Positions 1 to 64,000 of a stretch of 64,000 bases of DNA are shown here, piece by piece (within the stretch, counting starts at the first letter, position 1; each line of letters starts with the position of its first letter). The stretch comes from Harriotta raleighana. Its lineage: Eukaryota. The notes beneath the pieces were generated by a model. It ran no database searches. It saw only the letters and a list, made by a program, of their open reading frames with translations, and was not told the origin of the DNA. The stretch covers positions 825,726-889,725 of the forward strand of contig JBNZDD010013638.1 in NCBI GenBank assembly GCA_050575255.1. Direction: 5' to 3'. The position numbers were made by a program, and so were the translations under genes.

Positions 1-1000
1 TAGGCTGGGTTGAAGAGGAAGGTGTTCAGGTGTGATGTAAATATGATCAAGGAAGTTGCATGACTGAGGAATTGAGGCAGAACAGAATTACACAGTAACT
101 ACATTTTATAATAGGTATAGTTACTCCTTTGAGACATTTTGACAACATGATACATCAAATGCAAGGATTATTAATACTGTATTGTTATCAAATTTAATTA
201 ATACTACTACTATTTAGGAGTAGACTTGTGATTGGTATTTTCTTGCTTTACAAAGCCTAGTCAATCTTCCCAGAATGGTAAATGCATTTAAACTACATTA
301 TATTACTACTGCAACTATGAATACAGTGAATTAAACATATCACCTAATAGCTCCAGTTTTTCTGGCACAAACAGTCACTGAGTTTGACAGTGATTATTTG
401 TGAAGTGCTTTGAAGAGTTTTGACCTGATAAGACATTATAAAAAATGCAATTTTTTTTTCATTTGCAATGAAACACTTTATAAGGAAATAAGTCCGTACT
501 GCCTTGAGATTACCTATTTTATCAACAATAGCTGAAACTGACATGCAACCTATTGAACAGGCAGTGGAGGGATTTATCCAAATGAAAATCATGAAGATGA
601 TCTGTGGCTAAAATACGTGTGCTGCAACAATTGAAAAGACCTGAATGAAGATTTCCACATGCAAATCAACAAAATGTACTCGAGATCCTGCGTAATTCAC
701 TTATGAGCTGCAAAAAGCCTCTCAGGCTACCTTTTTGGACATGTAAAATTGTCAACCTACTGAACAGTAAACTTCAGGCATTCACAAATGTACGGATTAC
801 AAAGAATAGATTATCAATATTATGTATGGCAGCTCACTGTATGTACATAATAATTGGACAAAGAAAACAGGCTTTTCAATTTCTCTGTGGTAGATCATTA
901 CCAGCACAAATCAGACAATATCCCTTTCGCACTGTTTTGACCAGTGAGTTGATCTTATCTATAACTCAGTTGACTCTGCAACCATCAAAAGATGACATGA

Positions 1001-1466
1001 AACAACAACAACAACAACAACAAAATTACATTTATAGAGCCTTTCACATCAGGAGGCCATTCCAAGGCACTGAACAATTAGGTCAGGACCCGGGTGGGTG
1101 GGAGGGTGGGGAGGGGGAAGGAGAGTAGGAGAGAGGGAAGGAGAGTAGGAGAGGGAGGAGCGTTATGAGGGGAGCAGAAGACATAGTCAAAGACGAAGGT
1201 CTTGAGACCGGCCTTGAAGGAGGAAAGGGAGGAAGCAAGGCAAAGGGATTGCGAGGTTGAGTTCCAGAGTGTGGGGGCAGAGAGGCTGAAAGCCCGGCCA
1301 CTGATGGTAGGGTGGTTCAGGTGGGGGACGTGGAGCAGGCCAGAGCCCACTGAACGGAGGGGACGGGCAGACTGAGAAGGAGACAGCAGGTTGGAGAGAT
1401 AGGCGGGGACAAAACCGTGAATGGCCTTGAAAGTGAGGACGAGGATCTTGAAATCGACCCTTTGAC
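1001..1466 (-). mobile_element. L2-clade LINE 3' fragment
   Basis: ORF 1078..1503 gives RVDFKILVLTFKAIHG..PAYLSNLL...GRAFS..APTLWNS, the L2 ORF2 C-terminus; ends in a stem-loop tail plus (GTT)n. Confidence 0.85.
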
Positions 1467-1484
1467 ATGGAAATGAGTGTTTAC

Positions 1485-1843
1485 TTAATCCTTGCATTTC
1501 CATTTAATACAGTGCTATATCATGTTGTCAAAATATCTCAAACACTTTACAGGGTACACCGTCAAGTAGATTGACTGTATTTTGTGGATGAAACACTGCA
1601 TCATCCAGTTTGTGCACAGCAATATTCTATAAACAGCCATGGAGCGACTGATCAATTTTATTCGAATCAGAACAATCAGAACTTTATTTTTATGTCTCGA
1701 TCGCACCTTCGACAATGCAGCACACCCCCAGCATTGCACCAGATTGTCTTCTTAGACTATGTGATTCAAATCTTGATGTGGGACTTGAACCAACAACATT
1801 CTGACTCAGAGGAGAGAATACTACCACTGAGCCAGGCTGACAC
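1485..1843 (-). mobile_element. SacSINE1/DeuSINE-like SINE (degenerate)
   Basis: tRNA-like head (ctgagtcagaa..gttcaagtcccac on minus strand), Deu-like core, L2-like tail. Confidence 0.65.
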
Positions 1844-2454
1844 ATCATCAATGCTAGATCAATACTATGAAGGAACTAAATTAATATTGGAACTTTAACC
1901 TAGAGTTGCGTGAGCAAAGTTGAATTCTAGCTGCATCAGGTGTTGACTACTTGCATAGCACACCTCAAGACTCACCTCTCTGACCATGTTTTGGATTATT
2001 TATCTTCTCTCTTCAGCCCTGCCACACCCTGATTCAACCCTCCAACATGAAAAATGCCATGTAAATCTACATTTTATTTTATTATAAGCCTCATTTGGTT
2101 ACACATACGTACATGAAGCAGAATTTTATGTTTTGGTGCATTTGGGGATAGAGCAGCTCATGAGAGAACCTGCCTTCAAATTGCACGTCATTGCACATTC
2201 GGAGAGAATGACCTTTTAAAAATATTTTCCATCTCATCTTGGCTAATTACTGCATTGATCACTCCTGGTAGCACACAAGGTACATTTGCTTTAATGTTAC
2301 GATCTGCATTAACAAGAGCCAATGGCACTTAGTCACCACAATCTAATAGGTATTACCTATTCTATCTAATTAAAGAAATTAAAGCAGGCACCAAAGATCC
2401 ATTGATTTTTGCTTTAATAAGAATCTCCTTCTGTGACTCTGACCACCTTGTAGT

Positions 2455-2672
2455 TTGGGGGGAGAGAGAGAGGAGTGGACGAAGGAGTGGGCAACGGAAC
2501 GACAAAGGGGGAAGAGTGGCAGGGAGGGGGAACAGAGGTGAGAGGAAGGGGAAAGAGAGGGGCGTAGAGAAAACAGATGGGGGCTAGAGGGTGGAAAGAG
2601 AGAGAGAAACTAGAAGGGGTGGGAGAGAGGGGATAAAGATAGGAGAGAGGAGGGTGAGAGGGTGATGGTGGT
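2455..2672. repeat. GA-rich polypurine low-complexity tract
   Basis: About 200 nt almost entirely G/A. Confidence 0.8.
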
Positions 2673-3201
2673 TAGTGGAATCTCCTCGGAGTTGAACTGG
2701 ATCCAATGTAGTTTGCTCAGCAACAGAATGGTATAATCAATTCAACCCTCTGTTGTGGTCTTGTTAGTCCAGTTCCTGAGCCAGGCGAGTCTGCAGTATT
2801 ACATCCACCGCTGACAACAGTGTTTGGCTCATGAGGAACAGACTAGTCACTGTGGGCAGGGATTCTTTTCAGTCAGCTGTTAAGCTTGCAAGCCAAAGTC
2901 CTAATGGATAGTGTGGTTGTAGCTACATAAGCAGCAGGAAGCCTGCCAGATGTAGTGGGCAAGCTATGTGGTTTTAGCTGGTTAAACTCCAGCAGTACCC
3001 CCAAAGCCCTCTATGATCCCAAGCCTTGGTTTTTGCCAGTGTATGTGTATGCGTGATACATGTGCCAGACATCCAGGTGATGAAAATAAACTATACAAAT
3101 TCTATAATTCTTGGCATTTATGTGGCACAGATCATCAGGAAATCTATTGTTTTGTATGCTAAAGTTTTCATTTAAAATCTATTGTCCTTGCATTTTTTTC
3201 A

Positions 3202-4428
3202 AAGATATGACTAGCAGATTATATAGGGGGGAACAAGTGGTATATTTGGATTTTCAGAAGTCATTCAACAAGGTTCCATATGCAAGATTGTTACATAAGA
3301 TTGAGGCTCATGGAATTAATTGTAATACATTAGCATGGATTGAAAAGTAGTTAACAGGCAGAAAACAGAGAGTAGGGATAAGCAGGTCCTTCTCAGAATG
3401 TGACTAGTGGAGTACCACAAGGATCAGTGCTTGGGCCTTAACAGTTTACAATCTACATCAATGACTTAGATGAGGAAATAGAGTTTAATGTATCTAAGTT
3501 CACGGACGTTACAAAGCTAGCTAGGAAAGTAAGGAGGACACGAGAAGGATATAAAGGGATTTAGACAGGTTAAGTGAGTGGGCAACGAGATGGTAAATGG
3601 AGTATAATGTGGGGAAGTGTGAAGTTATTCACCTAAGTAGAAAAAATAGAAAAGCAGATTATTTTCTAGAGGGTGTTAGACTAGGTAGCTTTTGTATTCA
3701 GAGGAATTTAGGTGTCCTTGCAATCACAGAAAGTTAATAGCTAGAAAGCAGATACAGCAAGCAATTAGAAAGGCTAACAGCATGTTAGCGTTCATTGCAA
3801 AGGGGTTACAGTATAAGAGTAGGGAAGTCTTGCTGCAATTGTAGAGGGCTTTAGTGAGACTGCATCTAGAATATTTTGTGCAATTTTGGTCTCCTATCTA
3901 AGAAAGTATATACTGTACTCCCCTTAGAGGGGTTGTAAAGTAGATTCACTAAATTGGTTCCTGAGATGAGGGGGTTGACTTATGAGGAGAGGTTGAGTAA
4001 ACTAGGCCTATATTGTCTAGAATATAGAAGAATTAGAGGTGATCTTATAAAAACCTATAAGATTCTTAGGCCTTGACAGGGTAGGTATTGTGAGACTGTC
4101 TCCCCTGTTTGGAGAATCTAATACAAGGGGATCATAATCTCAGGATTAAAGGTCAGCCTTTTAGAAATGAGTTGAGGAAACATGTCTCCACTCAGAGATT
4201 AGTGAATTTATGGAATTCTCTACTCCAGAAGGCTGTGGATGATCAGTCATTGAACATATTCAAGACTGAGATCGATAGTTTTTTAAAAGTTAAAGGAATT
4301 AAAGGATATGGGGATAGGGTGGGTAAATGGAATTAGGATAGAAGAACAGCCATGATCTTATTAAATGGCGGGGAAGGCTCGAGGGGCCAAATGGCATCCT
4401 TCTGTTCCTACTTCTTAAATTCTTATGT
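3202..4428 (+). mobile_element. CR1 LINE, 5'-truncated, degenerate RT and 3' UTR
   Basis: Fragments VYLDFQKSFNKVP, SGVPQGSVLGP, LYINDLDE, RLVNLWNSL..KAV with stops and frameshifts; 3' end ttcttaaattcttatgt. Confidence 0.92.
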
Positions 4429-7400
4429 CCTTAGCTTTCCCCAAGTAATGAAGTTAGTGAAAGACACAGTGCAATAATGCATCAATTCTTTCCCTCATTC
4501 TGAAAAAATATATAAATAATTTGAAAACAATGTTATCAATTGGTTCAGTGCCAAAGTAGCCTTCTTGTTTAGAATGACAAATATCTTTGTCTTGAAAAGT
4601 CAAATTTGTATTCACCATTAAAATAATGAATAAATAAATCATATTCAGCTCATTGGCAACATAGACATAGATGTAAGTAAATTGTTCCACTGGCCTTTGT
4701 TGACATTTCATTAATTATTTGCAGCTCTGCATCCTTTTTATTCTATTTCCTTCCTTTTCCCTTCTCCTCCTCCTCCTCCTCCTCCTCCACAAGACCACAA
4801 AAGAAGTAGGGGTTAAGAAGATCCATTTGCCTATTTGATCTAATTCTTGCTTTATACCTACCCTACCATCTTCCAATTACAGCACCAAACTGCTTCTTTA
4901 AACAAGGATCTATCTGTGTCCTTTTAAAACACATCAATCAAATCTGAATCTATTGCCTTCTGGGGTAGTGTATTCCATATTCTCATAACTGTCTGTGTCA
5001 TTTCCATCCACAGATCTTGTTTAATTCATCCTGTCATTGGTTCTATTCCTTATTTCATCTCCCGAGGGAGATGACTAACATGGGTAAAACTTCCAAGGCA
5101 TTAAAGCTCCGTGAAATTTCTCATCAATCGCAAGTTAAAACTTGTTAAACCAGAGGACATTAATCAATCATTACCAATCTTATTTAATCCTAACTAGCTA
5201 TGTACAGTATTTATAGATGACAATTACAAGGTCCCATGTGAACAAATATGGTGTATTTGATGTGTTTGATCGATCATGTCCATATTAATTGTTTATAATC
5301 TTAAATCCCAATCTACAATGGATATTTATCCAAGAAAATGACAGATGCCCAGTTGCACGCTACTCTGTAAGAAATATATTGCTCTGCATTCATGTTTGAG
5401 ATCCGATAGAGTTATGTTAACATCTTCTCTTACTGTAATCAAAGTTAAAGAATTTGTTTAACCGACTAATCACAGCACTTGCCGTTATGGAAGTTTTCCC
5501 TCAATGAAAATAAGGCTGCTTTGGCTACCAATGAACCATTGTTTATTCTAGCATTGGGTTAGAGAGACCATGATGTTATGGACTTGTTCTAGATAAGTTG
5601 ATCTCAGTCAGAGAAGCAGTTTGGTTGTTGCAGTTGGTCTCAATGCTTGTGGATTCCACAGGGAAAAATCACCCATGGTGAGTGCTCCTGTCCAGAGACA
5701 TCTTTGTAGAAAGATATTTGCATCTTGATGTACGTTGAGACGAGGAAATGTTTATCCATTTAAACTCTACAGAATTGCTTCACAATCTTCATAAAGGTAT
5801 TCACCTGGCCACATTACTTGGTGAGAATTGTTTTTAATACAGTAAGAAATGCCCTCTTTTTTTTGTTAATTTGATAATTTGAAAAGCTGAGGACCTAGAA
5901 TAAAGAATCAGAGAGCTTTTCTGGTCCAGAAATGGCACTTCCTTTAAGCATAACACAGATTTTATTGTCACGTCAATTTCCAATTCAGCAAGCTAATCTG
6001 CTATTAGTCCCATGATGTTTAATCTTGTATAAAAGTTTAATTTGCAGAATTTTATCGAATGTTTTCTGAAAGTCTACGGAATTGCTCTTGTCTGCAAAAT
6101 TAGTTATGTCCAGTAGATTGCTTCTAAAATCAGCCTGACTGTTCCTTCCTGCTATCTAAATGATCATTGATCGTTTTGAGCATTTTCTTTATTGAACTGT
6201 TTCATTCCATTTCTGAATATTGGAATAACATTCATTATCTCTGAGTCTTCAGCAATGTCTCAGATCCTGCTGTGTTCTATGGAGCTCCTAAAAATATTAA
6301 CCAGATTCTTAGTGACTTAAATTCCTGAATTTTGTCTTCCACTGCCATCTTCAAAAATATTTTCCAGACTCGAAGGAGCTGGATTGTATTTTGCCACTCG
6401 TGCTCTGCGTTTATATTTAAATCTATACATTGTAATGATTAATGTAACTTGAATCAGCATGACACCTCTCCAATTCTCTAATGTTATGCTCTATTGATAA
6501 CCTTTCAGATTCTGTCTTCTGTTTCCACTTTACTGAAAAATAAATGATCCATCTTCTAATAAAAGCTTTGTATGTTTTGGGGATTATAATGCCACTATCT
6601 GTGAGAGCCAGATTGGTTTCAAAAAACTGAAATGTTTTTCTTATTCAGAAATGCCTTAATGTCCTCATCCTTCAAAAGAGGCAGCATCAAACAATACAAT
6701 GGATTTTGACACTTTTTCTTTTTCTGTCTGTTGAATATAAAAGGACAATGACGCAAAATAATAAAAATGTACATATCAAGGACTGAACCACCAGCTGCTC
6801 TGGAGAACTGAAAATTACAAATACTGTATGTTTCTGCTAGTTTGAACAAATCTATTGCTCTCTGACTTACTGCGAATATTGTACACTTGCCATGGTATTG
6901 TCCTTCCCCCAGTCACCCCACAAAATTATCCACTATTACTTAATGGTGTGAACTGACATAGGGTAGGGCATATGTAACAATTATCTTCAACCTGGTTCAA
7001 CCCCCGGAAGATACATATTACATTAGAATTTTTGATTTAAGAATAACACACAGCTGGTATGTCATTATTGCAAGCATAAATTTTATACAAATATTGACTA
7101 GTTAAGCACTGTAATGCTGCGATGATGGCTTGAAATTTTGAAAAGGAATAACTGACTGAACATTTCGTTTAGGCCTTATGCCAACAGCTGAACATATCAT
7201 TTGTAACATGAGGTTTTTTTTTAGCCAGCCATGTGTTTGAAACATGCAGAAACCCATCACCATGCTTAGCCATAGCCAAACATATCACCTTAATAACAAT
7301 AATAATTCTTGCATTTGGTAAAGCACCTTATCACACTGTTGAGATGTCTCAAAGCGCTTCACAGAATTTACTGTAAAATAGATTGACTATAAACACTCTA

Positions 7401-7691
7401 GGTGAAATGCAGCAGCCAATTGTGCACAGCCAGTTCAGCTCCAAGGAATACTCCATTTACTTCCGCTTCAAACATTGTAACCATGAGCGACAATGAGAGT
7501 CAATCAGAAATGCGTAGTGTGTAGGGGAAGCAGGGATAAGATTCCTTCCAGGAATTATCTTGAATCTATTTATCTGTCAGCCTGGTTCCGAGGTGAAAGG
7601 CGCTATACAAATGTGGATTTGTTGTTGTTGTTCAGTGAGAGCACCCTTGTCTCTGAGTCAGAAGGTAATGTGTTCAAACTCCATGTAGGTA

Positions 7692-8471
7692 CAGTAAAAG
7701 CCTGCTTATCAGTGTCCCGATGAACCGGAAGACCCGTATAACTGGCATGTCAAAAAAAAAATCCTCNTTCGATAAACCGGAAGACCAGTATAACTGGCAT
7801 GTCNGTTATCCGGCAGAATAGCAGTGGCGCATTTAATGAATCGATTGTCGCAAGCGAATACTGTGCAGGTATATTNGTTATCCGGCAGAATAGCAGTGGC
7901 ACATTTAATGAATCGATTGTCGCAAGCGAATACTGTGCAGGTATATTGAATGTCCGCTGGGGGAATCTGAAAATTGCACAGCTGTTTTTTTTTCTCCGTG
8001 GGGGCCGCCATTGCAGAAGTTAAGTATGAAAAATAAAGTATTAATACAATATTATGTTATTATAGTATCTGTTATTAGTGTACAGTATTTAGTCTATTAT
8101 TTATATTATTTATTGTAAATATTGCACAGTGTACAATCTTTACAATAAAGTACCCGTACAATATTCTGTTATTACAGTATCTGTTATTACTGTATTTAGT
8201 CTATTATTTATATGGTACAATGTACAACATTTACAATAAAATACACATACATTATTCTGTTGTTATCTGTTATTATTTAGTCTAGTATTAATATGGTATG
8301 TGTTAAAATAATTTTTTATTTTAAAAAAATGTTCAATTGGAAAGCCGTTTAACAGGCACTGGCCAGGTCCCGTGGGTGCCGGATAAACAACAACAATAAC
8401 AACAAAATTACACTTGTAAAGCGCTTTTCATGTCGGGAGGACGTCCCAAAGCGCTGAACAGGCTTTTACTG
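7692..8471. mobile_element. Non-autonomous Tc1/mariner (Tigger-like) DNA transposon / MITE
   Basis: TIRs cagtaaaagcctg...caggcttttactg, left flank TA; shares internal sequence (aatcgattgtcgca, cactggccaggtcccgtgggtgcc) with the inverted copy at 38285-38716. Confidence 0.8.
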
Positions 8472-11014
8472 CATTTGGAATTTATATAGTGTAAACTGAC
8501 ACATATAATCTATGTTTCTGCCAACAGGCCAACAAACCCTCAAATAAAATGAGTCATTCAATTCATGACTTTTTGTAGGATATTATTCTGTACACAAATT
8601 GGCTGCCACATACACATTGTGTATCCTGTGAAGTGCTTTGGAATGTCATCTTGATGTGAAAGGAGCTATTTCAAATGTAAGCGATATTATTATTATTATT
8701 ACTTATCATTGATTTGTTTCCTTTTGGGGGGGTCAGCCAGGTGTCAACCAGCCTCAGTTGGCAGCATTTTGATTCAAACCTCACATTGGGATTTTGAACT
8801 CAGGCTGGGCTGCTACTCAGTGCTTGGGAGTTAGCTTCATTTTTGGAATACCGTTCTTCAGATGAAACACCAAAACCGAGGTCCGATTTGACTGTTCAGA
8901 TGGAAGTTTCTACGCCTTTAATATCCCACAAACACATCTCTTTAACAACACTGTAAAGGAAAACTTTGCAGTCTTCGGGTTCTCCTCAAATCCTGTGTAC
9001 CATTTCATCTGTACCTTTGAAGCTGTTCCTCATAACTAATTGCAGCTTTTACACATTTTTACAAAAGAGAAAAGCCACTAAAGACCTTGACCCCATGATT
9101 CAATACATACTTTATCTAAAGATACAACAGAATTACATTTCTTTAACGCCTTTCACATCAGGAGGACATCCCAAGACACTAGACAGCTATATTAAAGATA
9201 ACTATGATAATCCACATTTGAGTGTGGAGTCCTATCAAATTATTATTATAACTTTCACTATGAAACACTTTAAACAAATTACCTGCCAATAAAAATATAA
9301 TATTGCTACATTTTGATAACATTCAGCTTTTAGTGTATCACTCAATAGTATATAAATAATATATACAGTAAAAATATTAATAAATATTTTTGACAAATAC
9401 TGATTTGTAATTCAGTAATGAAATATTAAATAATAGCAAATTAGAAACACTTACAGGTAGTAAATCATCAGTCAATTTAGATTTCTCCTCCAAATGCATA
9501 CAAGGCTTGGGACGTCCTCCTGACGTGAAAGGCGCTGCAAAGTGTAATTTTGTTGTTGTTGAGGCCCAACATGTCATCTAGTTTTAGCTGATGAGATTAT
9601 GTTGTTTTAAAATTTAGGATTGCTACAGAATTGATGAAAATGATTGAATCCAGTTTTGAATTGGAATCCAGTATTTCTACAATTCTTATAAAGAATTGGC
9701 TTCCGAATTAAGACTGAATTTAAGAATTTCTCACAATTCTACGTCATCTTAAATTTTAAGACTAAATAGCTTTATTGGCTAGGATAAGATGTAAATTTGG
9801 GCCAAAGATTACGTTATCTATCTCTCAATTTAATCATTTTACTGAAGCTTTGGTGTATCTCTGTTTCAAATTATTTATGAAATTCTGAGCAAGAAAGCGT
9901 AGGTAGGATTCCAAGTTTNCAAATTATTTATGAAATTCTGAGCAAGAAAGCGTAGGTAGGATTCTTTATTTTCTTTTGCTCTTGCTTTCCCTCATCTTCA
10001 AGCTCATTGCGATCTGTTTGTTCAGATATGTATTTGTGAGCAATGGGTTCTGGTATATTTTACAAAATATACAAACGCAAAAGTATTAGGCACTTAGGCA
10101 CATGATACCAACACAGCCTAATTCGTGCAGGTTTAACTTTGAGTGTCATGTCCACGCCCATAAATCAGGTTCGACATGGCAGCTCATAGGAAGAGCCAAG
10201 AAATGGTTAGCAAATTTAACTGGGATTTAGGATTATGGAACTGGCAGAACAGTCTTGGAGGGCTGAATGGTCTCAGACTGTGATTCTTTTCGTATGTTCC
10301 TAACCCTGAAAATTCCCCATCACAGGGTCCAAAATGCCAGAACCTTTTCTATTTAGTAGGGTAAAATGAAATGGACTAATATGTTAAAACTGGTGTGGCA
10401 CTGAAGGTCGAATAGTGAAGCGATCAGTTCTTGTCAAGAGTGAGTAGAACAATAGAAGATGTGAGTTGAGCTGCATTCAGAACTGAAGCCAGCCCTCAGA
10501 CACTATGTCCCTGCTTTTGGAACTCCCCACAAACCCTTTTGGCTTATGCCTTCTCTCCTGTAAAAATATATCTCTTTTATCATGTTTTTGGTCAACACCT
10601 CCCTTCCCTTTCCTCTGTTCAGTGATCTATTTGTCAAACAATTTGAGATATTCATTCTATATGAAAGGCATTATGTAAGTGCCAGCTCTTGTTAATTGAA
10701 TTGGAGCGAATTAGGATAATTCCGATTTAGCCTACTTTACCCCGTTTGAATGTTTTAAATTGGGGTTGAATATTAATTCCTCCTTTTTTTTCTATCTCAG
10801 CATGGATTGCCCTCAAAGCATGGCAAGGGAATGGTCACTATCAGTGTTGCACACTACATATAAAAAATAAACGCCTGGGTTAGAGCACGAAATGCGAGGT
10901 TTAAAGGACAGCTGGGAAATTAAAAAATAGATGTAAATACTGTATGTACTGTACTGTATGTATTGATTTCCCACGTTGTAAAATTGACAATCCCATCTGA
11001 TTGCTCTGAGAGTC

Positions 11015-11355
11015 TGAGGACCTTGTCCTCACTTTCAAGGCCATTCATGGTCTTGTCTTTCCCTATCTCTCCAACCTACTGTCTCCCTATCAGCCTGCCC
11101 GACCCCTCCATTCAGCGGGCACTGACCTGCTCCATGTTCCCTCCTGAACCGCCCTACCATTGGTGGCCGGGCTTTCAGCCTCTCTGCCCCCGCACTCTGG
11201 AACTCCATCCCGCAATCCCTTTGCCTCGATTTCTCCCTTTCCTCCTTTAAGTCTTTCTCAAGACCTTCCTCTTTCTTCCGTGCCTTCTGCTCCCCTCCTA
11301 ACTCTCCCCCTCTCCTTCCCCCTATTCTATAAATGTAATTTTGTTGTTGTTGTTG
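11015..11355 (+). mobile_element. L2 LINE 3' fragment
   Basis: Closely similar to the reverse complement of 1001-1466; (GTT)n tail. Confidence 0.85.
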
Positions 11356-13439
11356 AGCCTCAAACTCACATAACAGTTCCTATCTTTAAAGGGTTGTCAC
11401 CATCCGCTAAGTCTGATGGTAGATCAGAGTCCACTGAAATATGGCTGCTGTCTCCATGGCTGCCATGGAGGACAAAACAAAACAGGCATGGTATTGGTTT
11501 AGCTCTGAAACTGCTGAGATAAATAGTTAAAGTGCTCCGTCCAGCGTGAAGGGCGCTATATAGATGCAAGTTGTTGTAAATGCCACAGGAACGTCAAAAT
11601 AAAGTGTTTAAAGTAGCAAGCTTAATTGCAAGTATGTTTCCCCAAAATTCTGGAGCCATTTTGTTTAGACTGGTGGTATCACGTGGGAAAACCCATCATC
11701 ATGCTTTAGACTATCCAAACCAGACTGAAAGTTCCTTTAGGAAACAATTTCTTGGGATACAATATATAATATGGGTTATGACATGTACATACAACTGCCA
11801 GGATGGTGGAAGGACCTTGGTCTTCTTTCGACTAGCAATTCTTATGTTGTTATGTTCCATATATGCGTGGAAATTTACCTGTGTCCGTAATGAAATGTAC
11901 ATGCTCCCACCCCCCACCCGAGGAACACTCCCTGCTCGCCTAATCCTAGCAAGTACTAGGCGCAGGTTGGCAAGAGCTAAAGCTTGGGGACCCTAGAATG
12001 CACTTTGGAGTACTTACTGCTGAAATTTAAGCAGATAAAAGCCACACAAGTTGCCATTGTCCACACTGTCTGGCAAGCTTCTCAATGCTTGTCCAACTAG
12101 GACCTCCCTGCTCAGCTGGAGCCTGGGGGAGGGGTTTGATTCCTTTGTACTCTTACTCATGACAGTTTTTTCTGCTAACTGATCTCTCTGACCAGGACGT
12201 GGTTTTGTTGTCACCTTTCTAATATAATTTACTAATGTGTTCTTGTGGAACCTTATCACATTCTGCCACAGCATCTGTTTTTTCTATCGCAAACCGACAG
12301 AACTTCCTGCACTTGACCATCCATTTCAACCTGGTTTCTAAAGCATTACCATCTGTGCTTTTATTCCCTGCAGCTACTTTCCTTCCTAAGCTTTCCTCTA
12401 TAAATTTCTTTTTTTAAAAGCTCCCTTTATCTGATCCTACCTCTTCCTGTCATATATCCTGGCTGCTGGCAGTTCATCTCCACTACCTGCCTCAGCAGCA
12501 AAGCAGTTCCTTTGACCTTACCCTTCTTCTGCAAAATATTTTTTCTTTGCTTCTCTTTCAAGCCCCCTTTTTCCCCCCGCCGTCTCATTCAAGTTCCCTG
12601 CCTGCACTTCATCAGGGGGTTATCTGAGTGGAGACATCCTGATGATCTACTTCAGCAATTGCCTTCAGTTTGTAACTCCTGCGGTTTACGTTTCTTCCCC
12701 TTCCAGTGAGCAACAGCAACACTGGGGAATCAATCATTTTTCCACTATGCAATCAATGGTAGCACAAAGTACACTCAGACCAGTTATTGAATTTGTGAGA
12801 TGAATTGCAGAGCTATCTGCACACTGCTCTGACAATATATCTATTATACCACATATATCTCAAGCCTCTTTCCTCCGAGGTGACTCTCTGGCCATAGTTG
12901 CTATTCAGATGAGGTGAGAGGAGTGCTTTTGCTGTTGACTTGTGGGATTATTTCCGCACTGACTTTTAACATAACAAACCTGGCCAACTGACTGATCAAA
13001 TGACTGCAAATGATGTGAAAATTAGACATTGGGTTCAAATATTTGCTATTGGAAAAACTGGAAGATGCTGCATTAGTAAAGGTTTTTGGTCTTGCAAATG
13101 AATTTATGCGAAATTCAGTCACAAATTGTCAGGCAAGGCAGGAAATTGGGAAGAAAAATTGTGCCACTAGAGACATTCTATTGTAGTTTTGTGGCTTGTT
13201 TTGGTCTGAGTTATCCCAAAATATTATCTGAGTTCACTTTTTCAATCCCATTCTCCTCTGTGCAACCCCTTGGGCCCAGGAAGGCCCTTCCTGTGACCAG
13301 AACTGTATGCAGTACTTTTAGTGCAGCCTGACCAGGTCACAACATGAGGATGACGTCTGGGGATCTAAACTCAACTAATTTAGTGGTATTGCTCAGCATC
13401 CTGTCTGCCTTACTTATTGCTGCCTCACACTGAGACCTT

Positions 13440-14545
13440 TGCCTCCTTCTTTGATTCCACAGTTTCCCGCAACTTGGTGTTATTTACACATTTAACTACC
13501 TTACATTGGGTCTATAAATGCAAGTGATTAATATATGTGAGGAACAGGAGGGGTCCCATTACAGATGCCTGAGGCATTCTGCTTAATACCTCTCCCCATT
13601 TTGACATCGCTCCCTGTAACAAAGACCTTCTGTTCCGTTCGCTGCAGCCAATTGTGAATCTGTGACTTATTCTGGATAACAATAAGATTCCTTACAGTTG
13701 ATATAGCACCTTATCACATTAACAAGAGTCTCAAAGCGGTTCACAGGATAATTCTGTCAAGTGGAATTACTGAGTATTTTGTGGTCAAAACGCGACAGCC
13801 TGCTTTTGTATAGTAATGAGCCACAAACCAGCATGATCAGTTTTATTTGGGGATTTTGGTGGCTAGGACACCAGGAGAAACTCCAATCTTCTTCAACGTC
13901 CAGCTGAGCAGGCAGACCTTGATTTAACGTCTCATCTGAAGGACAACTCCAACAACGCAATATACCTCCAGTACTGCAATGGAGTGGCCGCTGAGACAAT
14001 GTGATTCCAAGTCCTGGTTTGGGCATCAATGAGTTCTACTATTGAGACACTCTGACACACAATACCCAGTAAGCACAGTTTGTGAAGAAGTCTTTTACAT
14101 CTACTTTGTCAAATATTTTTTCAAAATCTAGATACTCTACATCATATGGCTTCCCCACAGTCAATCTGGACTGTCACCTCCTCAACAAAGTCTGTAATGT
14201 TAGTCATACAAGGCTTACCCTTCTGAACCCATGTTTACTGTTATTAGATTATTTTTATACAAGCAATTTTCCATTTCCTTTCTGATGAATGACACAATTA
14301 TTGAGGTCAGCCTAATGGGTCTGTTGTTGCCAGGTTTAGTATTTGTCAGCTTTCTTGAATACGGGAATACCATCTGCCTATGTCCAATCCATTGGAAGCT
14401 TCCCAGTGATGACTGACTGTGAATGCTGCACAATTCTCCTGCCTTATCTCATAAATACCCTGGGGTACAGGTTATCTATCCTAGGGGATGTGTTAATGTT
14501 AAGCCCATTGAATCTATCTGGAATCTCAACTTCATTTACGTTAAA
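13440..14545 (-). mobile_element. Old CR1 RT fragments interrupted by a DeuSINE-like element (~13678-14020)
   Basis: Minus strand contains NNRPIRLTS, SKTLLEEV/YLDFxKxFDKV-like and SGxPQxSVxGP-like segments; the SINE core lies between them. Confidence 0.6.
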
Positions 14546-14574
14546 ATTTTATTTTTTAAGTGTTAGGGCATTAG

Positions 14575-14874
14575 TAATAAATAATAACTTGCATTTGATG
14601 TAGTACTTTTCACATCTTCTAGATGTCTCAAAGCACTTCACAGAATATATTGTAAAGTGAATTGACTATACATTTGTGGGCGAAATGCAGCAGCCAATTG
14701 AGCACAGCAGTCTCCCACAAACAGTTGTGGAATGAAATGAGCAATTTTTAAAAAAAAGGATTATTATCAGGCATGTGAAGTAAGGAAACTTGCCCAAGGT
14801 TTCGCCCTGCTGGGAATTGAACATGGGTCTCTTGCTTGAGAGTTGAGTGCTCTAACCACTGAGCTACAGGACCC
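14575..14874 (-). mobile_element. tRNA-derived SINE, near full length (major young family)
   Basis: Head gggtcctgtagctcagtggttagagcact with B-box gttcaattcc, Deu-like core, tail aatgcaag(tta)n. Confidence 0.88.
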
Positions 14875-17049
14875 ATGACTATTACATTAACTAATGGTCT
14901 GCTTCGGTCTTGAAGTGTTCCACATGCTGTATTTTATGTATCGAACATTCACTTTCTCCACCTCATGTGGAGTCCTTTAGCTCAGTGGTTGTGCAGTCAA
15001 TCGGCTGCCGCCTTTTGCCTACGCATATATACATTCATCAATTCACTTTACAGTGTATTCTGTGAAGTGCTTTATATAATATAAGCATTGTCTAAAATAC
15101 AGGAATTATTATTATTCCTCACTATTTAATGGATATTGTTGTGTAAAAAGTGGATATCTTGTTCACCCACAATTAGATAGTACTGTAGTCACTTTAAAGT
15201 ACTTTGAGATGTTTTAATATTGTGAACTGTAGATTATGCAATAATTATTTATTTTATTATTTTTGTTGACAGTATTCAGTAAATCTCTGATACGGGAGGT
15301 ATAATTTGCAGAATTCACAAAAAATTTGGAAAGAATAGGTTTTTTTCAGTGTATCAGTGGACGACCATCTGGAATACCAGGACTCACTACTTCTGACAGT
15401 CTCAGAAATTGGAACTAAAAGATTCTGTGAATAATCAATATATACAATATATAAGATTTGGATGCTTTGTTGATAGACAGACAAGAGTATGGTGCCATTG
15501 GTGATTTTACATTGATCTTGCCTTTATCTAGTATTTATCTGACTTTCCTACAAAGTTGTGTGTTAATCTAGTTACCTCACATTGTTATGCGTTGGTAGCC
15601 TCAACACTGGTTCAGAACGTCAGGGCCCGAGGCTAAGGTAGAAGGATTAGATATTTCTGTGTCAGCAGTGCTTGATTTACTCAGGTTAGTGCCGCATGGC
15701 ACATGGAGGGTAACTAGTAGCAACGCACAGCTATGTAGGAGACTCAGACAAACTCAGACAAAAGGAAACTCGATGAAAAATCACTGTGGCCTGCCGAGCA
15801 GATGGGACATATATACCAGCAGAGGGCTTTTCTACATTCAGTGCTTCGTGGCCTTTTGCTCTCTCCTATCTATTCACAAAATTAAAAGAGAGCTACAGAT
15901 GAAGAAATGCCTTTGGCCTATTTGATCTCATTTTTCCCCTTATGATTACTTGTTCCCAGTGTGAGGCTTGAGAGGAGTATGTTGATAAAGGCGGTGCTGA
16001 GGCTGTGACCGTTACTTGCTTTATTGCCGAAGGTTGCTGCTTCCTCTCTCATCTGCAAATAATAAGAAGAAGAATCCTTGCATTTGATACAGCGAATTAT
16101 CAAATCTTGGAGACGTCTCAAAGCACTTTGCAGAATATACTGTAAAGTGAAATGACTTGTATATTTTTGGGGCAAATTTCATTGACGTTTTTACTTTGAA
16201 AATTCCTTTCACATCATTTATGTTTTTCCTTCTACAATAATATAGTCTGCCATGTCTTGCTAGGCATGTCGTCTCCTAGATATCTCAGTGGGTTCAGTTT
16301 TCCCACCAATGTTTGCTCTGGGAGTACACACTCACTGAATTGCTCTGTGAAGCCATTGTGAGCCTTTCTTTACTTTGTGCCATTATAATTTCTATCTGAG
16401 GCTAACCAATACTTGCCTGCACATTTTCTTCACTTATTCAATTATCTTGGTGCTGTTTGATCCAATGTGAAAGAAAAACTGTGCACACAAGATTTCCTAC
16501 TCTTATTTGTTACATGTAGTACAGTACCTTGCATTTAGCTGCAAAGAATTTGTGCATATTCCATCAAGCTCTCTCTTTGCAAAATCTTTGCTGCCTCTTC
16601 TGATTCCACAGTTCAATCAATTTGGTGTCAACTATACCATATACAGTACTGTGTCCTTAATTATACAAGGAGCAGGAGGGGCCTCAGTATTAACCCCAGG
16701 GGCATGGTTCTTACCACCTCTCCCCTTTTTGATCTATCTCTCCTGATGCTGACCCTCTGCTTCCTTGTCCACTGCTAATTCTGAATCCTTGTTCATTTCT
16801 TGTTCAATCTCTGTACCAACTAGCTTTGAATCCCTTCGGGTTTTGATGTCTTCTCTGACTACTTTCTTACTGTTAAAATTTCAAAAGAATTGTTTTGATA
16901 TCATGCTTTGAATTTGCTGCAATTTCCCCATCCTCCCTTGATCTCTTTGTTCCCCATAATTGTTTTTATTTTACCTTTCTGTACAGTGTTGTACTATGCA
17001 ATCCAGTATCTAATGTATGTTGACAATCCCAACGCCCGGTTGGAGTCTA

Positions 17050-17940
17050 GTAATAGCATTCCTTTCATTTGATACATATGGAAGGACGTCTCAAAGCACA
17101 TCACAGTAAAAACTCTAAAGTATAATGACTGGTATTTTGTAGGCAAAGGCAGCAGCCAATTTACACACAACAATATCCCAGAAACAGTCATCAAGTGAAT
17201 AACCAACTTCTGTTTGAGGGGATTATTGACCAAGACACAACAACAATAAAATTATCTGTCCCAAGGCCTGAACAATCAGGGGGTCGAGATCCAAGCATGG
17301 AAGAGGGCGGGGTGGGGGTGAGGGGAGACAGAGAGATAGGAGGACAGCTGAAGGTACGGTTGAAAAGGAGGGTCTTGAAACTGGCCTTGAAGGAGGAATG
17401 GGAGGAAGTGATGTGGAGGGACTGCGGAATGGAGTTTCAGAGTGTGGGGGCAGAGAAGCTGAAAGCCCACCCACAGATGGTAGGGCGAGTCGGGCAGGGG
17501 ACATGTTGGAACAGACAGGATCCTGCTGAATGGAGAGAGCGGGCAGGTTGGTAGGGAGTCAGCAGGTTGGAGACGTAGGACGAGGCAAGACCATGGATGA
17601 TCTTGAAAGTGAGGATAAGGATCTTGAATTCTATCCTCTGGTGGATGGGGAGCCGGGGAAGGGTGGGAATGATGGGGTCGCGGAGTCTGGTGCAGGAGAG
17701 GACACGAGCTGCAGAATTTCGGGACACTGGAAAAATCTCCCTTCTCTTTTCAAATAGTGCCATGGGAAGATTGATGTCCATCTGACGAGACACATTGAAC
17801 CTCAGTGTAAATTTCATCCCAAGGGTAGCCCCTCAGACAATGCAGCACATACCCAGCACTGCTTTAATATCAGCCTAAACTATGCAAGTCCTTAACCTTC
17901 TGAATCAGAATCAAGAGTGCTACCAACTGAGCCAGGCTAT
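17050..17940 (-). mobile_element. DeuSINE-like element split by an L2 fragment (~17235-17725)
   Basis: SINE tail and core at 17050-17235, L2 C-terminal ORF (RIEFKILILTFKIIHGL) in the middle, SINE core and head resume at 17725-17940. Confidence 0.75.
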
Positions 17941-18069
17941 AATAGTTGTGTATATGTAAACATGTCAATTCTAATTTTCATTCTATGAAGCACTTTGCGA
18001 CATTGAAAAGACGTGAAAAGCACTATACCAAATGCAAGGATTATTATATTACAGTATTATGTTATACAA

Positions 18070-18375
18070 ACTCTTCACAGAATATTCCTTAAATTTGAAT
18101 TGACTGTATATTTATTGGGCGAAACATGGCAGCCAATTGCATTCATCCATGTCCCAAAATCGGTTGTGGATTGAATGACCAAATTATGAATTTTTAAATA
18201 GATTATTTCCTCAGAAAATCTGACAATCAACTAGCAATGGGGTTTCTATTTACTGCTAAGTAATCAGAGGCAGATGGAGCAAGGATATTTGCTTAATGTT
18301 TTGCCCTGTCCAGGAATCAAACCAGATCCTCTCGCGTGCAAGGGAAGTACTCTAACCAATACATTACAGGACTAA
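18070..18375 (-). mobile_element. tRNA-derived SINE, longer subfamily
   Basis: Same head and core as the major family plus an extra internal segment at ~18220-18275. Confidence 0.7.
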
Positions 18376-18739
18376 TCTTACTCAGTAACATGGAGCAAAC
18401 ATACTAAGCTTTTTCCCATACAAAAGGGCGTGGAAGAGTCAATCAGATCCAACATTTGTTCACAGACAATGAAAAGTGGAGCAACATGTTAAACCATGAA
18501 TCAATACCATTATCAAATTCACCTTGCAGCTATTTCCTCTAAGTCTTTGCAAGCTGGGTCATGATTTATGAATGATCATCATTGACATGATTCAGTGGAG
18601 ATATCAACAAACCAGATATACCATGCTTTACCTGTTAAAAAAAATATAGGGGTTGGCAAACGAAGAAGCAGTATGAATATATCGACTATAAGTAAGTACA
18701 GTCCAGTCAGCATACTTTCTAGCTGGATCAGTGCAATCA

Positions 18740-19132
18740 GATGATCTCATCCAACTTTCGGTTTATCCAGAACTCTGCCGCTCGTGTTCTCACCTGCACC
18801 AAACTTTGCTCCCCCATTACCCCAGTCCTTGCCAAACTTCACAGGCTCCCTATCCCAGAGAGGATTGATTTCAAGATCCTCACCCTTGTTTTCAAATCCC
18901 TCCACTCCTCTGCACCCTCTACCTCTCTGACCTCCTCTCTCCTCAAACCAGCACCTATGTACCCGAATCCTCCGCTCCATCCTCGGCGGCTGTGTCTTCA
19001 GCCACTATGCCCCGAGGCTCTGGAATTCCCTTCCTCACTCCTTCCGCCTCGCCCCCTCTTTTTCCAGTTTCAGGTCCCAGCTGAAGACCTTTCTCTTCGA
19101 CCGGTCTTTGGTCACCCTTCTACCCCTGCCCC
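18740..19132 (+). mobile_element. L2 LINE fragment
   Basis: ORF 18741..19151: IQNSAARVLT..ITPVLAKLHRLPIPERIDFKILTLVFK. Confidence 0.88.
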
Positions 19133-22100
19133 GGCTCAGGGGCAGGGGTAGAAGGGTGACCAACTCTATTATTGTTGTATACAACAACAATAATATTACA
19201 AAATTACACTTATATAGCGCCTTTCACAGGAAGACGTCCCAAAGTGATATAGTGTAGTTTAGTAATTGTGATGTTTTGTGGAACAGCTCAGAAAAGCAAA
19301 AATTCCTCTTGTAGTTTTCCTCTTCTAAATTTCATAACTTGGCACAAAATTTGATACCACAGCCCTCCAAGGGATTATCCTACAGGAAGAGCCCTAAAAT
19401 ATGTGTTATTTTTGTTGTTGTTAATCATTTTTGCCAGTTATCTCTCATCTTATTTGCCTGTGCTATATTCCCTCTGCCAATGGCAGGATAGGAGATGTTT
19501 TAGACTCGAGATCCTTGTTCTGGTTTTAATGTGCAAACAAGCATCAGACAGTTTTGAAAAGTTTATGTATAAATTCAAGTTGAAGTGAAACATTATGAAT
19601 TGAATCCAAACTGGGCACAAATTTATGCTGGCTTCTTCTGAATTTAACCTGTGGTTTGGACTGAGTTGGACTGTGTTGGACTGTGATGACAGCCTGACCA
19701 TAAGCAAAAGAAACCCAAAGTAGTCACAAGATCTATAATGGCTTTATTTCTTTGCCTTCGCTGGGGTTATTGCTAGCAGCTACATAATTGACATTGACAG
19801 AGAGTATGTGACATAACACTACATCTGCACTGAAGTTACACAGATATGGAAGTCCATGTTGCTGCATGCGTGGAATGGCAGCTAATTCATAGCTTTCGCT
19901 TGCACAGAGAACTGAATATAACACAGAAATCCATTGATCAAATCAGACCCAATATTTGAATAAATGCAGAAAAAAAACATCAAAAGATCCAGGAGTGAAG
20001 TTGTCAGTCAGTTAGACATAACTCTTGGGGCTTCATTGCTGTTGTTTAGCCAGTGATTGATGAGGTTAAAGATTCCACCTTCTGTGCATGCACATTAGAG
20101 GCGTGATCATGTCTGTGTAATTGCGATGCCATTGCATACATAACACAGCACTCTTGCTGATTCTGTACATGGATGGACTCAAACCTGATAGTTTGTTTAC
20201 AAAATGAAGAGGACATCAGAGAAAGAGTAATCTTCAAGTGACAAGTAAAGAGCTAACACTTACATATGCAGCGTCTTAAATGTTTAAAACTCACCAATTG
20301 TATGTGGTGCCTTAAAGTCACTTAAATGGGTTGTTGTGTGCTGTGCTGAATGTTACTTGCCAGAATAACAACAGAATTGAGGTAAGACTCAGAACAAATA
20401 AAATGCTGGACAATATAATTACGTTGAAAATAGTCACCAACCTTTCATGATTTGGAGCAAGTTTTCACGCAGTTTGCTATTTGCAAATGTAAAGTGAGAT
20501 GTGAACTGGCAGTGTTTACACTTATCCTGTGTTGATCCCTGCACCAAACAACAACAACAACAAAATTACATTTGTATAGTGCCTTTCACATCGGGAGGAC
20601 ATCCCAAACAATTAATTCAACAAGATTGGCATAACTTAGTGGGATACTGAAGCAGTGCACTGTAATTGGCAGAGGTAAAGAAACATGGGTAATGATAATG
20701 CAGTATATTTAAGTGATCCGATGATTTATGAGAATTTTAAAAATTGATATTAGCCAGAGACCCAGAGGATTCAATTAGGGTTCTCCTGCATTAAGAATGT
20801 ATTTGATGCCAGGTTGTAAGTTGGTGGATTCACTACTCATACCATATTGCGCTGATTATTATCTTAAAATAATAAGTGGTGGTACCTAAATTTGATACAG
20901 AACCTACTTATCACAATCAACAGAATCAACATTGTAAAAATTCTGGCCTGGACTTTGCGATCTCCATCCAGTTCACTGCTATCAAATAGGTTACAATGTT
21001 CCATTATTTGGTGAATGCTTTGTAGAATAACTAATGTTTTTTATTCTGGAAGTAAGCCTAAGCTTTTGAAAGGAATCCCACTTTTCTAACAATCTCTCAC
21101 ACATCACATTGCACCTTTGGTTTTGTCATGTGGATGTTTGTTAAATGTCTGCAGCTGAAGCACTTTTGTCAAGAAGGGGTAGATGGACAACATCATGATT
21201 AATTTTACTTGGCAGAAGTTATCTCAGCCACTGACATCGATAGATTAGCCCCTTATCTAGCAGCCAGGCATCAGGAATTTGTTTCATAAACATCTTGGCA
21301 AGTCCTAAACCAAGAAGGATAAATGACATATGAGTTGTAACAGGGGAAATTAGTGAATTCTCGGAAGTACCCAAGGGGTGATTAAGGATTAGAACACATT
21401 GCCAGGAAGGATGGTTGAGGCCAGGACACTGGATTCATTTTAGAAGTAGCTTTCATGTTGTGTTGGGAGAATTGTAGGGTGAATATCTTGGAGGGATGAG
21501 ATCCGATGGGCCAAGGGGTCTTCTTAATCCAAACCAATCTTGTGAATTTGTAATTCCTTACTATCCAAGTGTTTATTAAGTTCCCTTTTAAATCCCAATT
21601 GATCCTGCATCTGCAGCCACCTAGTTCCTGGATTCTACATGCTCACAAAATTTTTACAGGCAGAAATCATATCTGATCTCATCTCTAATCAGTGTGCGTC
21701 TGACATTATGTGGGGATTCTTGGAAAGAAAATATAATTTGAGGAGAGATTTTGGCCACTGCTAATGACTGTGATCACTCTAGTGGGCATCTGAGAGGCAT
21801 TACAGAACAGAAATTACCTTCCGTGGCACCAGCAGCATCTAATATACATAATCAACACAGTCCAAATCTTTACATAGATCACACAGCACTTATTTATCTT
21901 CTAAATATAGTTCTAGTCAAACCAAGCTATGAAAGAGATAACAATCATTTTTCAACATACAAACAGAAAATAATTTGCAAATGTCAGCCATTTATACTAA
22001 ATGCCTAGATTTCTTTCCAGTATTTTATTCTATTAATATATAATTTGTGATATGGAATAAGGAGACTGAATTACAGTGAATTTTTGAATAATATGCTACC

Positions 22101-22779
22101 CATAAAAAAACACACAACAAAACATTTGACTACAATGTGGAACAAAATGCATGGACAACCAGTACACACAACAGAATGGAACTGACTTCGTAGCATCTGC
22201 TGCAAAAGGAACTTGGCAGAGTATAAGCTTCATGAGCAATTTATTTCTGGTTTTTCCAGGAACTGAGCCTGACTGAAAACTCTGCGATGCATTGACAAAA
22301 ATCCCTGTAATCTTTAACCAAACCTTGGTTCTCAGTGCATCTCATCCAGGAGTCAGGGTAATTGAGCAAAAGGTTAGGGTGGCAGATGCATTTAAAAAGT
22401 TATTAACTGGTCAAGTGAATGTGGTTTTGGATCCCCCTGTTGGTACCTAATAGCTGGAAGTAACACCAGCTGTAGCATAGTTGTGTTATTTCCTACATTT
22501 AGTAATGCTTTGCAATGAATCTTACCACTGTGAGTCACTACTGAATATTCACATGTGAGGAAATCGCTAACATTACAAAAACTAAACACCCCTTAAAGAG
22601 GCCCCTCAGCTTCCCAGTCTTTTCTGGCAGTAAGCAGACCCACTGCCAAATGAACCACAGAATAGCATTAACATTAGAAAGTTTCAAGGAATCTCATTCA
22701 GCTGTCCTGCCAATTGAAGAAAGGAGCTGAGCAAATAAAATGGAAGTGAAGACGGACAATAGATGAAACAGATTAAGTA

Positions 22780-23333
22780 AGAACTAACATTTTACAACTC
22801 CTCATCACGTCAAAACACCTCAGACGGTTTCACAGATAATTAATGACATTTTTTTAAAGGCAAATAGAGCAGGCATTTTACGCAAAAAAAAGTCCCACTA
22901 ATAACCATGAAGTGGATGAACCAACTAATCTGAAGGATTATTGGACAGGACACTGTCAGAAACTCTTCTTTCAGAGTGGAAATTTTCACATCCACCAGAA
23001 GCGACCTTAGTTTAAGGATTTATATGGAAGATGACACCTCTGAAAATGCAGCACTCCTCATGTTCAACTCAAATGCCAATGTGGGACTTGAACCTTTAAT
23101 CTCTGATATACAGGCAAGAGTGAAAGAAAGATAATAATCCCTCCAAAAAATTTTTAAAATTTGATCATTTAAATCCACAACCGTTTGTAGGACACTGCTG
23201 TGTGCAATTGGCTGCTGGATTTCGCCCACAAATATGCAGTGAGTTCACTTTACAGCATATTCTGTTAAATGCTTTGAGACATCTAGAAAATGTGAAAAGC
23301 GCTATATCAAATGCAAGGATTGTTATTATTATT
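22780..23333. mobile_element. DeuSINE-like element (minus) adjacent to a SINE 3' half (plus, 23165-23333)
   Basis: Shared SINE core and tail motifs in opposite orientations. Confidence 0.6.
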
Positions 23334-24439
23334 AAGAGTGATACCAACTAATTCAAACTGCCTCCGCCCACCAGAATGTATTACTATTATACAGAACAAG
23401 ATGCACCTTTACACAGTGGTATAGAATTCAGTATCTGAGAAAATAACTACAATATACTGTAGTACAGTATACATCTTCCATAACCATATTGCAGACACAT
23501 CACCTGGGGATATGTCGTCCATTATAAAGCTGAACATAAAATAAAAAGAACCACATTCCTTTATTCAAGTCATGCTGAAATTGCAAATTACCTTCCATGT
23601 ATTGCATGTGCCACATGAGCATACAATGCCTTGGGATGTCCTTCTGACGTGAAAGGCACTTTGCAACTGTAATTATGTTGTTGTTGTACTTGCAATATTC
23701 TTAATTTTCAAACCCCAACATTTAGATGCAATTGCATTTCACTATAGATATCAGGCGTGCTCTCCTTATAAGCACAGAGGTTGAGAGGTTGTCACTACAG
23801 GACATAAGAAATCATGGAATAAGAAAAACAATCAGAAAGGTGACATGCAATGTTTTGAATTTATTTATTCTCTCGGGGAAATTTCAACAAAATTTCTCCC
23901 TGATTCCAAAAGGTGAAATTCCAGTTATTTACCCAAGCCTCTGCATGTTTATTTTGCAAGACATTTTACCCATAATGGTTTTCTAGCACATTACAATAGA
24001 AAGAGTTCAGTGAGTTGAATGGAATGAAGGAGCACCTGCAGACTAAATAGGGAGAGTTGTGCACTTTGTAGTTAAGAATCACAAACAAATCAGTTAGGTA
24101 ATACATTTCATTGTTGGCAGTTTTGTTATTGCAATTGATTTTAATGGAATAGATTGTTGCACAATGTACTTAATCCTGATTATTGTTCAGCTATCAACAA
24201 TAGAAAATACTTCTCAGTTTCAAAAGATCAGTAGCAAAATCAAAGTGCAAACACTTGTACCAATACATGTCTGGGTTGTTGGTGCAAGTTTGATACTTTA
24301 CCTCCCTTATTATGGCATTTGTTCCGTTAGCATGATTCAGTCAATTAGACTGTGGATTGTCTTTGATGAACTTGAAAATTATTTTCAAAACATTAAACAA
24401 AAGCTGCTTGTAATACTCCAAAGAAGCATCAACCCTCCC

Positions 24440-26020
24440 ATTGAAAGTCACTGAGAGGCACTGTAGTTGAAGCGCTCTCAGACGCTGCCCTGCGTGGAGA
24501 GTGCTATATAAATGCAAGAGGATATTATAAAGTAATAATATAACATCAATATAATTCTTGCATTTGATGAAATATCTTATCGCATCATTGAAACATCTCA
24601 AACTGCTTCATAGGATGTAATGTGCAGTTTAGGAACCAGACAATTGGGAGAAACATCTTTCTCTTTTGAATGGTGCCATGGGATCTTTACCATCCACCTG
24701 AAACAGATAGATGGGATCTGAAGGATGAGATTTTTGCTATTGCAGCACACCCCCAGCACTGCGTTCTAATAATAATCCTGATAATAATCTTTGCATTTCA
24801 TATAGCGCCTTATCATGTCATTGCGCGGCATCAAAGTGCTTCACAGGATATCACAGTGAATGCTCTACATGTTGTGGGTGCATCGTCATGTCAGTCTAGA
24901 CTATGACTTTAAAGTCCCAATGTGGATCTTGAACCCACACCCTTCTGACTCAGAAACTGTCGACTTAGTCAGGCTGACACCTGCAAACATGGTTTTAGTC
25001 AAGAATGTTTGGTCCAACGAGTCACCTGATAAATCATCTAGAGCATTCACTCTCACTAACTCAAAGCCTCTGGACAGAAGTAAATAACAAATTTACATCT
25101 GACATCTCAGTTGTATTAGAGTGATATCCTGGAAGTGTACATTTATAGTCCAGAGGTCCTAACCCTGACCACTGGCATATTATAAATAATATTCCCCTAA
25201 ACCCAACAAGAGTGACACTATATTGCTGAATCCTTTCTATGAGAAGATATTTGTCCTGTTTCTTCTTTTTTTAAAAAATACTGCATTGGTTAGTCAGCTA
25301 ATCACCAAATCATTGAGTTTCTCTAATCTGGTACTCGAATCATGTGAAACTAAATATCCATGTCTCTTGGCATTTTTAAATTATATTTCTAGAAATTGAT
25401 AAAACACCTTTCACAGCAGGAAAGCATTTCAAAGCACATCACAGGATTTAGTGTAAAGTGCGTGGACTATGCATTGTAGGTAAAAGCAGTGGCCAATTTA
25501 TCCATAGCCAAGTGTCACAAACAGCCATGAAACGATGACCAATTTTTAACTGGGGGATTGTTGCCTGGGAGAAACTCCCTTCAGTTTTCGAATGCCTTAG
25601 CATCTTTAAAATCCACTTGAACAGGCAGAAGAAACTTTGATTCAATGTCTCACCCGGGGGAGAGCATTTTGACAATGTATACTTCCCCCAGCATCGCACT
25701 GTACATTAGTTTAAAGTAGTGACTTGACTTGAGGCTTGAATTCACCACCTTTTGATTCAGAGGCAAAGGTGTACATTATCACATCAACATCCCACAAACA
25801 GCCATGAAGTGAATGACCAATTTTATCTTGGGGAACTTTTGGCCAAGCTACCAGGATATTGAAGACATGTACTGTACTTGAGTAGGGAGATAGGACCTAG
25901 TTTAACAACTCATCGAAGGACGCATTCTCCCCCAGCATTATATTCGAATGTACTGACATTGGGCTTAGAACCTACAAACCCAGAGGTGAGAGGGCTATTA
26001 ACTGAACCAAGCTGACATAT
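24440..26020 (-). mobile_element. Cluster of degenerate DeuSINE/SacSINE1-like copies
   Basis: Repeated motifs cagcac..cccccagca and cttgaaccc..accttctgactcaga at ~24530-24980, 25380-25770 and 25780-26020. Confidence 0.6.
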
Positions 26021-26507
26021 TTTAGCTCCTGCAAATGGCATTGTATTTACGCAGCTACCGAAAATATAAAGTAAGGACTTGCTCACTCATTGCTTTCAGA
26101 ATTCCAGCATTTTATTTGATCAGCCAGGTGTCTGACACATGCGGAAATCCATCACCATGCTTAAGAGTATCCAAACCAAACTGAGATTTCCATGCATTCC
26201 ACGTACACATGAAAATCCCCAAAATAGATTGTTGGAATGGAATGCAAATTCACTCCCAGGAGGGATTTGCTTACCTAATTCCGGGAAGTATTTGGTGCTG
26301 GTTGGCAAGAGCCAAGGCTAAGAATTCCAACATATATTCCATATGGGCAATGTGATTTGCAGATGCTTAATATGAGGGCTCATTAAGTGCGAATTTATTA
26401 TATATTCCTGATTCTACCTTGATATTTTTGATTACGAGTAGGAATGATAATAATCTGTGCATTTGTTATTGATCCTTTTGCTTCAGGGGCTTAAAGCGCT
26501 TTAAAGT

Positions 26508-26822
26508 GAGCTCCTGTAGCTCAGTGGTTAGAGCACTCGCCTAACAAGTGTGAGACCTGTATTCGAATCCAGGCAGGTCAGGGCGAAACCTTGGGCAAGT
26601 TTCCTTACTCCACACACCTAATAATAATCCCTGCAAAAAACCACAATAATAAAATTGGTCATTTCAATCCGAGACTGTTTGTGGGACACTGCTGTGCGCA
26701 ACTGGCTGCCGCGTTTCGCTCACAAATATATGGTCAATTCACTTTACAGTATATTCTGTGAAGCGTTTTGAGACGTGGATTGGATGTGAAAAGTGCTATG
26801 TCAAAACGCAAGGATTATTATT
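26508..26822 (+). mobile_element. tRNA-derived SINE, full length
   Basis: A-box tagctcagtgg, B-box attcgaatcc, Deu-like core, tail gcaaggattatta; probable target-site duplication ttaaagtg. Confidence 0.9.
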
Positions 26823-29018
26823 AAAGTGCTTGCAGGGATTACTGTAAAGTGTTGTGTCTTATTATATAGGTCATCTAATTTCTTAAAGTAATTATCTGAT
26901 TGCTAAAATGCCAGCTAGGTCGCTTAAACATTGATAATTTGCCACAGAGAACAACAGTGGTGACCAGCAATGAAACTGCAGTTGAGTTTCGCTGAAACAA
27001 CAATATTTACAGGATCCTTCATGCAGTGTAAAATCTCAGAGCACCGGAGCATATTAGGAGAAAAGAGGAGACCATTCAATCCATTGATTTCTGCCACTTA
27101 ATTTGATTTCGGAAGATATTTTAATTCCACAAATATACAGTCAATTCACATCACAGTATATTCTGCGAAGCGCTTGGAGACGTCTAGAAGATGTGAAAAG
27201 CGCGATATCAAGTACAAGGATTATTATTAGTATTATTATTATTGTATGCCTCGAGGCCCTCATCATCAATTCGAGTTTGGCAAGTGGGTTGTAGAAGATG
27301 CAACAGATTAATTCTGCAACAAATAAAAGCATAAGAAAAAAAGTGACCCTTAAATGGGCACGGGACTCATAAACAGCTTTGCAAAATAATTTGAGCAATG
27401 TTCTCTTGTGGTGAAAAAACTCAGATAGAATTGGGCTTCTTTATACAGTAATTCCCTCCACAAATAGGGCATTGACATTTATTGTCCACTCATAGATATG
27501 AAAAATGGCGCTGGGTTTGTTACATGAGAAATGCAATGCAAATGTAGCACACATGGTACAGTACCACCCACACACATTGCCACCTTCAGGAAAGAAAAGG
27601 TAACAACAACAACAACAACAAAATTACATTAGTTTAGCGCCGTTCACGTCCCCAGGGAGTACGTTCCTAGGTGCTTAAATTAAAGTGAGAATGTTCGATT
27701 TGGACAAAAAAAAATTCAAATGCATTCCCCAGCTCGAAATCTTTCCTCAGGTTCCTCTCAGTCCTGGGAAAAGCAGCATTCAATATTTATCTATAAATAG
27801 TGCTGCTTTTCCCAGGACTGAAAATGGGCATGGGGAACCATCTGTCACCAAACTGTGAAAGAATTGTGCCTCGTAAATAGCCTCGTAAACTTGCATTGGA
27901 CTGATACTTAGACATAACGAATGTGCTAACAATAATAAAAATCCAGGAGATTGTAACAAATTTGTATGAGTAATGATGAGTAATAATGAATCCCACGGAG
28001 AATGTCTAGATAAATAATTTCTCGATTCCACACAGATGCGTTTTACATGAGCAATTCAAATGTAATGCATGTCATTGTTACTCTATTGTTTGTGTTTAGT
28101 GCGCTGAGTTCTAATGTCAGGTTAATTCAGTGCCAAAGCATATGCTGTGGTATGTCAGTTTACCAGAAGGCTGGTTTCTGGGTTCAATTCTCATGTCGGT
28201 CTTGATCTCATAGTCTAGCCTGAGTGTGGGCAATACTAGGGGAGTGCTACATTGTCCCAGTTGCTGTGTTTTTCTGGAGGTGAAAAGTACAGATCCTATG
28301 ATACTTGGGGGAGAAATAAGAAAAATGTTTCCTCTGGTGACCAGGTGAACAGCCAAGCAGATTGCCTGTTTGTGGGGCCATGCTCAAGCAAATGGTGATT
28401 GCTCTAGTCAATACCAGGAGTGACTGCACTTGATAGTAGTAATACGTGAAGTGAAGTGTATTGATGTGATGAGGCTACGAAGTTCTTGATTGCGGTTTAT
28501 CGACAAGTCGAGTTAAAGAATAAATTTGCAGGAATTCCTAAAAGCATTCCTTGTGTTGATTAAGGCAAGGAACATGTTAAGCAACATTACAAATTGCACT
28601 ACAGGCTTCCTATTGACAGTGCCTACTGTTTCCTCTATGAATACAGATGCGCGTATTTTCGAGATTTACTGAATTCAATAAAAATTCATGAAAAGGCCTA
28701 AATATGGATTGTAATCAGTTCTTGGATAAATTGTCTTGCACTAAATGACAAAAGTTGGTGAAATCATAATGCGAGTCCAGAGGCCCAGATTACAAAGCAA
28801 TCTATGCAGAGAATCGTTGAGTGGAGACTGGGATTTCAATTTGAGCAGGAGAGCGAGACATTAACTGAAACTCTAATTTTTTGCTCTTGTAGCACTGTTC
28901 TTAGTATTTCATGGAAAGTGGAAAGAAAACAAGATGATTGTTAATAGAGGGTCAGTTCAATAAAGAATTGCTGGGTAAATGTGTCAGAGGAAAGATGGTC
29001 GGTAAAGTATTCCTGCTT

Positions 29019-29941
29019 CAGTTAACCCTTGTCGATCGCGGGGGTTACGTTCCTGGAAACCTGCGCGCTCAACAAAATCGCGTTGGAGAAGCTTAAGAAG
29101 TAATGGGAGAAGAGGGGTTAGGGGAATCCAGTTGCAAGCTACCCACCTCAAGCCTCCAAGCACATTAGATGCAAGGTACCTGCTGAGGCGGGCTACAGCT
29201 GGCTGGCCCACTCCTCGCTCCGCCCGCCTCTTCCCGCTCTTGTTGCTCCCCCCCAAACTCTTCATGCTCTCGTCTCTCCTACCACCCAGGAAGTGGGCGA
29301 ATCAGGGCAGCACAGGAGGGAGGCAGAGGGAAATCGGGAAGAGCGGCTTGGAGGCGGGCGGGACTCGGGAGGTGGGGGCAGTGAGCCGATCGGAGGGTGG
29401 GGGACTTGGGGAAATGGGGTTAGCGAGCCGCTTGGGGGGCAGAGTGCTGAGGATAGGAGACACAGAAAGGTTACAGCAGCTTTGTTCTTGCTTTATTGCT
29501 GTAATAAAGTGATAACAAAGCAGTAAAGCAATAAAAAAAAGCAATAAAACAACAGGGTAGATTAGCCTTCATTGCTGTACGATCCTATCTCTATGCCTCT
29601 TCTGTTTATCATGTAACGCAATAAGATTCTCCGAGGCCGAAGCGTTATTCTATTTACTCAGAACGCATTGCGCGCGGGGCCAGCCAGCCAAGGAATCTTT
29701 GGCTTTAGTCGGGATCTGCCGGCCTCGTCAAAAATGCGCATGTGCATGGGTCCGGCCAGCCGTGGAATCATCGGATATAGTCGGGAACTATTGGCATCTT
29801 CACCCATGCACATGCACGCGGAGGCCAGCCAGTGCATATACACAAGTTTTATGCGCGCTGCACAAAAAAGTTTTTGTTTTTGTTTCATCGCATATACTTG
29901 AATTTGTAATTGATAAAGTCTCCTTCGACGAGGGTTAACTG
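29019..29941. mobile_element. Tigger/Tc1-mariner-like non-autonomous DNA transposon, GC/CpG-rich
   Basis: TIRs cagttaacccttgtcga / tcgacgagggttaactg, right flank TA; no transposase ORF. Confidence 0.78.
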
Positions 29942-29998
29942 TATACTATACAGTAAAGTGTCCCTCCCCCCACACCTCAAAATATAAAGTCAATTCAA

Positions 29999-30452
29999 TT
30001 GAGTTACAATGATAGGTTGATTAACTTGAGCCTATATTCTCTGGAATATAGAAGAATTAGAGTGGAATTTATAGAAACCTATAAGATTATTAAGGGGCAT
30101 GACAGAGTAGATAGTGGAAGATTGTTTCCCCTGGTTGGAGAAACTAAAACCAGGGGACACAGTCTTAAAGTTAGGGGTCAGCCCTTTCGCACAGAGTTGA
30201 GAAAAAACTTCTTCACTCAGAGGGTATTGAATGTATGGAATTCTCTACCCCAAAGGGCTATTGATGCTTAGTCCTTGAACATATTCAAGACTGAGATAGA
30301 TAGCTTTCTATTCATAGAGGGATTAAGGGATACGAGGATAAGGCAGGTAGCTGGAGTTAGAGTGGAATATCAACCATGATTGAATGGTGGGGCAGGCTCA
30401 AAGGGCCAAATGGCCTACTCCTGCTCCTACATCTTATGTTCTTATGTTCTTA
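29999..30452 (+). mobile_element. CR1 LINE 3' end
   Basis: ORF 29999..30271 LYSLEYRRIR..IETYKII..TRGHSLK..FFTQRVLNVWNSLP; tail (tcttatgt)2. Confidence 0.92.
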
Positions 30453-31465
30453 TTTTATTATATATTCTGTGAAATGCTTTGAGTTGTCTTAAAAATGTGA
30501 TAAAGTGCTATAACAAATGCAAGTATTATTATTGTAAATTAAAGGGCGGATCCTGCACAGACTTTGGAACCTAAATTCTACTCAATCTTTTTGTCATGTA
30601 GCAGAAGAAGAAAGTTTCTGTTTTAATGATAAGAAAACAGCCTGGAGGCAGCTGCAAGGCATTCTGTGCAAATGTATAGAATACCGGGAGTAAAACATGT
30701 TTGTTTCAAGCTCAGTGCAAAATGTATTGTTGACAGGAATGAACAGTCTCAAGTACGAGAACAAAAGATTCCTTTGACATTTCTGTTTCACTGTCTCAAA
30801 ATCATTGAATCCTTTTAATTTTCAGGATCATGCCTAGTTCCTTTTTTTAAACCTTTTGGTAGTTCCTTGTTATATTTTGTGAAGAACGTTTAGGCTATAA
30901 AGGTTCTATATAAATGCAAGCTCCCATAATTATTTTCTCACCACATGTGCTGCTAAGGTAGTTTCTCCTGTATGCCTATCACCCATTCACAAAACAAGAA
31001 ATCTGCCCTTTCCTATTCCTTTTTGTCATATTTATAGCCCTTGTTATTCAATTTTATAAACAGCAAAATAATTGTGTGCATCATTTTTTTTACTGTGCAT
31101 TATTTTGAGCATCTTCATCAAATTCTTCTCAGTCTTCTCTTTTCAGGAGAGAAAAAAAAACTAGAGTGGCCAATCTTTATTCATAGCTAGTCATTTACAA
31201 AAATACAGATCAGGTAAATTGAGCAGAATGGATTGCTCTTTCAAAGATCCAGCACAGATACAATAAGTTAGCTGGTCTTCTTCGATACTGTAAATTTATA
31301 TGGTTCCTTCCCTGAAGTACACAAATAACAATTTGCATTTATAGAGCACTTTTCAAGTGTCCCAGAGCGCTTGACAATGGCAGAGCTTGACACTGAGCCA
31401 GGTAGTGAAGGTTTGTGTTCATGTGCACAATCGAAGAGGAAGGTTTTTCGGCATCATCTAGAAGA

Positions 31466-32400
31466 TAATAATAATCCTTGCATTTGATATAGTGCTTTTC
31501 ACATCTTCTAGATGTCTCAAAGAGCTTCACAGAATATACTGTAAACAACAATGACAACAAAATTACATTTGTATAGTGCCTTTCACCTCAAGAGAATGTC
31601 CCAAGACGCTGGACAGATACTGCTTCAGACCCGAGCTGAGGACCGGGGGTGGGGTGGGGTGGGGTTGAGGGAGAGTTGCCGATGAGTTCATTGAAGAGGA
31701 GGTCAGGGAGGGGGCGAGGCGGAGGGACTTCAGGATGGAGTTCCAGAGGTTGGGGGCAGAGTGACTGAAGGCTCACCTGCCAATGGTTGGATGGATGGAT
31801 TGGGGGACATGGAGCAGGCAAGAGCCTGCTGAATGGAGGAGGTGGGCAGGTTGGTAAGGGGATAAGAGATCACGAATGTAGGATGGGGCAAGGTTGTGGA
31901 GGGCTTTAAATATGAGGACCAGGATCTTGAATTAGATCCTCTGGATGATGGGGAGCCAATGGAGTCAGGCAAGGATGGGGGAGATGGGGGTCACAGAGTT
32001 TGGAAAGGTAGAGGATACAGGCTGCAGAGTTTTGGATTATCTGCAGCCTGTGGAGGGAGGAATTGGGAAGGCCGACCAGCAAGGCATTTGCATAGTCGAG
32101 CCGGGATGTAATGAAGGCATGGATGAGGGTTTCAGCAGCTTTAGAGGTGAGGCAATGGCGAAGTCAGGAAATGTTGCGGAGGTGGGGAAAGGCAGAGCGA
32201 GTCATTGTTTGAATGTGAGTGAAGTGACTGTATATTTGTGAGCAGCAGCCAATTGCATACAGCAGTGTCCCACAAGCAGTCATGGATTGAATTAAAGAGG
32301 GCAAGGTGAAGGAATTGAAGCAGACATTTCCAGAGTCTTGGGACGTAGTGACCGAAACACAGCCACGGATGGTGAGTAGAGAGGACAAGGGATATTCAGG
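31466..32400 (-). mobile_element. SINE tail abutting an L2 fragment (31545-32200), plus further L2/SINE pieces
   Basis: L2 RT C-terminal sequence with (GTT)-type tail; SINE core at ~32215-32295. Confidence 0.75.
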
Positions 32401-33996
32401 AGCCTGGAGCCAGTTTAGTGGTTCTGGACTATCCAGTTACAATAATAGTACAGTAAATTCCTTTGAAGCACTTTGAGATATCCTGCTGATGTGAGGCAAA
32501 AACATGGATTATTGTACTATTACATATTTAATCCACGACTATTTGTGGGACAATGCTGTGTGCAATTAGCTGCAGTGTTCCACCCACAAATATATAGTCA
32601 ATTCACTTTACAATATATTCTGTGAAGGGTTTTGAGACGTCTAGAAGACGTGAAAAGCGCTAAACCAAATGAAAATATTACCATTATTATTGCATTATCA
32701 CCTCATTATACATTAATTTTAATGGTATCTCAAAATTAAATAGTAGATGTTGCATTGGTTGCTTATTGTTTTCTTGTGAAAATAATTGACTGGCACCAGG
32801 AGTATGGGTTTTGTTTTTGCATAGATTAAATATAAACCTAATAATGACTCGAATGATGCAGACGAGTGTTGGTTGTGTTATATTCACATTGCAATGTGTA
32901 GAACACTGGGAATTGAGATTCGAGCTGACACTTTTAGAATTAAATATTGAAGCTACACATTGTAGAAGACAATTCAACTGCCATAAAATGTGTCAACCAT
33001 TAGCAAATGAAAAACATGATGGGCAAAAAGAAGTAATAATTTTCTCTTTCTTAACAAACGTTATTAATTTTTACTGTCGTAAAATATCAGTGGCAGAGTG
33101 TGACATTTATAACATTGACATTCCTGTAATAAAATGATTCATTTTTACACCAATGTTTGTTCATTTCTGGGCTGTGATGGAGGGAGATGTGTTACTTGAA
33201 TGCGAACGCCAGAGAATATCGCATTGAGATATTGAAAAGAAGATGGTGTGACCCAGAAGGTAGCTGCAGGAGGCTAAATAAAGTTATTTCTAAGTACCTG
33301 CAAAGTGGAAAGGCATCAAGCCAGAAGCCCAGCATCAGAAGAAGGCAATTAATATGAGTCTGGAAAGATCTCCAGTGGACTGGAAGGTTCCCTCTGGCTA
33401 ATAATTTTGACATCTACACAACCATTGAGACAGTGTACTTATATTAAAATACCAGGGACCTGAAATCTGCCTTAACCTTAAGAAAGTTTTACATGGAATT
33501 ACACAGATTGTCCAGCACAAAATCATGCCATTCAGCCTACCTAGTCTGTGCCAGTGCTTATATTCTGCATGTGTCCTGCTCTCGTAATCCTCCTTCCATA
33601 CACCCCCCCACCCCCACTCGCCCCCACAACCTCCATATCACTTTATTTCCTGAATATTATGCAGGAATTTGGAAAACAGCCTTAAATTTAGTCAGTTTCA
33701 AAGCCAATTTTCCAGTACTACGGAAAAATAGCTATCAATTCTTTTCCACAATGTTGCTTATTCTTCGTTTTTCTGCATGTTGATCTTAAGCCATGGGGAA
33801 TTTCCGGTACCAAAAGGAGTGTATGAAGCTAATCAGACACTGAACAAGGAAACAATTGGTTAAGACAGTATGTTAAAGAGTAGAAACTTAATACACAATA
33901 TTTAATCATCAGTGATCCCATCTCAGATTGTCTCCGAAAATATTCTGGTTGCCTAAGTGATCTTATGCACAGAAATCTGAGCATTGTGTTGTTTAT

Positions 33997-34328
33997 GGAG
34001 CTCCTGTAATTCAGTGGTTAGAGCACTCGCCTTGTGAGATCTGTGTTCGAATGCAGGGAGATCAGTGTGAAACCATGGGCAAGTTTCCTTACTCTACAAG
34101 CCTAATAATAATCCGACCAAGAAAAAACACAATAATAAAATTAGTCATTTTCAATCCACAACGGTTTGTGAAGCACTGCTGTGCGCAATGAGCTGCTACG
34201 TTTCACCCACAAATATACAGTCAATTCACTTTACAGTATATAGTATTCTGTGAAGCGCTTTGAGATGTAGATAAGATGTGAAAAGCACTATATCAAATGC
34301 AAGGATTATATTTTCATTATTATTATTG
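33997..34328 (+). mobile_element. tRNA-derived SINE, full length
   Basis: Near-identical in structure to 26508-26822. Confidence 0.9.
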
Positions 34329-35340
34329 TATGACTAGTAAAAAATAAAATAATTTGTAGATATTTGTAAGATTACAGATATCGTCCATGCACGTAATATA
34401 AATGAGGTCAGTTATGTTTAGCCTCAAAATCTTATAGAACAGATTTAGATATCTGTATTATTGCCTCTGACAATGGAGCACAACCCTCAGCACTGCATTG
34501 GAACGTCAGCCATGACTGAGAGCTCAATGTTGAACCAACAATCTTCTGACTTTTAAACATGATACCAACTGAGCCAGGCTGGCAATGTTAATAGCCATGA
34601 TTCACTTTGTGTATCTTGGCAGATCCAAGCATGTTCTCCAGGTCTCTGTAACTGAAAACATGCTTCATTATCCCAGATAAATATATGTTAGAGCTCAGCT
34701 CATGCAAGTTTTATCTGTGCACAGATATTCTACCTATTACAGTATTATGGATGGATGTTCTGGTTGACATTCCACAGCACAATAAATATTTTGTCCAGAC
34801 ACGGTAGAATAGTTGAAAACGCTAACAAAGCACTCTGATGCAAAAGAATTGATAACTGAACATGGTGTGAGTAAAATTCATCGACCAGCAGTAAAGACAA
34901 CAAAATGGGCTCCCTGCCAAGATTGGCAGATTCTCCAAAAATATCAATGTCAAATTACTGTGTCAAATAAAATTGTGAACATTTTTATAAGTTCTTGTTC
35001 AGGATTATATCAAGGTACATTTCTGTCTTCAACTCCAGAATTATTTTTTTTTACATTCATGGGAATTCTTTGTCTGGGACAATGTGAATAGATTAGTAGA
35101 TTTTAGATTGAATTGAACGAAATCCTCCCATTGTATCAATTTCAAAAATATATTAAATAAACCACCAACGTAACAGTTGAAATGTGTAAATAATGACATT
35201 TCCGTTTCTTTTCTGATTTCATCCCAACTTTTCCAATCACTTGAATGAGATTATCTTCTGTGAATTTGGGGTCTTGGAACATTCATACCTTCATTAGGCA
35301 TTGCAGTTACTGACATCCTGACTTTCCACAGGCAGCTATT

Positions 35341-35905
35341 AAGAACATAAGAACATAAGAAGCAGGAGTAGGCCATTTGACCCTTTGAGTCTGTCCTGTC
35401 ATTCAATAAGATCATAGCGGATCTTCTGACTTAACTCTAATTACCTGCCCTTTCCCCATATCCCCTAATCCCTCTATTTTTAAAAAATCTATCCATCTCA
35501 GTCTTGAAAATGTTCAAGGCCTGAGCATCTACAACCTTCTGGGGTAGTGAATTCCATAAATGTGACCCCTGGTTATAGATTCTCCTACCAGGGAAACAGT
35601 CCGTCAGTGTCTACTTTATCCAGCCCTTTAAGAATCTTATATGTTTCAATAAGGTCCCCCCCTAATTCTTCTGCACTCTAGAAAATACAGCCCTAGTTTA
35701 TTCAACCTATCCTCATGGGTCAGTCCCCTCATCCCAGCAACTAACCTCGTGAATCTGAGCTGCACCCCCTCTAAGGCAAGTATGTCCTTTTTTAAATAAG
35801 GAGACCAAAACTGCACACAATACTCTAGGTGGGGTCTCACCAAAGCCCTGCACAGTTGCAGCAAGACTTCCCTACTCTTGTACTCTAAACCTTTTTAAAT
35901 GAACG
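35341..35905 (-). mobile_element. CR1 LINE 3' fragment
   Basis: ORF 35646..35864 ALVRPHLEYCVQFWSPYLKKDILALEGVQ; (aagaacat)n tail on the plus strand. Confidence 0.92.
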
Positions 35906-37339
35906 CTATTCTCCCTGTTCACTGCTCGCGGTCAGATCTGTTAGCTTTTGATTCCCTTGTTGTGTCCCAAGCTTGGGTGGATGGCACAAAGCATGAGATT
36001 TTTTCCTCCATTAGTTGGCAACGTTTAGGAAACACCTTGATACCACATTGGGAGGATGTTAGAGTGGAACATTCTGAAGGAGGAAAGCGAGTTGGCCTTT
36101 TTCATCCAAACCTCTCTTCTAAGATACCACAGCTATTATTTAATGCCCAGGAATCTCACTTGAAATGTGTTCTCTGCAAGGGTAGACTTTGCTTCCCTTC
36201 TGTCTTGCAAATTTCTGTGATCCTATGATTATGATTCTATGATCATAGAATTGTCCCTTAATCTCATTGGTCGCCCATGAAGAAAAGAGACCGGAATGAA
36301 GGCCCACTGGCTTTTGTCTCCAGCTATAGAACAGGAGGGAAAAGGGAAGGAAACAGTAGAGGTAAGGTGAAAAGGAAAACCTTCAAGATGTTAAATATGA
36401 AAACTGCGTTCCTTTAAGTACTGTATATGAATTTGCAGGTATTCTCCAAGCATGTAAGATGTGATATAACAGAGCTGCTTGGTTTTGAAAGCTTGTAGAA
36501 CAGATGACCTAGACATACTGTCAAAGCTGACTGCTACTTCGAGCTTATAATACCTTGCAAAAGTGTGCAGGGACAAAGGAGCTGTCGCTTGACAGGCATG
36601 ATGGATGATATCAAATTCAACTCTCAACCATTTACCTAGGGATACATTTTGATTGGCTTCACATTACCACCTGATCTGGATGAAATAGGCTGTTGCCTGA
36701 ATTGTCTTAGATTTAATTATTTTCAGACAAAACCAAAAATCATTGTTGATATTTTGCTGTGCAATTTTTCTCTCTCCTTTTTTCAATCAGGACTTTGAAC
36801 AAAAGAATAGAAATCAGAAGCTTGATCTGCCTGGGGGAAAAATCTATATATGAACAGCAGCGTTTGGCCCTAGTGTTCTATTAAAGATTACCAGATAATG
36901 TTTGCACATGACTAACTTTGCTATATTAATCTACTGGTGAACACCAGTGCCATTATTTTAATACTTGATATTGAACGAATGTGAGCAAAAGATAAATCAG
37001 AGAGCCTGACATTTCTTATGTTTTTAATCTTAAAACTTGAGATTGGGCAGAAGTTTTGTTGTTCAATTCAGCCTGGTTTTTTCGTGCTCTTAAAAAGATT
37101 TAAATTAAGACAAAATTTAAAGATTACAATTCTTCACAATCTTAAATATTGAGACAATAATGTTCTTAAAGCAAGGACCATGAGAGATTGGGGCCACAGA
37201 TAATAGACAATGTGATGAAACAAATATGACAGACATGGCAACATATTGCAGCACATTATGAAATTGAGATAAAGTTGTGAAGCTTATTAATGCTGAACTG
37301 AAAGGACTCTCAGACTTAAAAAACCTGAAGGCCGAGCTC

Positions 37340-37645
37340 AACTGTAATGTATTAGTTAGAGCATTTACCTCAAAAGTGAGAGGATCTGGTTCGATCCCTG
37401 GATGGGTGAAACCTTAGGCAAGCTTCCTTAATCCATACGCCTCTGTTTACCAAGCAGTAAATAGGAATCCGGTTGTTAGTCGATTGGAGGATCACTTTCC
37501 AGGATAATTGCTTCAAAAAATAACATTTTTAGTCACTTGCCTGTTTTGGGGGCACTTATGTGTGCAATTGACACACTTTCATCCAAGAAATATACAATTG
37601 ATTCACTTTACAGTATATTTTGTGAAGCCTTTTGGGACTTCATAA
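37340..37645 (+). mobile_element. tRNA-derived SINE, longer subfamily
   Basis: B-box ggttcgatccc, extra segment ctctgtttaccaagcagtaaatagg, then Deu-like core. Confidence 0.75.
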
Positions 37646-38284
37646 GAGATTGGTTAGCCTCTGTGCCAGTGCCATTGCGCAACTTTAGAATTGTGCAAGG
37701 TTAGCGTAAGGTTACTCACTATTTGATCTTCTTCCCTTCCTGAGAGAAAGAGTCTAGAGTCTCTTTCATGTCTTACCCAATGGATTAACTGAGATTGCAA
37801 ATTTACCCAAAGCCTGGTGAATCAATAACCCTGTTATTATGTAGTTAACTTATTTTGATTGTTTTGGGCATTTTTGTGCCTTACTTCTGCTTTGTTCGCT
37901 CATACTGACATGAAAAGCACTATATAAATGTAATTTGTTGTTTGTTGTTGTTGTTAATATACTGCCATTAATGTTAACCCATTTAAAAATATGTTTAGAA
38001 TGTTTTTTAAGAAGTCATTAATTGATAACTTCTTACTATTGGATACAAAGTCAATGCTCTTAGGACTACCCTGTTTCAAACAGTAAAAGGAGCTGCTAAA
38101 ACGCTATTTGATCTGGAATATCCATTGTTGCACAACTAGAGTTCATCACCATCTGGAATTATACTCAATGTATTGGCGAGGATGCTGCCTTGTCAGAGAG
38201 CAGTTGTCTTTCTGATGAGATGCTTATCTAAGGTCCCATCTGCCTCTTCAGGTGCTGATTAAAGATCCCTCAGTAATAATAATA

Positions 38285-38716
38285 CAGTAAAACTCCATTT
38301 GTCTGGCACCCACGGGACCTGGCCAGTGGCGGTTAAATCATTTTCCGGTGAACAGATTTAATTTTTTTTTTTTTTAAATTAAAATTTAAAATAAAAAATT
38401 ATAACACATACCATAATAATAGACTAAATAATCACAGAATATTGTATTAGTACTTTATTATTTATACTTAACTTCGCAACGGCAGCCGTCAGCTGACGGA
38501 GATAAAAAAAACAAACACAAATTTTAAAAGGAGCAGGAGTGAGATTAGACCCGATTAGTGGCCAGCCACAAGTACCTGTGCGACAATCGATTCATTAAAT
38601 GCGTCATCACTTTTCGCCGGATAATTTCCGGTTCATCGAATCAGGACTTTTATTTTGAGATGGCGGTTGAATGGGTTTTCCGGTTCATCGAGTCATGGAT
38701 AAATGAGGTTTTACTG
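38285..38716. mobile_element. Tigger-like MITE, same family as 7692-8471 (inverted)
   Basis: TA|cagtaaaac...gttttactg|TA; shared internal sequence. Confidence 0.85.
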
Positions 38717-41700
38717 TAATAATCATTGCATTTCATATTGAATCTTTCAATCAGGGGGACATCTCAAGCGCTTTACCATTATATTGTAAAGTGGAGTGAA
38801 TGCATTACGCAGAAGAATACGGCAGTTGCAAACAACATTGTCCCACAAAGAGTCATGAAGCGAATGGACAATTTTGTTTTGGGGATTGATGGTCAGATTG
38901 ATGTCCCTTAAGTAAATTCCATGTAGCACTTTCAAAAACTGCTATTTTCTGTTTTTTTTAGCATTGGTTCAACTCAACCAAAAAAAACTGTGAAAAGTCA
39001 ATATGTTGTTAATTGGTACATCCAGTGCAGTGAGCTGGCTTTGAGCAATCGTGATGGATCACTCGATGTGTTCAGTCATTGCCTGACCATGTTGGGTACA
39101 TGTTTGAATGATGAATTAACAGCCGTGTTAACTGATTCACAGAGCTTGACAACAGTGATGCACAATTCCAAGTAGGACATAAGCTTCCTTCTATAAATCA
39201 GAGCAGCTTCGGAAATATTATTAATTCCCATTATAAATATACTGGAGTAGATTTATAAGAAGTTTATGATATTGTCTTTGCCGTCTACTTCAATAGAAAT
39301 CAATCTAAGGAGCTTATTGTTATGGTTTGTCCTATATATCAGAAGTAAGAATAGGAAACATAAGTACTTCATGGGTGGGGTTGAACTTGCCAAAGAGAAG
39401 CTAACTGAGGTCTATGGATGTTAGTTGACTCAATGCTCATCATGTCAAAATAGCAAAGAACACGATAAATAAGATCCTGGGCTGTGTGGCCAGTTCAGGT
39501 TGAGTTAAGATACCCAGATATCATACTCAGGGGGTATAATGTTCTGGTCAGGCCATACTTACAGTGCTCCGTATAGTTCTGGAGTTCCCAACTACATAAA
39601 TGCCCTATCTGTAGTGTGGAGAGGAGTATAAAGACTAACCTTGAGGAATGAATTATGATCTGGGCCAATCGAAAAGTGCAGAAATATTTGCGATACATCG
39701 CAGGGCATTTGACAACAATTGCGGAGAATTTGTCAAGTCCTCGCACCACTTCCGCGATTCTGACACACAGCAAGCATGTTCCGTGCCCAATCGCAGCGAT
39801 GAGCAAACACAGCAAGAGGCCCGAGCCCTAGCACACTTTGTGTACAGGTTTATAGCGTTTATGTAGCGGAGGGAGGAATTTGTAGCAGATTCTGTGGAAA
39901 AAGTGCAGCCACACAAACTATGACCAACGATTATTGAAGCTACGCTGCATGAGGACACAATATCAATGCAGATTGTTGTTGTTGTATTTCAGGATTCTGG
40001 AACAAATGCTCGGCCATCTAGGAGCTATTGTGATGACTGTGTCATGCCCATTAGCGCCTAATTGAGATCGACAGTTTCAATTGAAGAGAAGGAAAATCAT
40101 AGGCTCCATTCCAACAAAGGGATTATATGAGAATTTGCATGTATGTTTAAGGAGTGTGATTATGAAGGTTTTATGTTATCTGTCAAAACAAATCCATTAC
40201 TAAACTTCCAACTTGATGGAATACTTGTAATAAATTGGGAAACCTGTCACTTGAATCTGCATACCTCAAGAAAATAAACAATTTAACAAGCACAAAGGCA
40301 ATTGAATGCTATAATAATAATCCGTGCATTCGATATAGCACCTTATCACATTATTGAGATCTCTCAAAGTGTTTCACAGTATATTCTGTAAAGTGGATTG
40401 ATTGTGTATTCTGTGTCTGAAATATAGAGGCCACAGCAGTGTCCCACAAACAGTCATGAATTGAGTGACCAAATTATTATGTGGCAGAGGTGAGGGTGGC
40501 GGATTATTACACCTGGAGAGTGATGTTGAGAACTGCAACTCAACATCTTTATATTTATTATTGGGAAGTTATGTCAAAGGTGAGATAACACCTGCAGTCA
40601 ATAATATTTCTGAGGCAGCTCTACTTTATAGAAGGAAGTTTATGACCATACAATTTTTGGTGAATTCTCTTAAGTCCTATTTGGAATGATGGTCCAGGTG
40701 CAACATTTTACAAATGTTATTTTTACTGGTGAGTGCCCAGTACTCACAGTTGTTAACTGCTTAGAAATATCTCCCAGATATCTCTATCTTATAAACCTTC
40801 GTTCAGTGTTTCAGCACCTTGGGACGTCCTCCCAACGTGAAAGGCGCTCTACAAATCTAATTTATTTTCTTCTTTTGTTGTTGTTTGGCTTCTTTTTCTA
40901 GTACAACCTTCTTTGCTTCTAAGGTTTCTTCCTGCTACAGGAATGTATTTATCGCTTATTTCCTTCAGATTCCTGTCACTTCACTCCTTCGGTTTGTGAG
41001 GCCTCAGAAAAGACAGAATCCAGAACATTCTCTGAATATCTTTTGCCTTGACAGCCTAGAGCCATGTAGTTAGGCATTTTGTTTTGAACTGCGTTGTTTC
41101 CATATGTCAATCATTTAAACTCCAAGTGGACTGCTTTCAGATCACAGTCTATTTCCAAGGATTCCGTCTCTAGTTTGAAATTAACATGGATACCCACGGT
41201 ACCTCAGGAACCTGCGTGAAATTCTACCAAAATCCTTTGAGTGGAAAATAATTGAACTTGGGGGACAAAAACAAAACACTCTTAAACATCCTGTGCTTCG
41301 ATGACAATGCGAATATCGCTAATGCGTAATTGAGGTTTTGAGAGAAAATTATAAATGGAAATTTGCAGACATCCTAGTTTGCATTTATATATAGTGACTT
41401 TCACCGCTCTGAGCAGGAAATCTTTCCTACTCAGCTCCTGTTAACTCTGGAAGCCAAAGCCATAATGCCTAGGGTTGTTCTAAACTGGTCAACCAGCTGC
41501 AAGCTTGTCAGGCAATGCTCACCGTGCTCAGCAGCCATGTGGTTTTAACTGAATGCATTCCTGCAGGACCTCAATGCAATTTTAGGGACCCCAAGGCTTG
41601 GCTCTCACCAACCAGGGCCAAACATTCCCTGGAATTAGGTAAGCATGGTGAGTCGCTTCAGGGAATGTTCCATTCCAGATTAATTTCCATGCCTAGATGG

Positions 41701-42574
41701 TATACAAATGTAAAACTCTCAGTCTAGTTTGGATATTCTTAAGGAAGGCAATGGGTTTCCGCCTGTGAAGACACCTGGCTGATCAAAAAAAAAAGTACCT
41801 TTCGCAAGAAAAAGAACATGTCAAAGAACTTGACAAATGTAGTGGTGCACATCGAGCAGAGAAATAAGATATTTAAAGCTGTTGACCAAAGCAGAGTAGA
41901 AGATCGATCATTGCCATGCGGGGTGCTCTGAACAAGGGCTACAGATAAAAGAGACTGACAGAGACATCAGAACAAGAGAGATTTGATATTTCAATGCTAA
42001 TTCATTTTAGCCCCTAAAAACACAGTGAAGGTTTGCCAATAAGTAATCTGCACTAAGAGAAGCTTGGAGGGATAATTAACCAAGCAGTAAAGGAACCAAT
42101 ATACTGTCTGGAAGTAAATGCCGAGGTATGTGTAATATGTGGTGTGCAAGTTCATTCAAAGATTAAAGAATCTACTAAATATTCAACCACAAAACATAGT
42201 TTTTAAATTACAGTATATCCCGTGAAGTGTTTCAAAGACGTGATAAGGTACATATATATGGAATATAATATGGTATACCATCCAGAATTATGCTGTGTCC
42301 TCTCTCAGTACAACCCCACTCGGCTAACTCCCTCCCCTCCCAACCACACCTGGTAGCATACAGCATACGGCAGCAATTTGATCAAGATCAGGATCCTTGT
42401 CCTCAATCTCAATTGTGTCCACTGCCTTGTTCTGCTCTGACATCCTGTGCACCTACTGCCCCAGCCACTCCCTATGCTCAGAAAATAATAGCCTGCTTCA
42501 CACCTCCCCACTCCCCCACCACTGTTCCATCCTTTCCTTTCAGCATGTTTCCTATCCCCAGCACCTGTCATGTA

Positions 42575-42927
42575 CTGGTTAGAGCACACGTCTCACAAGT
42601 GAGAGGACTCAGGTTTGATTGCTGGGCGGGAAAAAACCTTGGGCAGGTTTCCTTACTCCACAAGTTTCTGATTACCTAACAGTAAGTAGCAACCCAGTTG
42701 TTAATTGATTGTTGGTTCGTTGCAGGCGTAATCATCGCAAAACAAAATGGTTTGTATGACATGACTATTTGTATGAAATGCACACTGCTGTGCTCAAATT
42801 GGCTGCTACATTTTGCCCAAAAAATACATAGTCAATCCACTTCATAATTTATTCTGTGAAGCCCTTTAAGACATCTCAACAATGTGATAAGGCACTATAT
42901 CAAATACAAAAATTATTATTATTATTG
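42575..42927 (+). mobile_element. tRNA-derived SINE, longer subfamily
   Basis: Head tggttagagcac, extra internal segment, Deu-like core, (tta)n tail. Confidence 0.75.
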
Positions 42928-45524
42928 TAGTTCCTCCCATCTCCCAACTTGAGCTCCCAGTCCATTATGTGAAGCGCTTTGAGGCATTCTCCAAACATTG
43001 AAAACGCTTCATAAATGTTAATATCTGTTGTTGATGTATGTAAGGGACACAACATTGGCACAGCTTTCACTCCTCAGGCAGTGATTAAGGCTGGATTCTT
43101 TATTAGCCTTAGCTTAGTGTAAATAATCTGGAAGAACATTATAAATATTGTTCCATTAACCAGAGTAATAGTGGGTTTTTCATTGCTGTGAATCTCAATG
43201 ATTTCCCTGCTTTACTCTAATCTGACAGATTTACATTTAGAACTGAACGGCAGAAACAAATTCAGAGTGTAACTCAGCACCAACCGTTTAATAATTGTAA
43301 TAAATAACACATAATAGATGGCTTAGTGAGTTACTAGGTAGATATTCAATCAAGTACTTTCACCTGCAAATTGGAGGAATACTCACAGTATTCCATTTGA
43401 GAGCAGAGAATACATATTTAAACTCCTGCATTCCCTCTTTTATTTTAAAACAAACTTATTACGTGACAGGCATGCTAGAAGCATCTTGCATGAGAAAAGC
43501 AATAAAGATGAGAGTGACATAGGAGTTAAAGTATTCAGCTTCACGTGATTTGTGCTGCAGCAAAATCACTTTAGCATTTCCTCCCAGACACAGGATTATC
43601 TTCTTCAACTAGCATTTTCAATAATACTCTAAGAAGCTAGAGTATTAATACAGTAATAACCCATAGTAACAAAGCTTTTTGTCTCTTGTTTCTTTTTTAT
43701 TTTTGAGCAAAATCTTGTCTTCTTCCATTTCAAAAATGAATTTCTTGCGTAAAGCCCACAAAACAATTTCATGCACAGCTTTTGGTTTTAACCTGACTAA
43801 TTTATCTCCCCCCCCCCACCACTTTTAACGTGTGCCGAATAGCTGTCAAAATGTTAATTCAAATCCATGGTTAGTGTTCATTCAATGTGGATGGTGCCTT
43901 CAGAAGCTGCGAGCATCAAACCAATGTGGATGGAATATTAAAAGGAGTTATTTTGATTGTCTCCATTTTATCAGCGCTGTATCTTTGATCAATTTATTTA
44001 ATCAAAAACAGAGCAGATTATTTTTGTATGAAGCACATCCTAAAAAAAACATAAATTTTGGGCAAACACTGATTTAATATTTTCAGGCTGTTTATAGTAT
44101 TGTTCCCTTTCAGACTGTGCATCACTGATTAGACGGACAGAACAAATTCCCTGATATAATAGGTTGACTGGAAGCGCTGGTTTGCTGATTTTGACATGCC
44201 TGTTCCAATATGGAGATTTATTGCTTCAGGAAAACTTACTGTTCTGGTGGAGCGAGAGAGAGAGAGAGGAAGAGAAAAATAAATCTATAATCAGTTGCTG
44301 TCTGTAACAAGGATTCATAAGGTTTCAATAAAATTGCCATCATTTATTAATGAGACTGAACTATTCTGCGGGTTTAAATAGCCTATTAAGAGGCTGAATG
44401 TTTAAATTCAGTGGTCCTAACCGGACACATCTGGTCAGATACTAAATTATTTTAATAAGCATTTTGCATTCACTTTGCATTCAAGATACAGACCAAATGC
44501 TCTATGCTTATAGTGTCAATTATAGCCACAGTCTAGTCAATCACATCTTTGTCTCTTCTCAGGTAAAATCAACCATGGGAAACTTGAATAAATAAGAGGA
44601 AAGCTTGCAATAGATCTGAGGAAAAGGCCAAACACACTGACAATTAATAATGAGAAGTGGAGTCAGCTAAGGCGATCCTGTATTTGCTACCTGCAGAGCA
44701 CCGTAGGGGAGCTTCAAAAGCATCTAGTTTCAAACTCATTTTCTGGAACATACTTTAATTATTAAAGTTGTGAAATTTTGAGGGGAAAATCATTACGGCG
44801 AGCTATCTTTCATAGGGTCATTTTTAAACTATTTTTGGAAGGTTTAAGTTTTAATTGTAATTGTGTAAAACAGTGCGAGATTTCCCCCATTGTACTCTGA
44901 TTTATCAGTTGGTAAAATCACTGGTTGGAATGAAACAGCCAAGGTTGATCCTAGGTTTGATTCCTGATAGGCTCTGAGTGACTTGACATCAGACAGTTAA
45001 GGGCTCTACAATTGGTCTCTGGGAGGACAAAAATCACTTAGGTGCTCAGTTTCTTCTTATTGGTACCCAATAATCATTGCTGGAAAATGCTCTAGTGGCT
45101 GTCAGTTAAGAACAGAGATACCTGGAGAACTAGAGAAATGTTCAGTACCAGAGAAGTCATTCAATGCATTGTGACAGCTGCATGGTTTTCTAAATCGCCT
45201 GTTTTATTAATCCCACTTTAAAATTTTAAACCATATCCCTAATGTTTATAATTATCTGCATAACTTCATAAGGATGATACCAGAGATACAAGGTTAAAGC
45301 AATGAGGCAATGTGAAAAAGGTTACAACTCTTGCCATTAAGGCAGAGAAGGCAACAGAATCCAGATTGGCAGCTAGTTCGAGAGGTATTCAGCATCTGTG
45401 AATTCAACTCCAGCATCAATTAAACCATCACGACACAGGATTAAAGCGAGCATCCCAGCCCTCCCTAAAAAAACAAGCCGCCTAACGTTTCATAGCCTTG
45501 GCTTCCCAAAACACCTCACAGTGG

Positions 45525-45960
45525 TAATAATAATTATAGTACTCCTTGCATTTGATATAATGTCTTTCACATTGTTGAGCCATCGCAAAGCGCTTCACAG
45601 ATTATACTTTAGAGCGAGTGTATTGTGTGAGCAAAGTGCGGCAGCTAGCTGCACATGGCAATGTCCCACAGACAGCCATGGAATGAGTGACCAATTTTGT
45701 TTCGTGGGATTATTGACCAGGACATCGGAAAAGAGAAACTCTCTTCTCATTAAGAATCTTTAATGTCCAACTGAACAGGCAGACGGGATCTTGGTTCAAC
45801 ATTTCATCTGAAAGATGACACCTCCGATAATGCAATACACCTCCAGCACTGCATTGGAGTGTCAATGGTTAGGTTATGTGAGTCCAAAGCTCGACCTGGA
45901 CCTTGAACCCACAACTTTCTGATTCAGAAGTGAGAGTACGACCACTGCGACACGCTAACA
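45525..45960 (-). mobile_element. SacSINE1/DeuSINE-like element, near full length
   Basis: Head, core (gtgtcatctttcagatgaaatgttgaacc on minus strand), Deu segment and tail all present in order. Confidence 0.78.
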
Positions 45961-46146
45961 CACAATCTCTACAGTGGAGAGACAATAACCCACATTAATT
46001 GGGACCATTCCGACTGTCGATAAGCAAACAATGTGAACCTTTGCAAATGGAGCAAAATATCAATTGGATACAGCGGTAACCAAAACAATTGTTTTGTCAG
46101 AAGTTATACTATTACTGCAGTACCATACTTCTCTCTGAATCTTTCT

Positions 46147-46460
46147 GGAGCCCTGTAGCTCATTGGTTAGAGCACTTGCCTTATAAGCGAGAGACCTGGG
46201 TTCAATTCCAGGCAGAGAGAAACGTTAAGCAAGTATCCTTACTCCACACATTTAATAATAATCCCTCAAAAAAAAGCAAAAATAATTGGGTCACTTCAAT
46301 TCCATGACTGTTTGTGGGACTCTGTTGTGCGCAATTGGCTGCCGAGTCTCGCCCACGTATATACAGTCAATTCACTTTACAGTATATTCTGTGAAGCACT
46401 TCAGACATCTACAAGACATGAAAAACATTATATCAAATGCAAAAATTATTACTATTATTG
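46147..46460 (+). mobile_element. tRNA-derived SINE, full length
   Basis: ggagccctgtagctcattggttagagcac...gggttcaattcc...aatgcaaaaattatt. Confidence 0.88.
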
Positions 46461-46899
46461 TTTTTATTTCTTTTGCTTATTTCTTTAATTCCTCTTGTTT
46501 TGCTCTCACTCTGAGCCTCTGCCTTTCTTTCTCTCTTTCTATTTGCCTCTCTTCTCTCTTAGAATGTTTCTAAGTCTTTCTGAGTCTCTAGTTTTCTAAC
46601 TCTGTATAATTATGATTTTCTCCATCTTTAAGTCTATCTCTATGTCTATTTCTTTCTCAAAATGCTTCACTGTACACAGGCACAGACACTTGCCTTTGTG
46701 GTATCAATAAAAAATCCAGTTACACGTAAGTGAGAAGTTATGTAAGAATACAAGGGACGCAGTGTCTGTAACTCATATGGCTAGCAACCATGCGCAAATA
46801 CATGCATCTTTGTAGATATTTACAGCTGGATTTCATTTGCAAGTACGTCACAGCTCATAGTTCCGATATGGATACGCAGATAGTTGCTGTGCATGTTAC

Positions 46900-47920
46900 A
46901 TGCACCCCTCCAATCTGGTTTCAATCCTGCCTACAGCAGGAAACAGCTCTGGTCAACGTTACAATGACATTCTGTCCATCTATGACCAGGGCTACCTCTG
47001 TCTCCTTGACCTCCCTGCTACCTTTGACACTCTGGACCTCTCTATCCTCCTCCACCGACTCTCCTCTCACCTCAACCTTCTCTCATACTGGCTCACTTTG
47101 TCTCCACAAATACCTTCTCCTCCAGCCCTGCACAGTCTTCTTCCTCAGCACTCTGTCCTCAGTCGCCTCTTCTTCAACTTGTACATGCTCACTCTTTATG
47201 ATATTATCTGCAGTCATGGGGTCAACTTCCACATGTATGCTAATGACACTCAACTCTATTTTTCTGCCTCCACTCTCAACCTCTGGACCACTGATGTCCA
47301 CTCAGTTGAACATCAGCAATACCAAGGCTCTCCTGATTGGCTTACGCCAGCTCCTCTGCACCACAGGCAGCATCAGTATCCATGGATGCTCACTCTACCT
47401 CACCAAGCCAGTCAGGAACCTAGGCATTTTGTTTGGCCCTCAACTGTCCTTTCTCCAGCACAACTGTGCCATGACCAGCACTGCCTTTGTCTGTGCGACA
47501 TTGCCCGACTCCACTTCTGCCTCACCCCTCAGGCCACCAAAACCTTCATAATGCCTTAATTACAATCAAGCTTTCGACTATGCCAATGTCCTGTTTGTCA
47601 GTCTTTCCAACTCTTCCCTCTTCAAGCTGCAGATCATCCAGAACGCTGCAGCTCATATTCTCTCCCGTATCTGGCTCCTCTGTTTGTCCATTCCTCAGAG
47701 GATCGAGTTCTCATCCTCCACCTTCAAGGCCTTTCATGCCCTTGCCCCCTTCTACTTCTCCGACCTGCTAACCCCTCAACAATCTGCCCGCTTTCTTCAC
47801 TCAGCAGGCTCCACCCTGTTCCATATTCCTGCCCGGCCAGCCCACTATTGACGGTCGGGCCTTTAGCTTCTCCGTCCCTACCTGCTAGAACTCCATCCCA
47901 CATTCCCTTCACCTCACTTG
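46900..47920 (+). mobile_element. L2 LINE RT-domain remnant
   Basis: ORF 46900..47559: [44 protein letters not shown] (YADD-like); VRNLG in another frame. Confidence 0.9.
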
Positions 47921-50639
47921 GTTTCAACAGCAGTCACTCTTCACATACCTGCTGGAATTCTTTGAGGAGTGAACCAAGTTAATGGACAACTGCTATCCAA
48001 TTAATATAATTTGCTTGTTTTTTTTCATAAGGGATAATGTGTCATATGTGAACGCTTAAAGAAGAATAAAGTTAGTGCAATTAATGACAAATAACTAACT
48101 GGATTGGAAATTGTCTTGGCAAGAGGGAAGCAGAAAATGAATGGAAAAAGCTCAGTCTGGGAAATTGCTAACATAACTTTTCTGCAGGATTGTGTTCTGG
48201 ATTCCAGCTAATTGTAGTATTTAAGTGATGCAGACAGGGCCATTGTAGCATTATCATGAAACTTGCTGAGTTGCATAACCTAGTGACTGACTCATTTCAG
48301 GGAAATTGATAACATTTAGAATGATCTATAATAATATAATAAACCTTGCATTTGATATTGCACTTTATCACCCCGTGAGCTTCACAGAATACAGTACAGT
48401 ATTTTGAAAAGTGCACTGCCTGTATATTTTGTGCGATCTAGACCAATTAGGTGGATGGAGCAAGGAATTTTAGATGAATTTGCAGATGAATTTTAATTCA
48501 GATTATGTCCAGAAATACATACTGGAACAGCAGACTTGAAGCATAAGTACACAATGATTGGGAAACCAGACTTTGAAAAAGTTATTGATAATTCACTGAA
48601 AGCAGTCAGTATGAATTACAGATGACCATGTTAAGTGTAGTTGAATTTAAAATGCTGCTGATTCAATGAGCGATTAAGATTATGAATTATAACTTGCCTC
48701 TTCTAAATTATAATGTCTCCTCAACTATTTGATCTGCTGCTTCCTTGTAAAAGCACTCAGGTTTATGTGTTTCAGGCAATGAATATCACACTGCAAACAT
48801 TTCCTCGACAGCAGTTAACCATTCAGTCGCACGATTGTACCAAGATTGTGAGATAATTGTCACAATTTGTGAGACAGCAGATAATTGTCACAAGATTCGG
48901 ATGAACTCTCCTTACAAAATCAGCGTCACACATTCCAGTCACACTAAATGGAAACCTATGGCAACCTCCCATTAAAAGCATATACTGGTGAAGCCAATAA
49001 ACGTACAAACCATCAGAAAATAAGATTCACAAGGTAACTACATTGCCAACAATCATGGAATCAACCCCCTCCCCTCCCTGCCTCCAAGGCAAACTGGAGA
49101 GCAGAACATAAGCGAGCAAAATGTTAACAGTGTTAGTTGTAAAGAAGCTAAAAGGCTGATCTGATAGAGGTCTTCAAGTTCTATGATAAGGCAAACAGTA
49201 ATAAATTATCTCCATTGGCGGGTGAATCAGTCACAAAAGGGCACAAATGTAAAGTAATCACAAAAGACTCTAAGCAAGAATTTTATAGAATGCTCAAATT
49301 AGTATCTGTTCTTTTATTGTAAGAAATCAAACACCTGCTATCCTTTGTGTGGGAGTAAAAATGAGTAGGATGCCACCCACAGGCTTGCATGGAAAAGGGA
49401 CGAAAATTATTCTGAGCTTGACAATTCTGACATGATAATGTGCAACATGCAATGTTCCCTTGTCAAACATCTGTTTCACAATACACAGTGTTATCCTTGT
49501 ACTTTTCCAAAAGGGGAAAGTGTCACTCAGGTGTTAAACTCTTATTTTTTAAAAACACAGTACAGTATACAGTATGTGCAATAACAAAATGTGTTTGTGC
49601 AACTTTCCATAGGTATAAGATGTAGGTATCTGCCCACCCAGGTGCTTTCTCAAACACTAATATCATAGAATTTTTGCGCCATTTACTTTACTAAATAGAT
49701 GCCAGAGCCCTTGGGTGAATCGCTAAATTAATTCAAAATTATTGATTTGTTTTAACAGCAGTCATTCAAAAATGAAGTTTTTTTATTTGCAATTTCCCAA
49801 AGTATTCTTTTAATGGTTATTAAAATGCAATATGAATGTCATCTGCATTTGAAAACAGAATAATCATTTGTAAATATCATCTTAATATTTCAGAAGCTGA
49901 GATGTGAGTATAGCATTGAACACAATGGAGATGAAAATACGATTTTGAAAACTGTGCTAAATGTGCTTTCTGGTTTCCGAGAAAAAATAATTTTGACCCT
50001 AATATAAATCCACCATATTCCACCACTGAGTCTATCCTTCAATCATTCACTGAACCTAGTAAACCTTTTTTTTGTTTACAATGGGAAATGCTGTTAAAAA
50101 CACCTAAGGAAATGTTAATCAACAGATGATAAAAGTCTGGTGCATTCCTCAGTAATACATGAGGACCAAATAAAGCAGAAACTACTGAGCACTGGTTACT
50201 AAATAACAAATAAAATTAATTTAAAAGAGCTACTTAAGATGTCTGATTACTTTAAATATTACATATTTTATTCTCAGGGTATAAAAAGATATAGTGGTGT
50301 ACACAAGTATGTAAGAACATTAACATGTGCTGCCCTGAATGGATTTGTGCCTGCAAACTCACCCACTGCTAAATTCCAAACATTAGCTATGATATGGGTA
50401 CGTATTAATTCACGTTAGATAGTTAGGCTGTAACTAACTTTACTTGATGCTCCTTTGGAAACATTGCATATTCGGATATACTGTACAGTATCAGCCTCCC
50501 ACGATTGCAAATTATGCACTGTGACAGAATCTGTCAGTCAACACTAGAGTGCGTTTTACCTACTGCATGACTCTTATTGTCAGTGCAATGACATGAAAAG
50601 TACTATACAGTATTAAATGGAAGGATTATTATTATTATC

Positions 50640-50842
50640 TCTGCAGAACTCTCTCCTTCAATCCCTCTGCCTTGCCCCATCCTTTCCCTCTTTTAGATCA
50701 CAACTGAAGACCTTCCTCTTCGACTGTGCATACAGACACCTTCTCTCACTGCCGCAGCTCGCATCAGGCTCTGTCACCTTTAGCGCTCCGAGATGTTGAC
50801 CCACATGAAGAGCGTTATATAAATACAAGTTGTCGTTGTTTT
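50640..50842 (+). mobile_element. L2 3' end
   Basis: NSLLQSLCLAPSFPSFRSQLKTFLF followed by a stem-loop tail. Confidence 0.7.
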
Positions 50843-51933
50843 CATCCATGTCGCAAATAATTTTATTCTGTTCATAAAAATAATTAAGCAGTCATATAAT
50901 CCAGAGGTCACGTACCTGATCCCAGCCAGGTCAACAGTGGAAGCAATGTAAATACATCCAAAGCATCCCGTACTATAGAGAAAAGGCAGCATTCTCATAC
51001 CTCTTTAGTGATCCCCCAAGTTTCCATATGCGAGTGTCATGTCCACTGCTGGAACCAAGCATATGAAGGAGGCAATTTGTGAGGTTGTAAGATTAATACA
51101 ACTTTGTAGGTACAGTGAAATATCATTTCACAATATTTTATTCTTCTTCCAGACAGGGAGCTCGTCTTTGAACAGTGAATAGAAATTAAAACAGCTTTAT
51201 GATCTCAGTTGGATGGTAAATGAGTTGCAAACATCCAAAACACACCAAAAAGTAACACTTACTTGCATGTATGCACCAGGATTGAGTACTGTAACTGAGA
51301 AAAGAACTGAGAAATAAATACCTTTAGCCCAATGTCTCAACAGTGTGCTTGTTATTAGTGAAAGATGGTGTCTCTTTACACAATACTATCAGTTGAAAAT
51401 ATTCTCAGATTTAGTCTACAAATGCCGAACAGCAGTAGAGTACCGAATGTCAATTTTCTGTCTTACAATTGTCAATGTATAAGATTCACTGCTGTGTTAA
51501 ACCATGTTGAAATGTTAAATTATCAATACATGCTGCCAAAGCAGCCTGAATGCCTGGTAGTAAATTAGTATGAAATCACACAAGAGGTACAAATTTCTCT
51601 TCAATGTCTTTAAGGTTATTTTATTGATGTCTTTAAAGTACTAATATCTCCACTCTGTGTCTCCAGGTGCCTTTCTCAAGGCTTGAGATTAAACCTGTAC
51701 ACACTGGAGCAGAGGAGACTGAGGTCCTCCACGATTCTGTAAAATGGCAAATCTTTAGTCAACATGTCGATCTTTTATTCCTCCCAAATTGGCCTTGTGG
51801 ATTTTTGGTTTTGAGTGGTTGGGGAAAGGAACCAAGTGTAGTTATAACATTGGGTGCAAGGAGGTGATTTAACCCAGAAGAAGCAATTTTAAGCCTGTGA
51901 ATCTTCTCTCATTGTTTCAATAATACATGCACA

Positions 51934-52516
51934 TAATAATAATCCTTGCATTTGATATAGCACTTTTCAAGTCTTCTAGACGTCTCAAAGTACTTCACAG
52001 TATATACTGTGACGTTAGCTAACTGCTTATTTATGGGCAAAATGTGGCAGCCAATTGCACACAGCATTGTCCCACAAACAGTTGTGAATTGAAATGAACA
52101 AAATTATTATTTTTTTTGGGAGATTATCAGGCATTATTATAGGATTCCACAACATCTTGGGAAGAGCTTTGAAACATCTTCCCAACTTTAAAACTAATGC
52201 ATCAAATACAGTAATAATAATCCTTGCATTTGATATAGGGCTTTTCACATCTTCTAGTCTGTGTTTCACAGAATAGATTGTAAAGTGAATTGACTGTATA
52301 TTTGTGGGAAAAACACGGCAGGCAATTGCACACAGCAGTGTCCCACAAACTGTCGTGGATTGAAGTGACCAATTTATTATTGTTTTTTTTTCTTAAGGGA
52401 TAATCATCAAGCGTGTGGAGTAAGGAAACTTGCCCAAGGTTTCATCCTGCTTGGAATTGAACCCAGGTCTCTCTCTTGCAAGGCAAGTGCTCTAACCAAT
52501 GAGCTACAGGACTCCA
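51934..52516 (-). mobile_element. Two tandem tRNA-SINE copies (partial 51934-52130; full 52211-52516)
   Basis: Both begin aataataatccttgcatttgatatag on the plus strand; the second ends gagctacaggactcc. Confidence 0.88.
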
Positions 52517-53112
52517 CAGGACCCCACTAATGTAAGGATTATTATAGTACAATGAGAGGGTCCATATGTGCTTGAAATGTAAATGTGATGTTCATATTCT
52601 CACATTTTACAAAATTTGTATAATTACTCACATCTAGAGGTCTATGAACTCTACTTTGTCATCATCAATCTCTAAATCTTGTTCTAACGCCACTTTAAAT
52701 ACAGGGTATGCAACATTGCAAATATTGTAGATCTAGCCTCACTGTAAGTTGCATGCTAAAAATAACTGTTCTGATCACTTTTTTAAAAATGTCATCTCAA
52801 ATACATCTTTGTGAAACAAGGAAGACCAGCATTTTTAAAAAATGCTTTAATACAATATTTTGCACTATGATTAATTAGGAAAAGAGCATCTGGAGCATAA
52901 TCCGTTCACTGCATTCATATTGCCAACTTCTAGAGATTGATTCATCTCCAATGTAAATAATTTGCTCATGGTTCCACTATTTTCAATTAAAGGCAGAAAT
53001 GAGAGACTGTCAAACAAACCATCCTCAAATGTGTCATTACTCCAGAGTTCCCAGTAAGTAAATGTTCAAAATTAAAATAAAGACAGAGAAAAAGCTAGAA
53101 GGAACGTTGAAT

Positions 53113-53170
53113 TTTATTTTCATATCCTTCAACCAAAAACTAGTGCATATGGATCAATGAAAATTTTATT
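53113..53170 (-). terminator. Candidate polyadenylation signals for TMEM38B (3' UTR about 1.5 kb)
   Basis: Two minus-strand AATAAA hexamers (53165-53170, 53113-53118) followed on the minus strand by a U/GU-rich tract (ctttttctctgtctttatttt). No transcript evidence. Confidence 0.35.
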
Positions 53171-54603
53171 ACATTTGCAAATCAATATTAACTTAACATC
53201 TACATAAAAGTGATCAAATAATTATCCGGTACCTTCAGGGTGACTGTGGTAATTTAGTTTAAGATGAGTACCAAACAATGCATGAAACGTACAATCACTT
53301 GTCAGACATTTTGTTCATTCTATAGGCATGCAGCTAGCTTCCTTAAGCACCGTAGGCACATTTCAATTCTCAGCTTGCAGTTGATGCTTAGGATTAATAG
53401 CTGCTTCACAGTATTGTCAACCCAAAGAATAAATGAAGATATTCCCCTATGTAAAAGTTTTCAAAAAAGTACAATCTTAAAAAAATTTGAAAATACACAT
53501 GAAAATAATTTTCTTCTTTACCTCATTTTGTTGTCCTTTTAAATAGTAAATACATGTTTACAAAAGAAATGCTACATTTTTAAACAGTGAACACCTAAAA
53601 AACTGTCATAACAATGTATGCACGTTATCATCAAAGTGTATGTGTGTGTGTGTAGGTGTGTTTGTGTGGATGAGCATAATAGGGATCTGAACATGTGCAA
53701 GGAAATGGGAAATTCAGGGTTCTGGCTATTAAACAAAACTATTTCACCTCTAGTGTACAGAACCTAGATTTACACCTAAAATTTAATCTCCAAATATAGA
53801 CACATTTTAAAATAGACAATAAATGGATTCGCTTATTAAGTCGGTATTAAAGTTCAAAATGTTGACTCTAGCCAATAACTATTACAATAGCTGTTGTCAT
53901 CACAGGATTATTATGACTGACATGTAATTATTAACATCTGAAAGCTGAAAAATAAGGAAAACTCAAGATTAGAACTTAATGGATTCCTTACGGCCATTCC
54001 AGAACCCATTACCTTCTCTTCCCAGCAAACACATTAAGGCTAAGGAGAACCAGAGTTACAAAGGTCAGGCTCAAACTCAGGTCTCGTACTTGTTATTCCA
54101 AAACATCAATCCTGCTCTGCTGAACTGCAATTTGAGAAGTGTCTGATTGATCATTTAACTTAACAGGAATAAATAACTGAAAATGTAAAATTTTTGTTGA
54201 CTTTTAAATACATTTTTATATGCACTACATTCTTAAAAAATATTTTAAGCTTGGTATAAATATTAAAAGTTCTCAATATTTTCATTACACTAAAAAGGCA
54301 GGTGTTGTGCATTTTCCACTAACCATTATAACAAACCCACAGTAACCTATAAAAATAAAGCCACCACCAAAAGTCAATGTATTGTTCCAAAATCTAAGTT
54401 AATCGGTTTTACATGGATGTCTAGTTGTACCTTAAAAGATTTTTCATTTCTACAAATTTCAGTACCATTTTTGAAAATTTCTCTGTGCATCAATATTACT
54501 ATTACAAAAGGTGTTTCTCAATTTCAAACTTCACAAATAGGCTGCTTTAGATATGTCTAACAGAAAGAAAACCTCATAAATCTTGAAGATTTCAACAAGC
54601 TTT

Positions 54604-54828
54604 TCAATCAGCTTTCTTCGTCTTTCGTTTTCGGACATCAGTTTCATCAGAAGTAGCACCTGAGGAAGCAGTACATTGATCATCCAATGCATCCCCTTTG
54701 TCACAAGGTTTGGGTGTATTAAAACGTGGGTCAACAGAATATGATTGCCAACTAAATGCCATATTGTACAAAGCAGCTTCCATTGGTGCAAAGGGAGAAT
54801 GTTGAATGTGGAAGAGTACCATGGCAAC
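54604..54828 (-). CDS. TMEM38B: TMEM38B last coding exon, ending at TGA
   Basis: Acceptor tttgttttttag|GTT (phase 0); encodes VAMVLFHIQHSPFAPMEAALYNMAFSWQ...DVRKRKTKKAD*, with the FAPxE..L..M.F.WQ motif and a basic C-terminal KKxx tail. Confidence 0.9.
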   Translation of the reverse strand, partial: VAMVLFHIQHSPFAPMEAALYNMAFSWQSYSVDPRFNTPKPCDKGDALDDQCTASSGATSDETDVRKRKTKKAD

Positions 54829-55069
54829 CTAAAAAACAAATCATTTTCCAAGTTGTTCAGAGCAGTCTAAATTAGTGCAAAAGAATGGCAAAGCAACATA
54901 AGTAATAGTACTGAATTTAAATTGACCTTCTTGACAATTAATATTTTTTTGAAAAGCAGCAAAATCTGAATGCAATAACAAATTAGTGATGAAATTCTTC
55001 AATTCTTAAAAATATTAAGAAACATCAAGTTATCATTAAGATAATATGGTACCATTCAGTATACTTATT

Positions 55070-55840
55070 TTTCTGAACAGGAAGAGTAGGCCAGTCAGCC
55101 CTTCGAACCTGTTACGCCATTTAATTACATCATGGCTGATCTGTATCTTTACTAATCCTTTCAATTTCAATTTCCTGCTTTCACCACATATCAATCTACC
55201 AAAAATTGGTCAACCTCATTCTTGAAAGTGTGGATGGATCCAGCATCCACAACCTTTTGGGGGAGAGAATTCCAGATTTCTACCACTCTGAGTGAAAAAA
55301 TGCTTCCTGATTTCACTCTTAAATCACCTGCCCACTTGTTTTGCATTCCCCCACCAGAGGAAATAGCTTTTCTGCATCTACCCTATCAAATCCCTTTATC
55401 ATCCTAAAAACTTCTATCAAATCACCCTCTCAACCTTGTAAAATCAAGGGAATATAATACAAGTTTACGCAGCCTTTTCTTGTAACTTAACTCTTTTAGG
55501 CCTGCTAACTTCCTACTCCCATCTACATTACTTACTGAGTCTCCTATCTTAATGTTGGCTGCAAACTTGGATATAAAACTCTATTCCTTCACTCAAGTCA
55601 TAGATGTGTATGGCAAATAGCTGAGGTCCCAGTAGACACCTGGGGGACATCACTTGTCACATCACGCCAATCAAGAGAACGTTCCCTTTATCCCCACTCT
55701 CTGTTTCCTGCCTCCCAACCAATTGCCAAGCCACGTCACAAGGTTACCCTCCATTCCGTGAGCTTCTATTTTCGCGAATAATCTTTTATGTGGAACCTTA
55801 TTAAATGCCTTCTGAAAATCCATGGAAACAACATCCATAC
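55070..55840 (-). mobile_element. CR1-like LINE fragments in the last TMEM38B intron
   Basis: Minus strand has VVEIWNSLP.KVVDAGS, KFAAN.K.G and DFQKAFNKVPH-like segments. Confidence 0.75.
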
Positions 55841-57511
55841 TTACAGAGTGACAACACCCATATGCGGAGCATCATTAAGAAACTACAAAGGTACAAAGGC
55901 ACATTCTAATGTTGGTCGAGAAAAGTAACGTTTCTCATTCACCTTTGCTACAACATAGGCAACTCAGTCATATGCTTCAGAGAGCGGTGCTATTCTGCAA
56001 GAGTGCTTTGTTCTCCTCATATCTGCAGAAACCCATCATCATGCTTAGGAGTATTCAAACCAGTCAGATCCAAACCAGTCAGAGTTCCAGATGTATGCCA
56101 CCTACACAAAGAAGTTTATCTGGGGTGGAATGCACACTCTTTCCCTGCGAGAACACACTGATTATCTAATTCTGGAAATTGTTAGGAATAGTCTGCCAAG
56201 AGCTATGTCCTGGGGAACCCAAGGGCATAATTTAGGTTATTTAACCAGCTAAAATCACCTATCCGTTAGTGTTTTTGGGTGTAGGCTTGGCTTTACTGTG
56301 TAATCTTTGGACGTACCCCTGATGTGAAAGGTACAATATAAATATAATTTGTTGTCGTAGTGGTGATAACAGGAGCTGAACTGGAAGAGTTCCTGCCAGT
56401 TAACCATATAAAGTCATGTATTTTTTCTGAACACATAAAATCCTACATCTTTACATACATCTATTTTCCACATTAGATTGCTCAGGTAGTGGATATAAGA
56501 TTAAAAGTGTTACACTGATTGAAAAATAAACTACTGACCATTCCAGAGGAAAATAATACACTAGTGCTTAATTCACTGCCTCATTAAAATGCTTCTTTAA
56601 TAAGTAAAATTATAAACTGTGTGTTGACCAACTTGAACTGAATTAAAAAGAATCAGGATGGAAGAATCACAATTTTCAATAGTAACTAATCTTTTTTAAA
56701 TTTAAAAACAACACTTTTTTGAAGGCTGAAACACAATTGCTACTACTAACTATACAAATCTCAAAGGGAATTATTTCTAAAGCAATCCATATGTGAAAAC
56801 AGGTGAAAATGAACTGGAAAAATCATATGTGCTCTGATACTAAAGTCTTCCAATATTATGATATGTGATCTGATAAAGTTCAAAGGGAGATGAAATTCAT
56901 TCGGTGTCTTATTATTTCAATATTCAAAATGTCAAAAGTAGTTTGAGTCAGAGTGGCAAATCAATTTTCTGAGGCAGAATCGTCTTTCTCATTGGAGGGT
57001 ATAATTAGATGGATTTCCAAGACTGAGAACTCAAAAAATAAAATTGTGTCACGTCTGCTATCAAGCTATCAGTACGATTTCCAATATGTACAATATGATT
57101 TTTGAAATCAAAGGGATACAGAAGAAAAATATGCAGCCCCATTGGAAGAGGCAAAACAGTTAATAGTGATTTTATCAAAAAAAAATTGAAATGCCATTCT
57201 AAGTGAGATTATATCTGACATTTTGGAATTTGAGAATAATACGGCACTGAATTGGTTATATTGACCACTCTTCTTTTTAAGAAGACTCTTCCCTAAATGT
57301 AACCTATCAGCAACTTACCATGTGTCTTGTACACACAAAGTCTTAGTAAAACTCCTATAGAACAAATCGGCCTTGGTTACAAGAGCAACCAGTTATTAAA
57401 TAGATGTGTAACAAATCCAAACAAGCCAAAAAAATACAAGCAGGAATAAGTCTTTATAATTTCCTTGAGCCTTAAAACTCAGTAACTGCAGGCAAATGTA
57501 AGCTTGAATCT

Positions 57512-58215
57512 ATAATAATCTTTGCATTTGAAATAGGGCTTTTCATGTCTTCTAGATGTCTCAACGTACTTTACGGAATATACTGTAAAGTGAATTAACT
57601 GTATATTTGTGGGCGAATACGGCAGCCAATTAATTGTGCACAGCAGTTTCTCACAAAAAGTCATGGATTGAATCAACCAATTATTTTAGGTATTATTATT
57701 AGGCGTGTGGAGTAAGGAAATTTGCCCAACATTTCGCCCTGCCTGGAATCAAACTCAAGTTTCTCACTTGTAAGGCGAGTGATTTAATGATGAGCTACAG
57801 GACTCCACAACAACAAAACTACATTTGTAGAGCACCTTTTACATTGGGAAGACATCCCAAGGCACTGAACAGTTAGATGTCAGAACCCGAGCATGGAGTG
57901 GTGGGGCAGAGTTGGGCTGAGGGAGGGCAAAGAGATAGGATGGCAGTTGATAGCATGGTCGAAAAGGAGGATCTTGAGACTGGCATTGAAGGAGGTAAGG
58001 GAGCGAGCAAGGTGAAAGGATTGTAGGATGGAGTTCCAAAGAGTGGGGGCAGAAGCTGAAAGCCCGGACACAGTAGGGCGGGAGACATGGAGCAGGCTGA
58101 ACGGAGGGAGCGACAGGTTGATAGGGGTTCAGCAGGTCAGAGAGGTAGGATGGGACAAGGCCGTGGAGGGCCTTGAAGACTAGGATCTTGAATCTGATCC
58201 TCTAAGGGATGGGAA
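57512..58215 (-). mobile_element. Full tRNA-SINE (57512-57806) directly abutting an L2 3' fragment (57807-58215)
   Basis: SINE head ends ggactcc and is immediately followed by acaacaacaaaactac, the L2 tail. Confidence 0.85.
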
Positions 58216-58329
58216 CTGCTCAACAAAAGAGCAGCTTCATTCAATGAATGTTCTATCTGCAATATTTAATTTGTTGCCATGCAAAAAACAACTTTCTAGT
58301 CATTAAATCAGTTGGGGTGGTAAAAACAG

Positions 58330-59082
58330 TAGAAGGGGAGAGACTAGATAGTGTTAGCATTCAGAGGGACTTGGGTGTCCTTGTACCAGGAATCAAATGC
58401 AAGGATTATTATTACTATTACAGCAAGCAATTAGGAAAGCTAACAGTATGTTGGCGTTCGTTACAAAAGGATTAGAATATAAGAGTAGGAAAATCTTACA
58501 GCAACTGTATAGGGCCCTGGTGATACCGAACCTAGAATATTCTGTGCAGAATTGGTCTCCTTGTTTAAGAAAGCAAGCACTTGCCTTGTACAACGTAGAT
58601 TCACTGGGTTGGTACCTGGGATGAGGGGGATGAGTTATGAGGATAGGTTGAGCAATCTAGGCCTATATTCTCTAGAATATAGAAGAATCAGAGGTGATCT
58701 TATAGAAACCTATAAGATTATTAAGGGGCATGACAAGAGTAGATAGTGGGAAACTATTTCCCCTGTTTGGAGAAACTATAACCAGGGGTCACAGTCTTCA
58801 AATTAGGCATCAGCCCTTTCGCACTGAGTTGAGGAAAAACTTCTTCACTCAGAGGCTAGTGAATTTATGGAATTCTCCACCCCAAACGTCTGAAGAGGCT
58901 CAGTCCTTGACCATATTCAAGACGGAGATTGATAGATTTCTTGTGGATAAAGGGATTAAGGGATATGGGGATTAGGATGATAGGTGGAGTTAGAATAGAA
59001 GATCAGCCATGATTTTATTGAATGGCGGGGCAGGTTCGAGGGGCTGAATGGCCTACTCCTGATTCTTATATTCTTATGTTCT
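58330..59082 (+). mobile_element. CR1 LINE 3' fragment (intronic, antisense to TMEM38B)
   Basis: ORFs 58397, 58552 and 58730 form successive frameshifted CR1 C-terminal pieces; tail ttcttatattcttatgttc. Confidence 0.92.
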
Positions 59083-59765
59083 AATAGTTGCCTGAATTAG
59101 GGTAACAGGATACATCCTTCCAGGGAGAGAGTTCACATTCCATTCCAATAAATATCACTGGAATTTCCATGTGTACATAATTATTTGGAACTCTGTTTGG
59201 TTATTCTCAAGCCTGGTGACAAGTTTCCACATATGTCAGACACCCAGCTGACCAAAAAAAAGATTTTTCTTCAGACTTTTCAGTGGAACAGTAGACATTA
59301 AACTGTTTTACTTATTTTATTATAAGTAAGTTATTTATGGCTTCCAGACATACTGGCGACCAATGGAAATTTGGCAGAATAATTTTCTTGTCATGTACCA
59401 GTTTTCTTTAATTGATTTTTTCCCCATAACATCTTCCTTTCCTTTATTTTCTAGTTGCCGCTCTATGCTAGTCTCTAATTCTTTAAAAAAAACTTTTTCC
59501 ATGAATTATAGTTTGCCTCTCATTCCCTGTTGTATTATATTTCACATTCAGCAATTTGAAAAAAAAACAGGGTTCATTCAAAATCAACTTTATTTTAATG
59601 GAGGGAAAAAAGCTATTTCATTTATTTTAAACCTTATTGCAGGCTTTCTATACCCAGAAAAACACAATAAAGTCAGAAAATGCACTCCAATTTATATTCT
59701 ATAATCTCATAATTACCACACAACTGGAAATATTATAGATATATATCTTAAAGAGATTTGCTTAC

Positions 59766-59883
59766 CTTTGTGGAAACTACAAACATAGTGTACAAAAAGA
59801 TGAGGTTGTGTCTAGTCAACGGTAGGTAATTCATTTCTTGTAACGTAAAGAGTACAGCTCCAATTAAAGATACTTTTGTTGCA
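59766..59883 (-). CDS. TMEM38B: TMEM38B coding exon (118 nt, equivalent to exon 5)
   Basis: Acceptor ttcttcttatag|T, donor AAG|gtaagc; encodes (Y)ATKVSLIGAVLFTLQEMNYLPLTRHNLIFLYTMFVVSTK (within ORF 59748..59939), like TMEM38B AKVTLLGSVIFTFQ...KHNLMFLYTIFIVATK. Confidence 0.92.
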
Positions 59884-60312
59884 CTATAAGAAGAAATTGC
59901 ATAAATTAATACATATTTAAACAATAGTCCAATAAACATATCTATCGAATGACCAATGATCCAGATATAATATAAATTGTGTTAATTTTAGCCAAGAGAA
60001 ACCTGGTACATGACAAGAATATTATTCTGCCAAATTTCCATTGGTCGCCAGCATGTCTGGAAGCCATAAATAATTATGATTGTTGCATTTGGAAGGGATA
60101 AATAATGCTAAATGTTGTCTTTCATGACTGGAACACACTTCCAGAGATTTTAAAAAAAAACAAGAGTTCAAATAAAAATGAAATGTTTTGTTTCAAATGT
60201 AAATAAAATGACAGTAGAGGTCCATTCCAGTGATTTTTTCATGTCAGTGTTTCCTCCTCCAAAAAGCTATCCATTCTAATCCAAATTCTCTACTCTTTCC
60301 CCATACTCCTTA

Positions 60313-60990
60313 ACAACAACAAAATTACATTTATAGAGCGCCTTTCATTTCGGGTGAACATCTCAAAGCGCTGAATAGTCATGGGGAGGGGCAGGGTAGG
60401 GGAAGAGTGGTAGAAGGCACGATCGAAAAGGAGACCAGTCACGAGGGAGGCAAGGGGGGAAGCGAGGCAAAGGGATTGTGGGACAAAGTTCCAGAGTGTG
60501 GTAGCAGAGTGGATTGAAATCACCAATTTATTATAGGGTTTTTTTGAACAGATTATTATTAGGCATGTGGACTAAAGAAACTTGCCCAAGGTTTCGCCCT
60601 GTCGGAAACTGAACCCAGGTGTCACACTTGTGAGGTGAGTGCTCTAACTACTGAGCTACAGGACTCCAAATGGTATGGATGATGGGAGCAAGGACAGTTG
60701 AAGGTAGAGCCTAGGATCCTTATTGGTTTGGTGAGATGCAGTATGTTGGAGAGGTTAATGGGGTCTGAGAATAAAGTGGCAAGAAGGGAGGTAAGGGAGC
60801 TGGGAGGTAAGTAGAGGGATAGGGTTAAAGTCGAGGGAGCATGTAGACTTCATGCATGTTATAGTGGTGGTGAGAGAGGAGGGGGAGATAGGTCTGAATG
60901 TGTGGAAGGTGTAGCGATCAGAGCTTGAGGGAGAGATGGGGAGATCGGGAAGATGGAGGCTGCGGAATGGATTCCCTCGATATTGGTTTC
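60313..60990 (-). mobile_element. L2 3' end (60313-60510), SINE 5' half (60510-60667) and an older purine-rich LINE-like piece
   Basis: L2 tail and ATTLWNFVPQSLCLAS joined to a SINE head. Confidence 0.7.
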
Positions 60991-61196
60991 AAAGAAATAC
61001 AGCACTTACGTTAAAGCAATGAGAAAGACAGTGTGCCTCTCACAACAACATTACTAAAGCTGCTGTGGGTTTCACTAAAAGCCTGAACTATTATCAAGTT
61101 CAAAGCTCCGTGGTGCCTACTTGCAACAATATAGGTCGATCATAAAAGATAAACTGTCAGTGGTACAAACTTAAGGTTCAAGAACAACCCAAATTA

Positions 61197-61791
61197 CAGT
61201 TAAACCCCGTTCATCCGTGACCCGATCAACCGTGACCCGATTCAATTGCTCGACTCCCTCCCGGGGCAATTCCCCATTGCAGAATCGCGAGTTTGCTCAC
61301 TTTGCGCATGCGTGCAATGCGTGCGCATGTACACTTATTAAACTTATGCACTTGGGTTTTTTGGGGGGTTTTTTTTATTCGATCAAAATGCTGTTTTACT
61401 TATTTTTTCCTGACTGTGCTGGAATGCTTTATTGGTAAGTATCCACACAATATTCTGTTACTATTTAGTATATTATTAACATGGTATGTTTTAAAATAAG
61501 TTAATTTTCTATGTTGGGTTTTCGGCGACTTGTCCCCCGTTTATCTGGCATCGTCAATTAGTCGGTCGACCGACGCCCCCCNNNNNNNNNNNNNNNNNNN
61601 NNNNNNNNNNNNNNNNNNNNNNNNNNNNNNNNNNNNNNNNNNNNNNNNNNNNNNNNNNNNNNNNNNNNNNNNNNNNNNNNNNNNNNNNNNNNNNNNNNNN
61701 NNNNNNNNNNNNNNNNNNNNNNNNNNNNNNNNNNNNNNNNNNNNNNNNNCCCCCCCCCCCCCCCCCCCCCCCCCGAAATGGGATTTTACTG
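61197..61791. mobile_element. Tigger-like MITE spanning an assembly gap
   Basis: TA|cagttaaacccc...gggattttactg|TA; CpG-rich interior. Confidence 0.7.
61582..61749. other. Assembly gap (N run flanked by poly-C)
   Basis: 168 Ns. Confidence 1.
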
Positions 61792-61872
61792 TACTAGAGA
61801 TGTTAAAATCTGGAGATCGCATTGAAGTGCCATTAACTAGAGGCCAGAGTAGAGTTGATCACTAGCTGGTAA

Positions 61873-62182
61873 AATAATAATAATAATCCTTGCATTTGAT
61901 GTAGAGCTTTTCACGTCTTCCAGACATCTCAAAGCGCTTCACAGAATATATTGTAAAATGAATTGACTGTATATTTGTGGGCGAAACACAGCAGCCAATT
62001 GCGCACAACAGTATTCCACACACAGTCATGGATTGAAATTACCAATTTATTATTTTTTCTTTGAGGGATTATTATCAGGCGTGTGGAGTAGGGAAACTTG
62101 CCCAAGGTTTCACTTTGCCTGGAATCAAACCAGGTCTCTCGCTTGTATGGTGAATGCTCTGACAACTGAGCTACAGGGCTCC
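61873..62182 (-). mobile_element. tRNA-derived SINE, full length
   Basis: Same family as 26508-26822 in reverse orientation. Confidence 0.9.
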
Positions 62183-62757
62183 ACAAGGGAGTCTGGTACT
62201 AAAAATAAAGAAAGCAGGAATCAGATGGTAGGCTTGGGCAAGGATAATCAAAATGCAGCACTACTAAATGTCAAGAAAACGCAAAGTTTGTTGTCTGGTG
62301 TCAGACAATCTGTTGCTGCTAAAATAAATACAAACTAAGGGAGCATTACAGAACAAGCTTCACATACAGCAAAACAGAAGCTCTTTGTGAGGTGTTTTTT
62401 TCTCCCTTGTGATTTATAAGGGAAGAAATTCAATTTCATGGACCGCATCACATTAAAGATCTCAAAATGGCTGCACAGCTAATTTTAATCAAAATGTAGA
62501 CAATTAAATATTATCTACCCAATAACATTTGGTAACAGTGAAGTGTCAGATCATGTTGATTGGTTTGTAACATGAATTTAGGTTTTTGTGACCTGAGTAT
62601 TTTGATGTAAATTGTTTTGATCTTTGCGATATTTGTAAATAACTAAATTTCCAATAAGCTTGTACCACTGTTTTTGGCATACTTCGTCAATTTCCTTTGT
62701 CATGGATAGTTTATAACTGCTGATCAATTTAAATATAGAGTTGAACCCAGTACATAC

Positions 62758-62845
62758 TAGGGCATTTTCAGCAACTGATTTTTCTCAGGCATCCAGACAC
62801 CCCTGACCAGTTGCTCAAAGTTAGACAGCAATCCAGAACCTGCAC
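62758..62845 (-). CDS. TMEM38B: TMEM38B coding exon (88 nt, equivalent to exon 4)
   Basis: Acceptor ttctgtttccacag|GT, donor TA|gtatgt; encodes (G)AGSGLLSNFEQLVRGVWMPEKNQLLKMP(Y), the TRIC-family NFEQLxRGVW motif; phases match both neighbouring exons. Not in the ORF track. Confidence 0.92.
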
Positions 62846-63904
62846 CTGTGGAAACAGAAGTTTTGCAATCAACAAACTATAATAAATGTGTAACTTTTTC
62901 TTACAAATTATCACTTCACGTGCTGCTGTAAAAATAGTAAAACAGACACAGAATAGTAAAACTCATATAACCCTTACCTTTATAAATCATATAATCACCC
63001 AAGTCGTACATGAGCCAGAATCCCACCCAGTTTCCTTTCAAAACCATTTAGATTTATTTGCACTAGTCGTATGAATAATTTCCTAACTCGCAACTCTGCT
63101 CCCCGTTACTCCAGCACTTACTAGCTGCATTCAATCATAGGAAACGATATTCTGACCTGCCAACACATGCACACATACTAATCGGCTGCATTGAATTGGG
63201 GGAATTGTAGTCTTCATCCATCAACACGTGTTGAAGAACTTTGTTTCCCACAATTCACCCCAATTCCAATAAGTGTGCAAGTGGTGACAAGTCAAAACTA
63301 CATTTCCTGTAATTTAATGCAGTCGCATGCACGCTTACCTGCTGTAGTGACAAAGAACCCCAGGCATTTACCAGCTGCAATCAATGCACAGTGTAATTAT
63401 TGATTAAATCTTATTTTATACGAATCATACAAATTTGGTATAACACAAGCTTTATTACATATTTATATGGTCCTGAATCATACGACTTGTGAGTTTTACT
63501 GTATTTATTTTTTATAAAAAGCAAAAATTCTTATTTTTTTATCTTAACTTCATTTGAAGATTATTATTCAAACTATAATTGTGTTTGGTCATGCAAGGAA
63601 TCTGCAGCCTGCCCTTACTTTGATACTAAGACCATTAGAGGAATGCCTCAATTCTGATCATCTGCCATTGTCATCTTCAAGCCCCAACTACCATCCTATT
63701 CCCAGGAAGAATGGGTGGCCCAAATGTGGCTCATACGTTTAGCTTAAGTGTACTCCCAATTTACCAAATTGAATAATCCTCTTACCTTCAGCTCATCAAA
63801 TAACATGGTGATCATTTTCCAATATGTAAACTTGCAAAAACATGTCTCAATATATTAAAAAACACTGGATGCAATTTACATCCTCAAGTAAAAAGTCCTC
63901 TTAC

Positions 63905-64000
63905 CTTTAGCCCATCCAACAGCTATCATGGCAAGCCACCCATTTCTGTAGCGGCTGTGTGCCTCCATCACACCTCCAACTATTTTGCGGGCCCTGGTTA
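63905..64000 (-). CDS. TMEM38B: TRIC-B cation channel coding exon (equivalent to human exon 3; 5' part lies outside the window)
   Basis: Minus strand reads TRARKIVGGVMEAHSRYRNGWLAMIAVGWAK-G, resembling recalled TMEM38B TRTWKIVGGVTHANSYYKNGWIVMIAIGWARG; ends at an AAG|gtaaga donor (phase 1). Confidence 0.9.

Follow-up and report, generated by a model that had tools for sequence, protein, structure and literature searches.

An inverted repeat around exon 5 of TMEM38B in Harriotta raleighana: a probable repair-mediated local duplication

In Harriotta raleighana, a near-perfect inverted repeat lies in the two introns that flank a single coding exon of TMEM38B. The question is whether this arrangement is an RNA-structure switch, as the original prediction proposed, or the trace of a mutational event. 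We analysed a window of 64,000 nucleotides (contig JBNZDD010013638.1, positions 825,726 to 889,725 of the forward strand), together with the rest of the assembly. The arms are likely a template and its copy, left by a single short local duplication that probably arose when a break in intron 5 was repaired by copying intron 4, and they appear to have been decaying since then without selection.

TMEM38B and the repeat around its exon 5

TMEM38B is encoded on the minus strand and specifies a 298-aa TRIC-B protein of the TRIC family (PF05197), with both a TRIC domain and TRIC-B as its best match. Exons 3 and 5 scored above the cut-off of the PF05197 profile and exon 4 slightly below it. The protein is identical to Callorhinchus milii TRIC-B at 285 of 298 residues and to five shark and ray proteins at 230-246 residues. 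The splice sites of exons 4-6 are canonical (AG/GT), and the introns around exon 5 measure 2.9 and 4.9 kb. The features considered here, in the order of transcription, are the following:

63905..64000, minus strand: 3' part of TMEM38B exon 3 (185 nt in total, running past the window end)
62758..62845, minus strand: TMEM38B exon 4 (88 nt; its final two bases open a Tyr codon)
59997..60073, no strand assigned: intron-4 arm, the 5' arm in the transcript and the likely template (donor)
59766..59883, minus strand: TMEM38B exon 5 (118 nt, within the 589-nt loop; PF05197 positions 148-186 of 193)
59331..59407, no strand assigned: intron-5 arm, the 3' arm in the transcript and the likely inserted copy (acceptor)
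59308..59329, no strand assigned: perfect hairpin of 8 bp immediately outside the intron-5 arm, seen in the fold and in the junction sequence
54604..54828, minus strand: coding part of TMEM38B exon 6 (last coding exon; Val codon first, KKAD-stop last)

When recomputed, the arms were reverse complements of each other at 74 of 77 positions, the figure first reported, with a gap of 589 nt that holds the whole of exon 5. Their edges are sharp, with identity falling to background at either side. On the minus-strand transcript, one of the three mismatches is the G-U pair already described, and the other two break pairing. The layout, an inverted pair in both introns flanking one exon, is that of TBXT, with one arm 113 nt upstream of the exon-5 acceptor and the other 358 nt downstream of its donor, close to the earlier estimates of about 115 and 360 nt. 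The usual branch-point zone lies ~18-40 nt before an acceptor; thus, the arms cover neither a splice site nor this zone. The hairpin next to the intron-5 arm is possibly a scar of repair synthesis, or else a chance feature of AT-rich DNA.

Repeat-derived inverted pairs are common (193 in 1.43 Mb), which would suit an origin of the arms from a short transposon that inserted twice by chance, or from a DNA transposon of which they are the terminal repeats. The original prediction had seen no further copy of the arm in the window, and this extends to the whole 1.10-Gb assembly, in which a genome-wide DNA search returned two arm matches, both at the TMEM38B locus, and a 23-mer search allowing up to 2 mismatches also returned two, against none for a control pattern. 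By these searches the arm is neither a member of a multicopy family nor the high-copy repeat that the prediction had raised as an objection to itself, and an Rfam search of positions 59000-60400 gave no match at E up to 1. Between the intron-5 arm and exon 5 the intron is single copy, and the enclosed exon is TMEM38B's own. The junction sequences of the arms hold no poly(A/T) tail or other mark of retroposition; the copied DNA is intronic and its junctions are tail-free. A transposon origin is thus close to refuted, and we give it almost no credence. A high-copy repeat, represented by thousands of reads, occupies positions 59095-59261 and ends 70 nt from the intron-5 arm; similar sequence occurs in the opposite orientation near 56000-56250.

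An assembly artefact, which the prediction had also considered in the form of a single true arm, is equally hard to credit. Nearby exact tandem copies that resemble artefacts, together with a tangled exon 1, speak for it, but the arms differ at three positions, and raw DNA reads extend over both arms and their flanks (runs X14 and X15, at a low depth of ~1-4 and possibly from the same individual as the assembly), which makes a pure assembly error unlikely. One of 3157 X14 reads was placeable at two sites.

Further along the contig, exon 1 of TMEM38B (approximately G000:C13638:916590-917290) is present three times, in part or in whole, around Ns within low-complexity sequence, which looks like a local misassembly. 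Positions 889000-1089000 of G000:C13638 contain exact or near-exact tandem copies one base apart, of up to 5,467 nt at 99.9%, which are typical of scaffolding artefacts.

The exon 4-6 junction and the predicted duplex

Skipping of exon 5 would create the junction TA|G and, as first computed, a stop in the last coding exon, with a 184-aa product that lacks the KKAD end. This product would lose PF05197 from position 148 of 193, that is, the last quarter of the TRIC domain. In an AlphaFold model of the Callorhinchus protein, which was poor (19-row alignment, mean pLDDT 41), helices at 185-201, 207-229 and 238-249 lie in the region that skipping would delete, a hint of what might be lost; a hydropathy profile gave three segments only.

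The original prediction took this stop as a sign of a switch. The split codon, however, is Tyr in 13 of 19 aligned homologues, including all six chondrichthyans, and exon 6 opens with Val or Ile in all 19; therefore, if exon borders are taken as conserved, skipping yields TA|R (TAG or TAA) wherever the Tyr is kept. The paralogue TMEM38A has Phe at the split codon, which gives TT|G on skipping. Even without the Tyr, the shifted frame would run for 98 residues and then meet a stop within exon 6. Since the 118-nt exon shifts the frame and a stop in exon 6 follows regardless, any skip of exon 5 would escape junction-dependent NMD, provided that exon 6 is the last exon. Judged from the aligned sequences, the stop at the skip junction is ancestral and unlinked to the repeat, and offers no clue to a switch.

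The stable arm pairing that had been proposed is borne out as a prediction. In an 843-nt region folded as minus-strand RNA, the arms were paired with z = -11.5, and none of 20 shuffled sequences was equally stable; the predicted energy of the duplex alone is -129 kcal/mol, and its longest unbroken run is 53 bp, counting G-U. Stems above ~50 perfect pairs affected splicing in vivo (Solnick and Lee, as cited in the available part of PMC2275289), and the 53 unbroken pairs reach this reported level, which counts against a purely neutral reading. In the sections at hand of PMC10901737, exon skipping in mouse Tbxt is induced by reverse-complement non-Alu inserts of 220-297 bp; according to the accessible text of PMC8052449, inclusion is lower for exons that stable pairs loop out, and A-to-I editing is frequent in stable complementary pairs. 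By analogy with the engineered inverted repeats in Tbxt, the duplex could cause some skipping of exon 5. Among titles and abstract openings of the literature on TMEM38B exon skipping we found none on structure-driven skipping of exon 5.

The duplex might nevertheless be selected, whatever its origin, as a device that loops out exon 5 and yields an NMD-escaping 184-aa TRIC-B, which would lower the channel dose or join trimers. The energy of the duplex, its 53 unbroken pairs, the skipping caused by the Tbxt inserts and the lower inclusion of looped-out exons all speak for such a switch. In prokaryotic TRIC the pore and the trimer contacts come mainly from TM1, 2, 4 and 5 (PMC5143425, in part). 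The 184-aa product may retain these segments. Against a selected switch, the stop is an ancestral feature with no dependence on the repeat, the arms are short, with a length right at the threshold, two of their three differences break pairs with none compensatory, and by the coordinates the duplex removes just 743 of the 7,929 nt between the exon-4 donor and the exon-6 acceptor. Exon 5 is, moreover, kept in all 16 homologues considered, of 26 found. Loss of TRIC-B is a disease state in humans, and a patient deletion in TMEM38B is described in PMC4956114, from the portion of that paper available. Taken with the comparison below, this makes a selected switch unlikely.

It is still more doubtful that the pair serves to promote back-splicing of exon 5 and so to make a 118-nt circRNA. 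Complementary regions are enriched outside circRNAs (PMC8052449, available sections), which would suit such a role. Single-exon circles, however, come from long exons (medians of 169-253 nt against 121 nt for ordinary exons), and the typical flanking introns are very long (both from the accessible part of PMC6376117), whereas exon 5 measures 118 nt between introns of 2.9 and 4.9 kb. Rolling translation of an exon-5 circle would meet stops, with no endless frame.

Comparison with a relative

Reads from 4 of 16 listed runs were used, and from these one relative, organism B (run X5), was compared; it is ~93% alike in introns. An organism B contig matching positions 59957-60217 is colinear with the window from the loop through the intron-4 arm, and an inversion at that edge is thereby excluded. 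With the exon-5 splice sites on the gene strand, this rules out the staggered-break inversion that the original prediction had already thought unlikely.

The intron-4 arm differs from organism B at no fewer than 5 of 77 positions (at least 5, a lower bound), and the flanking intron at 40 of 534 among the differences listed (Fisher p = 1). Exon 5 shows 4 differences in 118 nt among those listed, three of them synonymous, and by this sequence comparison is under coding constraint. Conservation or compensatory change in the arms, which the prediction had led one to look for, did not appear: the intron-4 arm is no more conserved than its flanks in this one relative, a point against the selected switch, and there is no compensatory change among the three arm differences. 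The pattern of PCCRs, with both arms in conserved introns and compensatory changes, was thus not found in this comparison, which has low power with one relative. The arms offer 77 positions and the intervals are wide (2-15% for 5/77 and 1-11% for 3/77), so that moderate constraint or a duplication predating the split remains compatible with the counts.

The organism B contigs cover positions 59413-60290 and none lies on the intron-5 arm, a coverage gap that is not proof of absence. At position 60002, organism B shares the base kept in the intron-5 arm, which would follow from a change in the template after it had been copied. These sequence data suggest that the intron-5 arm is a lineage-specific copy made after the split from organism B.

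The alternative is that the pair is older and chimaera-wide, and that gene conversion, or selection for pairing (with the pair acting, for example, as an ADAR substrate or an RNA bridge), has maintained the similarity of its arms. The organism B contig over the intron-4 arm has a depth of 115, against 36-72 for its neighbours, a value that collapsed copies could give; together with a contig end near the intron-5 arm, this could mean two near-identical arms. The absence of the intron-5 arm is also made less certain by 74 unplaced letters of the neighbouring organism B contig 14 (ahead of the aligned part or within a joint). On the other hand, a repeated 77-mer would normally break the contigs of a de Bruijn assembly, and the organism B contig crosses both edges of the intron-4 arm unbroken. 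The arm also diverges at the intronic rate and has no Rfam match at E up to 1. We hold an older pair to be about as improbable as a selected switch.

Two-copy local pairs and the origin of the repeat

Whether such a pair is exceptional was judged from a census of 1,826,658 non-N bases in 8 blocks from 4 contigs, a sample that is not random, as one 463-kb block is centred on the locus. Local pairs of at least 40 nt, with at least 80% identity and a gap of 100-3000 nt, numbered 539. After a third-copy test within the 1.83-Mb sample on 76 new candidates and 15 earlier two-copy pairs, 23 were without a third copy in the sample, namely 10 inverted pairs, the TMEM38B pair included, and 13 direct pairs. 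The two orientations were similar in number (9 other inverted against 13 direct, binomial p = 0.52) and in median gap (541 nt for inverted and 452 nt for direct pairs, Mann-Whitney p = 0.56). When searched genome-wide, five of the nine other inverted pairs had two full-length copies only (5/5), and one of the 13 direct pairs had two full-length copies and 12 short end matches. Direct pairs, which cannot base-pair, match the inverted ones in frequency and spacing, an indication that the origin is mutational. The proposal that the layout in itself marks an RNA-structure switch is not supported by this comparison.

The exon-5 pair is among the most perfect of the 10 inverted pairs, and is the sole one seen to enclose an exon. 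The other inverted pairs include one of 101 nt at 94% and the following three:

L004:4114-4327 and 4873-5078 (past the window end), inverted: pair in intron 1 of TMEM38B, 214 nt at 86%, with a 545-nt loop
L173:207-461 and 1036-1290 (G000:C13724), inverted: 255-nt pair at 98%, with two full-length copies genome-wide
39175-39222 and 40600-40647 of the window, inverted: 48-nt pair at 85%, with a 1377-nt loop and no third copy in 1.83 Mb

The intron-1 pair forms a stronger duplex than the exon-5 pair (-245 kcal/mol) and has no exon inside its loop; the 574-nt loop of the 255-nt pair is a fragment of a LINE reverse transcriptase, and the loop of the 48-nt pair has no Pfam match. None of the nine other loops gave a host Pfam match in 113 stop-free stretches (one LINE reverse-transcriptase match; exon 5 was found as a control), in a test that misses short, non-coding and domain-free exons and for which ~0.6 enclosing loops are expected at 7%. 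The paralogue TMEM38A (G000:C13680:994900-999700, L106) has no two-copy inverted pair around its exon 5; its exon layout is the same as that of TMEM38B, with much shorter introns.

Extrapolation gives ~5,400 inverted two-copy pairs per genome (95% CI 2,500-10,300). Assuming 170,000 internal exons, about 7% of the pairs, or ~380 per genome, would enclose an exon by chance, and ~130 would do so at 70 nt or more and 90% identity or more, before any purging. The resulting base rate of ~5 inverted two-copy pairs per Mb can serve to judge other cases of a unique inverted repeat around an exon, hundreds of which are expected per genome by chance.

The two copies, the sharp edges, the 589-nt spacing, a class found in both orientations and the absence of extra conservation in the arm form the basis of the repair-duplication reading. 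A DNA break would have arisen in intron 5, and repair synthesis would have taken the opposite strand of intron 4, ~600 nt distant, as its template, so that 77 nt of intron 4 were inserted into intron 5 in reverse orientation. The event would date very roughly to half the age of the split from organism B, from 3/77 against 7.5%, values whose intervals overlap. The arms are predicted to pair in the pre-mRNA while leaving the splice sites uncovered, so that exon 5 would mostly be included, with some degree of skipping, or of A-to-I editing in the introns, tolerated as a side effect.

Repair-mediated duplications (RDs) were described by Pace et al. (2009; PMC2671141), whose available sections give them as sequences of 50-619 bp in two copies only, with a donor less than 5 kb away, without a poly(A) tail, often intronic and with a divergence that fits neutral decay. 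The arms share several of these properties: they exceed 50 bp, have exactly one other genomic copy, are spaced within the range of 50 bp to 5 kb and show no mark of retroposition. Their divergence is compatible with neutral decay, within wide intervals. An RD in opposite orientation is named there (ACSBG2 exon 7), the 'doublets' of Thomas et al. are cited as a related class, and the survey, which found RDs in mammals, chicken and zebrafish, has cartilaginous fishes outside its range as far as those sections go. The definition of RDs required that the copy interrupt an annotated transposon and that an outgroup retain the empty site, with microhomology, filler or deletion, whereas the TMEM38B pair is classed without these. 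Their reported density is 0.08-0.65 per Mb of transposon DNA, against ~12 pairs per Mb here under looser criteria. The TMEM38B pair is probably an ordinary, neutral member of this known class, and extends the record of short local duplications in vertebrates to cartilaginous fishes.

The closest likeness in layout is with the AluSx1-AluY pair of TBXT and the insRCS of mouse Tbxt (PMC10901737, sections at hand), in which a lineage-specific insertion makes an inverted pair with nearby intron sequence around one coding exon, as is suggested here. The insRCS is a non-transposon reverse-complement copy of the other intron, a layout that the TMEM38B pair shares. The arms differ in size (220-300 bp in Tbxt against 77 nt), and skipping in Tbxt is in frame and was shown by deletion and knock-in, whereas that in TMEM38B would shift the frame and is predicted from sequence alone. 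The PCCRs of PMC8052449, as its accessible part presents them, likewise involve long-range intronic pairing around an exon with an energy far below -30 kcal/mol, like the TMEM38B pair, the class most enriched for A-to-I editing. In contrast, PCCRs sit in conserved intronic regions, whereas in the one relative compared the intron-4 arm has diverged like the intron around it.

If skipping of exon 5 were shown, the locus would provide a naturally occurring example of the Tbxt mechanism that involves no transposon, and in a gene whose loss leads to osteogenesis imperfecta in humans; it would also allow a direct test of how repair duplications affect splicing. By analogy, there is a slim chance, slightly below that of a selected switch, that this young transposon-free repair scar acts as a natural insRCS, causing appreciable skipping and an NMD-escaping 184-aa TRIC-B that dampens the trimeric channel. 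In that case, inverted repair duplications, of which hundreds per genome lie around exons, would be a general, transposon-independent source of new isoforms. Titles and abstract openings yielded no paper on the pair at the TMEM38B locus.

A decayed direct copy of the end of exon 3, including its GT donor, was also observed in the window (63757-63800 against 63872-63919). It lies 119 nt into intron 3, would read into a stop if used as a cryptic donor, and is probably another local duplication.
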